A DNA stretch of 64,000 nt from Verrucomicrobiota bacterium (GTDB taxonomy: Bacteria; Verrucomicrobiota; Verrucomicrobiia; Methylacidiphilales; UBA1321). The notes beneath the pieces are model-generated. The model was given only the letters and a program-made list of their open reading frames with translations. It made no database searches and was not told where the DNA came from. The stretch lies in assembly GCA_013286145.1 (NCBI GenBank), contig JABDGH010000004.1:5874-69873 (forward strand), read 5' to 3'. The translations under genes and the position numbers were made by a program. This document shows, one piece after another, positions 1 through 64,000 of the stretch. The number at the start of each line of letters is the position of its first letter. The first letter of the stretch is position 1.

Positions 1-292
1 AATGGGATCTCCCGTTGTCGGTGGGGCGATTACGACCGCATCGGGGCTGACTTTTCTGGCGGGCACCCGCGACGGCCACCTCCGTGCCTTCGCCTCAAAT
101 ACCGGGGAGGAACTTGCGAGCTTCCCGCTGCCCAGTGTGGGTGCTTCACTACCGATGATCTACACCGTAAACGGAAGAGAATTTATCGTGATCTGTAGCG
201 GTGGCCATGGTTTTCTTAGATCCGCGATCGATGATCATGTCATGGCTTTTTCTCTTTCAGCAGACTGGTTGAAACAAAATAAGGAGCATTAA
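1..292 (+). CDS. C-terminal fragment of a PQQ-dependent (quinoprotein glucose/quinate-type) dehydrogenase, truncated by the window edge
   Basis: GG..TASGLTF..GTRDGHLRAF...TGEEL...LP......PMIY..NGREFIVI.SGGHG is the typical C-terminal PQQ beta-propeller segment. Confidence 0.8.
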   Translation, partial: MGSPVVGGAITTASGLTFLAGTRDGHLRAFASNTGEELASFPLPSVGASLPMIYTVNGREFIVICSGGHGFLRSAIDDHVMAFSLSADWLKQNKEH

Positions 293-343
293 ATCCATTT
301 TTCATGGAATTTGGGTGTAGGTTCTATACTCCTACCAGCATCA

Positions 344-3300
344 CTATAACGGGCGGACAAGGCGAGGCTTTATGGTCTTCAGCACGTTCTGAAGCGTATG
401 GGCTTGCAGCGGCTTACTTAGATAGCCATCGAATCCAAGACTCATAAATCTTTTCTGGTCGCCCTCAAGCGCCTCGGCTGTCAGGGCGAAAATGGCAGGG
501 CACTGGGTTCCGAGTTTTTCCCGGATAAGTGTGGCGGCCTCGATGCCGTTCATCTCGGGCATTTGAATATCCATGAGGATCAGGTCGTATTGAGTTTTTC
601 CAATGGCATCCACCGCTCGCAGCCCATTGGCGGCCAAGTCGGCGGTATAGCCCAGACGGGCAAGCATCATCAGGCCTACTTTTTGATTAACGGTATTGTC
701 TTCGGCCAGAAGAATGCGAAGCGGGTGGTTTGCCGCCATCCCGCCGTCCAATTTTTTTTCCGGAGCTTTGCGTGCCTGGCCACCTGGAACTCCGATTACT
801 CTCAGCAAAGCATTAAATAGATGCGAGTGCTTGATTGGTTTCGGGATTTGGAATTGAAAGAGGCTCGCATCTTCTCCGACTATAATTTCTCCTGATGAAG
901 AAAGGAGTATGAGAGGAGTCTGAGTTTGTTTATGAATCTCTCTTGCCAGAACAATACCGTCCATTTCGGGCATTTGAAAGTCGAGCAAAGCAACATCGAA
1001 TGGTTGTTGAGTGAGTTTTCCCAAGGCCTCCCGGCCTGAAGACACGGATGTCGGAGCCATTCCCCAAATTTTCAACTGCATTTCGAGCATGCGACGATTG
1101 GTGTCGTTATCGTCCACAATGAGAATTGAACGGGATTTAAGCAGGGCCGGGTCGGGTAGTTGATCTGCGGAAGCGGTCTCCGTGGAAGCTTTCAGGGTGG
1201 TGGTAAAAAAGAAGGTGGATCCTTTGTCTGGTTCGCTTTCGACCCACATCCTGCCGCCCATCAACTCCGTTATTCGTTTACTGATTACCAATCCGAGCCC
1301 GGTGCCACCGTAACGGCGGGTGGTGGAAGTATCGACTTGCTGAAAAGCTTGAAAAAGTTTTTCGATACCTTCCTTGGGAATACCGATACCAGTATCCGTT
1401 ACGGAAAAAAGGAGATGACAACCTGACTTGTCCTGCTTTTGACATTCGACATTGATGACGACTTCCCCCTGGCTGGTAAACTTGATGGCATTGCCAATGA
1501 GGTTAACCAAGACTTGTCGCAGACGCATTGGATCGCCAATCAGGTTGGCAGGAATACCGGGAGCGACCAGATAAACGGCCTCAAGATGCTTGACTCGGAT
1601 TTGTGCGACAAATAAGTCGAGCGCTTCTTCGATACAGTGACACAAGTTGAAGGGATAGTTTTCAAGCAATATCCTCCCCGATTCGATTTTCGAATAATCG
1701 AGGATGTCGTTAATCACCGTCAGGAGGGATTCACCACTGGTATGAATGGTATTAACGCAGTCACGCTGCATTTCGGTGAGTTCTGTATCCGCGAGAATGC
1801 TCGTCATGCCGATGACTCCGTTCATCGGTGTGCGTATCTCGTGACTCATGATGGCAAGGAATTCGCTTTTGGCCCGTTCCGCTGCCTGGGCCTTTTTGGT
1901 GAGATCCTGCTGCTCGGCCATGATCTCCTTGCTTCGGGTTATATCTTCGATTTGAGAGATAAAGTAGAGGGGCTTATTTTGTTTATCCCTCATGAGAGAA
2001 ACACCGAGAAGGGCCCACACGATATGCCCATCCTTATGAAAATACCTTTTTTCCATGGTATAGGAGCGAATCTTGTCATCCAGCAACTCATGCACATGTT
2101 GAAGATCTGTATCGAGATCATCCGGATGCGTGATGTCTTGAAAAGTTTTTGCGCTTAATTCCTCAGCTGAATAACCGAGCAAATTACACACAGATTTATT
2201 GACCTTCAGCCAACGACCTTCAAGCGAGACCAGCGCCATGCCAATGGCGGCATATACAAAAGCATTGGAAAAACGCTCCTCACTGAGCCGAAGCTCCTCT
2301 TCGCTTTTTTTCCTTTCGGTGATGTCATTAAGGATTCCGAGAAAGCCGGTGATTTTGCCTGTTGTATCGGTTAGTGCGGTGACGGAAAGCGAGACCGGAA
2401 AACGATCTCCGTTCCTGCGGATAAAAGACCATTCATTTTCATCCGTTTTTCCCAAACGGGCCTTGGCAATAAAAGTCTCAAAACCCGGTTCAATCTTGCG
2501 CCCAAGCTCCAGGGATAACACTTCGGCGCGTGCGGCGATTTCTCCCGCATCGGGCCAAATCGGGGATGAAAATTTACCTATTATTTCGTCAGGTGTGTAG
2601 CCAAACCACTGTTCAGCTGTTGCGTTAAAAGATATGATCACGCCATCCACATCGGCGGAAATAATCGCGTAATTGGCAGAATTAAGGATGGCATCCTGCA
2701 ACGAGACGACTTCCTGTAACCTGCCTTCCGCACGGCGGCGAAGACGCATTTGATGGCTGGCTATCAGATTGGCCAGGACGAGGAGCACGGCGGCCAGGCC
2801 ACTGCCAAAGGTGAGCAGGCGAGTCGTGTTAAGGAAATTAGCGTTGGCTACTGCGGATCGTTCGGTCAGCAGACCGTGCTCCACATCGGTAAACGCATGC
2901 AAATCGGCAACGGTACGATTGACCACCGCAAATCCCTCTCCTGTTGCCTCTATTTGGATTGCGGGCTGAAGCCCCTTTGAATTTCGAGTATCAATCAGTT
3001 TATACGAATAGGCGATGGTAGCGTCGAGATCGCTGGCGAGGGTTTTCAGACGCTCTTCCTGGCCAGGGTTGTCGCGTACGAGCGTTTTAAGTCGGCCAAT
3101 ATGTTCTTGACCACTATTCATTCCGGATTGATATGTCGCAAGAAGGTCAGCTTGTCCGGTAAGCACATAGCCGCGCATACCGCGCTGGATATTCAGGAGG
3201 TCGCCAGAAAGTGCCTGCGCCTCGGCGATCACTTCGTAAGTATGTTCGCGCCAGGAATTCGAATTTTTTAGATTGGCAAAACTGGTGGAGGAAACAAAGG

Positions 3301-4009
3301 CGATCATCGTCATCAATGTCACGGAGGCGGTGACAGGCAGCCAACGAAGAAAGCTAAACTTGATTGATCCTGCCATTTGCCAGGCCCAAGCCAACAGGCC
3401 GATGCTAAGGACGAAAAATGTCGTCGCCGTATGCACGGCCATGCGCCAATAAGAACCCCAACCGTAAGCGGCGTCGATTCCCACCAGGAAACCGACCAAG
3501 GCCACACAGGCGATCATGGCCACGATGCACGCGAGGATGCCGATGGCGGTCAATCGTGCATGGGATCGCTGCTGTCTCCCGCTCAAGATCAACGCCATGC
3601 CCAAAAGCGTAAAACAGCCTGCGGTTAGAGGAGCCATGCGAGCCGATGTCTCCGAGGCTAAAATGAGATAATACTTAAAAAAGAGCTGATCGATTCCAAG
3701 ATCCCGGCCAATGATGTATTCCGCCAAAGTTGACAGGCCAAGAATGAAAACAAGACCGCCGATCCACGCTGCCAGCCTCGCGTATCGCGTCGTCAGTAAA
3801 ACAAGCCCCGCACCGCAAAGGAAAAATCCGAGCGCGGTGTTGTACTTCATGGGCACAAGATTCGGCAGTACCTGGACAAGCACAACGCAGTGCGCATACC
3901 AGCCGATGATGACGGTGATTCCAACGATCATTCCGAAATAACCGCTTACCCTTGAGAACAAGAGAGGCTTGCTGACAGAACAAGCTTTAGATATTGAAGC
4001 ATAATCCAT
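344..4009 (-). CDS. Hybrid sensor histidine kinase/response regulator (N-terminal multi-TM region, CHASE3, 2 PAS/PAC, HisKA, HATPase, 2 receiver domains)
   Basis: H-box FLAIMSHEIRTPMNGVIG; N-box NLIGNAIKFT; DTGIGI and GGTGLGL boxes; receivers ILIVDDN..LLDFQMP and ILLAEDN..LMDIQMP; CHASE3-like QRGMRGYVLTG. Confidence 0.95.
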   Translation of the reverse strand: MDYASISKACSVSKPLLFSRVSGYFGMIVGITVIIGWYAHCVVLVQVLPNLVPMKYNTALGFFLCGAGLVLLTTRYARLAAWIGGLVFILGLSTLAEYIIGRDLGIDQLFFKYYLILASETSARMAPLTAGCFTLLGMALILSGRQQRSHARLTAIGILACIVAMIACVALVGFLVGIDAAYGWGSYWRMAVHTATTFFVLSIGLLAWAWQMAGSIKFSFLRWLPVTASVTLMTMIAFVSSTSFANLKNSNSWREHTYEVIAEAQALSGDLLNIQRGMRGYVLTGQADLLATYQSGMNSGQEHIGRLKTLVRDNPGQEERLKTLASDLDATIAYSYKLIDTRNSKGLQPAIQIEATGEGFAVVNRTVADLHAFTDVEHGLLTERSAVANANFLNTTRLLTFGSGLAAVLLVLANLIASHQMRLRRRAEGRLQEVVSLQDAILNSANYAIISADVDGVIISFNATAEQWFGYTPDEIIGKFSSPIWPDAGEIAARAEVLSLELGRKIEPGFETFIAKARLGKTDENEWSFIRRNGDRFPVSLSVTALTDTTGKITGFLGILNDITERKKSEEELRLSEERFSNAFVYAAIGMALVSLEGRWLKVNKSVCNLLGYSAEELSAKTFQDITHPDDLDTDLQHVHELLDDKIRSYTMEKRYFHKDGHIVWALLGVSLMRDKQNKPLYFISQIEDITRSKEIMAEQQDLTKKAQAAERAKSEFLAIMSHEIRTPMNGVIGMTSILADTELTEMQRDCVNTIHTSGESLLTVINDILDYSKIESGRILLENYPFNLCHCIEEALDLFVAQIRVKHLEAVYLVAPGIPANLIGDPMRLRQVLVNLIGNAIKFTSQGEVVINVECQKQDKSGCHLLFSVTDTGIGIPKEGIEKLFQAFQQVDTSTTRRYGGTGLGLVISKRITELMGGRMWVESEPDKGSTFFFTTTLKASTETASADQLPDPALLKSRSILIVDDNDTNRRMLEMQLKIWGMAPTSVSSGREALGKLTQQPFDVALLDFQMPEMDGIVLAREIHKQTQTPLILLSSSGEIIVGEDASLFQFQIPKPIKHSHLFNALLRVIGVPGGQARKAPEKKLDGGMAANHPLRILLAEDNTVNQKVGLMMLARLGYTADLAANGLRAVDAIGKTQYDLILMDIQMPEMNGIEAATLIREKLGTQCPAIFALTAEALEGDQKRFMSLGFDGYLSKPLQAHTLQNVLKTIKPRLVRPL

Positions 4010-4093
4010 CCGAAAAAATGTAACACAGTCTGCGAGGAACAGCTATGCATCTCGCTCGATTCTCCGAAGCGGGAAAGCTTCCGGCCATTCTGG

Positions 4094-4283
4094 GAGTTTG
4101 CTGAAAAAGTCTTTTTAAAAATTTGTCATCCCGAGCTTGTCGAGGGATCAGACACGTAAAGAATAATCGAGAAGTCGGACAGTTTGAATCCGATGGCTTA
4201 CTGTGGTCACCTGACTTTGGGGTAAGAAGGACGCGTCTGATCCCTCGACAAGCTCGGGATGACGGGCTTTTTTCAGCAAGCCC
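4094..4283. mobile_element. Putative MITE-like non-autonomous element with an internal 33-bp inverted repeat
   Basis: Imperfect terminal IRs GAGTTTGCTGAAAAAGTC (4094) / GGCTTTTTTCAGCAAGCCC (to 4283); flanks CTGG and CTAG; internal IR GTCATCCCGAGCTTGTCGAGGGATCAGACACGT (4125-4157) pairs with 4231-4263 with 1 mismatch; no ORF. Confidence 0.6.
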
Positions 4284-4664
4284 CTAGTTCATTAATCCTG
4301 CGAAAGCCTTGCGCCCCGACCAGAGAAGGAATAGCGCCAGCACGCTAATGACAATCGGCACTCCGAACAGACCTTCCCCTTTTGCGATGAAGATATGGAA
4401 GGCCAGGATATTGAGAATGATCGGGCCGAGCACAAGCAGTCCAAAGTTGCGGGTGCGAGGCACGGCGACAAGACAACCACCGATCAATTCGAGAATTTTA
4501 ACAAAGGTCAGGTAGCCCGTGGGGACGAGCGCGCCCATGAACAAAGCGACCGGGGTGCCTTCCGGCGGCGGCGGCATGGGAACGAGCTTCAAAAGCACGA
4601 TGAGCGAGAAGACGATGAAGGCGAGGCCGAGCAGACCGCCAGCGATGTTGGATGCAATTTTCAT
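4284..4664 (-). CDS. DoxX-family membrane protein
   Basis: 126 aa, 4 hydrophobic segments, GYL..VK..E..GG and L.PI..NI..FH motifs. Confidence 0.75.
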   Translation of the reverse strand: MKIASNIAGGLLGLAFIVFSLIVLLKLVPMPPPPEGTPVALFMGALVPTGYLTFVKILELIGGCLVAVPRTRNFGLLVLGPIILNILAFHIFIAKGEGLFGVPIVISVLALFLLWSGRKAFAGLMN

Positions 4665-4676
4665 GGTATGAGTTGG

Positions 4677-5207
4677 TTATCGGTTGGTTGTTACTGATTT
4701 CAAATTTGCCAGGCCATTCTCGAATTGGCCGCCGACGATTTTGTCGCAGTTCATGATTAGCCCAAACGCCTTGGAGATGAAATTATTTTTGCCGTGCATG
4801 CTCCACGTCACGATGGTCTGGTCGCCGGATGACTTGAAGGTGAACTCCGCGATGTTCGTGCCTTTGAAGGGTTTCAGGAAATCGAGTTGGATGCGGATTA
4901 GCTCGCCCGGTCGGCTTTCCAGGAGCGTCATGCTTCCTTCGCCGACCTGTTTGTTTCCCGACCATCGAAAGATGGCGCCTTCACCCGACGCCGCTCCCTC
5001 GAAGGAATTTTTTGCTGCGGGATCCATCCTGGCCCATGGGGACCATGCTTGCCATTTGTGGAAATCGTTTATCTGTTCGAACACGACCGAAGCGGGTGCG
5101 GGGATGGTGGCCGTCCGCGTGACGCGAAAATCGGACGGTTGCATGGCCACGATGATGGCCAGGATGACGACAATGCCGGCAATGGCCATGAGGATATTAA
5201 TGATCAC
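4677..5207 (-). CDS. SRPBCC/polyketide cyclase-family protein
   Basis: N-terminal TM; FRVTRTATI.AP...VF..INDFHKW..WSPW; GEGSMT; LDFLKPF; FE.GL.NLK. Confidence 0.85.
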   Translation of the reverse strand: MIINILMAIAGIVVILAIIVAMQPSDFRVTRTATIPAPASVVFEQINDFHKWQAWSPWARMDPAAKNSFEGAASGEGAIFRWSGNKQVGEGSMTLLESRPGELIRIQLDFLKPFKGTNIAEFTFKSSGDQTIVTWSMHGKNNFISKAFGLIMNCDKIVGGQFENGLANLKSVTTNR

Positions 5208-5250
5208 GGTATTTTCTCCGCAGGGGTTGAGGTTGTGATTAGCTTATAAA

Positions 5251-6594
5251 CTATATCGATGTCGATAAAAGCCGATAGTGACGCCTGAAACAGAACGCGC
5301 AAAGAAGACAGGCGAACAGAATCCATACCGGGAGGAAAACAAAACCTCGTGCGACTGCGTCCTGCGTACTGCCACCATCCCGGACGGCTCTGAGTACGAG
5401 GGCAAAAACGAGACTGATAAATCCATAGCCGAGGTTGAAGGCAAGACCCTTGAAGGAAAGCACGGTGGCCCGATGGCTCGAATCGACGAGCGCGTTCAGG
5501 TAGTACGATACGATGTACCCGAGCGCCATCATGGCTGCGCCCAACGGCAGGATAAAAACGACGCCCCAATAAGTCCATTGGCAGGCGACTCCGGTGAGAC
5601 CCGCCAGGACGGTCAGCCCAATGAGGCCATAATTTCGCGCCACGGAATTGACTGCGACCATGCGCCGGGCGACAGGCGAGATGACCATTCCCAGGCCTCC
5701 CATGACCGCGCCGATCAAGCCGAAGGTTGCTTCCGGAAGTTCGATCACGCGAAAATAGGAACTGGAAAAGGTGAGGAAAAGTCGAACGACGCTGTCAATC
5801 AACACCCCGGCCGTGATGACGAAGAGCGCAATCGGTGTTTTCATAATCCATGTTCCCGCGTTGACCACCAGATGCCACGCCGTAATTTCGAAGCCGCCTG
5901 AATTCTTATTCTTGGGCGCGACTTTGGTGGCCCGCTCCACTGGTTCGCGCAAGCCGAGGGCAATCCAGAGCGTGAAGAAAGCGGTGATGAGATTGAGATA
6001 GACCGGGAAGCGAAGAGTTAAATCCTGGGTGACATGAAAATTCGCTCCAAAAAATGAGAAGACGCGCCCCATGAATTTGGGATCGTAAACCGCTCCGCCA
6101 ACGAGCATGGCGATGACCATGCCCACGCCCTGCCAGCGCATGACCTGATCCAATACTTTGGGCCATTCCTTGGACCTGCCGCGCTCGGCCAGCGAGTCGA
6201 AGACCAGCGCTTCATCCGCTCCGCTCGCCATGCCCTCCGCCATGCCGCTTAAGATGCGATTCGCCAGGCAGCAGAGCAAAAGAACGATGCCTCCATGACT
6301 CGGAGCTACGCTGAGCAGTACCATTTCGAGTACCATGAAGAAGGCCGCCGCCACGACCAACGGCTTGCGACCAATCCGATCCGCCAGCACACCCGCGGGC
6401 AAATCGGTGAAGACGATGGCGAGCGCCCAGGCAAAATTCAGCAGCGTGTATTCGGTCGCGCTGAGGCCCAGGTCAAGAAACAGAACGGCGAGAACCGGAT
6501 AGTAAAAGCGCGAATTGAAGAGAACGCGGAACAGGACGAACCGCCGCCAATTGCGGTCGGCATCGCTCATGTTCTTGCGAAGTTCCTTTGTCAT
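5251..6594 (-). CDS. MFS transporter
   Basis: MFS motif A GVLADRIGRK; ASGADEALVFDSL; about 12 hydrophobic segments. Confidence 0.9.
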   Translation of the reverse strand: MTKELRKNMSDADRNWRRFVLFRVLFNSRFYYPVLAVLFLDLGLSATEYTLLNFAWALAIVFTDLPAGVLADRIGRKPLVVAAAFFMVLEMVLLSVAPSHGGIVLLLCCLANRILSGMAEGMASGADEALVFDSLAERGRSKEWPKVLDQVMRWQGVGMVIAMLVGGAVYDPKFMGRVFSFFGANFHVTQDLTLRFPVYLNLITAFFTLWIALGLREPVERATKVAPKNKNSGGFEITAWHLVVNAGTWIMKTPIALFVITAGVLIDSVVRLFLTFSSSYFRVIELPEATFGLIGAVMGGLGMVISPVARRMVAVNSVARNYGLIGLTVLAGLTGVACQWTYWGVVFILPLGAAMMALGYIVSYYLNALVDSSHRATVLSFKGLAFNLGYGFISLVFALVLRAVRDGGSTQDAVARGFVFLPVWILFACLLCAFCFRRHYRLLSTSI

Positions 6595-6763
6595 GTCCCC
6601 TCCATAAGCTGAAGACTGTCCGAAATATCGGCCTGAGTCGCGCCCATATTCGACTGCTCTTTAACCCCATCGCCCGCAAAAGATCAGGGGATGATGACTG
6701 ATCTGGGTTTCTCCCTCTTTCTCTTCTCATTGAGGTCTCAAGGTGCGGGCCTATAATACCCAC

Positions 6764-7627
6764 CTATGAGCGCTGAATAGGAGTCATTCCTGACTGTTTC
6801 TGCACTGTTCCAGCCCGAGTTATTGTGGTTTTCCTGACCGTGTCTGCCCCACTGTGGCCCACTTCAAATGAAACGTGGTTCAGTTCGTCGTCGTGGCCCC
6901 TGAAGCACTCGTGAAATGCCTTGAGTAGCTCCACGTCGTTAATGTCTTGTGATGGTGGATGTGGATTGTTGCGGACGGTAGGAATTGTTCCCGGAAAAAG
7001 ATAAATGCAGGCCGGAGGCAATCTGTAGGGTCCGACTTCAGTCACTCTAGCCCCTTGCCTATCTGCCAGAATTTTTGGGCAAGGGCGGCCCAAAGTTGAG
7101 CAAACCCAATCCCAGACCAACAGGCCGTCTACTTGCTGGTTGCGGGAGATAATCTCTGCCGATAAACGGGTGTGGATTCCGGACCAGACGTTATGTCTCG
7201 GATCAGCGCCAGGATTGCTGCAAAGGCTCCAGATAATGAATTCCTTTGCATGTGAGGGACGTTCAAAAATATTGGTATTATTGCCATCAAGACATCCCTT
7301 TAATTCGATGACGCCGATTTTTCCTGACTTGAGTTTGATGGAATAATCATGCCGGTTGGCATCACCCGCACTGTCCCATTCTTTAATAAAACCCTTGTCC
7401 TGCATGTAGTTCAGCACGTGCTGAACGAACTCTCTCTTTTCCCTCATGGTCGCGCTAAACTGTCCTCGAATGCGTTCAATGGCTCCGCGAAACAAGCCTG
7501 AATTATAAAACTCCTTCTCATCAAGTCCGTGAGCACCGAGGGTGTGTGCTTGGGTTTTCAAAACCTCGGCAAATACTTTGATTTGGCCGTCCAACTCGGC
7601 GTTCTGTTCGCAGGGAATACTACTCAT
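6764..7627 (-). CDS. Type II restriction endonuclease, KasI-like (putative GGCGCC)
   Basis: PD-(D/E)xK-like core RHDY...IELKG; ATGA overlap with the upstream m5C MTase; the sequence closely resembles R.KasI as I recall it (not database-verified). Confidence 0.75.
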   Translation of the reverse strand: MSSIPCEQNAELDGQIKVFAEVLKTQAHTLGAHGLDEKEFYNSGLFRGAIERIRGQFSATMREKREFVQHVLNYMQDKGFIKEWDSAGDANRHDYSIKLKSGKIGVIELKGCLDGNNTNIFERPSHAKEFIIWSLCSNPGADPRHNVWSGIHTRLSAEIISRNQQVDGLLVWDWVCSTLGRPCPKILADRQGARVTEVGPYRLPPACIYLFPGTIPTVRNNPHPPSQDINDVELLKAFHECFRGHDDELNHVSFEVGHSGADTVRKTTITRAGTVQKQSGMTPIQRS

Positions 7628-8778
7628 GCGGCAATCTTCGCGTCACGAAAACCCTTAGCAAGGATACGTTCGAATACATGGTAGGCGAGATGTCGCACCA
7701 CTGGCACAACCACGCCGTCACCTGTAAGATGGTACCCCTCATTATAGTTTGAGGGCAGACGGTATGTGTCAGGTAAACCCATAAGTCTAGCCGTCTCTCG
7801 AGTCGAGATCAGTCGAGATCGTATTTTCGTGCCATGTATCACCATAATGAGTTGTCGACTTGATCCACCTGTGGGTGTTCGAAGACAACCTGAAACATCA
7901 TCAAAGCGAACCTCTGCCCTCTGCACTTTTACACCGTTCTCGTTCAAGCGGGTACGTTTGTAAATGCCGCCTACCACCCGCGTACCCAATTTCTTTACCT
8001 TTTCCACTTTGGCTAAATTGACGGCACTCATCATGCCGAGCAGAGCGGAAGTCTCTTCCTGAGTGTGCCAACGCACACCCGAAGGTGTGTCCTCAATTAA
8101 ATCCGCCAAAGTGATAGTACGGGGAGAAGGCTTGGGGAAATTCCACCAAGTCCACATAGTTTTTACAGATTTCGGGAGCGCCGCGTGAGCAAAACGAAGG
8201 GCGTGGGGATGCCACGAGTTTGAAGGGGCATCAATTGCTACGCTGGTGGGAATCTCAGTGCCGTCAAGAACACCAATGAAAAAAAGCCGTGGACGAGAAT
8301 GGGGAACAAAAAGCTCCGCATCCACCACCACGGCACCGTACTGATAACCACATTGAGCGAATGTCGAACAGATCGCAGCAAAATCAGTTCCTTGGTGTGA
8401 TGTAAGCGCCCCGCACACATTTTCCAGCACGATCATTCGGGGAGATCTGCCGTCTTTGGCAAGGCCGCGCATAAGATCCCAGAAGGGGTAGAAAGTTCCA
8501 GACCGTTCACCCTTCAATCCCGCTCCGCCACCAGCAAGAGATAGGTCTTGGCAAGGGAAAGACCCCCAAGCCAAGTCGGCTACGTCTGGAATACTGGAGG
8601 CGTTCAGTGTTCGGATATCTGCGGTTCTGAGCTCGTTACTTCCCCAATTGATCCGATAGACATCACTTTTCTTGTGATCGAAATCATTAGCAAATAGGCA
8701 TTTCCACTCAGATCCCAAGCCCGCGCGGGCCATACCCCCACCGGCAAAAAACTCTAGGTAGGTAAAAGGTTTGTTCAT
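7624..8778 (-). CDS. DNA (cytosine-5)-methyltransferase of a Type II R-M system
   Basis: Motif I FFAGGGM, motif IV GSFPCQDLS, motif VI LENV, motif VIII PHSRPRLF, motifs IX/X RETARLMGLP..TGDGVVVPV; ATG at 8778 preferred over TTG at 8880. Confidence 0.93.
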   Translation of the reverse strand: MNKPFTYLEFFAGGGMARAGLGSEWKCLFANDFDHKKSDVYRINWGSNELRTADIRTLNASSIPDVADLAWGSFPCQDLSLAGGGAGLKGERSGTFYPFWDLMRGLAKDGRSPRMIVLENVCGALTSHQGTDFAAICSTFAQCGYQYGAVVVDAELFVPHSRPRLFFIGVLDGTEIPTSVAIDAPSNSWHPHALRFAHAALPKSVKTMWTWWNFPKPSPRTITLADLIEDTPSGVRWHTQEETSALLGMMSAVNLAKVEKVKKLGTRVVGGIYKRTRLNENGVKVQRAEVRFDDVSGCLRTPTGGSSRQLIMVIHGTKIRSRLISTRETARLMGLPDTYRLPSNYNEGYHLTGDGVVVPVVRHLAYHVFERILAKGFRDAKIAA

Positions 8779-8989
8779 TTGGATCGCCGCAAAAAGATTT
8801 TCCAAGGCGCGTCGCGCGTTCCCGATGAACTCAGGGTATACTGGTACCCGTCCGCGATTGCAACTCCCCTTGGTTTCCAAGCCAGTTATACAACCGTATC
8901 ACTATGACTGCAAGAGATTTTAAAGGCTGAAAAAGTGAACAGGTACATTTTCCTTCCGGCCAACGTCTGCGTTCGCAGAGGAGAGAAAG

Positions 8990-9062
8990 CTGCCGCGCTA
9001 GGACTCGAACCTAGAACACCCAGATCCAGAATCTGGTGTGCTACCAATTGCACCACGCGGCA
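8990..9062 (-). tRNA. tRNA-Gln (anticodon CTG)
   Basis: Cloverleaf on minus strand: acceptor TGCCGCG/CGCGGCA, anticodon arm CCAGA-TTCTGGA-TCTGG, T arm CTAGG-TTCGAGT-CCTAG; CCA not encoded. Confidence 0.96.
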
Positions 9063-9205
9063 AAAAGAGCGCCGGGGTGGATGACCCGGCGGGCCGATAA
9101 TCAAACGATACCTTGCGCCCGGAGGCAAGTTCTTTCCCCGTCCCTCCCCGGGCGGAGGATGCTTACGCATTGGCCGGGACGCGGCAATTGCGCTACGTTG
9201 AGAAG

Positions 9206-11359
9206 ATGTCCACTTCGTCGTCCAATCGGCTCGCTCGCGAAAAATCGCCCTACCTGCTTCAGCACGCCCACAATCCCGTCGATTGGTTTCCGTGGGGCGA
9301 AGAGGCCTTCGCGAAGGCACGCGCGGAGGATAAGCCGATCTTCCTCTCAGTCGGTTATTCGACCTGCCATTGGTGTCATGTGATGGAGCACGAGTCGTTT
9401 GAATCGGCGGCCATTGCCGCTTTTCTCAAGGAGCATTTTGTCAGCATCAAGGTTGATCGCGAGGAGCGTCCCGATGTCGATCAGGTTTACATGACTTTTG
9501 TGCAGGCGACGACGGGTCACGGCGGCTGGCCGATGAGCGCGTGGCTGACGCCCGATCTGCGTCCGTTTGTCGGCGGCACTTATTTTCCACCGACCGATAT
9601 GCCCGGTCGCCCGGGATTCATCACCGTGCTGCGGCGGATCGCGGAGCTTTGGAAATCGGATCGCGCGCAAATCGAGGACAAGGCGCGTTCGCTCCTGACC
9701 GCCCTTCAGGAGGCGGAGGATGAAGTGATAAAAGGCGCGCACGATTCGTGGAACACGGCGAAGACGGTGCAACTCGGGCTTTCCCAATACACGCGCATGT
9801 TCGATGGATCCGAGGGCGGTTTTGGTGGCGCGCCGAAATTCCCGCGTCCGGTCAATCTGCAATTCCTTTTTCAAGTTGCCGCACAAAAAGGGAGCGCCGG
9901 AAAAGATGCCGAAGTGGCCCAGAGCATGGCGTTGCATACGTTGCGCAAAATGGCGAGTGGCGGAATGCACGATCACCTGGGCGGTGGCTTTCATCGTTAT
10001 TCGGTCGATGCCGAATGGCATGTGCCGCATTTCGAAAAGATGCTCTATGACCAGGCGCAACTGGCGCAGGCTTACCTGACCGCTTACCAGGTTTCGGGCG
10101 ATGATTGTTTCGCGAAAGTTGCGCGCAATATTCTTCAATACGTCGAGCACGACCTGACCAGCCCCGAGGGCGGATTCTTTTCCGCGGAAGATGCCGACAG
10201 CCTGCCGCGCGCGGATGCGGTCAAAAAAAGCGAGGGTGCCTTTTATATCTGGACCTACAACGAAGCGCTCGAAGTTTTGGGTGAAGAGCGGACCGGGGAA
10301 TTTTGCGCCACGTATGGAGTCGAACGAAACGGCAATGTCCCGGTGAGTTCCGATCCGCATGGCGAATTGGAGGGCACGAATGTTCTCATTCAACGACTCT
10401 CCATCCCGGAAGCTGCGGAACGTTTCAAGCGTCCCCTGGAAAACATGGAGCATCGACTGAATGATGATCGCTCCGTGTTGCTGGCCAAGCGGGGGCTGCG
10501 TCCGCGTCCGCATCTCGACGACAAAATTCTTACCGCGTGGAACGGGCTGATGATCGGCGCTTTTGCGCGAGGCTCGCAAGTGCTCGGAGAATCTTCCCAT
10601 CTCCGCGCCGCCCAACGCGCGGCCACATTCGTGCGCGAGCATCTTTTCGATTCGACGAGCGGAGAACTCAAACGCAGCTATCGCCAGGGGCCTTCCAACA
10701 TCCACGGATTTGCCAGCGACTATGCGTTCCTCATCAGCGGCCTGCTCGATCTTTATGCAGCCGATTTCAATCCCGAGTGGCTTCGCTGGGCGCAACAACT
10801 CCAAGAAACATTTGATCTTCATTTCGGGGACAAGGAGCGCGGCGGTTATTTTTCCACCACGGATCGCGACCCGGCCATTCTCCTGCGGATGAAGGAGGAC
10901 TACGACGGGGCGGAACCGACGCCGAGTTCCGTCGCGGCGCTTAACCTGTGGCGTCTCGGCCAATTGCTGCACGACGATGCGCTGATTGACCGCGCCCGCC
11001 GAACGGTGCATGCCTTCGCCTCGCGACTTGAGGCCCAACCTTTCGGCATACCGCTGCTACTGGCCGCAGCTTCGTTGCTGGAGACTCCGCCGATCCATCT
11101 GATCCTGCACAGTGCCGATCCGGCTCATCCCGGTCTTGCGGCTTTTCTGAAGGAAGCGCGTCGCCGTCATCTTCCGCAATTGATCGTCATCCAAATCACC
11201 GATGCGAAAAGCCGTGATTTTTTCGCTCCAAATCATTCCGTGATCGCCGGCTTGCCAACCACGCCCGATAAGCCGACAGCCTATCTGTGCGAAAATTTCG
11301 CCTGTCGATTACCCGTGACCGACCCGGAGCAGCTCGGAAAACTTCTCAACGATTTATGA
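9206..11359 (+). CDS. Thioredoxin domain-containing protein YyaL/SSP411 (DUF255 + alpha/alpha barrel)
   Basis: [66 protein letters not shown]; ATG at 9206. Confidence 0.93.
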
Positions 11360-11403
11360 GATGCGTTGGAAATTGACTGGGAGAAAAGCCCGTGATCCTG
11401 AGC

Positions 11404-12084
11404 TTATGTCCAGCGGTCGATGCGCGAGTCGAGAGTGAAAACCTGGCCTGAAACATGATCGAGTGACGCCAGAAAGGCGACGAAACGGGCGGCATTCTCA
11501 GTCGTGTTGAATCGGCCAAGAGCATGTTCCTTCCGTATTTCTTCACGTCGTTCCGCGGAGAGCGACGCCGTCATCTGCGTTTCAAGAAAACCGGGCAGCA
11601 CCACATTGCAGCGGATATTACGCGGGCCGTACTCACGCGCGATGCTTTGCGCCAGCCCGATGAGTCCCGCCTTGGCCGCGGCATAGATGCTTTGGCCGCG
11701 AGTGCCGCAACGGGCAGCGCGGGAACCAATCAGCAGAATGTGACCGCTCTTTTGCGGCAGCATCAATTTCAACGCGGCGCGGGCGCATAAAAAGGCTCCA
11801 CGCAAATTGGTATCCACGACGTCGGAAAAATCATCCGCAGTCAAACGGGTCACTGCGTTATCACGAACCAGTCCCGCATTGGCAATGAGCAGATCCAATC
11901 GCTCGAGCTGCGAAAAATAAGACTGAACCTGCGCTTCGTCTCGCACGTTCATTTCCTTGCGTCCAGGCGCGCGCACCTCGTTGTTGGCTTCGCGCGAAAA
12001 CTCTTTCTTCAAGGCGCTGGCCAGGTTTCCATCTCCACCGGAAATGAGAATATGTCGGGATGGTGAAGAGGCAGTTCCTAGCAT
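11404..12084 (-). CDS. SDR-family oxidoreductase (FabG-like)
   Basis: SGGDGNLA Rossmann variant, ANAG, catalytic YAAAK, PGFLETQM. Confidence 0.88.
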   Translation of the reverse strand: MLGTASSPSRHILISGGDGNLASALKKEFSREANNEVRAPGRKEMNVRDEAQVQSYFSQLERLDLLIANAGLVRDNAVTRLTADDFSDVVDTNLRGAFLCARAALKLMLPQKSGHILLIGSRAARCGTRGQSIYAAAKAGLIGLAQSIAREYGPRNIRCNVVLPGFLETQMTASLSAERREEIRKEHALGRFNTTENAARFVAFLASLDHVSGQVFTLDSRIDRWT

Positions 12085-12236
12085 GACCCATTCATACTAA
12101 CCCACCCAGGCGCTTCGGAACAATCCTTGCTGAAAGGAAGTAAAGGCTTTCACTTTTTGCGCAAGCGATAAGCGGGAATCCCTTGTGGTGCTTGAAAATT
12201 TTGTGACGCCACTTTCGCGTTTGGTTTATCAAGCCA

Positions 12237-12310
12237 TGTCCTTCGACTTCGCCTCGGGTAAGTCTTAGATTCAACCACCGCTTTGCATCTCGGCTCCGCT
12301 CAGGATGACG
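12237..12310. repeat. Degenerate copy of the GTCATCCTGAGC palindromic repeat family
   Basis: GTCCTTCGACTTCGC... and GCTCAGGATGACG (12298-12310) match the copies at 4125, 14656, 42001 and 46050. Confidence 0.55.
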
Positions 12311-12345
12311 AGGAGAGAAGTGCGTTCATGTTAATCGAAAACACT

Positions 12346-12699
12346 CTATCGCCTTCCGTCAATCAGTTCCCAGAACTCGGGCACTTTTTGCAGCATCTCG
12401 TCCTCGGCCATGGGCAGTTTGGTGCGGAAGAGGAAATCCTTGAGCGTGTTTTTATGCAACACGCGATGGATCAACAGGCCCGCGTCGGTATGTTCGAAAT
12501 AAATCCGGTAATCTTTTGTGCGATAGCGATAGAGATTGCGGCCTTTGCGGTGAAGCTTGCCGAATTTTTCCGAATCGACGTTTTTCAGATCCTCGGGAAG
12601 GAAATTAAATTCGCTGAGGATTTGCAGTTGGAGAGTTTTAGGCAGATGGGCCAGTTCGGCGGCACTGCGATCGTTGAAAACAATTTGGAACACGGTCAA
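12346..12699 (-). CDS. RelE/ParE-fold protein without an adjacent antitoxin
   Basis: FQIVFN..S..EL..LP, LYRYRTKDYRIYF and IHRVLHK fit the RelE-superfamily pattern. Confidence 0.65.
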   Translation of the reverse strand: MTVFQIVFNDRSAAELAHLPKTLQLQILSEFNFLPEDLKNVDSEKFGKLHRKGRNLYRYRTKDYRIYFEHTDAGLLIHRVLHKNTLKDFLFRTKLPMAEDEMLQKVPEFWELIDGRR

Positions 12700-12717
12700 C
12701 CAGTCTCCATCAAAAAA

Positions 12718-14043
12718 TCAATTTCCGGTAGCTTTTTTGACGGGTGCCGGTTTTACGTCATTGGGGGTCGCGTCCGGGTTGGTCATACCCGTTCGGGGTT
12801 GTTCACCATAAAGCAGGTAAGGGCGTCGCGCTTCCCGGTAAGCCGCCAGCGAAGCCTGCCAGGAGGTGATGATGGCGTCGGGAGTATCGCCTTTTTGCAG
12901 GGAAGTGCGCAGGGCATCGCCACCGGCAATTTTATCGAACGCATCGGGGCCTGATTCACCGCTGGCATCGGGCAGGAACATTTTCGTCCCTGGATCGTGA
13001 TAGACCCGATAAAGAATCTGCACCGCCAGGTTGCACAAATTCACCTTGTCCCGATCCGTGTAAAAAATCTGGACGCCATTCAACACCTTGTCCTTGAACA
13101 CGCCATAGAATGGCTTGAAGGTGGTGGGACGAAAGAGCACCCCGGGAATTTGCAACTGGTTAAACTGTTCGGCGAGAGTGAACGAGTTAAAGGAGGGATG
13201 TCCCACGACGTCAAAAGGGAGCGTGTACCCGACGCCGTGGCTTATTCCGCCTGCCTCGCCGAGAAAGCCAGTGGCCACGTAATTGAGCGCTGTCTCTGGA
13301 GTCGGAATGTGGGGCGACGTGGGTACCCAGATCAGGCCGGTGTCATCCCAATACATGGAACGATACCAACCCGTCATGCGAACGACGGTGAGGGCCGGTT
13401 TCTTTTTGATCCAGCCTGGGGTCTGGTCAATCATGTAGGCCAGCTCGCAGGGCGTGAGGCCATAGACGTAAGGGATATTCCATTGGCAGACAAAATTGCG
13501 AAATCCCGGGGCTGGCATCATGCCTTCCACGCGATTGCCGTTCAGCGGATTGGGCCGGTCGAGAACGAAAAACTTGATGTGCGCCTCCCCGGCCGCCTCC
13601 ATCGCAAGACCGAGTGTGCTGATAAAAGTGTAGCTGCGACAGCCGATGTCCTGGATGTCATAGACGAGGACATCGATGCCCTTGAGCATCTCCGGTGTCG
13701 GCTTGGTCGTCGGGCCGTAAAGGGAATAAATCGGCAGGCCCGTATGTGCGTCAGTGCTTGATGCAACGTAGGCCCCGGCCCAGTCGGAACCATAAACGCC
13801 ATGTTCCGGGCCGAAAAGCGCCACCAGTTTCACGCCGGGCGCGTGACGCAAAATATCGACCGTGCTTATTCCGCGGGAATCGACCCCGGTGGCGTTGGTG
13901 ATCAGCCCAACGCGCATCCCCTGGAGTTGATCGAATTGGTTTGCCTCCAAGACGTCGATGCCGAGTTTGACCTTGGCGGCGTGCACCAACGGCATGAAAA
14001 AAAGAAGCCCGATAAGCAGAAAGGCCGTGCGGAAAATGTGCAT
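12718..14043 (-). CDS. DUF1343 / exo-beta-N-acetylmuramidase NamZ-family protein
   Basis: Signal peptide; VGLITN.TG, LFGPEHG, SLYG, DIQDIGCRSYTF, VLDRPNP, W.PTSP. Confidence 0.9.
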   Translation of the reverse strand: MHIFRTAFLLIGLLFFMPLVHAAKVKLGIDVLEANQFDQLQGMRVGLITNATGVDSRGISTVDILRHAPGVKLVALFGPEHGVYGSDWAGAYVASSTDAHTGLPIYSLYGPTTKPTPEMLKGIDVLVYDIQDIGCRSYTFISTLGLAMEAAGEAHIKFFVLDRPNPLNGNRVEGMMPAPGFRNFVCQWNIPYVYGLTPCELAYMIDQTPGWIKKKPALTVVRMTGWYRSMYWDDTGLIWVPTSPHIPTPETALNYVATGFLGEAGGISHGVGYTLPFDVVGHPSFNSFTLAEQFNQLQIPGVLFRPTTFKPFYGVFKDKVLNGVQIFYTDRDKVNLCNLAVQILYRVYHDPGTKMFLPDASGESGPDAFDKIAGGDALRTSLQKGDTPDAIITSWQASLAAYREARRPYLLYGEQPRTGMTNPDATPNDVKPAPVKKATGN

Positions 14044-14229
14044 GCGTCTGTTAAGGGATATAGGAGACGGGACAGAGGCGGTCAAGTGATGGTCACCTTG
14101 CGATGTGCCGATAATGGGGTAGATTGAAGTAGAAAAAACAAGACGCATTTACTTCCCCAAGCGGCCTTCATTGAGAAATAAATCGAAGGGAAGGCACCGG
14201 GAAAGCGTCTTAGAAGAAGAGGTAATCTT

Positions 14230-14529
14230 ATGAAAAAATTCTTTCTTATTCTTATATTTGCATTTTTGGCGGTGGCTGGTTTTTCAAGCCAGGCTAGCGC
14301 AGGGGTGCATGTCAATGTAGGCGTGGGTTTTGGCGGCCCCTATCAGGGTGGATATTATGCCCCGGGTTATTACGGGTACTACTATCCTCCCCCTTATTAT
14401 GATTATTACGATTACGGGCCTGCCATCTATGTGGGGCCGGGTTACTATCCGTGGTATCATGGATACTGGCATGGTGGATATACCTACCATCACAGCAGCC
14501 ATTATCATGGAGCCTATTCCCATCATTAA
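14230..14529 (+). CDS. Small secreted Tyr/Gly/His-rich protein
   Basis: AGAGG RBS, MKK signal peptide ending ASA, low-complexity YYGYYYPPPYY and a His-rich tail, downstream terminator. Confidence 0.75.
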   Translation: MKKFFLILIFAFLAVAGFSSQASAGVHVNVGVGFGGPYQGGYYAPGYYGYYYPPPYYDYYDYGPAIYVGPGYYPWYHGYWHGGYTYHHSSHYHGAYSHH

Positions 14530-14555
14530 ACTGGTGCATTGATCTGATGAGAGTT

Positions 14556-14586
14556 AATTCCCCGCCGCAATCGGCGGGGAATTTTG
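14556..14586 (+). terminator. Intrinsic terminator, possibly bidirectional
   Basis: AATTCCCCGCCG-CAAT-CGGCGGGGAATT followed by TTT, between convergent genes. Confidence 0.75.
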
Positions 14587-14589
14587 TTT

Positions 14590-14618
14590 CTCGTACCCAA
14601 GTTCAACTTGGGTACGAG
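14590..14618. repeat. Perfect 12-bp-stem palindrome (REP-like)
   Basis: CTCGTACCCAAG-TTCAA-CTTGGGTACGAG. Confidence 0.6.
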
Positions 14619-14674
14619 GGGAAGAAAGAATCGAACTGATCGATTCGTCTTTAGACCCTGAGCTTATCGAAAGA

Positions 14675-15331
14675 TCAGGATGACGGATTTTCCAACTGCT
14701 CCCGTACGCGCTGACAGTAAGCGGGAATGTCTCGGCTTTGCAAAAGCGCCGAAACGATGACCACTCGCAATGCCCCGGCGGCAATAACTTTGTGCAACGT
14801 CAGTTCGTTGATGCCTCCGATACAAAATTGCGGCACATGAACCTGCCCGCGAACCCGTCCGATCAGCGCCGGGCCGACCGGGACGTAATCGGGCTTGGTC
14901 GGCGTCGCGAAGATCGGCCCGACCCCGATGTAATCGGCACCTTCGCGTTCAGCCGCCACGGCCTGTTCGAAGCTGTGAGTCGATTTTCCCACCACTACTT
15001 CGGCTCCTGCCTGGGCACGAGCCTCAGCCACGGAAAGATCGTCCTGTCCGACATGAATCCCATCCGCGCCGATTTCCGGCACCAGTTCGGGATGATCATT
15101 AAGGATGAATAGCGGGCCCGTGGCAGGAATGAGTGCGCGCATTTTTTTACCCAGGTTCGCAATGACAGGAAGGGTGAGCTTTTTTGCCCGCAACTGAATG
15201 ATATCCACGCCACCAGCGACGAGTTGACTGGTGATGTGCGCCAGGCGTTCAGGTTCCACGTAACCCGTATCGACGATGGTGTAGAGGCGCGCGCGCGCAA
15301 GCTGCTGACGGCGTTGTTCAAGAGCGCTCAG
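14675..15331 (-). CDS. thiE: Thiamine-phosphate synthase; start probably a non-canonical CTG at 15331
   Basis: QLRAK, FILND, GIHVGQDDL, GKSTHS, DYIGVGPIFATPTK, IGGI; the conserved N-terminal RLYTIVD lies upstream of the first GTG (15259). Confidence 0.9.
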   Translation of the reverse strand: MSALEQRRQQLARARLYTIVDTGYVEPERLAHITSQLVAGGVDIIQLRAKKLTLPVIANLGKKMRALIPATGPLFILNDHPELVPEIGADGIHVGQDDLSVAEARAQAGAEVVVGKSTHSFEQAVAAEREGADYIGVGPIFATPTKPDYVPVGPALIGRVRGQVHVPQFCIGGINELTLHKVIAAGALRVVIVSALLQSRDIPAYCQRVREQLENPSS

Positions 15332-15345
15332 GATGACGGCTCTTT

Positions 15346-16719
15346 CTACCCTTCACGCGGAGGCAGGATGGATTGGCGTTGCTTGATGAAGCCCTCGACA
15401 AAATTGGTGCTGTAACGACCCCGGCGAAAATCGGGATCCTTGAGGATAAGCTGGCCAAACGGCACCGTCGTCTTGATGCCCCGGATGACAAATTCATCGA
15501 GCGCGCGGGACATGCGATTCATAGCCGTCGTGCGATCACTGCCAAACGCGATCAACTTGCCAATCATCGAATCGTAATAGGGCGGCACGGTATAACCGGC
15601 ATAGACGTGGGAATCCCAACGGATGCCATGGCCGCCCGGCGCATAGAAAAGATCAATCTTGCCGGGACTGGGCCGGAAATCATTGAAAGGGTCTTCCGCA
15701 TTGACGCGCACCTCGATGGCGTGTTTTTGCGGCTGAAGATCGTCGAAATCCTTGTTGAGCCTGTCCCCCAGCGCGATGCGGATTTGTTCCTTCACCAGGT
15801 CGATTCCATAAACCTCTTCCGTCACGGGATGTTCCACCTGGATGCGAGTGTTCATTTCCATGAAATAAAAGTTCATCTTGTCATCGACGAGGAACTCAAT
15901 CGTGCCCGCATTCTCGTAATTAACCGCGTGGGCCAGCTTGATCGCGGCGCGTCCCATCGCTTTCCGCAAAGCTGGCGTTACAAGCGGTGAAGGCGACTCT
16001 TCGAGCAGTTTCTGATTGCGGCGCTGGATCGAGCAATCGCGTTCGCCGACATGGATGATTTTTCCATACTTATCGGCAAGAATTTGAAATTCGATGTGGT
16101 GCGGGTTCTCGATCAGCTTTTCGAGATAGAGCGCGCCATTGTTAAAGGCTTTTTCGGCTTCCATGCGAGCCGCATTGAAACCCTGAACCAGGCTGACATC
16201 GTTATGGGCCTGGCGCATGCCGCGACCTCCGCCGCCCGCAACTGCCTTGATCATGATCGGATACCCGATCTGCTTGGCGATTTTCAGGGCTTCCTGGTCG
16301 GTTTCGACGATTCCATTACTGCCCGGTGTTACAGGTACCCCGGCCTTGCGAGCCATTTCGCGGGCAATCGCCTTGTTGCCCATTTTCTTGATCGCATCGG
16401 CCTTGGGGCCAATAAATTTGATATTGCAACTCTCGCAAACCTCGGCGAAATGCGCGTTCTCCGCCAGAAAGCCATAGCCGGGATGGATGGCGTCCACGTC
16501 GCCAATCTCGGCGGCACTGATGATGCGGTCGATCTTGAGATAACTATCCTGGCTCGCAGCTTTACCGATACAGATTGCTTCGTCTGCCAGTTGAACGTGG
16601 AGGGAATCGACATCCGCCTCCGAATAGACCGCGAGCGTTTTGATTCCAAGTTCCTTGCAAGCACGAATGATGCGAAGGGCGATCTCGCCGCGATTGGCGA
16701 TTAGTATCTTGTCAAACAT
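15346..16719 (-). CDS. accC: Acetyl-CoA carboxylase biotin carboxylase subunit
   Basis: [62 protein letters not shown]. Confidence 0.97.
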
Positions 16720-16751
16720 GGATCAGGGCAAAAGAAGCTTTTGAGGGGTGG

Positions 16752-17234
16752 TTAAGCAGGTCGGACGGCAAAGAGTGGCTTGCCAAATTCGACCGGTTTG
16801 CCGTTAGGCGCCAAAACTTCAACGATAACGCCGTGAGTTTCGGCTTTAATTTCGTTCATTACCTTCATGGCTTCGATAATGCAAACGACCGTGTCTTCGT
16901 TCACTTCCTGCCCAATTTCAATATAGGGAGCCGAATCGGGAGAGGGAGAGCGATAGAATGTCCCCACCATGGGCGATACGATTTGAGAAAGAGCAGCACC
17001 CGCCGCTGAAACCGCTGGTGTCGATATTGGAGTTGCCGCTGAGACCGCTGGAATCGAAGTAACCTGGACGTGTTGGGTAGGTGCCGAGCTCGAAGCTGGA
17101 GTCGTTGAGGCAACCCATTCGCCTCCGGGACCGCGCTTGACGCGGAGCTTGAAGTCTCCCTTTTCGAGTTCGAATTCCGAGAGGCCGTTTCGTGTCATCA
17201 GGTCAATGACAGCTTTGATTTCCTTGAGGTCCAT
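16752..17234 (-). CDS. accB: Acetyl-CoA carboxylase biotin carboxyl carrier protein
   Basis: [17 protein letters not shown] biotinylation motif; directly upstream of accC. Confidence 0.97.
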
Positions 17235-17419
17235 AGGCTTTTAAAACTCACGATCTTTTGAATCGCAAGGGGGTTATTTTTAGGGTTGGAAAGCTCATTG
17301 GTCAAAGGATTTTAACTTTAATGATAAAGTTATGGATTGTTACCTCTAAGGCATCTATTGACGGAATTACGAAAGACAACGGAAGTAAAGAATCACGGAG
17401 CGAGTTCCGAGGTATTTTA

Positions 17420-17503
17420 AGGTAGCCGCCGCTGTCCCCAGCGGCGGAAGATTGGAAGAAGCTGCACGAAAGGCACCGCCGCTGGGGACAGCGGCGGCTA
17501 CCT
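17420..17503. repeat. GTAG-type REP doublet (REPIN-like inverted pair)
   Basis: GTAGCCGCCGCTGTCCCCAGCGGCGG (17422-17447) and its exact reverse complement (17476-17501); each unit is itself a hairpin with a 5' GTAG. Confidence 0.8.
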
Positions 17504-17621
17504 CGGAAGCGGTTATCCAGACAAAGCCGAGGCAAGCTTTGAGAAATTAAACCCAAAAAAGGATTAAAAAACGAAAAAAGTTGCGGGGAGCCGGGCTGCG
17601 CCACAAGGTATTCGGCCAGTC

Positions 17622-19028
17622 ATGGCAACACCTTCTCTCTCCCCGGTTCAGGCACCTCCACGCGCGTTTCACTTTCTTGGCATTTGCGGAACCGCCATGG
17701 GGGCGGTGGCTGCCATGTTGCGCGACGAAGGCTATGCGGTGACCGGTTCAGACGAGAGCGTCTATCCTCCCATGTCAACCTTCCTCGCGGAAAAGGGGAT
17801 TACCATCCAAGCTGGTTACCGCCCGGAAAATCTCCCCACGGAGGATGTGATCCTTGTCGTGGGAAACACGATCAAGCGCGGCAATCCCGAACTGGAGGCG
17901 GCGCTCGAAGCGAAGCGCTTTTATCTCTCGTTGCCGGAGACGTTGAAAACCTATTTCCTGCGCAAGACCCATAACCTCGTTGTGACCGGGACGCATGGCA
18001 AAACAACGACGACCTCGCTTCTCGCGTGGATTTTTGAACATGCCGGACGCAAGCCTTCCTATCTGATCGGTGGGCTGCCGAAAAATCTGCCTCAGGGCTG
18101 CACCAAGCAATCGGGGTCTTATTGGATTTTAGAGGGCGACGAATACGACACCGCCTTCTTCGACAAGCGAAGCAAATTCCTCCATTACCTGCCCGAGCTG
18201 GTCATCATCAACAATCTCGAATTCGACCATGCCGATATTTTCGACAACCTGGCGGCCATCCAAAAATCATTCTCGCACCTTGTGCGGATCGTCCCGCGCA
18301 ATGGCATGGTGCTGGTCAATGCCGACGACGCCAACGCGCTCGCCGTGGTGAAGGAAAGTCCCGCCCCCATCCTCGAAGTCGGTTTTTCGGAAAATGCCGC
18401 GGTTCGGATCCACGATGTTCGGACCGAGGGTGAGATGCAGGTTTTCCGGATGTTTGAGACTGAGTTCACGCTGCCAATGTCGGGCACGTTCAATGTCCGC
18501 AATGCCGCCATGGCGATTGCTGCCGCCCATTTTTACCAGATTCCGCTGCCGGAAATCGTCAAGGCCGTGGCCACATTTGAGGGCGTGAAGCGCCGCCAGG
18601 AAATCCGTGGCGAAGTGCGCGGCGTGACCATCATTGATGACTTCGGTCATCACCCCACCGCCATGCGCGAAACCTTGCAGGGGTTGCGCCAACGTTTCCC
18701 TCACCGCCGATTGTGGGCCTTGTTTGAACCCCGAAGTAACACGACCCGGCGCGCGGTCTTTCAAAAAGATTTGCCTGCGGCGCTTTCACTCGCCGATGGC
18801 GTTTTCGTGGCCCAAGTAGCGATGCTGGAACAAATTCCCGTCCATGAACGGCTGCATCCCGAGCAAGTCGTCGCCGACATCAATGCGGCGGGGGTGCCTG
18901 CCTATTATGAATCGAATGCCGATGCCATTGTCGCCAAACTTAACCCACTTTTGAAACCGGGCGATGTTGTGGTAGTCTTTAGCAATGGCGGGTTCGGGGG
19001 AATTCACCAAAAATTGCTGGAATTGTAG
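17622..19028 (+). CDS. mpl: Murein peptide ligase
   Basis: HFLGICGTAMG, GTHGKTTTTS, EGDEYDTAFFDKRSKFLHY, EFDHADIF, DDFGHHPTA, EPRSNT, SNGGFGGIH. Confidence 0.95.
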   Translation: MATPSLSPVQAPPRAFHFLGICGTAMGAVAAMLRDEGYAVTGSDESVYPPMSTFLAEKGITIQAGYRPENLPTEDVILVVGNTIKRGNPELEAALEAKRFYLSLPETLKTYFLRKTHNLVVTGTHGKTTTTSLLAWIFEHAGRKPSYLIGGLPKNLPQGCTKQSGSYWILEGDEYDTAFFDKRSKFLHYLPELVIINNLEFDHADIFDNLAAIQKSFSHLVRIVPRNGMVLVNADDANALAVVKESPAPILEVGFSENAAVRIHDVRTEGEMQVFRMFETEFTLPMSGTFNVRNAAMAIAAAHFYQIPLPEIVKAVATFEGVKRRQEIRGEVRGVTIIDDFGHHPTAMRETLQGLRQRFPHRRLWALFEPRSNTTRRAVFQKDLPAALSLADGVFVAQVAMLEQIPVHERLHPEQVVADINAAGVPAYYESNADAIVAKLNPLLKPGDVVVVFSNGGFGGIHQKLLEL

Positions 19029-19121
19029 TAAGTCGTTGTGACTGAGCATTCCAGACATTACAATTCCGTAATTAAAAAAATTATTAGAATCCTTTATGGG
19101 CTATCAGGGGTCTAATTAAAT

Positions 19122-20339
19122 ATGCCACGTAACCGCTATACTCTCGCAGGGGCAATCATCGCCTTTCTCATGCTGGCGAACTTCGTCTATTATTTCTTTT
19201 CGGACTGGGGTCTCATCACGGTAAAGGTACAGAACAAGCCTTTGAGCCAGGTGATTAAAAGCATCGAGTGGCAGGGCTGGGTGAAGATCTACACCAATAT
19301 CGACCCCGATACCAAAGTAAGCATGTATGTCGATAAGGTGCCGTTGCCGGAGGCGTTGGAAAGTTTAGCCGTCAATATCACTCCCCCTCCAAATGTTGGG
19401 CGTGGAAACCCCGGTGAAGCGGGAAACGGAGCGCCTCCTGCCGGCGCACCTGGTGGAAACGGCTTTGGTGGAAGAGGCGGCGGTTTTGGCAGAGGCGGCG
19501 CACAATGGAACATGGCCTTTTTCGTCGCCGCCACCGCTGCCGATGTAAAAGCAGAGATTCGCTCTTTTGAGACGGGAACACCCGACGATAATCTCAAGAC
19601 TTACAACTATCGCACCACGCTCGGGATGCTGGCCACCGGCAGCGATGACGACAGTGATCCGCCCGTAGCCGACCCACGCCTGCAAACATGGCCGGGACTC
19701 AAAGAAGTGGTCATCCCCGTCAGCACCAACCCAACTACCCCAACGCCACTTCAAGCCGGAAACAACCAACTCGGGGCGACTCCGGCAACTCCAACCCCGG
19801 TCGGCCCTCCAACCTCCGTGCAGGGTTTTCTGCAGGCTTTTGCCCAATCCGCAGACATCTTCATCATGGCTAATTCGACATGGGATCCGCCGGTGGCCAA
19901 TCCGCCAGCACCCAGTTCTTCCATCGTCAGCGCCATCAAGAATTTCGTAAGCCATAGTCACGGCGCGTATACGCAGGCCTATGTCGTCTTTCAGCGAGTC
20001 CGCGGCCAGCGGGGTGCGGGAGATGGTGGCGGCAGACGTGACTTTGCAGGAGATACCGGTTGGAGCACGATGGATGATCGGATGCGTAACGCCGCGAATG
20101 GATTACCCGATGGCGCCAAGGCCAGTGTGCTTAACCAGCTCGACCAGGAGGCCAAATTCCGAAAGGATGTTCAAGCCGCCCCCCCCGAGCAACAACCCGC
20201 CATGCTAATCCAGCACATGCAGGCAAGAATGGCGGATAATCCCGACGGCGGTCGCATGTCACGGATGTCTCCCGAACAACGGGCGCAACGGATGCAACGG
20301 ATGGTTTCGGTTCGCATGGCTGCCCAGGGAAAGCAATGA
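19122..20339 (+). CDS. Hypothetical membrane-anchored protein with an STN-like N-terminal domain and Gly/Pro-rich linkers
   Basis: Single N-terminal TM; ITVKVQNKPLSQVIKSIE..G resembles the secretin/TonB N-terminal domain; C-terminal MSPEQRAQRM helices; ATGA overlap with the next gene. Confidence 0.6.
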   Translation: MPRNRYTLAGAIIAFLMLANFVYYFFSDWGLITVKVQNKPLSQVIKSIEWQGWVKIYTNIDPDTKVSMYVDKVPLPEALESLAVNITPPPNVGRGNPGEAGNGAPPAGAPGGNGFGGRGGGFGRGGAQWNMAFFVAATAADVKAEIRSFETGTPDDNLKTYNYRTTLGMLATGSDDDSDPPVADPRLQTWPGLKEVVIPVSTNPTTPTPLQAGNNQLGATPATPTPVGPPTSVQGFLQAFAQSADIFIMANSTWDPPVANPPAPSSSIVSAIKNFVSHSHGAYTQAYVVFQRVRGQRGAGDGGGRRDFAGDTGWSTMDDRMRNAANGLPDGAKASVLNQLDQEAKFRKDVQAAPPEQQPAMLIQHMQARMADNPDGGRMSRMSPEQRAQRMQRMVSVRMAAQGKQ

Positions 20340-20884
20340 AGTTATCTTTTTTACGAAGGCACCGTCTCATTGCCTTCACGCTGGTGGAGATGCTTGTCGT
20401 GATGGCAATTATCGCCTTGTTAAGCACGCTCTTAATACCTGCCGGACAGACGATGATCCTGAAAGCCCGCGGTTTGAAGTGCGCGGCTAATCTGCGTTCG
20501 ATCGGCATCGCGGTATCCCAGGCTGCCGCAGATAATAACAATGAATATCCGGAAATCGACCAGGCCGCTGCTCCGGTCTATCCTCCCAATAGCGGAGCCA
20601 CGAATCTCGTCGGTGCCTTGGCCGCTTATGGCATCACTACTGACACCATCAAGTGTCCCGTTGACTTGGGTTCTTCGCCCAGCAGCTTCGCGCAATATGG
20701 CTCAAGCTACCAATGGAATCCCCTCTTTGACGATGATACCACGACCACGCCCATTCTTTACCTGAATGCGAATGTCAAAATTCCCATGAACAATACCCGC
20801 GTCCGTCTCTGCACCGATTTCCTACCCATTCATAAGGGAAAAATGAATGCGCTCTACGGGGACGGCCATGTGTCAGCGCGTTGA
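20336..20884 (+). CDS. Prepilin-type N-terminal cleavage/methylation protein with H-X9-DG motif
   Basis: AFTLVEMLVVMAII, C..NLR.IG, HKGKMNALYGDGHV. Confidence 0.9.
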   Translation: MKLSFLRRHRLIAFTLVEMLVVMAIIALLSTLLIPAGQTMILKARGLKCAANLRSIGIAVSQAAADNNNEYPEIDQAAAPVYPPNSGATNLVGALAAYGITTDTIKCPVDLGSSPSSFAQYGSSYQWNPLFDDDTTTTPILYLNANVKIPMNNTRVRLCTDFLPIHKGKMNALYGDGHVSAR

Positions 20885-20951
20885 ATGATCCCAGACTCGG
20901 AATAACGTGGTTTCAACAAAGCGAATTTCCGTGTAGGGATATTCCAAGCTC

Positions 20952-21281
20952 ATGCGCGTTCCCGCCATCTTCAAATCGTACCGATTCTGGGGTATCCCGG
21001 CACTTTCGCTGGCGATGTATGGCCTGGTCATCGGTGTTTTCGGGAATATGGATATCAGCGGATTTCTGCCGATGAAGCTGGCAACCTCCATCGCCGTCCA
21101 CTGGCCCGAGATGCCATTTTTCGCAGTGAGCAAGGGTATCGCCCCCGATGGCAAAAGCCATGAAACCTATTATACCGTGCCGACCCGGCAACTCACGGCA
21201 CGGGAACTCGCCTTGTTCGAAGCGGAAAAAAAGAAACCGAAGCCTACTTCCCAACCAGCGCCTTCTCCGGCGGCGCGATAA
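20952..21281 (+). CDS. Small hypothetical membrane protein
   Basis: ATG start, one hydrophobic segment, Lys/Pro-rich tail; its 3' end overlaps the convergent hydrolase gene. Confidence 0.45.
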   Translation: MRVPAIFKSYRFWGIPALSLAMYGLVIGVFGNMDISGFLPMKLATSIAVHWPEMPFFAVSKGIAPDGKSHETYYTVPTRQLTARELALFEAEKKKPKPTSQPAPSPAAR

Positions 21282-22155
21282 AATTCAGGACATCGTCCCA
21301 CCATGACAATTCGGGCGAACGCGGCCAATTGCCATGCCCGAATCCCTTTTCGAGGATCATCTTTTTGGGGTTCGACAGATGCGCAAAGAAATTAAGCGTG
21401 AGCGACGGTGGAATCACTCCATCCCGGTCACCGCGCATAACGCAGACCGGATGCTTGAAGTGCTCGAGATTGGCGATGGAATCGTACTTATCGACAAGCA
21501 GCCACCTGACCGGAACGCAGGGATACATGGATAGCCCCACGTTCGCGAGATTGTCCCAGGGCATCAGGAGCGCAAGGCCATGGACGGGCAGGGTCGTATC
21601 TGCACAAACAGCCGCAGAAATTCCTGTTCCCAGCGACTCACCCCAGACGTAGATGGGCCCATAACCCGCTTGATCCAGGGAACGGATCAAGGCACGGGCA
21701 TCCGGCACAATCGCGGTTTCACTGGGGATGCCGGGTCTTCCTCCAAAACCGGGATACTCGTAAAGAAAAACACGGAAACCCCGACGGGCAATGGCATCAG
21801 CATCCCATGTTCGATCCACGCACCATTCGCCATTGCCATGAAAAAAGATGATGGTGCCACGCGATGTCGGCCCGGTGAAACTGGGACGGATATAACCTTC
21901 GAGTATGAACGAACCGTTAACGGAATCATTCCAAGGCACCAATCCGGCAGCTTTAGCCCGGAGTAACGCTTTTTGAGGCTCAATGTGGCCTTTCAGGGAT
22001 CCCGGATAAATAAGTCGGGTCTGCTCAAGGTAAAGATAGGCGCAAATAATCACGTACCCGATCAAAAGACAAACAAGCAATCGCTTGAGCAGTGTGATCG
22101 GCGAATACCAGGACCACCGGGAAGAGGGCTTTGCCGTGGGAACAGAGTCGGACAT
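21244..22155 (-). CDS. Alpha/beta hydrolase (ABHD13/YfhR-like)
   Basis: N-terminal TM, FFHGNGE, EYPGFG, nucleophile motif WGESLG, GDRDGVIP, GHGN. Confidence 0.9.
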   Translation of the reverse strand: MSDSVPTAKPSSRWSWYSPITLLKRLLVCLLIGYVIICAYLYLEQTRLIYPGSLKGHIEPQKALLRAKAAGLVPWNDSVNGSFILEGYIRPSFTGPTSRGTIIFFHGNGEWCVDRTWDADAIARRGFRVFLYEYPGFGGRPGIPSETAIVPDARALIRSLDQAGYGPIYVWGESLGTGISAAVCADTTLPVHGLALLMPWDNLANVGLSMYPCVPVRWLLVDKYDSIANLEHFKHPVCVMRGDRDGVIPPSLTLNFFAHLSNPKKMILEKGFGHGNWPRSPELSWWDDVLNFIAPPEKALVGK

Positions 22156-22255
22156 GGTTGAAATTTACCAAAATCTCTCAAAAAAACCAATCGTCACGAA
22201 AAAGGTGAGTTCTAGCTTGCCGCAACTGCCGCACAACGCGCACACTTCACGGGCT

Positions 22256-23224
22256 ATGGATAATACCGGCCCGCAGGTTTTCACCGGAAACGCCAACCCC
22301 GCCCTCGCCCAGGAAATTGCCGACTATGTCGGAGTCCCCCTTGGCCAGGCCACGGTCAACTCCTTCCCGGACGGCGAGACCTTCGTTAAAATCAACGAGA
22401 ATATTCGCGGACGCGATATCTATATCGTTCAGCCCTCGGCACCGCCGACCAACCAGAATTTGATGGAGTTGCTCATTATGATTGATGCGGCGCGACGGGC
22501 CAGCGCGCATCGCATCACTGCCGTGATGCCCTTTTACGGCTATGCCCGGCAGGATCGCAAGGATCAGCCTCGCGTTCCGATTACTGCCAAACTCGTGGCC
22601 AATCTCCTCGTGGCCAGCGGCGCACATCGCGTACTGACCATGGATCTGCACGCGCAACAAATTCAGGGATTTTTTGATATTCCCGTGGATCACCTCTACG
22701 CCGCACCAGTTCTCTATCGCTACCTCGCCTCACTGAAGCTGGATAATTTACTCGTGGTCTCTCCCGACGTCGGCGGCATGAAAATGGCCTCCGCCTATTC
22801 CCAACTGCTCAACACGGGACTGGCCATCGTCGCCAAGCGGCGCACCAGCCCGACTTCGGTCGAATCGCAATATCTCGTCGGAGATGTCGAGGGCAAGGAC
22901 ATCCTGCTCGTCGATGATTTGACCGAAACCGCCGGCACCCTCACCGGTGCAGCCAAGCTGGTCAAGGAGCATGGCGCCAAACGCGTCATCGCTGCGGTTT
23001 CCCATACCCTCTTCACGGACATCGCGCACAAGCGCCTGCAGGAATCGGCTATCGACGAACTCGTCACCACCAACAGCACGATCGTCCGCCCGATTCCCGG
23101 GTTCAAGCTGACGGTGCTCAGCGTGGCCAGCCTACTCGGCGAGGCCATCAAACGCATTCATGGTGGTGAATCGGTTTCCTCCCTTTTCGATATCAACGGA
23201 AAAAGTAATAAGAAAAACGCTTAA
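22256..23224 (+). CDS. prs: Ribose-phosphate pyrophosphokinase
   Basis: FPDGETFVKI, PFYGYARQDRK, DLHAQQIQGFF, VVSPDVGG, VDDLTETAGTL; ATG at 22256. Confidence 0.97.
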   Translation: MDNTGPQVFTGNANPALAQEIADYVGVPLGQATVNSFPDGETFVKINENIRGRDIYIVQPSAPPTNQNLMELLIMIDAARRASAHRITAVMPFYGYARQDRKDQPRVPITAKLVANLLVASGAHRVLTMDLHAQQIQGFFDIPVDHLYAAPVLYRYLASLKLDNLLVVSPDVGGMKMASAYSQLLNTGLAIVAKRRTSPTSVESQYLVGDVEGKDILLVDDLTETAGTLTGAAKLVKEHGAKRVIAAVSHTLFTDIAHKRLQESAIDELVTTNSTIVRPIPGFKLTVLSVASLLGEAIKRIHGGESVSSLFDINGKSNKKNA

Positions 23225-23271
23225 AAACCGATGGGCCGATGGATGTGCATTGAGCCTGTCACGGTGGCGAC

Positions 23272-24522
23272 ATGAAGATTTGTGATGTCACCCAGTTTTA
23301 CTCGCCCGTCAGCGGCGGGGTGAAACGCTATATCTCGGAAAAGCGTCGCCACGTTGTCGAACACACGTGCGACGAGCACCACCTCATCGTACCCGGAAAT
23401 GAGACCCGCTATGAACGCGAAGGACGGCTTCATCTCCACACCATTCGCTCGCCCCGGCTCGATTTCTTTTCGCGATATCCCTCGCGTTACCGGCTGATCC
23501 TGAATACGAGGCTCGTCCTTGATCTTCTCGATGAGATACGGCCTGATGTGATCGAATCGGGTGATCCTTACCATCTCGCATGGACTGCCCTGCGCGCCGG
23601 TCATCAATTGCATGCGCCGGTCTTTGGTTTCTATCATTCGCATTTTCCGGAAGCTTACCTGCGCACTGCTCTTAAATACGGAGGTTCCTGGCTGCGTGAT
23701 GCCGTGCTCAGTTATGCGCAGGATTATATCGTCCGGCTTTACAGTCTTTTCAACACAACATTGGTGCCCTCGGAACACCTTCGCCAGGTTCTCTACGGCT
23801 GGGGTGTGACGAACACGGTAACGCTCAATCTCGGTGTCGATACCAAGGCGTTTCGACCTGTTTCCAGTGACGACACGTTACGCGATGAACTGGGACTTCC
23901 CCGCGACAAAAAAATCCTGCTGTACGTGGGCCGTCTCTCCCCGGAGAAAAATATCGAGATGCTTCTGGCCGCTTTTGAAGTGCTCCATGCCCGACATCCG
24001 AACACCTACCATCTCGTCATTGTCGGCGACGGTCCTTTACGCCGCGTTTTGCCCGCAACACGTCATCGTACCGGAGCGCTCACCTGGCGTTCCTACATTC
24101 AAGACAACGATCTACTGGCGCGTTATTACCATGCCGCCGATCTTTTCATCCATCCCGGCGTTTGCGAAACATTTGGTCTCGTCGTCCTCGAAGCACAGGC
24201 CTGCGGACTGCCCTGCGTAGGCATTCGCGGCAGCTTCATGGACGCCAATATCATGGTGGGGATCGATCAATGGGCGAAGCGAAATGAGCCGGTTGATCTG
24301 GCCAATGCCATCGAACGATTTGAAAAACTCGATCTTGCCGCGCTCGGTGTCGAGGCTTCCCGGCTCGTCCATGCCCGCTTTTCCTGGGACAAAGTTTTTA
24401 CCCGTCAATGGGATCTCTATACTCGCGCGCGATTGCACGGCACAGAGGCGCTTCATTCCTATCAACCGCATCCGCTATCCGCTCGCAACCCGATCTTGTT
24501 AACCGGTGGAGACCTCTCTTAA
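23272..24522 (+). CDS. GT4-family glycosyltransferase (alpha-mannosyltransferase-like)
   Basis: SGGVKRYI, LYVGRLSPEKNI, GDGP, ETFGLVVLEAQACGLP. Confidence 0.9.
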   Translation: MKICDVTQFYSPVSGGVKRYISEKRRHVVEHTCDEHHLIVPGNETRYEREGRLHLHTIRSPRLDFFSRYPSRYRLILNTRLVLDLLDEIRPDVIESGDPYHLAWTALRAGHQLHAPVFGFYHSHFPEAYLRTALKYGGSWLRDAVLSYAQDYIVRLYSLFNTTLVPSEHLRQVLYGWGVTNTVTLNLGVDTKAFRPVSSDDTLRDELGLPRDKKILLYVGRLSPEKNIEMLLAAFEVLHARHPNTYHLVIVGDGPLRRVLPATRHRTGALTWRSYIQDNDLLARYYHAADLFIHPGVCETFGLVVLEAQACGLPCVGIRGSFMDANIMVGIDQWAKRNEPVDLANAIERFEKLDLAALGVEASRLVHARFSWDKVFTRQWDLYTRARLHGTEALHSYQPHPLSARNPILLTGGDLS

Positions 24523-24527
24523 AACTC

Positions 24528-25508
24528 TTACGTCTCCCAGTTGAGTTCCGCCAGATAGACGCCACCCTGTCCCCAACCGGCGCGGGAGGCATACCATTTC
24601 CCCTCGGGAGTCTGGATGATTTCGGCGGCATGGGCGGGAAATTTTCCGACCTCATTTGCCATGTCCCAATGAAACGGTGAATCGCTTTCATAAACCGCCG
24701 ACTGGTTGTAGCCAGCATTCGTGCAAACAAAGAGATAGTGTTTTCCGTTTCGACTGACCACGAAGGGCGATTCCGTAGGCCCGCCATAAGTACCAACCTC
24801 AGGATGGCGGAAGACTTCCTTTTTATTCGACCAATGGGTGAGGTCCTGGCTGGTAACAGACTCCACCGTATGATTTCCACCATGCGGAGTACTCGTGGCC
24901 GTGTAATAGAGCACCCATTGGTCATCGACCTTGAGAACCATCGGGTCGCGAGCGTCATAGCCATCAACAACCATCGGGTTGGCAGAACTCCGTTCCCAAT
25001 GGAAAAGATCCGTCGAGGTCGCGAGGTGAATGCGATATTTGGCGTGATCCTCCCCGCCTTTATCACTCACCCCTCCACCGCAATAATACATCCAGTAAGA
25101 GCCGTCGTTCCGCAACACATAGGGAGCCCAGACATGTGTTTCCCCTGCGCTTTTGTTGGCTGGCAAAATGGGATCCTGCCTGGTCCAAGGCCCCATGAGA
25201 TTGGGAGCCGTGGCGTGAGCAAAAATTTTCTCGTCTAGCGGAGCGGCTGGCTCCCGATGGGTTATGCCGAAGAGATGCCACTGCCCGTCCTCGGCGCGGA
25301 TGAAGGTGTGGTCATTGATGTACCATTTCTCTTTCTCTCCAATTGAGGGATCGTAAATTTTTTTAAAGTCACCCACATGTAATACCGGCTTGCGAGCGGT
25401 TACCGGACTGTTGGTGACTTGGGCAGCGACAACAGGCGCAACGCAACTTGCAGCCGCACCCCCGGCGATACCAAGGAATTGACGGCGGGAAAAATGGGAG
25501 GGCTTCAT
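24528..25508 (-). CDS. Tat-exported five-bladed beta-propeller glycoside hydrolase (GH32/GH43-like)
   Basis: SRRQFLG Tat motif; YINDH, WAP, ARDPMV, TESP. Confidence 0.8.
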   Translation of the reverse strand: MKPSHFSRRQFLGIAGGAAASCVAPVVAAQVTNSPVTARKPVLHVGDFKKIYDPSIGEKEKWYINDHTFIRAEDGQWHLFGITHREPAAPLDEKIFAHATAPNLMGPWTRQDPILPANKSAGETHVWAPYVLRNDGSYWMYYCGGGVSDKGGEDHAKYRIHLATSTDLFHWERSSANPMVVDGYDARDPMVLKVDDQWVLYYTATSTPHGGNHTVESVTSQDLTHWSNKKEVFRHPEVGTYGGPTESPFVVSRNGKHYLFVCTNAGYNQSAVYESDSPFHWDMANEVGKFPAHAAEIIQTPEGKWYASRAGWGQGGVYLAELNWET

Positions 25509-25541
25509 TTTTTGCGAGCGTATGTGCCTGGAAATACTTGT

Positions 25542-26327
25542 CTAGCCCGATGATGGCAGGCGTTCGTTGTCGATCAGTCGTGTTTTCCCGACCCAGACCG
25601 CAACGCAGAGACGCCCCCCAGCAATCTCGACGTAATCGAGTCGCAAACCGGCAAGACGCTTCAGTTGGCGACGAAGCCATGCGGCTTGATTGGCTTTCTG
25701 CTTCGTTGCCTCTTGAAGCAACCGGGCGAATTTCACCGCGATGGTTCGTTCCTCCGGTGAGAGGTACCGATTGCGCGAACTAAGTGCGAGGCCATCGGAA
25801 TCACGCACGGTCGGCACGGCAATCAATTTCACGGGGACATTCAGATCGCGCACTATGCGACGAATGACATCGACCTGCTGTGCGTCCTTTTGCCCGAAAT
25901 AGGCCCGCGTCGGATGCACGAGGTTGAAGAGTTTTAATACGACCGTGGCCACACCCCGAAAATGGCCGGGGCGCGAAGTACCGCATCGTCCCTGGGAAAA
26001 ATGGTTCTCCTCCACGAAGGTCGAGTGATCGGGTAAATAGAGATTGGCCGGCGCAAAGACTAAATCGACACCTGCCGCACGACAGAGAGCCAGATCGCGG
26101 TGCCGTGGGCGTGGATAGCGGGCCAGGTCTTCCTTCGGCCCGAACTGCGTCGGGTTCACGTAGATGCTCACGACCACGCAACGACATTCCGCGCGAGCGC
26201 GACGAATGAGCGTGAGATGTCCCTCATGGAGCGCGCCCATCGTCGGCACAAACCCCACCACCTCACCCGAACGCATCCAGATGGCGCTCTGCCGCTGCAT
26301 CGCGGCCATGGAACCGATCACTTTCAT
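25542..26327 (-). CDS. panC: Pantoate--beta-alanine ligase
   Basis: FVPTMGALHEGH, VSIYVNPTQF, RPGHFRGV, FGQKDAQQ, LALSSRN, RLIDN. Confidence 0.97.
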   Translation of the reverse strand: MKVIGSMAAMQRQSAIWMRSGEVVGFVPTMGALHEGHLTLIRRARAECRCVVVSIYVNPTQFGPKEDLARYPRPRHRDLALCRAAGVDLVFAPANLYLPDHSTFVEENHFSQGRCGTSRPGHFRGVATVVLKLFNLVHPTRAYFGQKDAQQVDVIRRIVRDLNVPVKLIAVPTVRDSDGLALSSRNRYLSPEERTIAVKFARLLQEATKQKANQAAWLRRQLKRLAGLRLDYVEIAGGRLCVAVWVGKTRLIDNERLPSSG

Positions 26328-26388
26328 CGCTTCAACCTAACCCGTTAATGGCCTCAACCGCCAGTCTTGATCTTTTGCAGATTTTTTT

Positions 26389-26417
26389 TTGTCAATCGGC
26401 AGTAAATGCGATAGCGT
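26389..26417 (+). promoter_or_regulatory. Putative sigma70 promoter of tRNA-His
   Basis: TTGTCA-17 nt-TAGCGT ending 13 nt upstream of the tRNA. Confidence 0.5.
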
Positions 26418-26430
26418 GGGGTTTTCCAAT

Positions 26431-26503
26431 GGCGGCCGTAGCTCAATGGTAGAGCTCCAGTTTGTGGTACTGGCTGTTGCGGGTTCGAGTCCCGTCGGTC
26501 GCC
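26431..26503 (+). tRNA. tRNA-His (anticodon GTG)
   Basis: Encoded G-1, acceptor GCGGCCG/CGGTCGC, anticodon arm CCAGT-TTGTGGT-ACTGG, GGTTCGAGTCC T arm, C73. Confidence 0.96.
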
Positions 26504-26715
26504 CCCTCTTTTACCTCTAAAGAGATTTTCACCTTCAAAAGTGTGGGCAGATTGTGGTCAGTTGGCGATCATAAAAGCCTATTTCAGAGGCACGTCGTTA
26601 CGGAAACCGAAGCCATTGCGTGGTTCGTCATTTCGCCCAAACACTCGAAGAATATTACCAGATCGAGCAAGTGGCCCTTTTGTACTGACCGTCCACGACG
26701 GCTTTGTATGCTCGC

Positions 26716-28515
26716 CTATTCGCTAAGCACTAAAGTTTCAGCCAATCCTTGTCTGGCCTTTCGGATTTTATAAAGACGGAAGCTATTGAAACGAATGAAT
26801 TCAAGCGCGGACAAGACGATGACAGCACCGAGTCCGGCAGCAAGGCAGAAGGAAAGATAGCCGATCCCGGAGGTTACCCAAAAAGCAAGATGATCCGGCG
26901 TGCCATATATCTGAGGATAAAAATGATTTACGGCTGGGTCTTTAATTGAATTTCCCCAAGCGATCATGGCGGAAATGACAGAGGTGCTTTCAAAAGCCAT
27001 AACGACGGCGACCATATACAAAATCAACCCGGAGCCGGCGAAGATCAAGCCGAGGGTAAGTCCGAGTTCAAGGAGATTCCTGCCTTCAAACTTCCAAAGA
27101 CTGATCACCCCAACTTGATGGCGAAGTTTGCGTATCATAAGGAAAGTTTGGCAAAAAGCCATCAGCAGGACGGCGAGGCCCAGGAGCCAGGTAAGCCATT
27201 CGGGTTCGGCGGACACCGTCGGCGGACTATCAGAAGGTAAAGCAGGGAATAGTGGAAGAAGTCCCAAGCCCATAACCAATTCAAAAGTCACCAGCATCGC
27301 TGCATAAAACAGACGGATACGCGAGGCTCGTGCGAGTTTTCTAGTCAATTCGTATCCGCATATGAAAAAGAAAAGAGCGGATAAAAGAACCATGATTTCC
27401 AATCCACCGTAATTAGTGCTGGGATGAAAAACGGCCTTCTCTGCCTGACGAAGATTTTGACTAACGGGCGGTTCGAGGAAACTGCCCAAGACCCAGCAGA
27501 AGCCGCTTCCAACAAGCGCCATGAGCCACGGCAGGGTAGGTAACGAAGGAAATATCTCATTGCGCATCGGAGCTTTTATGACCCTGTTCCGAGCAAGTCC
27601 GCGAATTATAAAAATTCCCGCGCAAATCAAAAGAGCCAACCCGAAAGGGAGGATATTCGCTATATAAATAACCGAGACGATCAGCACATCCACAAATTTC
27701 CACTTTAGAAAGTCACTTTGAATATTACCGGTGAAGGTAACCTCTGAGGCGGTTGGCATGTGATAGACTTCGCGAATCGACAGGTTCCCGATCCCCTCGC
27801 CAACGAAAGGCGATAGCGCAAGCACCAGAATGAGCGTCCCTGCCACGGCCAACAGCACGGAAATTTCTTCATTAGCCGCATTTCTTTTCCACCACCACAC
27901 ATTCAAAACAAGAAGGCAGATCAAGCTCAGGGAAATCGGAAGCCAGCCAAAAGATGCGGCCATGTGACCCCACCCCGTTCCGATGATTTTTTCGGTCAGC
28001 GGATTGTAAAAGAGAATGTGCAGGAGAGGGATGAGGCAGAAGGCATTCCCAATACCGGCCAGCACAGCATTTTTTTGCGCTTTGTCTGGTAACAAAATCA
28101 GCGTGGCTACCAGGCAGACCCATGCCATTCCCCATAGCTTTGGCTCAGATACCCACGGATCAAATATATATCCTGGCTGAGCTTCCTGATAGCCTTGTTG
28201 GACGCAAAAAGAAAAGGTGAGACCGAAAAGAAAGAGAAGAAGTGCGGGCCTCCACCACGCAATGAGTAAGCGCCACAATGCAGGCATGAGTTTGTCTTTG
28301 GCAAATTCAAGCGCCAGTGCAGACGCGGGGCCAAGCCCGCCCAAGGAGCGAGTCCAAGCGTTTTCCGGCGTCAGTCCCTCCTTGAGTTTGGCATCAACGG
28401 AAAAACGGAGATGATCTTCCAACTCGTCGATTTCCTCGCTTGAAAAAGCCAGTGTCGCTTCGATCTCCTGCCGCCATTGGCGAAGGCTCTGCTCAAGATC
28501 AAACATATCAGGCAC
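26716..28515 (-). CDS. Permease-prefix-domain polytopic membrane protein
   Basis: N-terminal EIDELEDHL...GL..E.AW......LG pattern followed by many TM segments; overlaps padR. Confidence 0.75.
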   Translation of the reverse strand: MPDMFDLEQSLRQWRQEIEATLAFSSEEIDELEDHLRFSVDAKLKEGLTPENAWTRSLGGLGPASALALEFAKDKLMPALWRLLIAWWRPALLLFLFGLTFSFCVQQGYQEAQPGYIFDPWVSEPKLWGMAWVCLVATLILLPDKAQKNAVLAGIGNAFCLIPLLHILFYNPLTEKIIGTGWGHMAASFGWLPISLSLICLLVLNVWWWKRNAANEEISVLLAVAGTLILVLALSPFVGEGIGNLSIREVYHMPTASEVTFTGNIQSDFLKWKFVDVLIVSVIYIANILPFGLALLICAGIFIIRGLARNRVIKAPMRNEIFPSLPTLPWLMALVGSGFCWVLGSFLEPPVSQNLRQAEKAVFHPSTNYGGLEIMVLLSALFFFICGYELTRKLARASRIRLFYAAMLVTFELVMGLGLLPLFPALPSDSPPTVSAEPEWLTWLLGLAVLLMAFCQTFLMIRKLRHQVGVISLWKFEGRNLLELGLTLGLIFAGSGLILYMVAVVMAFESTSVISAMIAWGNSIKDPAVNHFYPQIYGTPDHLAFWVTSGIGYLSFCLAAGLGAVIVLSALEFIRFNSFRLYKIRKARQGLAETLVLSE

Positions 28516-28831
28516 CCCAGGCTTCAGTCAGGGTCTCGTGTACTGCAAGCCACTCCTGACGACGCTTTCCCAAAGATTCGCGGCCTTTGGCGGTTAACGA
28601 GTAATAACGGCGTTTACGTTCACCATTGACGGCTTCCCATCGTGATTTCAGAAGGCCGCGTCTTTCAAGACGATGTAACACGGGATAAAGCATGCCTTCC
28701 GTCCATTCCATTTCACCCTTGGAAAACGTCCTGACTTTTTCAGCGATGGCGTATCCGTAATTTTCACCTCGTTGTAATAGCGATAACACGAGCGGTTCTG
28801 TCGAAGCGGCTATAAGTTCACGAGAAATCAT
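28508..28831 (-). CDS. PadR-family transcriptional regulator
   Basis: YGYAI, EGMLYPVLHRLE, RRYYSLT.KG. Confidence 0.93.
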   Translation of the reverse strand: MISRELIAASTEPLVLSLLQRGENYGYAIAEKVRTFSKGEMEWTEGMLYPVLHRLERRGLLKSRWEAVNGERKRRYYSLTAKGRESLGKRRQEWLAVHETLTEAWGA

Positions 28832-28844
28832 GACAATTTCACAT

Positions 28845-28863
28845 TACCTAATGCAACTAGGTA
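28845..28863. promoter_or_regulatory. Putative PadR operator
   Basis: TACCTA-N7-TAGGTA palindrome ending 14 nt upstream of the padR ATG, adjacent to a TTGATA -35-like hexamer on the minus strand. Confidence 0.6.
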
Positions 28864-28947
28864 TATCAAGGTATTTTCTACCACCGCAAGCGTGGTAGTC
28901 CATAAATGTAGTAACCCGTTGGACGGTGCTTATGACAAACTCAACCC

Positions 28948-28989
28948 TTGTCATTTACGCATAATGCGTTAGTATTTACGCAATATGCG
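28948..28989 (+). promoter_or_regulatory. Promoter with two palindromic operators for the MNT-HEPN operon
   Basis: TTGTCA..TAGTAT; ACGCAT-A-ATGCGT (28957-28969) and CGCA-ATA-TGCG (28979-28989); ATTTACGCA repeated at 21-nt spacing. Confidence 0.6.
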
Positions 28990-29599
28990 AAACAAGCGAC
29001 CACTTGATGCTTTGCTCCCGAAGACCCGCCAGGGGATTTTGGCGGCTACGCTCGTGCAACCCGCGAAGGCTTGGTACGTTTCGGAATTGGCACGTCGGCT
29101 GGGCGTACCGTCCTCCAGCCTGCAACGCGAGTTGCAGAATCTCTCCGAAGCGAGAATCCTGAAGACACACCAACAGGGACGGATGGTTTATTATCAAGCC
29201 AATGTGGACTCGCCACTCTTTTCTGACCTGCGCGGCTTGATGTTGAAAACGGCCGGACTCGTGGATGTCTTGGTGGACACCTTGAAGCCCCTGGCGTCAA
29301 AGCTACGGGTTGCCTTTGTTTACGGATCTATCGCCAACGGCAGTGAGCAAAGTGACAGCGACATCGACCTGATGGTGGTCGGCACCGTGTCACCGATGGA
29401 GCTTGTGGTACCATTTCGTCACGCGCACGAGCTTCTTGGCCGGGCAATCAATCCGACTGTCTACACCCCGGCGGAATTCGAGAAGAAGCAAAAAGCGAAA
29501 GATCATTTCCTGACGCGGGTATTGGACAAGCCAAAGCTGTTTGTGATAGGTAATCAGGATGAGTTGGGCAAAATTGCTGGGCCGGTACGTCACGGCTGA
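28985..29599 (+). CDS. wHTH + minimal nucleotidyltransferase (MNT) antitoxin
   Basis: N-terminal HTH VSELARRLGV..SSLQRELQ; GS-X10-DID motif (YGSIANGSEQSDSDIDL). Confidence 0.88.
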   Translation: MRNKRPLDALLPKTRQGILAATLVQPAKAWYVSELARRLGVPSSSLQRELQNLSEARILKTHQQGRMVYYQANVDSPLFSDLRGLMLKTAGLVDVLVDTLKPLASKLRVAFVYGSIANGSEQSDSDIDLMVVGTVSPMELVVPFRHAHELLGRAINPTVYTPAEFEKKQKAKDHFLTRVLDKPKLFVIGNQDELGKIAGPVRHG

Positions 29600-29993
29600 G
29601 CCCACCAGCAAGGCGGAGTTGGACAATTTGCGCTCGATAGTGACTCGGAGTCTGCAAGATGCCGTCGCGGCTGGCCTGTCAGCGGATGCACGATTCGTCA
29701 TGGCCTACGATGCCGCACGGACATTGTCGCTGATACTTGTCCGGTCAGAAGGCTACCGACCAAAATCGCTCGGAGGCCATTACAACACGTTTTTGGCCCT
29801 ACAAGAGGCCGATCCGACCTTTACGACGCTATCGACCTATTTTGATGGCTGCCGGATGAAGCGCAACGGATGCGAATACGATTTCGCGGGTGGCGTGAGC
29901 GACACCGATGCTGATGGATTGCTCAAGGCAGTCCAACAATTCAATATTGATGTTGAGGCTTGGATGAAGGCTCGTCACCCGACTCTCATCTAA
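29559..29993 (+). CDS. HEPN-domain protein (putative toxin partner)
   Basis: Predicted all-alpha 144 aa; AYDAAR, GYRP...GGH, RMKRNGCEYD; overlaps the MNT gene. Confidence 0.75.
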   Translation: MSWAKLLGRYVTAEPTSKAELDNLRSIVTRSLQDAVAAGLSADARFVMAYDAARTLSLILVRSEGYRPKSLGGHYNTFLALQEADPTFTTLSTYFDGCRMKRNGCEYDFAGGVSDTDADGLLKAVQQFNIDVEAWMKARHPTLI

Positions 29994-30063
29994 CGGTTTC
30001 GAGTCCCGTTGGTCGCCCAGCTTCTTTTATCTCTGAAGGAGTTTGCAGCCTCAAAATTGTTGG
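29994..30063 (+). repeat. Direct repeat of the tRNA-His 3' end plus downstream flank (att-like)
   Basis: CGGTTTCGAGTCCCGTTGGTCGCCC..CTTCTTTTATCTCT..TCAAAATTGT aligns with 26480-26547 CGGGTTCGAGTCCCGTCGGTCGCCC..CCTCTTTTACCTCT..TCAAAAGTGT. Confidence 0.85.
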
Positions 30064-30435
30064 AAGTCATGGCCATTTTGAATTAATTGCACTGGTCATG
30101 TGGAAGGCTCCTCTCAACCTTTATTTATTATTTGAGTTTGTGCAGTTTTGAGATTGCACGAAGAAGACCCATAGCTTCGATGTCTTGAACGAGGGAATAT
30201 AAAACCTCAAGCCACCATGATGCCCTTGAGACAAGCATCTTTAGTCCTTGGTATGACCGATCTTGCTGGCAATAGATGTCTATAAAATGCCAAGAAAAGC
30301 TAAGCTTAATTCATTGTGAATTTAATACTGAACCTCATAATCACGCACAGGAGATGGCATAAAATGCTCATGCTAGATAATCTATAATAAGTCGGGGCTG
30401 AAGATATACGTAGCTATTATCATGGTGTAGTCCGT

Positions 30436-31302
30436 ATGATAAAGAATGGTTGGATTGAAAAAGTTGTCGAAGACCCTTTTATTTTGAAACAAAATTTAAG
30501 CAACAAATTCCACCAAGTCGTTATTCGGCAGGAAGGTCGCTTGCGTTGGGTTCTGTTTCTGCTGCTGGGTACGCTGATTAGCCTTGGCGTGGTTGCATGC
30601 GCCAGCATGGGGGGAACACAGATGGTGGCCCCTCCGCAAATTCCTGGAGCCACTTTTGTTGGCTCAGAGGCATGCGAAACCTGCCATCAAGAAATCGCTC
30701 ATAGTTTTCATACGGCGACCCACTTTCATTTGAAGGCACCGGGCGATAACGCCAAGAATATCGGATGTGAATCGTGTCACGGTCCCGGCAGCCTGCACGT
30801 TCAATCAGGCGGCGGCCCCAACACCATCGTTAACCCGCGCAAATCGCCTGAGACCTGTTTCCAATGTCATTTGGACAAGAAGGGGCAATTCAATCTGCCG
30901 TCGCATCATCCTGTTCTCGAAGGCAAGATAAGTTGCGTCGATTGCCACAATCCGCACAAAGACTCCGTGATTAAAGGTGGCGGAACGGAACTCATGTCGC
31001 CTAACGAAGTGTGCACCAAGTGCCACACGGCACAGCAGGGGCCATTCATGTTTCAGCATGAGGCGATGCGCGAAGGTTGCACCACATGCCATAACCCACA
31101 TGGCAGCGTTAATGCGCGCTTGTTGATTGCGCGCAACCAGACGCTGTGTCTGCGTTGCCATTTCCAAAAGCAGATAGCCACGGGCGCCGTCTTTATCGGC
31201 AATGTCAATCACACCACGTTTTTAAGCCGCGGCACCTGCTGGAGCGCGGGGTGTCATGAAGCCATTCATGGCTCACAAGTCAGTCCACATTTGCGTTTTT
31301 AG
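30436..31302 (+). CDS. Octaheme c-type cytochrome, DmsE/MtrA-like, possible lipoprotein; start uncertain
   Basis: CETCH, CESCH, CFQCH, CVDCH, CTKCH, CTTCH, CLRCH plus CWSAGCH (CX4CH); CH.PH(GS) repeats; lipobox-like VVAC. Confidence 0.9.
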   Translation: MIKNGWIEKVVEDPFILKQNLSNKFHQVVIRQEGRLRWVLFLLLGTLISLGVVACASMGGTQMVAPPQIPGATFVGSEACETCHQEIAHSFHTATHFHLKAPGDNAKNIGCESCHGPGSLHVQSGGGPNTIVNPRKSPETCFQCHLDKKGQFNLPSHHPVLEGKISCVDCHNPHKDSVIKGGGTELMSPNEVCTKCHTAQQGPFMFQHEAMREGCTTCHNPHGSVNARLLIARNQTLCLRCHFQKQIATGAVFIGNVNHTTFLSRGTCWSAGCHEAIHGSQVSPHLRF

Positions 31303-31324
31303 TTAACCACACCCGGAAAAATTT

Positions 31325-33502
31325 GTGAAAACACCCTTCAAACTTCACAATACATTCCGGTATCTGGCGATAACCGTTGGCTTGGTCTTTGTGCTCACGC
31401 CGCCAAGCGTAACGGCTGCTCCAGCGCTGGAAGGATCTCCCGCAGGAACAGCTTCAACACCTCCGGCAGCATCTTCAGCGGCACCCGCCGCAAAAACGGA
31501 TGCTCCAGTTCCGGCGAGCACAACAGATTCTGCCAGCTCTTCGGCTGATCTCACCAATTGGGTGACCTTCGGAGTGGGCGGCACTTTTGTTAATGGCGAC
31601 AAGGGACAATTCAAGCATCAACATGACACCACCACCGGGCCGTTTGGAGGCTTGGAGGATTTCCATGGGCAGATACTCGTGGGAAAAGATGGAACATTCA
31701 CGGCCGATGGCCACGGAATATTCGGCAACCATGATTACGACCTTAAGCTGGATTTAACGGACGAGAAACTGGGCTATGTCCGCGCTGGTTTCACCGAATA
31801 TCGCACCTGGTATGACGGTACGGGTGGATTTTACCCTCTAAACAGTCTTTCATTTCAGCCCTACGACAACGAACTCTACATCGACCGCCGCAATGCGTGG
31901 GTTGAAGCCGGGCTGACTTTGCCAGACTTGCCGGTTTTCACTTTCCGTTACGAATACAATTCCCGCGAGGGACAGATGGATTCGACTTCGTGGGGCCAGA
32001 CCACCCTGATTCCCGGCGGAACCCAAACTAGGATCGTGCCAAGCTTCCAGGGAATTGATGAGACGCGCCACATCTTCATGGCCGACGTAAAAGACAAGAT
32101 AGACAGCACCAATGCCGACCTTGGAGTGCGCTACGAAATTGATCGCAGCGATGATTCGACCTATTTGAATCAATCTCCCAACCAGGCTGCGCACGCTTTT
32201 ATAACGCAACGCAATTTCGAGAAGAACGATTTATTCACCGTCCACGGTTCCACTGAGACAGCCTTCGATAAGATGGTCACCTACTCGACTGGTTTTTCCG
32301 TGACCACAATGGATACCGAAATGTCTGGTAACCGGATTTATGGGCCCGCTTTCAACACGCCACTTTCCACCACTTTTGTTAATAATGGTTCAGGCTTCGT
32401 CAACCTTAATGGCGGCGGTAATACGAAGGACTATGTTGGCAATATGAATTTGATGCTGACGCCCATCAAGGACTTGGTTTTTGTTCCGGCCGTACGCTTT
32501 GAATATGAGGGCAGCAGCCTTACGGATAGTTTCAATAACACCAGTGGTCATGGAGGAACTTTCGCTTCAGTCAGTGAATCTGCCAATATGAACAACTGGT
32601 ATATGGACGTAACGGAAAGCCTGGAGGCCCGCTACACTGGTTTGCGCGATTGGTCTTTCTATGCGGGCGTTGAAAGTTCGGAGGACTGGGGCAACCAGTC
32701 ATGGAACTCAAATCCGGTTCTTAATCAGGTTAATTTCGATCAAGACTGGAGTAGGCTGGGGTTGAAATTTACCTTCGGTGCCAACTGGTACCCCCTTCCT
32801 CAGTTGAATTTTGGGACGCAATATTATCACGAGCTTCACGATTACAATTACACCAATAATCTGAATCCTACGTTGGTTCAGTATCCAGGCTATCTGTGGA
32901 AGCAAAATTTCTCGACGGATGATATGAATATTCGCGCCACCTGGCAGGCCTTGAGCACCCTGTCGCTGATCACGCGCTATGATCTCCAGTTTTCGACTGT
33001 CGATACCTGGGGACTTCCGAATGGTGGGACGCAAGTTGGGGGAGTCGAAAGCGCCACTATCATCAATCATGTTATCAATGAAAGCGCCACATGGACACCG
33101 TTGGCCTGCTTATACCTGCAGCTAGGTGGCAGCTACGTGTTGAACACCCTGGAGACGCCAGTGGCCGGTTCGGCGGGCATCAACAATCTCGTTCTCAACG
33201 GCTCGAATAATTATTGGACCGTGGACGCCAGTGCCGGATATGAATTTAACGAAAAGACCCATCTCCAGTTACAATACTCCTATTATAACGCCGAGAATTA
33301 TGTGAACAATGCGCCCACCAGCCTGCCTTTCGGTGCCGGTGCGCAGGAAAACAGTGTCACTGCCACTCTTACGCGACAACTGAGCAAAGAAGTTCAAGTC
33401 AGCTTGAAATACGGTTTTTACCGCAACCGCGATCAAACTTCTGGTGGACAAAACAATTATGACGCGCAGCTTGTTTATATGAGCACGCAGCTCCGATTCT
33501 AA
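31325..33502 (+). CDS. Outer-membrane beta-barrel porin (MtrB/PioB-like position)
   Basis: Signal peptide, Ala/Ser/Pro linker, many amphipathic beta strands, C-terminal YMSTQLRF; directly follows the multiheme gene. Confidence 0.82.
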   Translation: MKTPFKLHNTFRYLAITVGLVFVLTPPSVTAAPALEGSPAGTASTPPAASSAAPAAKTDAPVPASTTDSASSSADLTNWVTFGVGGTFVNGDKGQFKHQHDTTTGPFGGLEDFHGQILVGKDGTFTADGHGIFGNHDYDLKLDLTDEKLGYVRAGFTEYRTWYDGTGGFYPLNSLSFQPYDNELYIDRRNAWVEAGLTLPDLPVFTFRYEYNSREGQMDSTSWGQTTLIPGGTQTRIVPSFQGIDETRHIFMADVKDKIDSTNADLGVRYEIDRSDDSTYLNQSPNQAAHAFITQRNFEKNDLFTVHGSTETAFDKMVTYSTGFSVTTMDTEMSGNRIYGPAFNTPLSTTFVNNGSGFVNLNGGGNTKDYVGNMNLMLTPIKDLVFVPAVRFEYEGSSLTDSFNNTSGHGGTFASVSESANMNNWYMDVTESLEARYTGLRDWSFYAGVESSEDWGNQSWNSNPVLNQVNFDQDWSRLGLKFTFGANWYPLPQLNFGTQYYHELHDYNYTNNLNPTLVQYPGYLWKQNFSTDDMNIRATWQALSTLSLITRYDLQFSTVDTWGLPNGGTQVGGVESATIINHVINESATWTPLACLYLQLGGSYVLNTLETPVAGSAGINNLVLNGSNNYWTVDASAGYEFNEKTHLQLQYSYYNAENYVNNAPTSLPFGAGAQENSVTATLTRQLSKEVQVSLKYGFYRNRDQTSGGQNNYDAQLVYMSTQLRF

Positions 33503-33561
33503 AAGATTCCCTGAAAACGGGTTGGTTCGATAAAAATGCAATGCCTTCCAAACACACACTT

Positions 33562-33885
33562 ATGAAAACAAAATACTCATCTAGAATAACCGTCTGTACG
33601 TTACTATTGATCTGCCTGGCTGGTTGGTCCACCCGGGCTACAGCAGATGCATGGGGCACTAATTGCGCCGCCTGTCACGGAAAGGATGGCAAAGGAGCCA
33701 CCATGATGGGGCGCAAGCTGGGCATCAAAGACTTAAGTAAAGCCTCCTTGACCGATGCGCAAATTACCAAAGTCATCAAAGAAGGAGTCACTGAAAACGG
33801 CACGGAAAAAATGAAGGCATTCGCCGACAAGCTCAGCGCTGACGATATCAAAGCTTTGGTGGCGCAAGTTCATTCCTTCAAATAA
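33562..33885 (+). CDS. Periplasmic monoheme class I cytochrome c
   Basis: Signal peptide, CAACHGKDG, distal-ligand segment KMKAF..KLS.DDI. Confidence 0.92.
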   Translation: MKTKYSSRITVCTLLLICLAGWSTRATADAWGTNCAACHGKDGKGATMMGRKLGIKDLSKASLTDAQITKVIKEGVTENGTEKMKAFADKLSADDIKALVAQVHSFK

Positions 33886-33956
33886 ATATTGCGGAACATT
33901 TTTCAAATTCGGCCCATGGGCGAAGCAAAAATGTGATGCCCTGAATAAATCGCTCA

Positions 33957-35432
33957 ATGAGTTCCCCGGAGCCGAACGAAAATACCGCGCCAACCCGCTT
34001 TCCCAAGCTGCTCCAAAACTGGATCAGCCTCATCGGCGCGGTATTCGCGATGGGCAGCATTTTTGCCTTCCTGCTGCTCTTTGCCATTGAGCTGTTCCTG
34101 CCCCACAGCAATCCCTACATGGGGATTCTGGTTTATGTAGTCGCGCCCCTCTGCTTTTTTGCCGGGCTGCTCCTGATTTTCGTCGGCCTATGGGCACAGC
34201 GATACGAAAAAGTTTCCCCACGACTTCACATCGACCTGACGCGTCCGCGTGATCGCAGATTGCTGGTTGGATTCGCCCTGTGCGCGTTGCTTTTTTTGCT
34301 GGCGACAGCATTTGGCAGTTATCAAACCTACCAATATACCGATTCCGTCCAGTTTTGTGGCACATCGTGCCACGTTCCCATGCATCCGGAATATACGGCA
34401 TATCTACATTCGCCCCACGCACGCGTCGCCTGCGTCGATTGTCACGTCGGGGCTGGCGCCGAATGGTACGTGCGGAGCAAGCTCAATGGCGTTCACCAGC
34501 TGGTTGACGTGGTGACGGGCAACATTCCACGCCCCATTGAAACACCGGTTAAAAATATGCGTCCTGCGCGGGACACCTGCGAACAATGCCATTGGCCGGA
34601 AAGATTTATCGGCAGTATTGATCGCACCTACTATCACTACCTCTCCGACGCAACCAATACGCCATTTGCCGTGCGGCTCTTGTTGAAGGTTGGCGGCGGC
34701 GGCGACAATGGCCCTCCCAGCGGCATCCACTGGCACGTCAGCCAGGGCGAAAAAGTCGAATACATTGCCACTGACGCACAACGGCAGGTCATCCCGTGGG
34801 TGCGAGTCACCAATATTGCGACGGGAAATACCACGGTCTACCGGGACAAAAAATTTCACGATGACCCGGCTAAATTTGAGATACGCACCATGGACTGCAT
34901 GGACTGCCACAGCCAGCCATCGCATCGTTTTCTTTCCCCCAATGAAGCCACCGATACGGCCATTACCGCCGGCCTGATCGACCATTCGGTGCCCTCGGTG
35001 AAAGCCAATGTCGTGGCAGCGCTGATCGCGCCCTACCAGACCACCGATGAGGCGATGCAAAAAATCGCATCCAACCTGCATACCGCTTATCCGCAGTTGG
35101 CGAGCGTTGACGGACTTGTTGCCGAGACCCAGCAACTTTATCGCGATAACTTTTTCCCGGAAATGAAGACCGATTGGCGTACGCACCCCGACAACATCGG
35201 CCATAAGATCTCGGCTGGCTGTTTCCGTTGCCACGACGGCAATCACAAAACCGATGATGGAAAAAAGATGATTCCCGCTGACAATTGTAATCAGTGCCAC
35301 ACCATTCTCGCGCAAGGCAGTGGTGACCAATTGAAGCAACTTAACACCGACGGGACCGATTTTGTCCATATTGACGCGCCCTATCTGGAATTCTCCTGTA
35401 TCAATTGCCATACTGGAGCCGTTTCAAAATGA
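33957..35432 (+). CDS. Inner-membrane heptaheme NapC/NirT-family cytochrome (ImcH-like quinol oxidoreductase)
   Basis: 3 N-terminal TMs; FCGTSCH (CX3CH) followed by VPM, plus CVDCH, CEQCH, CMDCH, CFRCH, CNQCH, CINCH. Confidence 0.88.
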   Translation: MSSPEPNENTAPTRFPKLLQNWISLIGAVFAMGSIFAFLLLFAIELFLPHSNPYMGILVYVVAPLCFFAGLLLIFVGLWAQRYEKVSPRLHIDLTRPRDRRLLVGFALCALLFLLATAFGSYQTYQYTDSVQFCGTSCHVPMHPEYTAYLHSPHARVACVDCHVGAGAEWYVRSKLNGVHQLVDVVTGNIPRPIETPVKNMRPARDTCEQCHWPERFIGSIDRTYYHYLSDATNTPFAVRLLLKVGGGGDNGPPSGIHWHVSQGEKVEYIATDAQRQVIPWVRVTNIATGNTTVYRDKKFHDDPAKFEIRTMDCMDCHSQPSHRFLSPNEATDTAITAGLIDHSVPSVKANVVAALIAPYQTTDEAMQKIASNLHTAYPQLASVDGLVAETQQLYRDNFFPEMKTDWRTHPDNIGHKISAGCFRCHDGNHKTDDGKKMIPADNCNQCHTILAQGSGDQLKQLNTDGTDFVHIDAPYLEFSCINCHTGAVSK

Positions 35433-36532
35433 GAGAGACAAAACTTTGGCATTTGGCGGCAGGCCTCATTTTAATTTCAGCGCTTGCGGGTTGTAAACGT
35501 GACGAAGCCAGGGTTTATCACGTCCCGAAGGAAGACTCTTCGCCATCGCAAGCCGCACCAGTCGCAACACCCGAAGTGGCACAGCCGGGAATGGACTCTC
35601 CACCACCCAGCGCAATATCCATCCCGCAACTTAAATATCGATTACCCGATGGCTGGCAGGAAAAACCGCTGAGTGAAATGCGTGTCGCCAGCTTCGCAGT
35701 CGTCGGCCCCAAGGGGCAATCTGCGGATGTGTCGGCCATTCCTCTGCCCATCGTCGGACGTGACCTGGAATTGGTCAACATGTGGCGCTCGCAGGTGCAA
35801 TTGCCAGCCACGTCCGATCCAAATGCCATCAAACAGGCTGAGTCGATTGCCATTGGTACGGAACAGGGGCGACTTTTCAACTTCGTCAGCGAACAGCCAA
35901 TGATCGGAAAATTCCAACAACGGATTCTGGTGGCGATGTTGACGCGTGGCACGATGAGCTGGTTTTTCAAAATGAGCGGTGAGGATGTTTTCGTCATCTC
36001 GCAAAAAGAAAAATTCCTCCAATTTTTAAAATCCGTTTCGTTTGTGGAAAATGCACCGGCACAAATGGCCGCCGCTCCGGTAACCCAAGGCGGAAATGCA
36101 GATTCAATCTGGACAGTTCCATCCGGTTGGCAATCGATGCCGCCCGCGCAATTTCTTCTCGCTGAATTTTCCATTTCCGGCACAAACGGCGCGAAGGCGG
36201 AGGTAAACGTGGCCGCGATGGGCGGTGAAGGCGGCGGTTTGCTGGCGAATGTGAACCGTTGGCGCGGACAGCTCGGGCTGGGCACGGCTGGTGAAAATGA
36301 CCTGAGTCAAATCGCGCAATCGCTGGATGTGCCAGGAGGCAAGGCAACGCTGGTCGATTTCACGGGCGTGGACTCCAAAACCAGCGCACATACGCGACTC
36401 GTCGGCGTGATTGTATCACAGAATGGTCAGACATGGTTCTACAAATTGATGGGTGCCGAGCCAGTCGTGGCACAACAGAAGGATGCCTTCGTGAAATTTA
36501 TTCAGTCGGCCAATTATGCGAACGCTCGTTGA
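35429..36532 (+). CDS. Uncharacterised lipoprotein with two internal repeat domains
   Basis: Lipobox LAGC; two copies of P.GWQ..P.....A.F...G..G..A.V.....N.WR.Q..L...WF(F/Y)K..G; ATGA overlap with the upstream gene. Confidence 0.8.
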   Translation: MRETKLWHLAAGLILISALAGCKRDEARVYHVPKEDSSPSQAAPVATPEVAQPGMDSPPPSAISIPQLKYRLPDGWQEKPLSEMRVASFAVVGPKGQSADVSAIPLPIVGRDLELVNMWRSQVQLPATSDPNAIKQAESIAIGTEQGRLFNFVSEQPMIGKFQQRILVAMLTRGTMSWFFKMSGEDVFVISQKEKFLQFLKSVSFVENAPAQMAAAPVTQGGNADSIWTVPSGWQSMPPAQFLLAEFSISGTNGAKAEVNVAAMGGEGGGLLANVNRWRGQLGLGTAGENDLSQIAQSLDVPGGKATLVDFTGVDSKTSAHTRLVGVIVSQNGQTWFYKLMGAEPVVAQQKDAFVKFIQSANYANAR

Positions 36533-37784
36533 CCGGCTGATTAAAATCTTCATCTCGCTGCGACTCACGGTTGTTTTGCTGGCGTTTGCGATTTTGCTCG
36601 TATTCATCGGCACCCTGGCGCAGGTGGACGAGGGGCTTTACAACGCGCAGGCGCGCTATTTCCGCCAATGGATTATTTTTGGATTCGATTTGTTCGGCCA
36701 TAATATTCCGCTCCTCCTGCCCGGCGGCTACCTCATCGGCACGATGCTGTTGCTCAATCTCGTTGCCGCGCACCTCTATCGCTTTCAACTCAGCACAAAA
36801 AAGATCGGAATTCAGCTCGTACACTCTGGCGTCATCCTGCTTCTCGTTGGTCAACTTGCCACTGACATGCTGGCGCATGAATCGCAGATACGCTTTGTCG
36901 AAGGCGAAACGAAATCGTATGCCGAAAGCATGCGCAATTACGAACTGGCCTTCACCAGCGATTCCGGTACGGACGGTGAGGAGATTGTCGCCATTGCCGG
37001 GCATCAGCTCATGAACGGCGGCGACATCCAGAATACGAATCTTCCCTTCACCATTCATGTGAAAACTTTTTGGAAAAATTCCGAGTCATCATTCCGTGCG
37101 CCAATGATGAAAAATGAGCCGCCGCTAACGAGTAATGGCGTCGCCTCCAGTTTCGACTTCAGCCTCGCTGCCGAAACAAAAAATCCCGACGAAAAAAACG
37201 TGCCAACGGCCCTGATCGAAATCATTGGCAAGAACGGTTCACTCGGCGACTGGGTGGTTTCCGGTTGGACAAGTGATGACGAAATGGTGGATGCGTTGCG
37301 GCAAACTTACATGCAACAGTTGGGCGCCCAGATGACCCAAAAAATCATCGGTCAATTGACACAGCCGCAATCCATCGAAGCCAATGGAAAGAAATTCACT
37401 TTCGCGTTGCGGCCAGAACGGGTTTATTACCCCTTCTCGCTGGAATTGTTGAAAGCGACGCACACTGTCTATGAAGGCACGGAGATTCCAAAGGATTTCC
37501 GCAGCCGTGTCCAATTGCGCAATTCGCAGACGGGCGAGAACCGCGAAGTGGAAATCTCCATGAACCATCCCCTGCGCTATGCCGGACTGACATTTTACCA
37601 GTATCAAATGGACGCGGGCCAGGCAGCGCGCCAGGCCGGGCGCCTGTCGTCGTCAACGCTGCAAGTCGTGCACAATCCAAGCTGGCTGACACCTTACGTC
37701 GGTTGTGCGCTGGTCGCCCTCGGGCTTGTGACTCAATTCATGTTCCACCTCGTCGGCTTTCTGTCGAAAAGGAGAATGAAATGA
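36516..37784 (+). CDS. Cytochrome c biogenesis protein ResB/CcsB-like
   Basis: SLRLTVVLL..GTLAQ, GIQLVHSG (conserved His), ISMNHPLRYAGLTFYQ, C-terminal TM. Confidence 0.88.
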   Translation: MRTLVDRLIKIFISLRLTVVLLAFAILLVFIGTLAQVDEGLYNAQARYFRQWIIFGFDLFGHNIPLLLPGGYLIGTMLLLNLVAAHLYRFQLSTKKIGIQLVHSGVILLLVGQLATDMLAHESQIRFVEGETKSYAESMRNYELAFTSDSGTDGEEIVAIAGHQLMNGGDIQNTNLPFTIHVKTFWKNSESSFRAPMMKNEPPLTSNGVASSFDFSLAAETKNPDEKNVPTALIEIIGKNGSLGDWVVSGWTSDDEMVDALRQTYMQQLGAQMTQKIIGQLTQPQSIEANGKKFTFALRPERVYYPFSLELLKATHTVYEGTEIPKDFRSRVQLRNSQTGENREVEISMNHPLRYAGLTFYQYQMDAGQAARQAGRLSSSTLQVVHNPSWLTPYVGCALVALGLVTQFMFHLVGFLSKRRMK

Positions 37785-39658
37785 AAAGCATGAAGCCGTG
37801 GCTGCCGTTGATTTTGACCGCCGCATGCGCCGCATGGTTCCTGAGCACGCTCTATCCACCAAGCGATACCGGTTTTGCCTTTAACGAATTTGCCAAGCTG
37901 CCTCTCGTTTTCAATGGACGACTGAAGCCGATGGATTCCCTCGCGCGAAATTCCCTGCTGGAAATCCGCGAGAAGCAAACACTCAATACCGAACCGTGGA
38001 AGGACTGGGATCAAAATCCAAAAATCATCTCCGCCAACGAATGGCTCATCCATGTGATGATGAATCCCGCTGTGGCCGATGCGTGGCCCGTCTTTCGCGT
38101 GGATAACTCCGATCTCATCACACTACTCAAGTTGCCGGAGGGTAATCCCGCGCAGCAACAGGACGGCAAACATTATTCCTGGAACCAGATCGCGCCGTCG
38201 TTCGATTTGATTAACAAGGAAAACGAGCGCATTCAAAAAATCGAGTCGGTGGAACGCAGTGCCTATGAGCGTGCTGTGGTCAAAGTTTTCGAACGGTTGA
38301 TGCTTTACGAGCAACTCAAAAACACCCTCCAACCACAGGATGTGCCCGACTGGAAACAGGAACTCGCCGATTATGAAGCTCTAATTCCAGCTGGCATCGC
38401 CTCCATCCACGCCCAGCAGGCCGGACAGAAATTCGACCAGGCGATCTTCAACGCTTTTGCCGGTAATGTACAACTGTTCGATGAGATGTCCCAGTTTGAC
38501 GCACCGCTCGTCGTGCCGCCGCAAAATTCTTCCGGCAATTGGCAACGCGTGGGAACAATCCTGTTGAACGCCACAAAAGGCGAAAAAATCAGCCCGGCGA
38601 TCTTCGCCTATGCCACGATGGCCGATGCCTTCAAAAAGGGCGATCCCGCCGCATTCAATGCTGCGCTCGCCGATTATCGCTCGTCGCTTGTTCCCGATTT
38701 TTCCCCCGCGATGCATAAGGCTCGCGCTGAGGTGTTCTTTAACCAGATGCAGCCGTTCTATGCCGCCCTGGTCATTTATGTCCTCGCCGGTCTCCTCGCC
38801 GTCTGCTCGTGGTTTAATTTGTCGGAGACGCTGCGCCGCTCGGCTGTCTGGCTCGTCGGTCTCGCATTCGTCATTCACACGACCGGTTTGATTTACCGCA
38901 TGGTGCTCGAAGGTCGTCCGCCCGTGACCAATCTCTATTCCTCGGCCATCTTTATCGGCTGGGGTGCGGTCGTATTGGGACTCGTCCTGGAAAAAATCCA
39001 CCGTAACGGCATCGGCGCGGTCGCGGCGGCGGGCATGGGATTCATCACGCTGGTCATTGCGCAAAATCTCGCGGTGGACGGCGATACGATGGAGATGATG
39101 CGCGCCGTTCTCGACACTAATTTCTGGCTGGCGACGCACGTCGTGGCGGTCACCACGGGTTACGCCAGCACGTTTGTGGCCGGATTCCTCGCGCTCATCT
39201 ACATCCTGCGCGGTGTGTTCACCAAAACGCTCGATGAGGCGACTGGCAAATCACTCGCGAGGATGGTTTACGGCATCGTCTGCTTTGCCACCCTTTTCAG
39301 CTTTGTCGGCACGGTGCTCGGCGGCATCTGGGCGGATCAATCATGGGGCCGGTTCTGGGGCTGGGACCCGAAGGAAAATGGCGCGCTCATCATCGTTTTG
39401 TGGAACGCGCTCATTCTGCATTTGCGCTGGGGCGGGATGATTCGTGACCGCGGCCTTATCGTCTGCGCAATTTTTGGAAACGTCGTCACAAGCTGGTCGT
39501 GGTTCGGCGTGAACATGCTCGGCATCGGCCTGCACAGCTATGGTTTCACCGACGCGGCGTTCAAATGGCTGATGCTTTTTGTGATGAGCCAGCTTGGATT
39601 CATCATTCTTGGCTTGCTCCCAGCGCGCATGTGGAGAAGTTTTTCGGCGCGGATATAA
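37781..39658 (+). CDS. ccsA: Cytochrome c biogenesis protein CcsA/ResC (System II)
   Basis: WWD motif LGGIWADQSWGRFWGWDPKE, FWLATHV, GLHSYG; AGGAG RBS and ATGA overlap at 37781. Confidence 0.93.
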   Translation: MKSMKPWLPLILTAACAAWFLSTLYPPSDTGFAFNEFAKLPLVFNGRLKPMDSLARNSLLEIREKQTLNTEPWKDWDQNPKIISANEWLIHVMMNPAVADAWPVFRVDNSDLITLLKLPEGNPAQQQDGKHYSWNQIAPSFDLINKENERIQKIESVERSAYERAVVKVFERLMLYEQLKNTLQPQDVPDWKQELADYEALIPAGIASIHAQQAGQKFDQAIFNAFAGNVQLFDEMSQFDAPLVVPPQNSSGNWQRVGTILLNATKGEKISPAIFAYATMADAFKKGDPAAFNAALADYRSSLVPDFSPAMHKARAEVFFNQMQPFYAALVIYVLAGLLAVCSWFNLSETLRRSAVWLVGLAFVIHTTGLIYRMVLEGRPPVTNLYSSAIFIGWGAVVLGLVLEKIHRNGIGAVAAAGMGFITLVIAQNLAVDGDTMEMMRAVLDTNFWLATHVVAVTTGYASTFVAGFLALIYILRGVFTKTLDEATGKSLARMVYGIVCFATLFSFVGTVLGGIWADQSWGRFWGWDPKENGALIIVLWNALILHLRWGGMIRDRGLIVCAIFGNVVTSWSWFGVNMLGIGLHSYGFTDAAFKWLMLFVMSQLGFIILGLLPARMWRSFSARI

Positions 39659-39700
39659 AAGCTGTTTTTCTATTTCAGCATCATCATCCTTTGTCGTGAC

Positions 39701-39718
39701 TTCAAGCCCTGTTGGTCG
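39701..39718 (+). repeat. Degenerate third copy of the tRNA-His 3'-end att core
   Basis: TTCAAGCCCTGTTGGTCG vs TTCGAGTCCCGTTGGTCG (29998-30015): 15/18 identical, about 43 nt after the ccsA stop. Confidence 0.45.
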
Positions 39719-39807
39719 TGCGATTATCCCTTTGGAATTGAACTGGAAAACGGGATGGAGATGCCCTAAGGTTGTCCCCACGCAAAATTTTAACACGCAA
39801 AGGAAAA

Positions 39808-40983
39808 GTGAAAAAACTGGGTGAAATATCGGCGGCCATCGTGGGGACAGGCTTTATCGGTCCGGTTCATTTGGAGGCATTGCGGCGTCTCGGGGTGCGC
39901 GTAAGCGGTATCCTGGGGTCTTCGCCGGAGAAATCGCAAAAAGCGGCCCAGGATCTGGGGCTGGCCAAGGGGTACCGCGATTTGCCGGAACTGCTGGCCG
40001 ACCGCGAGGTGAATGTGGTTCATCTCGCTTCACCCAACCGATTGCATGTCAGCCAGACTCTGGCTTGCCTGGAAGCTGGCAAACACGTCATCTGCGAAAA
40101 GCCGCTGGCCATGACGACATCCGAGACGAAATCCCTCGTCGCAGCGGCCCGCAAACATCCGGAATTAATCACTGCGGTCAATTACAACATCCGTTTCTAT
40201 CCTCTCTGCCTGCAGGCTCGCGCGATGATCCAGCACGGCGAGATCGGCGAAGTCCTCCACGTCACCGGCAGCTATGTGCAGGACTGGCTTTTGTTTCCGA
40301 CCGATTTCAACTGGCGCGTGTCCTCAAGCGAAGGAGGCGCGCTTCGTGCCGTGGGCGATATCGGCACACACTGGCTCGATCTCATTGGTTTCGTGACGGG
40401 GCTTCATGTCGAATCACTTCTGGCCGATTTGTGGACGGCCCATCCCGTTCGGCAACAACCCGTGAGCTCCGTGGGAACTTTCAGCGGAAAGCTTGAGCAG
40501 ACGAAAGCGGCCACCAAAGACTTTCCCGTCGATACGGAAGATTATGGAACCGTCCTGATGAAATTCGAGGGCGGACGGCGGGGAACAATGTCAGTTTCAC
40601 AGGTGACGGCGGGTCGGAAAAATTGTCTCCGTTTTGAAATTGCCGGAACCCGCAAATCACTGGCCTGGAACAGCGAAGTGCCCCACGAGTTATGGATCGG
40701 CGACCGGACAGAAAGTAATCGCCTGCTCATGGCCGATCCCTCCCTGCTCCACGAGGAAGTGCGGCCTTATGCCAACTATCCCGGCGGCCACCAGGAAGGA
40801 TTTCCCGACACGTTCAAGCAGTTGTACCGGGCGGTCTATTCCGATATTCAGGCTGGAAAGCGTTCGCCTGAACCGTTGTACGCCACATTTGAAGATGGTC
40901 ATCGTGAAGTGGCCTTGTGCGAGGCCATTTTGGAAAGTCACCGGAGCAGCCGGTGGATAACAGACATCAAAGGAAGAATGTAA
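39808..40983 (+). CDS. Gfo/Idh/MocA-family oxidoreductase
   Basis: [27 protein letters not shown]; GTG start at 39808 after AAGGA. Confidence 0.92.
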
Positions 40984-40985
40984 TT

Positions 40986-41894
40986 ATGAAAATTGGAATC
41001 GTCAGTGCCATTTTGCCGGATTTGACCCTGGAACAAACCCTGGCTTTCGCCGCCGAAAACGGTTTTCCAACCGTTGAAGTAATGTGCTGGCCGGCAGCCT
41101 CGGGTAAAAAAGAACGCCGTTATGCCGGCACGGCCCACATTGATGTGAATGGTTTCGACAAAAAAGAGGCCGATAAAGTCAAAAGCCTGCTTAAGAAATA
41201 TGGGGTTTCACTTTCAGCGCTCGGTTACTATCCCAATCCCTTGTGTGCGGATGAGAAGGAAGCCGCAACTTACATCGACCACATCAAAAAAGTCATCCGT
41301 GCCGCCAAATTGCTGGAGATTAATATGAATACCTTTATCGGACGCGATCACACGCGATCCGTGGCCGACAATTGGGCCGTCTTCCAGGAGCGGTGGCCCG
41401 ACATCATCCGCGAGGCGGAAAAGTGCGGCGTGAAAGTCGGCATTGAAAACTGTCCGATGTTTTTCTCCCAGGACGAATGGCCCGGCGGTAAAAACCTGGC
41501 CGTCTCACCGAAAATCTGGCGCGAAATGTTTGAGCGCATCCCCTCGGCCAACTTTGGACTGAATTACGACCCCTCCCATATGATCTGGCAGTTCATGGAT
41601 CCCGCCCGGCCACTCCAGGAATTTCGCGACCGCATTTTCCATGTCCATGCCAAGGATCTGAAGATTTGGCACGACCGCCTGGACGAAGTGGGAATCATGG
41701 GCTTCGGCTGGAATTCCCCCAAGCTTCCGGGATTGGGCGACGTCAAGTGGTCGGAGTTTTTCGCCGCGTTGACCGAGATCCGCTACAACGGGCCGGTCTG
41801 TATCGAGGTGGAAGACCGGGCCTATGAAGGGTCGCTGGAAGATCGCAAGCGCGCCTTGATCCAATCCAAACGATTCCTCGAAAATTTCATTTGA
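40986..41894 (+). CDS. Sugar-phosphate isomerase/epimerase (AP endonuclease 2 TIM barrel)
   Basis: [31 protein letters not shown]. Confidence 0.9.
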
Positions 41895-41930
41895 TGAAAA
41901 ATACTCTGTTTGAAGGTATCTTAGAAGGCT

Positions 41931-42025
41931 CGTTATCGTGAGCTTGTCTAAAAATCTCTTATTATTTTGCTCCAGCAATGCAAATGAAGGAATAGTTGGA
42001 GATCCTTCGACAGGTTCAGGATGAC
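41931..42025. repeat. Degenerate GTCATCCTGAGC-family palindromic repeat
   Basis: CGTTATCGTGAGCTTGTC ... AATAGTTGGAGATCCTTCGACAGGTTCAGGATGAC, similar to 46050-46104. Confidence 0.7.
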
Positions 42026-42050
42026 AATATTCATATAAAAATTTAAAATA

Positions 42051-43520
42051 GTGACCACGCTACCTTCCAAATCAGCATCCACGGTTCCCCACTTTATCGC
42101 CGGTCGGTCGATCTCCGGCTCATCGGGAGATGCCATTCCTGTGACTTCTCCGCTGGACGGCTCTCCCATCGGGAATGTCCACCCCGCAGGCAAGATTGAA
42201 ATTGAGGAAGCCGTCAAAGATGCGCAAAAAGCTTTCGAGACGTGGGGGTGCACGCCGATCAAGGAACGTGTCCAGCCGCTGTTCAGATTCAAGCAACTCG
42301 CGGAAGAAAACATTGCGGAACTTTCCAAAATGGTTTCGTGGGAAAATGGAAAGACCGAAGCGGAAGCGGAAGGCGGCATCCGCAAAGGCCTGGAAGTGGT
42401 CGAATATGCCTGTTCGCTGCCCCAATTAATTCCCGGTCAACTCCTCGAGGTAAGTTCCGGGGTCGATTGCTATGAGCGCCGATTTCCCCTGGGAGTGGTC
42501 GCGGGCATCACTCCTTTCAATTTTCCGGCGATGGTACCGCTCTGGATGTTTCCGCTGGCGATTGCGTGCGGTAATACTTTTATCCTGAAGCCCTCGGAGC
42601 AAGTCCCCTTCACGCCAGTGCGTTTGGCGGAATTATTCCATGACGCCGGGTTGCCCGACGGTGTTTTCAATGTCATTCAGGGCAATCGCGGAACCGTTGA
42701 AGGCTTGCTGGATCATCCCGGCATCCAAGCGGCCACGTTCGTCGGTTCCACCGCAGTCGCCCGGCAGGTTTATCATCGCGGTATCGCAGCCGGAAAGCGT
42801 GTGCTGGCCCTGGGGGGAGCAAAAAATCATCTCGTGGTAATTCCCGATGCCGACGTGGAAATCACGGCTAAAAACGTGGTGAACTCGGCCATGGGTTGCG
42901 CCGGGCAACGGTGCATGGCGGCCAGCGTCGTCATCCTGGTAGGATCGTGCGATCACATCCTTCAAGCCATGGTTACCCAAGCCGCAAAAATTCGCACTGG
43001 CGAGGACATGGGCGCGATGATCAGCGTGTCGGCGCGTGACCGCGTCATTTCCTACATCGACCGGGCCCAAAAACGGGGAGCGAAACTTCTCCTCGATGGA
43101 CGCGGTGCCAAAGGCCGCGAAAACGGCTATTATGTAGGTCCCACTATTATCGACGGTATTCAACCCGGTGACGAATGTGCCTGCGACGAAATTTTCGGCC
43201 CCGTCCTCTCCGTTCTGCGTGTGGACACCCTTGATGAGGCCTTGGCGATTGAGCAACAGAGTCCCTATGGGAACGCGGCTTCGATCTACACGTCGGATGG
43301 AGGCACCGCCGTTTATTTCGAGGAGCGGGCACATGCGGGCATGATCGGCGTCAATATCGGCGTGCCAGTGCCGCGAGAGCCGTTTGCCTTTGGTGGTTGG
43401 AACGAATCGAAATTCGGCGTGGGCGACATCACTGGACGCGACGCCGTTGGCTTCTGGACCAAGACAAAAAAAATCACGAAAAAATGGTCCGCCGGAGCTG
43501 GCCGCAACTGGATGAGCTAA
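42051..43520 (+). CDS. mmsA: CoA-acylating (methyl)malonate-semialdehyde dehydrogenase (MmsA/IolA-like)
   Basis: ITPFNFPAMVPLWM, KPSEQVP, FVGST, ALGGAKNH, GCAGQRCMA, EIFGPVL, GVNIGVPVP. Confidence 0.9.
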   Translation: MTTLPSKSASTVPHFIAGRSISGSSGDAIPVTSPLDGSPIGNVHPAGKIEIEEAVKDAQKAFETWGCTPIKERVQPLFRFKQLAEENIAELSKMVSWENGKTEAEAEGGIRKGLEVVEYACSLPQLIPGQLLEVSSGVDCYERRFPLGVVAGITPFNFPAMVPLWMFPLAIACGNTFILKPSEQVPFTPVRLAELFHDAGLPDGVFNVIQGNRGTVEGLLDHPGIQAATFVGSTAVARQVYHRGIAAGKRVLALGGAKNHLVVIPDADVEITAKNVVNSAMGCAGQRCMAASVVILVGSCDHILQAMVTQAAKIRTGEDMGAMISVSARDRVISYIDRAQKRGAKLLLDGRGAKGRENGYYVGPTIIDGIQPGDECACDEIFGPVLSVLRVDTLDEALAIEQQSPYGNAASIYTSDGGTAVYFEERAHAGMIGVNIGVPVPREPFAFGGWNESKFGVGDITGRDAVGFWTKTKKITKKWSAGAGRNWMS

Positions 43521-43524
43521 AATT

Positions 43525-44577
43525 GTGAAAGCTGCCGTTTATCAAGGTAAGGAACAGATCATTGTTCAGAACGTACCCGAACCCGTTCTCGAGGCAGGCG
43601 AGGTTTTGCTGCAAATCGAGGCCTGCAGTGTTTGCGGAACCGACCTGCGAACTTACCGCCATGGAGATGCAAAGATCACTCCTCCGCGCATTTTGGGTCA
43701 CGAATTTTGCGGACGTGTGATTGAGTCGCGTGCGCCTGACCTGAAAAATGTCAAAGTCGGCGATCGAGTCGTGGTCTATATCGTTATTTTGCATGGCAAC
43801 GATGTTTACATCGAAATGGGCCGCGCCAATCTCACGTCACATCGCACCACGATCAGCTATCACCACGATGGGGCTTTTGCGCCCTTGATGAAAGTTCCAG
43901 CCGCTGCCGTGGCCCAGGGTAATATCTTTCCAGTCACCACCGAGATTTCTTCCCGCGACATGAGCATCTCCGAGCCACTCGGCTGCGTGATGAATGCCCA
44001 TAGCCGTCTGGGGGTGGGCCTGAAAGATACCGTGGCCGTCATCGGAGCTGGCCCCATCGGCATCATGCACGCCCTCGTATCGCGTCTTCAGGGCGCGCAA
44101 AAAGTCTATGTGCTCGATGTGAATGCGGAGCGGCTTAAAATGGCCGCGCAGTTCGATATCGACGGAACCGTGCTGGTCACTCCCGACGGCTCGCACCGGG
44201 AAAAAATCAAGGAACTCACGGGTGGCCTGGGCACAAGCGTCACGATTGCCGCAGTAAGTTCCGCTGCCGCGCAAAATGATGCATTGGAAATCGCGGCCAA
44301 GGCGGGGCGGATCAACTTCTTTGCCGGTTTGCCGAAGTCCGCGCCAGTCGCGCCCTTGAACGTGAATCACATTCACTACAAGGAACTCGAGATCAGCGGT
44401 TCCTATTCCGAAAAGAAAAGCGATTTCCGGGCCGCCGTCGCCCTGATCGAAAGCGGTCGGTTTCCCGCCGACAAGATCGTCACCCACACGCTTCCCATTG
44501 AGAGAATCACTGAAGCCTTTACGCTCATGGAATCGGGTGAAGCCCTGAAAGTCTGCATCATTCCCGGCAGCGTTTAA
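43525..44577 (+). CDS. Zn-dependent polyol dehydrogenase (L-iditol 2-dehydrogenase-like)
   Basis: VCGTDL, GHEFCG, EPLGC, GAGPIG, IHYKEL; lacks the four-Cys structural Zn lobe. Confidence 0.85.
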   Translation: MKAAVYQGKEQIIVQNVPEPVLEAGEVLLQIEACSVCGTDLRTYRHGDAKITPPRILGHEFCGRVIESRAPDLKNVKVGDRVVVYIVILHGNDVYIEMGRANLTSHRTTISYHHDGAFAPLMKVPAAAVAQGNIFPVTTEISSRDMSISEPLGCVMNAHSRLGVGLKDTVAVIGAGPIGIMHALVSRLQGAQKVYVLDVNAERLKMAAQFDIDGTVLVTPDGSHREKIKELTGGLGTSVTIAAVSSAAAQNDALEIAAKAGRINFFAGLPKSAPVAPLNVNHIHYKELEISGSYSEKKSDFRAAVALIESGRFPADKIVTHTLPIERITEAFTLMESGEALKVCIIPGSV

Positions 44578-44586
44578 CCAATTTTT

Positions 44587-46047
44587 ATGAACAAGCCCGA
44601 CATTCATCACATCGATTTACTCGTGGACGGGAAAAGCCGTCCTGCCTCCGATGGCAAACGCTTCGACCTTTTTTCCCCCGCCACTGGAGAACAGGTCGGA
44701 AGCATCGCGAAGGCAGGCTCCGCAGATGTCGAGGCGACCATGTCATCGGCGCAGGCCGCTTTTAAAAGCTGGTCGGCTTTGACCGGTTATGATCGCGAAA
44801 AAATCATTCGTCAGGCGACCGCTCACGTCAGGACCAAGGCGGCCGAGATAGGTCTCCTCATGGCGTTGGAACAGGGCAAGCCGCTGCAACAATCCAAAAG
44901 TGAAATCATCGGTTCCTGCGATACGCTCGATTATTACGCGGCAGAAGGTGTACGGATCGAGGGCTACACCAACATGCCGGAAGCCAAGGATTACCGCTCC
45001 ACCGTCATCTATCAACCTGTCGGCGTCTGCGTGTTAATCACGCCATGGAATTATCCGGTCTCACTCTTGAGTTGGAAGCTCGGCCCGGCACTCGCGGCTG
45101 GTTGCCCGGTCGTGGTCAAGCCAACCACGGTTACTCCCATGTCACCCACGGCTTTTTGCCAGGCTTTGGTGGAGGGAGGCATTCCGGCAGGCGTCCTTTC
45201 CGTCCTAAACGGCCCCGGCGCTCAACTGGGTGAAGCCCTAGTTCGTCATCCGGTGACTGCCAAGGTCGCCATGACAGGTTCCACCTCGACTGGTAAACGG
45301 TTGATGGAAATTTTCGCGCCGTCGTTGAAAAAAATATCTTTGGAACTGGGCGGTCATTGCCCGGCCATCGTGTGTGAAGATGCCGATCTTGCCGTGGCGG
45401 CGAAGGTCATCGCTTACAAAGGTTTTCGGAATATGGGCCAGTCGTGCAGCTCGGTAAATCGGGTTTATGCTCAACGGAATATCCACGACGAACTTGTCGC
45501 AAAACTCAAGGCCATTGCGGAAAAAATGAGTATTGGAGATGGTGTCACCGATGGTGGTGTCGATTTGGGGCCGATGGCCACAAGCGGCGGCCTGGATACC
45601 GTCAAGGCGCACGTTAAAGATGCTATTTCCCGTGGAGCAACCTTGGTGTGCGGTGGTCACGCTCCGACAGGTGTTGCCTACGAAAAAGGAAATTATTATC
45701 TACCTACCATTCTCACCGGAGTTCCCCGCGATGCGCTTGTGATGCGGGAGGAAACTTTCGGGCCGGTCGTCGCTTTTGTCTCTTTTGACAACAATACGGA
45801 AGCCGTAGCCCAAGCCAATGACACCGAATATGGGCTGGTTACTTATTTGTTCACCAAAGATCTTGCCTCCACCGTGTTGATGAGCGAAGCACTCCAGGCG
45901 GGAACGGTCTGTGTCAACCATGGCGCTGTAAATACGAATTACGGCCCTTATTCGGGCTGGAAAGACAGCGGTTACGGCTTGGAATTGTCCCGTCGTGCCA
46001 TTTATGAATATCTCAATACTAAGCATATCAAAGTGGCTCTCACCTAA
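44587..46047 (+). CDS. NAD-dependent aldehyde dehydrogenase (SSADH-like)
   Basis: ITPWNYP, MTGST, LELGG, GQSCSS, EETFGP, GWKDSGYG. Confidence 0.92.
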   Translation: MNKPDIHHIDLLVDGKSRPASDGKRFDLFSPATGEQVGSIAKAGSADVEATMSSAQAAFKSWSALTGYDREKIIRQATAHVRTKAAEIGLLMALEQGKPLQQSKSEIIGSCDTLDYYAAEGVRIEGYTNMPEAKDYRSTVIYQPVGVCVLITPWNYPVSLLSWKLGPALAAGCPVVVKPTTVTPMSPTAFCQALVEGGIPAGVLSVLNGPGAQLGEALVRHPVTAKVAMTGSTSTGKRLMEIFAPSLKKISLELGGHCPAIVCEDADLAVAAKVIAYKGFRNMGQSCSSVNRVYAQRNIHDELVAKLKAIAEKMSIGDGVTDGGVDLGPMATSGGLDTVKAHVKDAISRGATLVCGGHAPTGVAYEKGNYYLPTILTGVPRDALVMREETFGPVVAFVSFDNNTEAVAQANDTEYGLVTYLFTKDLASTVLMSEALQAGTVCVNHGAVNTNYGPYSGWKDSGYGLELSRRAIYEYLNTKHIKVALT

Positions 46048-46049
46048 AT

Positions 46050-46113
46050 GACATCCTGAGCTTGTCGAAAATAGTTAGAGGTCCTTCGACAAGCTCAGGA
46101 TGACGGTTTTTTT
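46050..46113 (+). repeat. GTCATCCTGAGC-family hairpin with a T-tract (possible terminator/attenuator)
   Basis: GACATCCTGAGCTTGTCGAA-N-TTCGACAAGCTCAGGATGAC followed by GGTTTTTTT. Confidence 0.8.
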
Positions 46114-46133
46114 AATTTTTACAAAATAGCCCC

Positions 46134-47141
46134 ATGTTATTAAACGCCACTCAAGCCCGCGCTTTATTCACCCAAGCGCTTCAAGATCGTTTCGCCGTAC
46201 TCGCCGTAAATGCCGACAGTCCTTCCGCCGTTTACGATTGCCTCGAAGCAGCTCGCCAATGCTCCGCGCCTCTTATTATCGAGACTAGTTTATGGCAGCT
46301 TCAGGGACGAAGTTTCGGAGCGGGCGATGCCTTGCTGGGACTGCTGCGGTATCTTGCCGATGTCGCCGCGCTGGCCAATTCCGAGCGTTTCATGGCGGTG
46401 CCAGTTATCTTTCACACCGATCATATTAAAGGGCCACAAACACTCGCCATTTTGAAAGCTGCGATCGCTGGCGTATCGGTCTCCTCTGGAAAAAGCAGCC
46501 TGCTCCTTCAAGCCTCAACAATTTCCCTTGATTCCTCCGAACTGACGGAAGAACAAAACATCGAAACCATCAGTGAACTTTGCCGACATGCCGAGACCTT
46601 GGGCGTTGAAGTAACCCTGGAGATGGAAGCCGGTGTGGACGATGGTTTGACCTCGGAAGAAATCACCCGGCGGCTGCTCGGCAGTGTAGAAAAAAAATAT
46701 CCCGGCAAAATCGGGTTGTGGGCACCGGGACTCGGAACACAACATGGTCTTTCCGATAAAGGTTATCCCACTTTCTCGGCGGAAGCGGTTTCCAGGCAAC
46801 GCGAACTCGCTCGCGAGATCACCGGGCACGGCATCGGCCTTGCTCTCCATGGGTCATCCGGTTTGGACCAGGAAAGTTTGCGCGCAGCCGTTCGAGAGGG
46901 CGTGGTCAAGGTCAACTGGTCGAGTGAGTCCCTGTTGATCAGAAATCAGGCCGCCATGGAATTTTTTGATTCTCACCGGCCACAAATGAACAAAAAACAT
47001 CCCGATTGGAAAAAAACGGTCATGGACAACGGCCTGCAATCCTTCATTGCTGAGCGTTATCTGCCGCGCGTCATGGAACGAATTAAAATTCTGGGCAGCG
47101 ACGAAAAGGCTGGGCGATTATCTTTGTCCGGTAAGCTCTAG
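46134..47141 (+). CDS. Class II (metal-dependent) aldolase, divergent FBA/IolJ-like
   Basis: FAVLAVN, FHTDH, LDSS, LEMEAG, GTQHG, LHGSSG, VVKVN. Confidence 0.85.
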   Translation: MLLNATQARALFTQALQDRFAVLAVNADSPSAVYDCLEAARQCSAPLIIETSLWQLQGRSFGAGDALLGLLRYLADVAALANSERFMAVPVIFHTDHIKGPQTLAILKAAIAGVSVSSGKSSLLLQASTISLDSSELTEEQNIETISELCRHAETLGVEVTLEMEAGVDDGLTSEEITRRLLGSVEKKYPGKIGLWAPGLGTQHGLSDKGYPTFSAEAVSRQRELAREITGHGIGLALHGSSGLDQESLRAAVREGVVKVNWSSESLLIRNQAAMEFFDSHRPQMNKKHPDWKKTVMDNGLQSFIAERYLPRVMERIKILGSDEKAGRLSLSGKL

Positions 47142-47160
47142 CTGGCTGTTTTTGCAGTGG

Positions 47161-47841
47161 TTACTGCAAATAATCGAACCCCGGACCGTCATACCGGGTG
47201 GTCATTGTATTTTTATCGAAGCTGCGAAGATTTTCCACGTGACCATCGGCAAAAAGAATATTCACGGTTCCCTGGTGAATGGGAATTTTGCCGCTATTTC
47301 CGTTGAATGCGGGATCCTGCGTGTAGTCGTCTTTATCCGCATCATCTACGCTGAATGACTTATACGCGATGTCACCTGCCAGGATATGCTGGCTGGCTGA
47401 ATGTAATCTCAAGAGGTTCACCGCACCAAAACCATGGGTTTGGCTATAGGCGGCGTGTGCACCGAGAAAATAACTATAGGTCGCATTCTCTGGAAGTATC
47501 TTGCTCGAATCGGGGCACCGATAAATATCTGTTCCTCTTCCCCCCATGTAAGGTTCTATTTGCCGTGTCCAGGCATATTGACCTGTGTTCGGGTCAGGAT
47601 CGGTATCATCATGACGAAGCAAACCTCCTGCGATCGGAAAATTGCCTTCGTTATCCCCGGCAAATGCGATCAGTCCGATTCCAATGAAGTGAAGGTTCCC
47701 GGCGCATTGAGCCGTACGCGCGCGATTCATTGCGGACATGAGATAAGGAAAAGAGACGGCAACCAGTATCGAGATGATTCCTATTACGACTAAAAGTTCG
47801 ACCAGGGTAAATCCGCGAAGATTTTTTTTGGAAGTTTTCAT
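47161..47841 (-). CDS. Prepilin-type N-terminal cleavage/methylation protein with H-X9-DG motif
   Basis: RGFTLVELLVVIGII, C..NL..IG, HQGTVNILFADGHV. Confidence 0.92.
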   Translation of the reverse strand: MKTSKKNLRGFTLVELLVVIGIISILVAVSFPYLMSAMNRARTAQCAGNLHFIGIGLIAFAGDNEGNFPIAGGLLRHDDTDPDPNTGQYAWTRQIEPYMGGRGTDIYRCPDSSKILPENATYSYFLGAHAAYSQTHGFGAVNLLRLHSASQHILAGDIAYKSFSVDDADKDDYTQDPAFNGNSGKIPIHQGTVNILFADGHVENLRSFDKNTMTTRYDGPGFDYLQ

Positions 47842-47922
47842 TTGTATCTGCCCTGTGTTCATGCAAACCGCTCGCCAGAACGTTCCCATCATACCTTCAC
47901 TCTTGAAGGTTACGATTCCATT

Positions 47923-48381
47923 TTACGACGTTGTCGCCGCAAAGGCCTCATCCAGCGACCGCAAGCGCCTCGCCATGTCGCGGGCCAGGTTGAGAATCAT
48001 GATGGCATATTGATCCGGCATTTTCTGGAAAAGATGATGGAGAGTTGCCGCCTTAATTTCGATCACCTTCACGTTTGAAAGCGTCCGAACGGTGGCAACC
48101 CGCGGGACAGGATCAACCACGCACATCTCTCCGAAAAAAGTACCGCCATGGAACCGCGCCAGCGTCACGGCATGCGGACTATCGAGGTGCTTGATGACCT
48201 CCACCTCTCCTTCAACGATGATAAAGAGCGAGTGACCTGCTTCTCCTTCGCGGACGATCAACTCGCCCGGGCTGAAATCCTGAACAATTCCCTCCTGGGC
48301 CAACAGGGTTAACGCCGAAGCATTTAATCCCGTTAGAAATGGCGTCGCAGCCAGTACCTCTAAAATCGGGGGATTCATCAT
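47923..48381 (-). CDS. Stand-alone cyclic-nucleotide-binding domain protein
   Basis: IVREGEAG.SLFIIVEGEV, FFGEM...PRVATV; no HTH. Confidence 0.9.
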   Translation of the reverse strand: MMNPPILEVLAATPFLTGLNASALTLLAQEGIVQDFSPGELIVREGEAGHSLFIIVEGEVEVIKHLDSPHAVTLARFHGGTFFGEMCVVDPVPRVATVRTLSNVKVIEIKAATLHHLFQKMPDQYAIMILNLARDMARRLRSLDEAFAATTS

Positions 48382-48485
48382 TCAAAGTCTAGCACATCCC
48401 ACCGTTAAACGGCGATCCATTGTGATAACCCGACCACCACATTCCCGCTTTCGATAATGCACAAATACCTCTATCGTTCGACTTC

Positions 48486-49751
48486 ATGAAAGCTGCGCCG
48501 ACGATTGGCTGGGTAGTTCTGAGCCTGCTGCTCGTCATCAGCTTCGTCATTGATGTCGATAATGTCACGCAAGGCGGGGCCATTGATCTGCGCAATCGCA
48601 TCACCGGCATTCGCCTGCTCGCGGATCATCTCGATGCCTACCATTACAAATGGCAGAAAACTGAACCTGAAAAATATTGCGATCCCTATAATAATCCCCT
48701 GCTCACGGTCAGCAAAACAACTTCTACGCCAGCCCTGTTATTTTTGCACTGGCCCCTGGCGCTGCTGCCCTATCGCCTCGCGCAATTCCTCTGGCTGCCC
48801 CTGCAATGGCTGTTCCTGTTCGGAACGATTTGGTTCTGGTTTCGGCGTTATCCAAAAACAGGACAACGTCTGTTGCTTACTGCAATCGTCACTGCGTTTA
48901 CCTACACAGCGGCCTGGCGTCTTCATGCCGAGCGCGGACAATCGTATGTCGTACTTCTCTTTTTTTTCGCCTGGTGGTTAACGGCCACACTTGATCCCAA
49001 AACTGGCAATCGTTTCGTGGCCGGATTTTTGGCGGGGTTACTCGTCGCCTTACGCCCCCCCTTCCTGATCCTGGCACCGTTTCTTCTCCTGCATCGCCGC
49101 GGTCAACTGCCCGGAGCCTTGGTCGGTTTGTTATTGGGTATCGGACTTCCTTTGCTGGTGAATCCGGGCAGTTGGTCGAACTATGCCTCGGCCATGCAGA
49201 CCCATTCCATGCTATACCTCTCTGGCGACGATCTTCGTCCGCCACAGCAACATTATCCTCCCACCATCGAAGGAATCCCGACCGACATCCTTGGCGCGTA
49301 TGTGCCGATTTCCTATGCCGATTTTTCGGCCCATTCTTTTTTACGTTGGATCGGCCTGGAACCGTTTCCTGCTCTTCCGTTGCTTTTTGCCGTGGGATTA
49401 TTTTTTATTGTTTGGCTCTGGTGGTCGCGCGAGCAACAAATCGAAATATTGCTTCTCGGGGTAGCGGCGTGGTTTTTTATCTTCGATCTCTTTTTGCCCG
49501 CCTATCGGAATAACTACAACGACGTGCTCATTCTTAACGTCGTGGCCCTCGGACTGCTCGCCGCCACGAAGTTTCCGCTGGGCGGCTGGGCATGCCTCCT
49601 CTCTTTGTTATTCGGTTGGGGCATTGCTGTCCTGACACCGACCCAGGCGTGGCTAATCAACCTTCCCGCGTTTTTCTTCACACTCGGAGCAGTTCTGTTC
49701 CTTTTCCCACCGGGCAACTTTTCAAACCCAAAAAACAATCGCGATAAATGA
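48486..49751 (+). CDS. GT-C fold membrane glycosyltransferase (GT87/DUF2029-like)
   Basis: Polytopic membrane protein with D-containing first loop (IDLRNR), ERGQ and LRPP motifs. Confidence 0.6.
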   Translation: MKAAPTIGWVVLSLLLVISFVIDVDNVTQGGAIDLRNRITGIRLLADHLDAYHYKWQKTEPEKYCDPYNNPLLTVSKTTSTPALLFLHWPLALLPYRLAQFLWLPLQWLFLFGTIWFWFRRYPKTGQRLLLTAIVTAFTYTAAWRLHAERGQSYVVLLFFFAWWLTATLDPKTGNRFVAGFLAGLLVALRPPFLILAPFLLLHRRGQLPGALVGLLLGIGLPLLVNPGSWSNYASAMQTHSMLYLSGDDLRPPQQHYPPTIEGIPTDILGAYVPISYADFSAHSFLRWIGLEPFPALPLLFAVGLFFIVWLWWSREQQIEILLLGVAAWFFIFDLFLPAYRNNYNDVLILNVVALGLLAATKFPLGGWACLLSLLFGWGIAVLTPTQAWLINLPAFFFTLGAVLFLFPPGNFSNPKNNRDK

Positions 49752-49810
49752 GCCTCCAACTCCTTTTTCACTTTGACGCTGCGCGTTGAGCTTACCAGAG
49801 TATAGAACCC

Positions 49811-50845
49811 ATGGCCTCTCCATCCCCTTCCCTCGAAATTCTTTTTACTGGCGCGAACCAGCTTGAAGTGCGCCCGGTGGAACCCATTCGTCATCCCGGC
49901 CCCGGCGAAATTGCCATTACCTGTACACGCTCCCTGATTTCAACCGGCACCGAATGCACCTGCCTGACCCGTAATTTCAATCCAGGGTCGGTTTGGGACG
50001 GCTGGGTCAAATATCCTTTCCGATCCGGTTACAGCGTGGCGGGACATGTGACTGAAGTAGGCGAAGGCGTGACCGATCTGAAACCCGGTGATCGAATTGC
50101 CGTCGGAGCCACACATGCCCGCCAGGCGGTCGTTCCGGCCAACGAGGGAACCATGCCCATCGTTCGGATACCCGACGGGATCAACGACGATGAGGCCGCC
50201 TGGTTCAATCTCGCGTGCGTGGCCCAAATCGGGGTGCGTCGTGCGGAACATGAACTGGGGGATAACGTGGTCCTTGTTGGAATGGGCCAGTTGGGCCAAC
50301 TGGCTGTTCGCTACCTGCGGATATGGGGTGCCAATTCCATCATCGCGATTGATACCGCCCCGGCTCGCCTTGAAATGGCCAAACGCGGAGGAGCCTCCCA
50401 CACCCTGAAGATGCCTGTTGCCGAGGCAAAAGAAGCTGTGGCTGAAATCACCGGCGGGCGTCTCGCCGATGTTGTCTATGACATGACCGGTCATGCGGGC
50501 GCTTTTGCTCCGTCACTCGGAATGGCGCGCCGTTTCGGGAAGTTGATCCTTTTGAGCAATCCGGGCAAAGCTTCCGACCTGTGTCTCACCGGCGATGTCT
50601 TCGGACGCGGAGTGCAGGTTCGCGCAGCACATCTCGGCGATCCACCTTGGGTCGCCAATGACCATCTTTATTGGACACGCCGAAACATGGGCAAACTCTT
50701 TTTCAATTACCTGCTCGATGGTCGCATGAGGGTCGCCGACCTGATTACGAATCGTTATCCTCCCACCGAGGCGCGCCAGGCTTACGATAAACTCCTCACG
50801 GATCGCGACAACGCCATGGGCATCATGTTCGAGTGGGATCGATGA
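49811..50845 (+). CDS. MDR-superfamily dehydrogenase
   Basis: SLISTGTE, YP..SGYS.AG.V, GMGQLGQ, DMTG. Confidence 0.85.
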   Translation: MASPSPSLEILFTGANQLEVRPVEPIRHPGPGEIAITCTRSLISTGTECTCLTRNFNPGSVWDGWVKYPFRSGYSVAGHVTEVGEGVTDLKPGDRIAVGATHARQAVVPANEGTMPIVRIPDGINDDEAAWFNLACVAQIGVRRAEHELGDNVVLVGMGQLGQLAVRYLRIWGANSIIAIDTAPARLEMAKRGGASHTLKMPVAEAKEAVAEITGGRLADVVYDMTGHAGAFAPSLGMARRFGKLILLSNPGKASDLCLTGDVFGRGVQVRAAHLGDPPWVANDHLYWTRRNMGKLFFNYLLDGRMRVADLITNRYPPTEARQAYDKLLTDRDNAMGIMFEWDR

Positions 50846-50856
50846 TCTGACGCCCT

Positions 50857-52227
50857 ATGTTGAATTATATCTGGCTTGCGTTGATTGGTCTTGCGGTGCT
50901 GCTCGGCGGCTTCACCGGCAAAATTAGCGAGATCAATAAAGCGGCCATCGACAGCGCAAATACGGCGGTCACGCTCGCGCTCGGCCTGATCGCAGTGATG
51001 ACTCTCTGGCTCGGGTTAATGCGACTGGCCGATAAAGCGGGGCTGGTCAATCGTCTCGGCCTGGCGCTGAAACCGATCATGGTCTGGCTCTTTCCCGAAG
51101 TGCCGCCGAATCATCCCGCCATGGGCGCGATCATTCTCAATGTCGCTGCAAATATCCTCGGCCTGAATAATGCCGCCACGCCGCTCGGCCTGCGCGCGAT
51201 GAGTGAATTGGAAAAACTCAATAAGCGCCCCGGCGTCGCCACCAATGCGATGTGCATGTTGCTGGCGATCAACACAAGCTCCATCACGTTGATTCCCGTG
51301 ACTGTCATCGGAGTTCTTGCGTTGGCTCACAGCAAAAATCCGACGAGCATCATCGGCACTTCGCTGGCCGCAACGCTGGTGGCCCATGCTGCGGCCATCG
51401 GAACCTGCAAGCTCCTGGAAAGGAGCCGTTTCTACCGGCTCCCACCCATCGAAGAAAAAGTAGCGACCATTTTCCCTCCGGAAAAGATCGATGCTGCGGC
51501 CACAGCGACAATTTCCGAGGGACAAAAAGTTGAGGAGAAGGCGCAGCGCACGGATGAAGCCCTTCCTTGGATTCCCTATGCTGGATGGATACTCGCTGCG
51601 GTTGGAGGGCTTTTTCTCGCCACGCTTTTGGTCACCGCTTTTCCGGAAATCATCCGACAGACGCCCTCGCCTGAAGAGGCCTCGCACTTTTTCCTCCTGC
51701 GTCTCGTGAATGCCCTCTCTCTCCTCGCCATCCCGTGGCTCATTCTTTTTTTTCCACTCTACGCCGCACTGCGTCGGGTACCAGTTTACGAAGAATTCGT
51801 TGAAGGAGGCAAGGAGGGTTTCCACGTCATCCTTCGTGTCTTTCCCTATATTGTCGGAATGTTGGTCGCGGTCGGAATGTTCAACGCATCCGGCGGCATG
51901 GCTATCCTTACCAAGCTCTTGCATCCCGTGACGAACTTCCTCCATTTCCCATCGGAACTTGTGCCAATCGCACTAATTCGTCCATTCAATAGCATAGCTG
52001 CCCTGGCATTTTTAACAGAGATTATCAAACAGGGACCTGATACTCTGATTGCCCTCACCGGGGCGACGCTCTACGGCTGTTCTGAAACGACTTTCTACGT
52101 CATCGCGGTCTATTTCGGTTCGGTGAATGTCCGAAAAACTCGCCACGCCATTCCTGCAGGCTTGGTGGCCGATGTGATTGGCCCCATTGCTTCGGTTCTG
52201 GTATGTCGCGCCGCGTTCGGAGGATAA
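50857..52227 (+). CDS. Fused SpmA/SpmB nucleoside-recognition (gate) membrane protein
   Basis: LWLGLMR, ANILGLNNAATPLGL.AM, INTSS; YEEFVEGGKEG, SETTFYVIAVYFGSV. Confidence 0.92.
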   Translation: MLNYIWLALIGLAVLLGGFTGKISEINKAAIDSANTAVTLALGLIAVMTLWLGLMRLADKAGLVNRLGLALKPIMVWLFPEVPPNHPAMGAIILNVAANILGLNNAATPLGLRAMSELEKLNKRPGVATNAMCMLLAINTSSITLIPVTVIGVLALAHSKNPTSIIGTSLAATLVAHAAAIGTCKLLERSRFYRLPPIEEKVATIFPPEKIDAAATATISEGQKVEEKAQRTDEALPWIPYAGWILAAVGGLFLATLLVTAFPEIIRQTPSPEEASHFFLLRLVNALSLLAIPWLILFFPLYAALRRVPVYEEFVEGGKEGFHVILRVFPYIVGMLVAVGMFNASGGMAILTKLLHPVTNFLHFPSELVPIALIRPFNSIAALAFLTEIIKQGPDTLIALTGATLYGCSETTFYVIAVYFGSVNVRKTRHAIPAGLVADVIGPIASVLVCRAAFGG

Positions 52228-52277
52228 ATAAACGCAAAACGATACCGAATGAGGTAAGTTGACCGACGACCTTCATC

Positions 52278-53273
52278 ATGCGTGATCTTCTTCCTGATAA
52301 CCGCCCGCTCTTGATTCTTGCTCCCATGCAGGACATCACGGATCTGGCGTTTTGGCGCGTGCTGTCCCGCTATGGCGGCCCGGACGTTTATTACACCGAG
52401 TATTTCCGGGTTCATCGTGATTCGCGCCCGGAAAAATATATCCTGCGTTCCATTGATGAAAATCCCAACGGCAAGCCCATCATCGCTCAGATGATTGGGC
52501 AGGACGTCGAAGCACTTCAACGCACGGCAATAGAATTGCAGAAACGAAAAATCGTCGGCATTGATCTCAACTTTGGCTGTCCCGCCCCCATCGTCTGCCG
52601 CAAAGACGCGGGCGGAGGCCTGTTTCGGCACCCGGAAAAGATTGATGCCATTTTACGCGAGGTGCGCGCCTCCGTGCATCTCAAGTTGACGGTGAAAACG
52701 CGAATCGGTTTCGATTCCCCGGAAGAATTTCCACAACTGCTTGATCTTTTTCGTCGTCATCCCATCGACGCCCTGACCGTTCATGGCCGTACCGTGCGGG
52801 AGATGTATAAACCGCTCGTCCATTACGACGCTATTGAACGCGCCGCGCGCCTGATGCCCTGTCCCGTATTCGCCAATGGGAACGTGAGGTGCATCGATTC
52901 GGCGCGTCAAGTCATCAAAACCACGGGCGCATCCGGCTTGATGATTGGCCGCGGAGCCATTCGTAATCCGTGGCTCTTCCAGCAAATTCGCGAAGCGTGG
53001 TCCGGTGAACTGCGAACGCAGCCAACACTTGCGAATGTACGGGAATATATTGAATACCTCCATGAGGAGACGCGTCAACCGGGCCTCCGGGACGAGTCCC
53101 ACGTGGGCAAAATGAAAAAATATCTCGGCTTTATCGCTCCCGGGCTTGGAGAAGATAATGCGTTCTGGAAAGAGATACGTCCGACCTTGAGCCTGCGCGA
53201 ATTGTTTGCTGTCTGTGATCGTCACCTCAACACGCCCGATCCGTTCTTACCGGCACAACCGCTTGAACGATGA
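52278..53273 (+). CDS. tRNA-dihydrouridine synthase family protein
   Basis: LAPMQD, DLNFGCP, TVKTRIG, TVHGRT, FANGNV, MIGRGA. Confidence 0.93.
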   Translation: MRDLLPDNRPLLILAPMQDITDLAFWRVLSRYGGPDVYYTEYFRVHRDSRPEKYILRSIDENPNGKPIIAQMIGQDVEALQRTAIELQKRKIVGIDLNFGCPAPIVCRKDAGGGLFRHPEKIDAILREVRASVHLKLTVKTRIGFDSPEEFPQLLDLFRRHPIDALTVHGRTVREMYKPLVHYDAIERAARLMPCPVFANGNVRCIDSARQVIKTTGASGLMIGRGAIRNPWLFQQIREAWSGELRTQPTLANVREYIEYLHEETRQPGLRDESHVGKMKKYLGFIAPGLGEDNAFWKEIRPTLSLRELFAVCDRHLNTPDPFLPAQPLER

Positions 53274-53740
53274 AATCGAAAAAGTATTCCCGAACGCCGG
53301 GTAAAGCCGAGGCATCGCGGTTGAAAGCATTGGAGGAAGTCCGAGCCATTTATCGTGAACTCAAAAATCGTCCGATTGAACGCGCCTGCGAACGCCGCAC
53401 GGAATGCTGTCATTTCAAACTCACCGGACGCACGCCTCAACTCACGCGGGGAGAGGCTCTCCTGGCTGCACAGGCGTTGCGCGCGTCAGGAAGAAAAAAG
53501 ATGCCGGAACATCCGGACGGCGCGTGTCCCATGCTTCGCGAAAACGGAACGTGCCTCATTTACGAGGATCGTCCCTTTGGCTGTCGCACCCATTTCTGCG
53601 CCGCTGCGGGAGGACCCTACGCCCGTACCGAAGTGCTCGATCTCATCCGGCGGCTTGAAGCCATCGACACGTCTCTTGGTGGTTCCGGCCCACGCGCTTT
53701 ACCCGTTGCAGTCGTGGCTGAATTGAATACCTCCTGGTAA
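53270..53740 (+). CDS. YkgJ-family Cys-cluster protein
   Basis: C...ECC, CP.L...TCLIYEDRPFGCR. Confidence 0.88.
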   Translation: MKSKKYSRTPGKAEASRLKALEEVRAIYRELKNRPIERACERRTECCHFKLTGRTPQLTRGEALLAAQALRASGRKKMPEHPDGACPMLRENGTCLIYEDRPFGCRTHFCAAAGGPYARTEVLDLIRRLEAIDTSLGGSGPRALPVAVVAELNTSW

Positions 53741-53859
53741 TAAATTTGGCGATCACAGGGAGCAGGCTTGTTTAGGCAGCTTGACGCTTACGGCAGCAAG
53801 GCAATATTGTTTACCTCTATTTTTCGGATAATTATTCAAGTTAGATTTAAAGACAATTT

Positions 53860-54744
53860 ATGAGCGGGAAACGAAATTCAAGTTGCGGCGAATACCTCGG
53901 ATTATTGGTCGTCATCCTGATCGTCGGAGTTGTGGGCATGGTGATTTTTCATAAAGAAAAACCATCAAAGCAGCCAGTTCCGAGCACCCCCGCTCAACCT
54001 CAAAACCAAGCCTCGGCACCAACTCCAGCCCCCACGCCTGACCTATCTCCCATATCCCCGGCTAACACCCCTCCTCAACCACAGCCCAATGCGGCATCGT
54101 TGGCCACATTCGTTCGCGCCGTTCATGACAACTACGGCCTGTTGAGAACGAATGACGGCAAGGTATTTGTCAATGTTCAGGTCAATAAGGTCGATCCTTC
54201 AGGAATAAATTTCATCTGTGATGCCGGCGTGGCCACGATTCCGTTCGAGCGATTTTCCGATGGCCCTCCAGACATAAAAAAAATCTATGGATTTGATCCC
54301 GCTTTGGCTGCGACTTATCGAAAAGCCCAGGCCGATTTTGTGGCGAACAAACCCGGTGATGCCCCCAGCCAACCGATAGCTCCGATTGCGCATGACAATG
54401 TCGTTAAACCCGCCGCCGCCGATACCAAGTCCCAACAAATACACGGCACCGTCCAACAGATTATAAGTGTCGATTCAGCACACACGCAGGGTTATCTCGT
54501 GCGCGTCAGTTCAGACAGCAGCAATTCCCTCGTAAGCCTCTTTGGAAGTCAGACCGTCCTTCTTATTGGCGTCAAACCGCCCCTGGCCGTGGGTGACACC
54601 TTTCCCTCAAGTGCAGATGGGAATGCGACGGTCTATTACGCCGGAACAACCCAATACGCCACGCCCTCGGGAGAATCGAGGATGGTTAAAATATACACTC
54701 CGGATCGCGCATCTGCTGCAGGCGCGGCGGCAGCATCTCCATAA
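53860..54744 (+). CDS. Hypothetical membrane-anchored protein with Pro-rich linker
   Basis: Single TM, Pro/Gln linker, small domain LRTNDGKVF.NV.V.KV.P.GI....AGVA.IPF. Confidence 0.7.
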   Translation: MSGKRNSSCGEYLGLLVVILIVGVVGMVIFHKEKPSKQPVPSTPAQPQNQASAPTPAPTPDLSPISPANTPPQPQPNAASLATFVRAVHDNYGLLRTNDGKVFVNVQVNKVDPSGINFICDAGVATIPFERFSDGPPDIKKIYGFDPALAATYRKAQADFVANKPGDAPSQPIAPIAHDNVVKPAAADTKSQQIHGTVQQIISVDSAHTQGYLVRVSSDSSNSLVSLFGSQTVLLIGVKPPLAVGDTFPSSADGNATVYYAGTTQYATPSGESRMVKIYTPDRASAAGAAAASP

Positions 54745-54772
54745 TGCCGCAGCATTAACCCGACGAAAAGGG

Positions 54773-54846
<74 letters not shown>

Positions 54847-55025
54847 ATTAGGTGGGCGCACTTCCCAAACTGTGGCTTTCATCTCACCGGAAGTTGCGCG
54901 GAGCATCAATATCCCTTGATCCACCCGCATTAGCAAGGGGTTTTATGAAATCGTTCCCGTGCAGGTGTCTATTTTTATAAGAGTTCTGGACTGTTCGCCT
55001 GTGCGGGGATGAGATAAAAACTTTC

Positions 55026-55925
55026 ATGTCCTTGTCACGAGTTCATGTTCGCGTACCCGCCAGCACTTCCAATCTCGGTCCCGGTTTCGATTGCTTGGGC
55101 GTGGCTCTGAATCTTTACAACACGACCACGGTCACACACATGGAGGGCGCGATCCCGCCGGAAGGGATGATCGGGGAAACGGCCAAGGCTTTTTTCCAGT
55201 ATGCCGCCAACGGGAAAATCAAACCGTTCGGATTTGAAGCACGCATTGATGGCGATATTCCGATTTCGCGGGGAATGGGCAGCAGTGTCACAGTGCGTCT
55301 CGGAATCTTGATGGGGCTGGCGGAACTCGTTAAAGAGTCGTTCCCCGTCACGCGCGAACAGATCCTGAATTTGCTGATCGAATTGGAAGGTCATCCCGAC
55401 AACGCGGTGCCTTCTTTCCTCGGCGGGTTTGCGGTTTGTTCCCATGCCACGGACAAGCCGGAGGACGGCTTTGCCTACACACGAGTCACGGTGAAGTCGG
55501 AACTTTCGTTTGTGACCCTGGTGCCCGACTTGCGCTTGAAGACCGAGACAGCCCGTGGACTTTTGCCGAAGGAAGTCCCGTTTCATCATGCGGTGGAAAA
55601 TGTTCAGCGCGCCGCCAGGATCGCTGCGGCTTTTTGCACCCACGATTACGCATCGTTGCGCGGACTTTTTGTCGATCATCTGCACCAGCCGTTTCGTCAG
55701 GTGCTCATTCCCGGTTTTGCCGACATCCTGACGGCGGCGTGCGAAGCGGGCGCGTTGGGAAGTTTCCTCAGCGGCGCAGGTTCTTCCTTAATGGCACTGA
55801 CTTTGGATCAGACGGAGACTATTTCCTCTGCGATGCTGGAAGCGGCTCAAAAGCATGCTTTGCCCGCCCATGTCCTCGTCTTGAAGGCTGACAATGAAGG
55901 TGCGCAAATTTTGGATAAAGTCTAA
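55026..55925 (+). CDS. thrB: Homoserine kinase
   Basis: VPASTSNLGPGFD, IPISRGMGSS, EGHPDN, LHQP, LSGAGSS. Confidence 0.96.
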   Translation: MSLSRVHVRVPASTSNLGPGFDCLGVALNLYNTTTVTHMEGAIPPEGMIGETAKAFFQYAANGKIKPFGFEARIDGDIPISRGMGSSVTVRLGILMGLAELVKESFPVTREQILNLLIELEGHPDNAVPSFLGGFAVCSHATDKPEDGFAYTRVTVKSELSFVTLVPDLRLKTETARGLLPKEVPFHHAVENVQRAARIAAAFCTHDYASLRGLFVDHLHQPFRQVLIPGFADILTAACEAGALGSFLSGAGSSLMALTLDQTETISSAMLEAAQKHALPAHVLVLKADNEGAQILDKV

Positions 55926-57337
55926 AGCCTGATCGTCAGGCGACGGCGGCGAAAGGTGGGCTGATCGAGATTTTCACCGCGATACATGGTTTCATGCGTC
56001 TTCTCGAAGCGACCGCGTGTGGGCCCTTCAAATTGCATTTCCTCCTGCTTGGCGATGAAACGTTGACCGGGCTGGGTTGTCACTGAGGTAGATCGCGGAA
56101 TTTCCACTTCAGGAACAGGCAATGGATCTGTCTCAGCCATGGCGTGATTCTCAACCACGGCGGGCGCGGGTTTTGATTTACGGGGAGCGGGGAGTGAACG
56201 CGTCGGCTTGCTTTTATCCGTCATCGGAGGCTCAAGCCTTGCTTCCACTTCGGGCAATGCGGTCGTCTTGGCGATGGGTTTCACCGACTTGGGAGAATGT
56301 TGTTTATCAGGCACTTCTTCGACCAAGGGCTCCAGGGCGGGAGTGGTCATGGCCAGCAGAACGGTCATGCGCACCTTGTCATGGCTTTCTTCATCGAGAC
56401 TCGCACTGGTGGCGATTGGAATGTTGACGGGGATATGATCCTTTAACGCACCGACCATTTCCTGAACATCGGAAAGGCCGAGATTACGCGTCCCGTTGAC
56501 CGCGACAATGGCGTGATCGACGTGTTTCCAGATCGATTCGTCGCTTAGCATGGGACAGGCGAGTAACTGCTGAATCAAGTCTTCCGTGCTATCGTGGATG
56601 TCCCCCTCCACATGCGCCACCCAGCAATTTTCCAGCACTTCTGAACCGATATAACGGCCATAGAGACTGCGCACATCCGCAAAAGAAAGTTGAATGAGAC
56701 CGCGCTTGCAGACAATCTGCGCAAGCGCTTGCGCGGTCTGCGCCAGCAATTGATGCATGAGATGAAAACCAAGGCGTACATTTTTTGATGCAGCGGGATT
56801 TTCGACGATCCGATCCTGGGAAAGAACCAGGACGCTATCGGCTTCCTGGCGCAAGGATGCAGTGGCTTGAATCGATTTTTCGCGCCGGGCCCAGCCTTCA
56901 AACGCAAAAGGCTGCACCCCTGCCACGATGACTTTCGCGCCGGTCTTGCGACCCAATTGAATTAAATGTTCGGCCAACGCCACACCGGTGGAACCCGCAA
57001 GACCGAGGATAAGAATAAGAAAATCACAACCCTCCACGACGTTCACTAGCTGACTTTCTTCCAGTGCGACAATTTCGCGCGCCAAGTCCATGTCCCCCGC
57101 GCAACCCAATCCATGCACAAGATCGCGACCGAGCAAATGACGATTGGGCACCACCGAGCTCTCAATTGTTTGCTGATCCGAATCGAAAACCCAGATGTCC
57201 TGCGAAGGCCGGCCATGCATAACCATCTGGTCACATGCGGCGACCCCTGTCTGCCCCAACCCGATGATGCGCACGCGATCAGGAAAAAGCTGGTCAGCTT
57301 TTTCCGAGAAAGGCCCGTCTTTTTTGAATTCGATCAC
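55922..57337 (-). CDS. ftsZ: Cell division protein FtsZ, highly divergent
   Basis: Follows ftsA; GLG, PFAFEG..R, FADVR and C-terminal RGRF...GENLDQPTF.R retained; tubulin signature degenerate (GLAGSTG). Confidence 0.85.
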   Translation of the reverse strand: MIEFKKDGPFSEKADQLFPDRVRIIGLGQTGVAACDQMVMHGRPSQDIWVFDSDQQTIESSVVPNRHLLGRDLVHGLGCAGDMDLAREIVALEESQLVNVVEGCDFLILILGLAGSTGVALAEHLIQLGRKTGAKVIVAGVQPFAFEGWARREKSIQATASLRQEADSVLVLSQDRIVENPAASKNVRLGFHLMHQLLAQTAQALAQIVCKRGLIQLSFADVRSLYGRYIGSEVLENCWVAHVEGDIHDSTEDLIQQLLACPMLSDESIWKHVDHAIVAVNGTRNLGLSDVQEMVGALKDHIPVNIPIATSASLDEESHDKVRMTVLLAMTTPALEPLVEEVPDKQHSPKSVKPIAKTTALPEVEARLEPPMTDKSKPTRSLPAPRKSKPAPAVVENHAMAETDPLPVPEVEIPRSTSVTTQPGQRFIAKQEEMQFEGPTRGRFEKTHETMYRGENLDQPTFRRRRLTIRL

Positions 57338-57352
57338 TTTTTCATCCTCCCA

Positions 57353-58588
57353 TTAGATAAGTCTCATGCTGGCAAGCGCGCGTCGCAGCGACTGGCCGAC
57401 GCGTGCAAAACCTCGTGTAGCCGGAACTTCAAGCTCCGCCTGACGCGCATAATGCAACAGCCCCAGGAGTGTGCTGAGATCCGGCCTGCGTCCATAATTT
57501 TGATCGCCATCGAAAGGAAATTGATGAGCCAGCTCGACCGGACAAGGGAAAATCTGCGATGCAAGTTCAAGCAAGCCGTTAACCTGCGAGGCACCGCCTG
57601 TAACATAGACCGTTCCGGCAAAATCGGGCCAGAAGGAGGCGTTTTGCAAATCCTCCAGGATGATCTCAAATATTTCCGCCTGCCGCGCCTGCATGATCGT
57701 GTTGAGCGATTCGCGGTAGATTTGCCGCTCTTCAAAATTATAGGCGCCGGGTAACGTGATGCGGTCGTCCTTCTCGGCAGGGTTGAGAATCACTGAACCT
57801 TCCGTTTTTTTCAACTGCTCGGCCTTGGCATAGGGAATTTTAAGACCGGAAACGATGTCGTTGGTCAGATGATCTCCACCCACTCCCAGAATCCCCGTAT
57901 GAACGACAGCACCCTTTTGATAAGCGATGTAATCCGAAACGCCGCCACCAAGATTGATAACGATGGCCCCCAACTGCTTTTGGTTGCGGCTTAATACCGC
58001 TTGGGCAGTGGCATACGAACTCAATGCGTAATTTTTGACATCGATACTGAGTTCCTTCACGCAACGAATGGTGGTTTGGAGTCGCGTGGCCAGACCATAG
58101 ACCTGATGGAAATGGGCGGTGAGTTGCTTCGAGGCAAGTCCGACTGGATTATCCGTGGTCGATCCATCATCAAGCACATAATGCTGGAGGAGATGGTGCA
58201 CAATCGCATGATCCGCAGGCAATGGCTGGGCTGTCGCCATGTCGTGAAGTTCCTGCAAATGTTCCTGCGTAATCTCGTCGCCATCATGATTGATTACCGT
58301 GGTGACGCGTGTATTCGAAGAACGGATATGCGCCCCTGTAATGGTGAGATAAACCTCGGCAACAACCACGTCGGTTTTGCGTTCCGCTTCCGCCAAGGCG
58401 TCACGAATGCAACCCTGGGCCACTTCAAAATCGACGATCTCGCATTTGCGAACCTGCCCCGAGCTCCCCTCTCCAATCCCAAGCAGGGCGAGAGTTCCGT
58501 CGGGGCGAATTTCCCCCACGGCAGCAGCAACCTTGGTGCTTCCTACTTCAAGTGCGACAACGATATTGCGTGTTTTTCCCCAGAACAT
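57353..58588 (-). CDS. ftsA: Cell division protein FtsA
   Basis: ALEVGSTKV, INLGGG, GGDHLTNDI, AEQLK, VTGGASQ; dcw position. Confidence 0.95.
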   Translation of the reverse strand: MFWGKTRNIVVALEVGSTKVAAAVGEIRPDGTLALLGIGEGSSGQVRKCEIVDFEVAQGCIRDALAEAERKTDVVVAEVYLTITGAHIRSSNTRVTTVINHDGDEITQEHLQELHDMATAQPLPADHAIVHHLLQHYVLDDGSTTDNPVGLASKQLTAHFHQVYGLATRLQTTIRCVKELSIDVKNYALSSYATAQAVLSRNQKQLGAIVINLGGGVSDYIAYQKGAVVHTGILGVGGDHLTNDIVSGLKIPYAKAEQLKKTEGSVILNPAEKDDRITLPGAYNFEERQIYRESLNTIMQARQAEIFEIILEDLQNASFWPDFAGTVYVTGGASQVNGLLELASQIFPCPVELAHQFPFDGDQNYGRRPDLSTLLGLLHYARQAELEVPATRGFARVGQSLRRALASMRLI

Positions 58589-58615
58589 AATGGTGTGTGT
58601 GGTGTGTTGGATTTC

Positions 58616-59479
58616 TTATTCGTAGAAGTTAACTGGCACGTATTGGTCAGGCGTAAGATCGACGGTGCGGATCGTCCGCAACGGGTTTTCCGTGTACTCG
58701 ACAATCTGTCGAAGACGTCTCATCTGCTCGTCGATATTATCGAGCCGAAACGTGATCGCCATGTCGTGTGTAGTCATCATCGTGATTGAAAGTGGCTGAC
58801 TGAGATCAATGGAACGAATATCGATGGAGGTGTGGAGTGTCGGTGTGTGATCCATGGCCTTGAGAATTTCCAGCGCACATGCCAGGCCCCGTTGTTCAAG
58901 GCGCGTACCGGGTTCCAACTCGGGATTGGGAAGGCCGACAGTCACCACGGGCAGGAGGGGAAGCTCTTCGTTTTCGCGGGGCTTCAGCACGATGCAATCG
59001 CGATCCAGGTAAAACATTTCACGTGTACCGTGATCGATGTTCATACCAAAAATCTTCGCAACGGGGACACGTTCATGAATATGAATAATGATTTCGTCCG
59101 GAAAATGCCGTTCAATTTTCGCACTCGAAACATAGGGGAGTTTCTCCAGGTCATGCGTGATCTGGGGAAGATTCAACGTCCAGAGGTTCTCTCCCAACTC
59201 GAGACCAGCGGCCTGGCGAATCATCCGCTGAGAAAAGTGATTTGGGGGGTCTATATTAATGTTATTCAGACTATAGAGCGGATTGCTGTAAAGAACCCGA
59301 TCCAGCACAAAATTGATTCCAAAATGGAGGCCAACACCCACCGCCACGATCATCAACAGCACAATGCCGCCCCAAGTCGCCGCCTGTGTAAGCTGTTTGC
59401 GCGAATGACGCTTGCGTGTCGTTGTGTGCAGAATGTTGATCTGTTTTTGACGGGTGCGATTGCGAAGGCGGCGGTTCAT
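58616..59479 (-). CDS. ftsQ: Cell division protein FtsQ/DivIB
   Basis: Basic N-terminus, one TM, POTRA LEKLPYVSSAKIERHFP...ER.P; located between ddl and ftsA. Confidence 0.9.
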   Translation of the reverse strand: MNRRLRNRTRQKQINILHTTTRKRHSRKQLTQAATWGGIVLLMIVAVGVGLHFGINFVLDRVLYSNPLYSLNNINIDPPNHFSQRMIRQAAGLELGENLWTLNLPQITHDLEKLPYVSSAKIERHFPDEIIIHIHERVPVAKIFGMNIDHGTREMFYLDRDCIVLKPRENEELPLLPVVTVGLPNPELEPGTRLEQRGLACALEILKAMDHTPTLHTSIDIRSIDLSQPLSITMMTTHDMAITFRLDNIDEQMRRLRQIVEYTENPLRTIRTVDLTPDQYVPVNFYE

Positions 59480-60390
59480 GTGTTTCTTTCTTCCTGACGG
59501 CAGGCCCAGGATAATTCAACGATGCGACGACAAAGTTCCGGAAAGCTGATGCCCACGGCGGACGCGGCTTTTGGAAGCAGACTGGTCGCGGTCATTCCCG
59601 GGATGGTATTGACTTCAAGACAGTAGATATTTCGATCCTTTTCGAGCAGGAAATCGACACGGGAATAAACTGCATTCCCAATCGCATGATGCGCAGCCAG
59701 TGCCTGCTTCTGAATCAATTGCGTGATTTCTTCAGGCAGTATCGCCGGGCAAAAATATTCGGTTCGGCCCTTGGTATATTTGTTCGTGTAATCGTAGAAA
59801 CCATCGAGCGGATGAATTTCAATGATGGGAAGCGCCTCTCCACCCAGGACACCCACTGTCAATTCGCGTCCCTGGATATATCGTTCAACCAGCGCAGCGG
59901 AATCAAACTTGAGTGCATCGGCGAGCGCAGATGCCAAATTTTCCCTGGTCAAAACGGGGTGAGACCCGACGCTCGAACCTTGCTCATTCGGCTTGATGAA
60001 AAGCGGCAGCGGCAAGGTGATCTCCTCCAACCGCCGAACCAATTGTCCTTCGGGCGTGGGAACACCATGCTGCCGAAATTTTTCCTTGGTTCTTTCCTTG
60101 TCGAAGGCGATGCGACTTACTTCCGCATTGGCACCTGTGTAAGGAATGCCACGCGTCGTCAGAATTTCCTGAACCTGACCGTCTTCGCCAAAGGTTCCGT
60201 GCAAGGCCAGAAAAGCGAGATCGGTTCCCGCTGGCACGACAAAATTGGCATCTTCCACCACGACTTCATTAACCTCGTACCCGGCTTCGCGCAAAGCCGT
60301 CGCAGCAGCAGCACCGGAGCGTAATGAGACCTCACGCTCGGCGGAAGTTCCGCCTTTCAGCACAGCGATGCGGTGGGGTTTATCGCTCAT
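59476..60390 (-). CDS. ddl: D-alanine--D-alanine ligase
   Basis: GGTSAEREVSL, LHGTFGEDG, GSSVG, YDY..KY, LEVNTIPGMT. Confidence 0.96.
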   Translation of the reverse strand: MSDKPHRIAVLKGGTSAEREVSLRSGAAAATALREAGYEVNEVVVEDANFVVPAGTDLAFLALHGTFGEDGQVQEILTTRGIPYTGANAEVSRIAFDKERTKEKFRQHGVPTPEGQLVRRLEEITLPLPLFIKPNEQGSSVGSHPVLTRENLASALADALKFDSAALVERYIQGRELTVGVLGGEALPIIEIHPLDGFYDYTNKYTKGRTEYFCPAILPEEITQLIQKQALAAHHAIGNAVYSRVDFLLEKDRNIYCLEVNTIPGMTATSLLPKAASAVGISFPELCRRIVELSWACRQEERNT

Positions 60391-60394
60391 TTTC

Positions 60395-62689
60395 TTAATG
60401 TTCCTCTCCCAGCACGATGACTTCGGTGTGCAAATCAATCTGGCGTGTTTCGCGGGCACGGCTCTGGATCAGTGCAATGAGCTGCAACACATCATCAGCA
60501 GTGGCGCCTCCGTCGTTGACAATAAAATTTCCGTGAACTTCCGAAACACGCGCCGAACCCACGGAAAGATTCTTAAGCCCCATTTCTTCGATCAACTGAC
60601 CTGCTGGAATTGGCCCGGGATTTTTGAAAATGCAACCAGCACTCGGCGCAGCAGGTTGGGAAGTCCAGCGCTTGCCTGAATAGGCTTTCAATTTCTCGTT
60701 GATCTCCTCCCTGGAACTAGGCGTACCTTTCAACCGCGCGGAAACCGCGATGTGCGTTTGGAAATGAGGAACGTTGCGGTAATGAATCTCCATGTCCGCT
60801 TTTTTCACGTCGTGAACATGGCCGAGTAAATCGATACTACGGACGCTTTCGACCACTTCCATGGTCCAGCCCTGCATGGCTCCCGCGTTCATCCGCAACG
60901 CGCCGCCCATGTTGCCGGGAATGCCCTCCATAAATTCAAAGCCACCCAGGTCGTGCTTGCGAGCATCTGCCACAATCTGCTTGAGTCGTGCGCCAGCCCC
61001 AACGGTGACATATTCGTTTTCCACTTCGATCCGATTGAAGTAAGGCCGGCCCAGGTGAACGCAAAGTCCGAGAATGCCTCCCTCACGAATAAGCAGATTG
61101 CTTCCGCGTCCGATGAATGTGACTGGGATTCCCCGGTCGTGCGCAAAGCGAAGACCCACTTTGAGATCTTCCTCATCTGTCGGCTCGAACCAAAGTTGGG
61201 CCGGACCACCGATACGCATCGTCGTGTGTTTATGCAATGGCTCATCGCGTTTAAGAACGCTTTCGGATTTCAAAAATCCTTTCAATTCCGTGTGCCACGT
61301 CAGGCCCTGGGCCAGGTACTGGGCGACACGATGAATATCTCCCGCGCCCAGTGTGATCACCAAATCACCCGGTTCAAGAACGGCATTCACCGCAGAGCGC
61401 AAACGACCCAGCGTCGGCTCAAAATGAACTTTAAGATGTTGATTGGCGCGCACCGCCTCGACCACGCTCTCACCAGTTACACCCTCCAGTGGCGTTTCAC
61501 TCGCTGCATAAATTTCAGTGATAAAAACTTCCGTTGCGTCGTGAAAGGCACCGGCGAACTCGTTGAGGAACGCCTTGGTTCGCGAATAACGATGCGGTTG
61601 AAAGAGAGCCAGCACGCGCTTCCAACCACTATTGCGCGCGGCGGCCAGGGTAGCCTTAACTTCGGTGGGATGATGCGCGTAATCATCCACCACCATGTAA
61701 TCGACCGAGTGATACTTCACTTCAAAACGCCGGGCGGCACCGCGAAATTCCGCCAGGGCGCTGACGATCTGGTTCCACGCAATGCCAAGTTCAGTTGCAA
61801 GCGCAATCACCCCAAGCGCATTACTCACATTTTGAGCGCCGGGAATTTCCAAGGCCACCTCACCCAACAGCTGGCCCCGCTTCAAAACCGTGAATCTTGA
61901 CGAGAAATTTTGCAACCGCACATCGAGCGCACGATAGGTCGCCAGTTCTGACATGCCATAACTCACCGCCTGTTCGCAATGCGAACAAAGCAACATGCTG
62001 TTTTTGTCATCGGCACAATAAATGATTGGGCCGCGCGTCCGTTCGCACAACAAGGCGAAAACCATGACGATCTCCTCGATATTATGATAAAAATCGAGAT
62101 GCTCCTCCTCTATATTCAAAATCAGGCTTGCCTGAGGAGCGAAAAGAGCCAGCGTGCCGTCACTCTCATCCGCCTCCACCACAAAGGGCGCGCCATCCGT
62201 CCATGCCGCGTTGACCCCAAGCAACGGCACCTGCGCTCCGATGTAATGGGAAGGATTCATGTCGGCCTGACGCAAGACGTATGTGAGCATCGAGGAAGTC
62301 GTCGTCTTGCCGTGACTGCCCGCCACAACATATGTGCTCTTGGTATCGGCCAGGATCACGAGGCATTCCGCGCGCCGAACGCAAAGAATATTTTGCTCGA
62401 CGGCAGCTTTGCGCTCTGGATTTTCCGCAGCGATGGCCGAGGAAAAAACCACCAATGTCACGCCATCCACGTTCGAGGCCTGATGACGATCAAAGTAACG
62501 CACACCCTCCGGGATGTAGTTGGAAGCTTGTTCCACCGGTATCAAATCAGAACCGGAAAGCTGATGCCCCTGCGCAAGGAGCAATCGGGCCAGGCCGCTC
62601 ATCCCGCTACCGCACACGCCAATAAGATGTATCCTTTGCGGACCATCCTTCAGCAGGCGCTCGATACGTTGTTTCAATTCCGGTTGCAT
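60395..62689 (-). CDS. murC: Fused MurC-MurB (UDP-MurNAc-L-Ala ligase + UDP-GlcNAc-enolpyruvate reductase)
   Basis: MurC: IGVCGSGMSG, GSHGKTTT, EADESDG, DDYAHHPTE, FQPHRYSRT; MurB: HTTMRIGG, GRGSNLL, GIPG.MGGALRMNAG, SAGCIFKNP, HGNFIVN; single ORF. Confidence 0.95.
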   Translation of the reverse strand: MQPELKQRIERLLKDGPQRIHLIGVCGSGMSGLARLLLAQGHQLSGSDLIPVEQASNYIPEGVRYFDRHQASNVDGVTLVVFSSAIAAENPERKAAVEQNILCVRRAECLVILADTKSTYVVAGSHGKTTTSSMLTYVLRQADMNPSHYIGAQVPLLGVNAAWTDGAPFVVEADESDGTLALFAPQASLILNIEEEHLDFYHNIEEIVMVFALLCERTRGPIIYCADDKNSMLLCSHCEQAVSYGMSELATYRALDVRLQNFSSRFTVLKRGQLLGEVALEIPGAQNVSNALGVIALATELGIAWNQIVSALAEFRGAARRFEVKYHSVDYMVVDDYAHHPTEVKATLAAARNSGWKRVLALFQPHRYSRTKAFLNEFAGAFHDATEVFITEIYAASETPLEGVTGESVVEAVRANQHLKVHFEPTLGRLRSAVNAVLEPGDLVITLGAGDIHRVAQYLAQGLTWHTELKGFLKSESVLKRDEPLHKHTTMRIGGPAQLWFEPTDEEDLKVGLRFAHDRGIPVTFIGRGSNLLIREGGILGLCVHLGRPYFNRIEVENEYVTVGAGARLKQIVADARKHDLGGFEFMEGIPGNMGGALRMNAGAMQGWTMEVVESVRSIDLLGHVHDVKKADMEIHYRNVPHFQTHIAVSARLKGTPSSREEINEKLKAYSGKRWTSQPAAPSAGCIFKNPGPIPAGQLIEEMGLKNLSVGSARVSEVHGNFIVNDGGATADDVLQLIALIQSRARETRQIDLHTEVIVLGEEH

Positions 62690-63768
62690 GAAGCTTCAAT
62701 CTCCTCGGCCACGCGTTTGGCCGCATCTTCCCCGGCCAATCCCTGCGCCGCCTTGACCATCCCTTGACGCAGTTTGGCATCGGTCAATAACTCGACGACC
62801 ATTTGGTGCAAAATTTCAGGGGTTGCCTTGTTTTCAACCAGGATTCGCGCCGCGCCTGCCCGCTCGAAAATGCGCGCATTGTAAGACTGGTGATCGTCCG
62901 CCGCCGCCGGATAAGGAACCAGGATCGCAGGCAATCCGTAATGACTTAATTCCGTAAGTGAAGCGGCTCCTGAACGGCTGATAACCACATCAGCGAGGCT
63001 ATAGAAATGTTCCATTTCCGTCGAGAACGCCTGCACCACGGCGATGAGCCGCTGGCGACGATAATTGATCTCCGCGATATTGGCATCGGCCTGGCCGGTG
63101 AGGTGAATAAACTGCACATCGTCGCGCTGATTCTGCCACATCGGCAGTGTCTTCAACACGAGTTCATTGATGCCATGAGCGCCCTGACTTCCGCCCATGA
63201 TCAGAACGATCGGCAATGCTGGATTCAAACCAAATCTTTCCGCCGCAACCGCACGATCAATCCGTTCCAGGCCGCGGCGCACCGGAGTACCGGTTACCAC
63301 GCAATGTGCCCGGCGAAGATAATTTGCGCATCCATCGAAACCAAGCAGTGTCTTGTTTACCCACGGCGCGATCATGCGGGTTACCCGGCCCGGGATGGCA
63401 TTCGACTCGTGGATCAGCGTGGGTAAATGAAGTCTTCGTCCCAGCATCAACGGTATGGCACTGGTAAATCCGCCCATTCCGACCACGGCAGTCGGTTGAA
63501 AATCGCGATAGACCTGGCCGCACTCGCGCCAACTGCTCAGGAGATTCAGCCCGAAAGAGAAAATACGCGGCGAGAGAAATCCCGGCCAGCCGATTCCCGG
63601 CAAGGCATGGGATTGCTGTTCGTTGGCACCCTTGAGCGCAATGGCATCGATTTGTTTCGGTGAAACGAGAAGCAGCGTGTCGTGTCCGCGTTGGCGCAAC
63701 TCTTCCGCAACGGCCAATCCCGGAAAGAGATGGCCTCCTGTTCCTCCGCAAGCGATGGCGATTTTCAT
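62674..63768 (-). CDS. murG: Undecaprenyl-PP-MurNAc-pentapeptide GlcNAc transferase
   Basis: GGTGGHLFPG, HESNAIPG, GGSQGA, SRSGA, DHQSYNA. Confidence 0.97.
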   Translation of the reverse strand: MKIAIACGGTGGHLFPGLAVAEELRQRGHDTLLLVSPKQIDAIALKGANEQQSHALPGIGWPGFLSPRIFSFGLNLLSSWRECGQVYRDFQPTAVVGMGGFTSAIPLMLGRRLHLPTLIHESNAIPGRVTRMIAPWVNKTLLGFDGCANYLRRAHCVVTGTPVRRGLERIDRAVAAERFGLNPALPIVLIMGGSQGAHGINELVLKTLPMWQNQRDDVQFIHLTGQADANIAEINYRRQRLIAVVQAFSTEMEHFYSLADVVISRSGAASLTELSHYGLPAILVPYPAAADDHQSYNARIFERAGAARILVENKATPEILHQMVVELLTDAKLRQGMVKAAQGLAGEDAAKRVAEEIEASCNRN

Positions 63769-63778
63769 TGGTATGATC

Positions 63779-64000
63779 TCACATTCTCACGCTGTAGGGT
63801 TTGGACACGAGCGTCGGGGTGTTTTGCGTCTGATAGACACCTTGCCGATGCATATTGAAAAGAATGCCGATGGCGGCGAGACAGGTCAGGAGGTTCGATC
63901 CGCCGTAGCTGATAAAAGGTAGAGGTATGCCTTTGCAGGGCATGAGCGATGTCACCACCGCAAGATTCATCATCGCCTGAAGTGCAATCATCACCGTGAT
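63779..64000 (-). CDS. ftsW: FtsW (SEDS) C-terminal fragment, truncated by the window edge
   Basis: P.KGIPLPFISYGGS motif; immediately upstream of murG. Confidence 0.9.
   Translation of the reverse strand: MTVMIALQAMMNLAVVTSLMPCKGIPLPFISYGGSNLLTCLAAIGILFNMHRQGVYQTQNTPTLVSKPYSVRM

Follow-up and report, generated by a model that had tools for sequence, protein, structure and literature searches.

We have found that the ordinary dcw-cluster FtsZ ortholog of a Methylacidiphilales lineage (Verrucomicrobiota), encoded within the 64,000-nt stretch of DNA analyzed here (the window), carries replacements of several GTP-splitting residues of other bacterial FtsZs. Since the replacements are tightly conserved, the protein is likely a GTP-binding, slow scaffold and not a decaying relic, and our best explanation, which we hold with middling confidence, is a hydrolysis-poor FtsZ scaffold that binds GTP within an otherwise ordinary divisome. 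Such a protein would probably still bind GTP, polymerize head-to-tail and dock on FtsA via its conserved tail, would hydrolyze GTP slowly or hardly at all, and would serve division as a scaffold with slow turnover instead of a fast treadmilling filament, with constriction presumably driven mainly by FtsWI wall synthesis. General divergence of FtsZ in this group is already published; the residue-level pattern was not found in print, within partial coverage of the literature. Whether division requires FtsZ to hydrolyze GTP and treadmill is contested, most of the work having been done with sick point mutants, and here are natural, selected, sole-copy FtsZs without residues that have been called conserved across species. 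V. spinosum, which divides by binary fission, has an ftsZ reported as essential (PMC12283558); together with the targeted mutagenesis that exists for this species, and with cultured A. muciniphila, it makes the question directly testable.

Gene context, family assignment and predicted fold

The cluster order is murG-murCB-ddl-ftsQ-ftsA-ftsZ, with ftsZ at its end, downstream of ftsQ-ftsA as expected of an FtsZ ortholog (Table 1), and the V. spinosum cluster likewise has a murC-murB fusion. The ftsZ start lies 15 nt past the ftsA stop, a GGAGGA lies 7 nt 5' of the start codon, and ftsA adjoins ftsZ in 174 of 179 loci. The original prediction of a dcw-cluster FtsZ with an intact ORF beside ftsA and ftsQ was correct, although it did not give the strand.

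Table 1. Features of the ftsZ locus (positions in the window; residues of this protein; substitutions in E. coli numbering; counts among 120 close homologs unless the order is named)
Feature	Residues	Position	Strand	Remarks
ftsZ	1-471	55922..57337	-	471 aa, divergent; final gene of dcw cluster; GTG start at 57337
T1 loop GLGQTGVAA	26-34	57236..57262	-	G20Q, G21T, N24A; Q in 120/120
T2 DSD	52-54	57176..57184	-	N43D, D45 kept; Asp at 43 in 120/120 and in 68/68 of order
T3 GLGCAG	76-81	57095..57112	-	G71 position N 47, S 45, G 24, A 4
T4 signature AGSTGVA	114-120	56978..56998	-	G105A, G107S/A/C; G106, T108, G109 kept
T5 PFAFEGWAR	143-151	56885..56911	-	P134, F135, F137, E138, R142 kept
T6 LSQD	172-175	56813..56824	-	N165 position H in 100/120, Q here
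H7 guanine side	F191, H195	56753..56767	-	F182 kept; N186H, H in 113/120
T7 loop QLSFAD	216-221	56675..56692	-	N207Q, D209S, D212 kept; Q, S, F, A, D each 120/120
ENCW, in insertion between H8 and S7	236-239	56621..56632	-	46/68 of order, 0/110 outside
Variable Pro-rich linker	331-425	56063..56347	-	mean conservation 0.54; dN/dS 0.44
Conserved C-terminal tail	426-471	55925..56062	-	QEEM, RGRF, LDQPTF; dN/dS 0.075
ftsA		57353..58588	-	exceeds TIGR01174 cut-off; phosphate-2 Asp (E. coli D210) to Asn
ftsQ		58616..59479	-	POTRA and C-terminal domain
ddl		59476..60459	-	
murC-murB fusion		60395..62689	-	
murG		62674..63768	-	

FtsZ scored 126.1 bits against TIGR00065, under the equivalog cut-off of 295.2, about 73-76 bits against PF00091, above the cut-off of 33, and 20.7 bits against PF12327, below the cut-off of 27. 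An AF2 model of the core had a pLDDT of 93.4 and a pTM of 0.92, and its closest fold matches were FtsZs (Z 35, rmsd 3.5 across 306 residues). Structure prediction, proposed earlier as a check of the nucleotide pocket, thus returned a predicted intact FtsZ fold, with PF00091 and the model matches together covering the Tubulin/FtsZ GTPase and FtsZ C-terminal domains. A prediction of two copies together with GTP and Mg scored 0.00 and was counted neither for nor against any reading. Identity to the E. coli proteins is 22% for FtsZ and 29% for FtsA. Some FtsZs of this kind stand in records as 'hypothetical', a label that their divergence helps to explain. Identity as BtubA/B was rejected on the PF00091 score (76 bits versus 177-199 for Btub), on FtsZ fold and gene context, and on the top listed Foldseek and VIA structure matches, all of which were FtsZ. 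FtsZl1 (Pfam Tubulin_2) was rejected as well, PF13809 having no match in five genomes including its own and none among the protein's Pfam hits.

Sequencing error and pseudogenization were ruled out, and the motif changes are real. The changed states are common to the 14 sequences of the genus, drawn from 13 genomes, whose codons vary synonymously at the majority of the sites shown; the replacements are conserved in 120 homologs and under purifying selection; and a public contig of about 29x depth, which may be the source of the same DNA, matches with no differences.

A second canonical ftsZ, btubAB or FtsZl was not found in this genome, which is 66% complete and in which this FtsZ is the only tubulin/FtsZ match. 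Across the order, a PF00091 search matched 90 of 104 genomes and 50 of 50 of high quality (best score 118 bits), with no canonical FtsZ or BtubAB among the 104; the identical search does pick up BtubAB elsewhere, with scores of 177-199 bits in three genomes. Two over-cut-off copies occurred in three genomes, every copy non-canonical. G010 (stop and frameshifts within the match) and G020 (fragments) were excluded from the counts. The search for a substitute suggested by the original prediction therefore yielded none in either set. FtsW/RodA, transpeptidase, FtsK, FtsB and MreB families were present in all five genomes tested.

Replaced and retained residues

Substitutions were defined by alignment to E. 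coli K-12 FtsZ, whose numbering is used for canonical positions, and conservation was counted in 120 close homologs and, for the order, in 68 Methylacidiphilales sequences. All six motif substitutions that had been claimed align as described, and the T5 motif and FtsA-binding-type C-terminal peptide said to be retained are there as PFAFEG..R and LDQPTF. Canonical FtsZ (E. coli, B. subtilis 2vxy, S. aureus 7ohk; TIGR00065) shares with this protein the predicted fold, the ftsQ-ftsA-ftsZ context, the core-linker-tail layout, the T5 motif, D212 and the interface hydrophobics. This protein departs from it by N207Q, D209S, N43D, relaxed G71 and Q47, the T4 sequence, the ENCW insertion and the Arg that takes the place of L378 in the tail. 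AGSTGVA departs from the canonical GGGTG[S/T]G, with Gly at the G107 position in 0 of 120 homologs, and Q-L-S-F-A-D departs from N-x-D-x-x-D, a motif complete in none of the 68 order sequences. N207 and D209 are replaced in all 120 close homologs, Q29, D52, Q216, S218 and D221 (numbering of this protein) are invariant in the same set, and ENCW is invariant in 101. The FtsA-binding-type assignment of LDQPTF is by sequence; an LDxPxF-type motif lies past the variable linker in 68 of 68 order sequences.

Among 22 hand-picked pocket positions, 13 are canonical and nine are replaced, six of the latter being fixed at 90% or more. Set against the lost or unconstrained pocket of a pseudo-GTPase, these nine changes stand in a pocket in which 19 of 22 positions are nevertheless at least 90% conserved, versus 168 of 286 background positions (Fisher p=0.012; non-Gly positions only, p=0.068). 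E138, F135, P134, T108, G109, F182 and R142 are retained at 96-100% (R142 position: R 115, K 5 of 120), and the Q47 position is relaxed (L 81, Q 29 of 120). The filament-face residues F137, L205, F210, R214 and L272 are kept in 14 of 14 same-genus sequences. The dN/dS comparison among orthologs that had been called for indicates purifying selection on the core, about 0.13 (0.127) versus 0.074 for FtsA, and T7/H8 has the lowest dN/dS (0.071) and the highest conservation (0.954). The description of the motifs as 'eroded' is therefore not supported for this genus, where many of the new residues are fixed.

Distribution across Verrucomicrobiota

D209 is present in 18 of 150 sequences overall and absent in 65 of 68 order sequences, in A. 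muciniphila and in V. spinosum. An absence of N-x-D-x-x-D throughout the class was rejected, as 27 of the 91 other sequences from the class retain the motif. The FtsZs of V. spinosum and A. muciniphila (Yee 2007, PMC1845146; Henriques 2025, PMC12283558) likewise lack D209 and keep D212 in their T7 loops (RMGIAD and RVGLDD), as do 30 of 30 sequences of family f22. The T7 change pointed out in the original prediction is thus real but not peculiar to this genome, the V. spinosum FtsZ also being without N207 and D209. Related D209-less lineages have K or R at 207 in 30 of 30 sequences and an extra Asp at 211, Ala in this FtsZ, in 22 of 30. Verrucomicrobiaceae FtsZs likewise have a long linker, but keep GGGTGSG (30/30) and a near-canonical pocket (about 21/22, family f17), and the other D209-less families have 20-22 of 22 canonical positions, whereas this genus has rebuilt T1-T4, T6 and H7. 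As judged from alignments, remodelling of the pocket is confined to Methylacidiphilales. Q or H occupies the Q216 position in 44 of 68 order sequences. In f9, the family containing Methylacidimicrobium, T7 was unalignable by profile in 10 of 11 sequences examined, so that the order appears to tolerate its loss. The FtsZ of M. infernorum, from the same order, is reported to evolve fast and to be hard to detect in standard searches (Hou 2008, PMC2474590; Rivas-Marin 2016, PMC5147048); these papers, as far as covered here, contain no analysis at the level of residues ('data not shown'), and in contrast to the f9 loops the new T7 is fixed in the genus described here.

The FtsZ/FtsA rate ratio is 2.15 in this genus, 1.4-1.6 in two full-motif groups and 1.6-1.8 in other D209-less groups, with no clean tie between T7 loss and quicker FtsZ evolution across these groups. 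The FtsA tree used has long-branch problems.

Functional readings of the divergent FtsZ

In S. aureus, N44, D46, Q48, G72, R143, N208, D210 and D213 are assigned to Mg, K and the catalytic water; D210 positions that water, and G72 (G71 here) holds the pre-catalytic water (PMC8936486). Five of the eight equivalent positions are changed or relaxed in the 120 homologs (N43, Q47, G71, N207, D209), a pattern that likely reflects low hydrolysis; to that extent the non-treadmilling scaffold offered in the original prediction fits. Constraint on the pocket, whose GQxG T1 loop and T2 Asp match BtubA/B in what would be convergence, likely favors GTP binding, and the loss of binding raised earlier as a question seems overstated given these states and the retained T108, G109, P134, F135, E138, R142 and F182. 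The constrained filament face likely speaks for polymerization, as do the constrained tail and adjoining ftsA for docking. By analogy, precedents likely also count in favor: the V. spinosum FtsZ reported as essential, E. coli strains with chromosomal GTPase mutations (D212A/G among them) that still divide, with defects (bioRxiv 077610), and S. aureus constriction, which is possible without treadmilling (PMC10994846). GTPase-deficient mutants (E. coli D212A/G, G105S; S. aureus Q48A, R143K, T111A) may be likened to this FtsZ as stabilized, slow or non-treadmilling filaments that support septation, but they are single laboratory changes with defects, whereas here many changes are fixed jointly under selection.

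Several observations weigh against the hydrolysis-poor scaffold. In S. aureus, D210N and N208L each do away with assembly entirely (PMC8936486), so that a protein naturally carrying N207Q and D209S must have changes that compensate; none were identified in this FtsZ. The pocket changes include G105/G107 and N24, whose S. aureus equivalent makes a nucleotide H-bond (PMC8936486), and binding may therefore be weak or lost. The rate ratio does not follow T7 state cleanly. A non-hydrolyzing filament would need another disassembly route, and none was found; profile searches of five genomes did not find MinC or ZapA.

Catalysis-linked D212 and R142 are also kept, and the invariant Q216 would fit equally well a rewired yet active GTPase, in which Q216 with D221, R151, the T2 Asp and perhaps the ENCW Glu places the attacking water and treadmilling is near normal. 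Ras and EF-Tu position the water with a Gln or His. The invariance of Q216, D221 and D52, the coincidence of ENCW with the order, selection that is stronger on T7 than on the remaining core, and the K/R at 207 and frequent Asp 211 of D209-less relatives, which look like compensation, all lean this way; free variation of G71 (pre-catalytic water) and Q47 (K+ site) within the genus, Ala at 211 and the tolerated loss of T7 in f9 make it somewhat unlikely. A true pseudo-GTPase without useful nucleotide binding, acting as a nucleotide-independent polymer or an adaptor between FtsA and the wall synthase, is in our view unlikely: the pocket is far less canonical than in other D209-less families, Gly is never found at G107, and the FtsA phosphate-2 Asn, found in 35 of 64 order sequences versus 1 of 109 outside, pairs with more altered FtsZ pockets (mean 14.1 versus 17.3 of 22 canonical; kin not independent), but small or polar, fixed residues make up most of the replacements, the core pocket residues are retained, and T1 and T2 are in BtubA/B states.

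A relic in decay, headed for loss of FtsZ in cells whose division has already passed to another system (MreB or FtsK, as planctomycetes and Chlamydia have it), would accord with an identity to E. coli lower than that of FtsA, a core evolving faster than ftsA, the f9 loops and the accelerated M. infernorum ftsZ (Hou 2008, PMC2474590). It is highly improbable, with ftsZ kept in every high-quality order genome, dN/dS far below 1, the predicted fold intact, the tail conserved and ftsA and ftsQ intact alongside. The earlier proposal of an intermediate toward FtsZ loss is likewise unsupported for this genus, in which the divisome genes tested are present. More broadly, and doubtfully, whole Verrucomicrobiota branches may divide with naturally hydrolysis-dead FtsZ, D209 having been lost in Methylacidiphilales and in Akkermansia/Verrucomicrobium/Xiphinematobacter and D212 separately in Opitutales; a static FtsAZ scaffold in this Methylacidiphilales subclade, both proteins without nucleotide cycling, would then supply the missing functional link from treadmilling FtsZ to the division of planctomycetes and chlamydiae without FtsZ. 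The sequences form a graded series, from the full motif through loss of half the T7 motif to a rebuilt pocket and an unalignable T7, which is useful for asking by what route PVC bacteria may have given up FtsZ.

The ftsZ gene, its motifs and its neighbors

The dcw-cluster ftsZ is an intact 471-aa ORF with a GTG start codon and GGAGGA located 7 nt upstream, and the plus strand across the same interval is closed. Alignment to E. coli K-12 FtsZ bore out every substitution named in the original prediction. In E. coli numbering, the changes are G20Q, G21T, N24A, N43D, T44S, A70C and G71A in loops T1 to T3, and G105A, G107S, T110V, G111A, N165Q, N186H, N207Q and D209S in T4 to T7. Unchanged residues are G19, G22, D45, G69, G103, G106, T108, G109, P134, F135, E138, R142, D166, F182 and D212. 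The protein is an FtsZ ortholog that fails canonical GTPase-motif tests; it scores 126 bits against TIGR00065, below the cut-off of 295. The AlphaFold2 model of residues 17-335, a confident prediction (pLDDT 93.4, pTM 0.92), has FtsZ structures as its top matches, with 306 residues aligned at rmsd 3.5 (Z 35).

Features of the ftsZ region (window positions unless a locus is named)
Feature	Position	Strand	Remark
thrB (homoserine kinase)	55026-55925	+	convergent with ftsZ; stop codons share a few bases
ftsZ	55922-57337	-	divergent dcw-cluster copy
ENCW motif	56621-56632	-	order-specific, in FtsZ insertion
ftsA	57353-58588	-	Asn in place of the phosphate-2 Asp (E. coli D210)
murG, murC-murB fusion, ddl, ftsQ, ftsA		-	dcw genes ahead of ftsZ
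350-aa ORF	L194:1962-3014	-	outside the window edge, between ftsW and a murD-like ORF; hydrophobic N-terminal segment and two LysM-like repeats (judged by eye)

Conservation and selection at the altered site

The motifs had been described as eroded, a view that conservation does not favor. In an alignment of the best 120 of 300 protein matches (query counted; core identity 69-94% over 500 random pairs), the new residues Q29, D52, Q216 and S218 (query numbering; E. coli positions 20, 43, 207 and 209) are each present in 120/120 homologs, as are D54, F219, A220 and D221. Mean conservation peaks in T7/H8 (0.954); it is 0.85 in the two domains and drops to 0.54 in the linker. Selection was estimated by pairwise NG86 among 14 genes of the genus; of the 91 non-independent pairs, 73-89 were unsaturated, depending on region, and the values are rough because pS is about 0.6. 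Median dN/dS came to 0.127 in the core, 0.071 in T7/H8, 0.075 in the tail and 0.44 in the linker; for ftsA it was 0.074. Judged by sequence, the active site is rebuilt rather than eroded, and a decaying relic appears highly improbable.

Within a set of 22 pocket positions, hand-picked partly from known structures, 13 hold the canonical residue in the query; 19 are at least 90% conserved, versus 168/286 background positions (p=0.012, or p=0.068 without glycines), and six of the nine changed positions are fixed at that level. F137, L205, F210, R214 and L272, which we take to be longitudinal interface residues, are retained in all 14 same-genus sequences.

An ENCW-type motif in an insertion between H8 and S7 occurs in 46/68 Methylacidiphilales sequences and 0/110 outside the order. 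The FtsA Asp-to-Asn change is found in 35/64 FtsAs of the order (14/14 in this genus) versus 1/109 outside, and these variants belong to the subclade whose FtsZ pockets are the most altered. Its effect is uncertain, since T. maritima FtsA likewise has Asn at this position. E. coli FtsA D210A is reported neither to complement nor to form rings (PMC10213515).

Catalytic residues and possible mechanism

According to PMC8936486, the catalytic water of S. aureus FtsZ is positioned by D210 together with D213 and G72, N208 and Q48 belong to the K+ site, N44 and D46 hold Mg-bound waters, and R143 has a finger-like role. Q48A and R143K stabilize polymers and lower GTPase activity about 6-fold, while D46A, N208L, D210N and D213N suppress assembly (PMC8936486). 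Across our 120 homologs, the D210 and N208 equivalents are both replaced and fixed, those of G72 (Asn 47, Ser 45, Gly 24, Ala 4) and Q48 (Leu 81, Gln 29) vary, that of N44 is Asp, and those of D46, R143 and D213 are retained. Most of the lost residues are catalytic. With water and cation sites relaxed and assembly-needed sites kept, we infer slow hydrolysis with binding and polymerization preserved.

We give about an even chance to an FtsZ that would bind GTP, form head-to-tail filaments, be tethered to the membrane by way of FtsA, which would bind its tail, hydrolyze GTP slowly, and recruit FtsQ/B and FtsWI, whose synthesis would power constriction. Precedents for this mechanism come from V. 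spinosum, where ftsZ is reported to be essential and division is by binary fission (PMC12283558), E. coli GTPase mutants that still divide with distorted septa (bioRxiv 077610), and S. aureus, in which constriction rates are normal with treadmilling nearly abolished (PMC10994846). Retention of D212 and R142 together with an invariant Gln would also allow a rewired but active GTPase, which we regard as possible but somewhat unlikely. A nucleotide-free pseudo-GTPase is less probable still; the BtubA/B proteins compared here also have a GQxG T1 loop and an Asp in place of N43, so these two changes are no argument against GTP binding.

Distribution across Verrucomicrobiota and additional copies

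Divergence of FtsZ in this group is already published: an accelerated rate of ftsZ evolution for M. infernorum (Hou 2008, PMC2474590; data not shown), recovery of its FtsZ solely with an alternative query (Rivas-Marin 2016, PMC5147048), a "canonical but divergent" V. spinosum FtsZ with eight positions marked in a figure (Yee 2007, PMC1845146), and ranking of verrucomicrobial FtsZ among the most divergent (PMC9871819, whose available portions do not mention a 'T7 loop'). In the literature as far as accessible, we found no residue-level description or biochemistry of Methylacidiphilum, verrucomicrobial or Akkermansia FtsZ, although Pilhofer 2007 and 2008 may mention these substitutions.

The sequences compared comprised 68 from the order (in 65 of its 90 genomes with a match), a further 91 from elsewhere in the class and 19 belonging to other classes. 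They were drawn from the matches listed and are therefore biased to high scorers, omitting several low-scoring families. The full N-x-D-x-x-D motif occurs in 0/68, 27/91 and 6/19, respectively; the order retains D209 in 3/68, N207 in 1/68 and D/E212 in 60/68. In a single-gene FtsA tree, the A. muciniphila/Phragmitibacter/Ca. Xiphinematobacter clade has D209 in 0/29 and D/E212 in 28/29, and loss of D209 there and in Methylacidiphilales represents one or two events. The Horticoccus/'Opitutales bacterium' clade (loci including L081-L110) is the mirror image, with D209 in 26/26 and D/E212 in 0/26. In family f22, which includes a protein named V. spinosum FtsZ (T7 RMGIAD), D209 is absent from 30/30 examined and GGGTGSG is retained. 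Of the best 150 cluster representatives matched by an order profile, 18 have D209. MAFFT and hmmalign gave identical T7 calls in 168/179 sequences; 10 of the 11 disagreements were sequences of family f9 (11 examined: L045-L054, L080), in which T7 is unalignable by a canonical-FtsZ profile. One f9 sequence is named Methylacidimicrobium, its protein being recorded as 'hypothetical'.

Pocket remodeling is confined to the order, where 12-19 of 22 positions are canonical; all other scored groups have 20-22. For the distance ratio of FtsZ to FtsA, this genus stands at 2.15, full-motif groups at 0.6-1.6 and D209-less groups outside the order at 1.6-1.8, and the ratio fails to separate the latter two. 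The changes are real, clade-wide and under selection, and the wider pattern is open to testing in cultured relatives.

A second canonical ftsZ or BtubA/B, raised in the original prediction, was not found with PF00091 in the source assembly (65.9% complete; its single match is this ftsZ) or in 104 genomes of the order. Matches occur in 90 of the 104 and in 50/50 high-quality ones, with a top score of 118 bits. The identical search, applied to another family, recovered BtubA/B in three genomes with scores of 177-199 bits, so tubulins would have shown up; Tubulin_2 had no match in five genomes searched. FtsW/RodA, transpeptidase, FtsK, FtsB and MreB families were present in 5/5 genomes tested, and profile searches of five genomes found neither MinC nor ZapA.

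Two over-cut-off PF00091 copies, all non-canonical, occur only in genomes G014, G016 and G019 of the order. In genus g3, G016 (L044:3509-5290, L041:2597-4525) and likewise G019 carry two copies: one stands alone and has QLTFAD as its T7, and the T7 of the other, which is dcw-linked, is more altered. Near-complete Verrucomicrobiota genomes G117, G201, G213 and G310 have no PF00091 match and family f44 only weak ones, possibly reflecting further divergence or loss. Three cluster representatives (P0180, P0214, P0219; 744-840 aa) carry two FtsZ domains in tandem.
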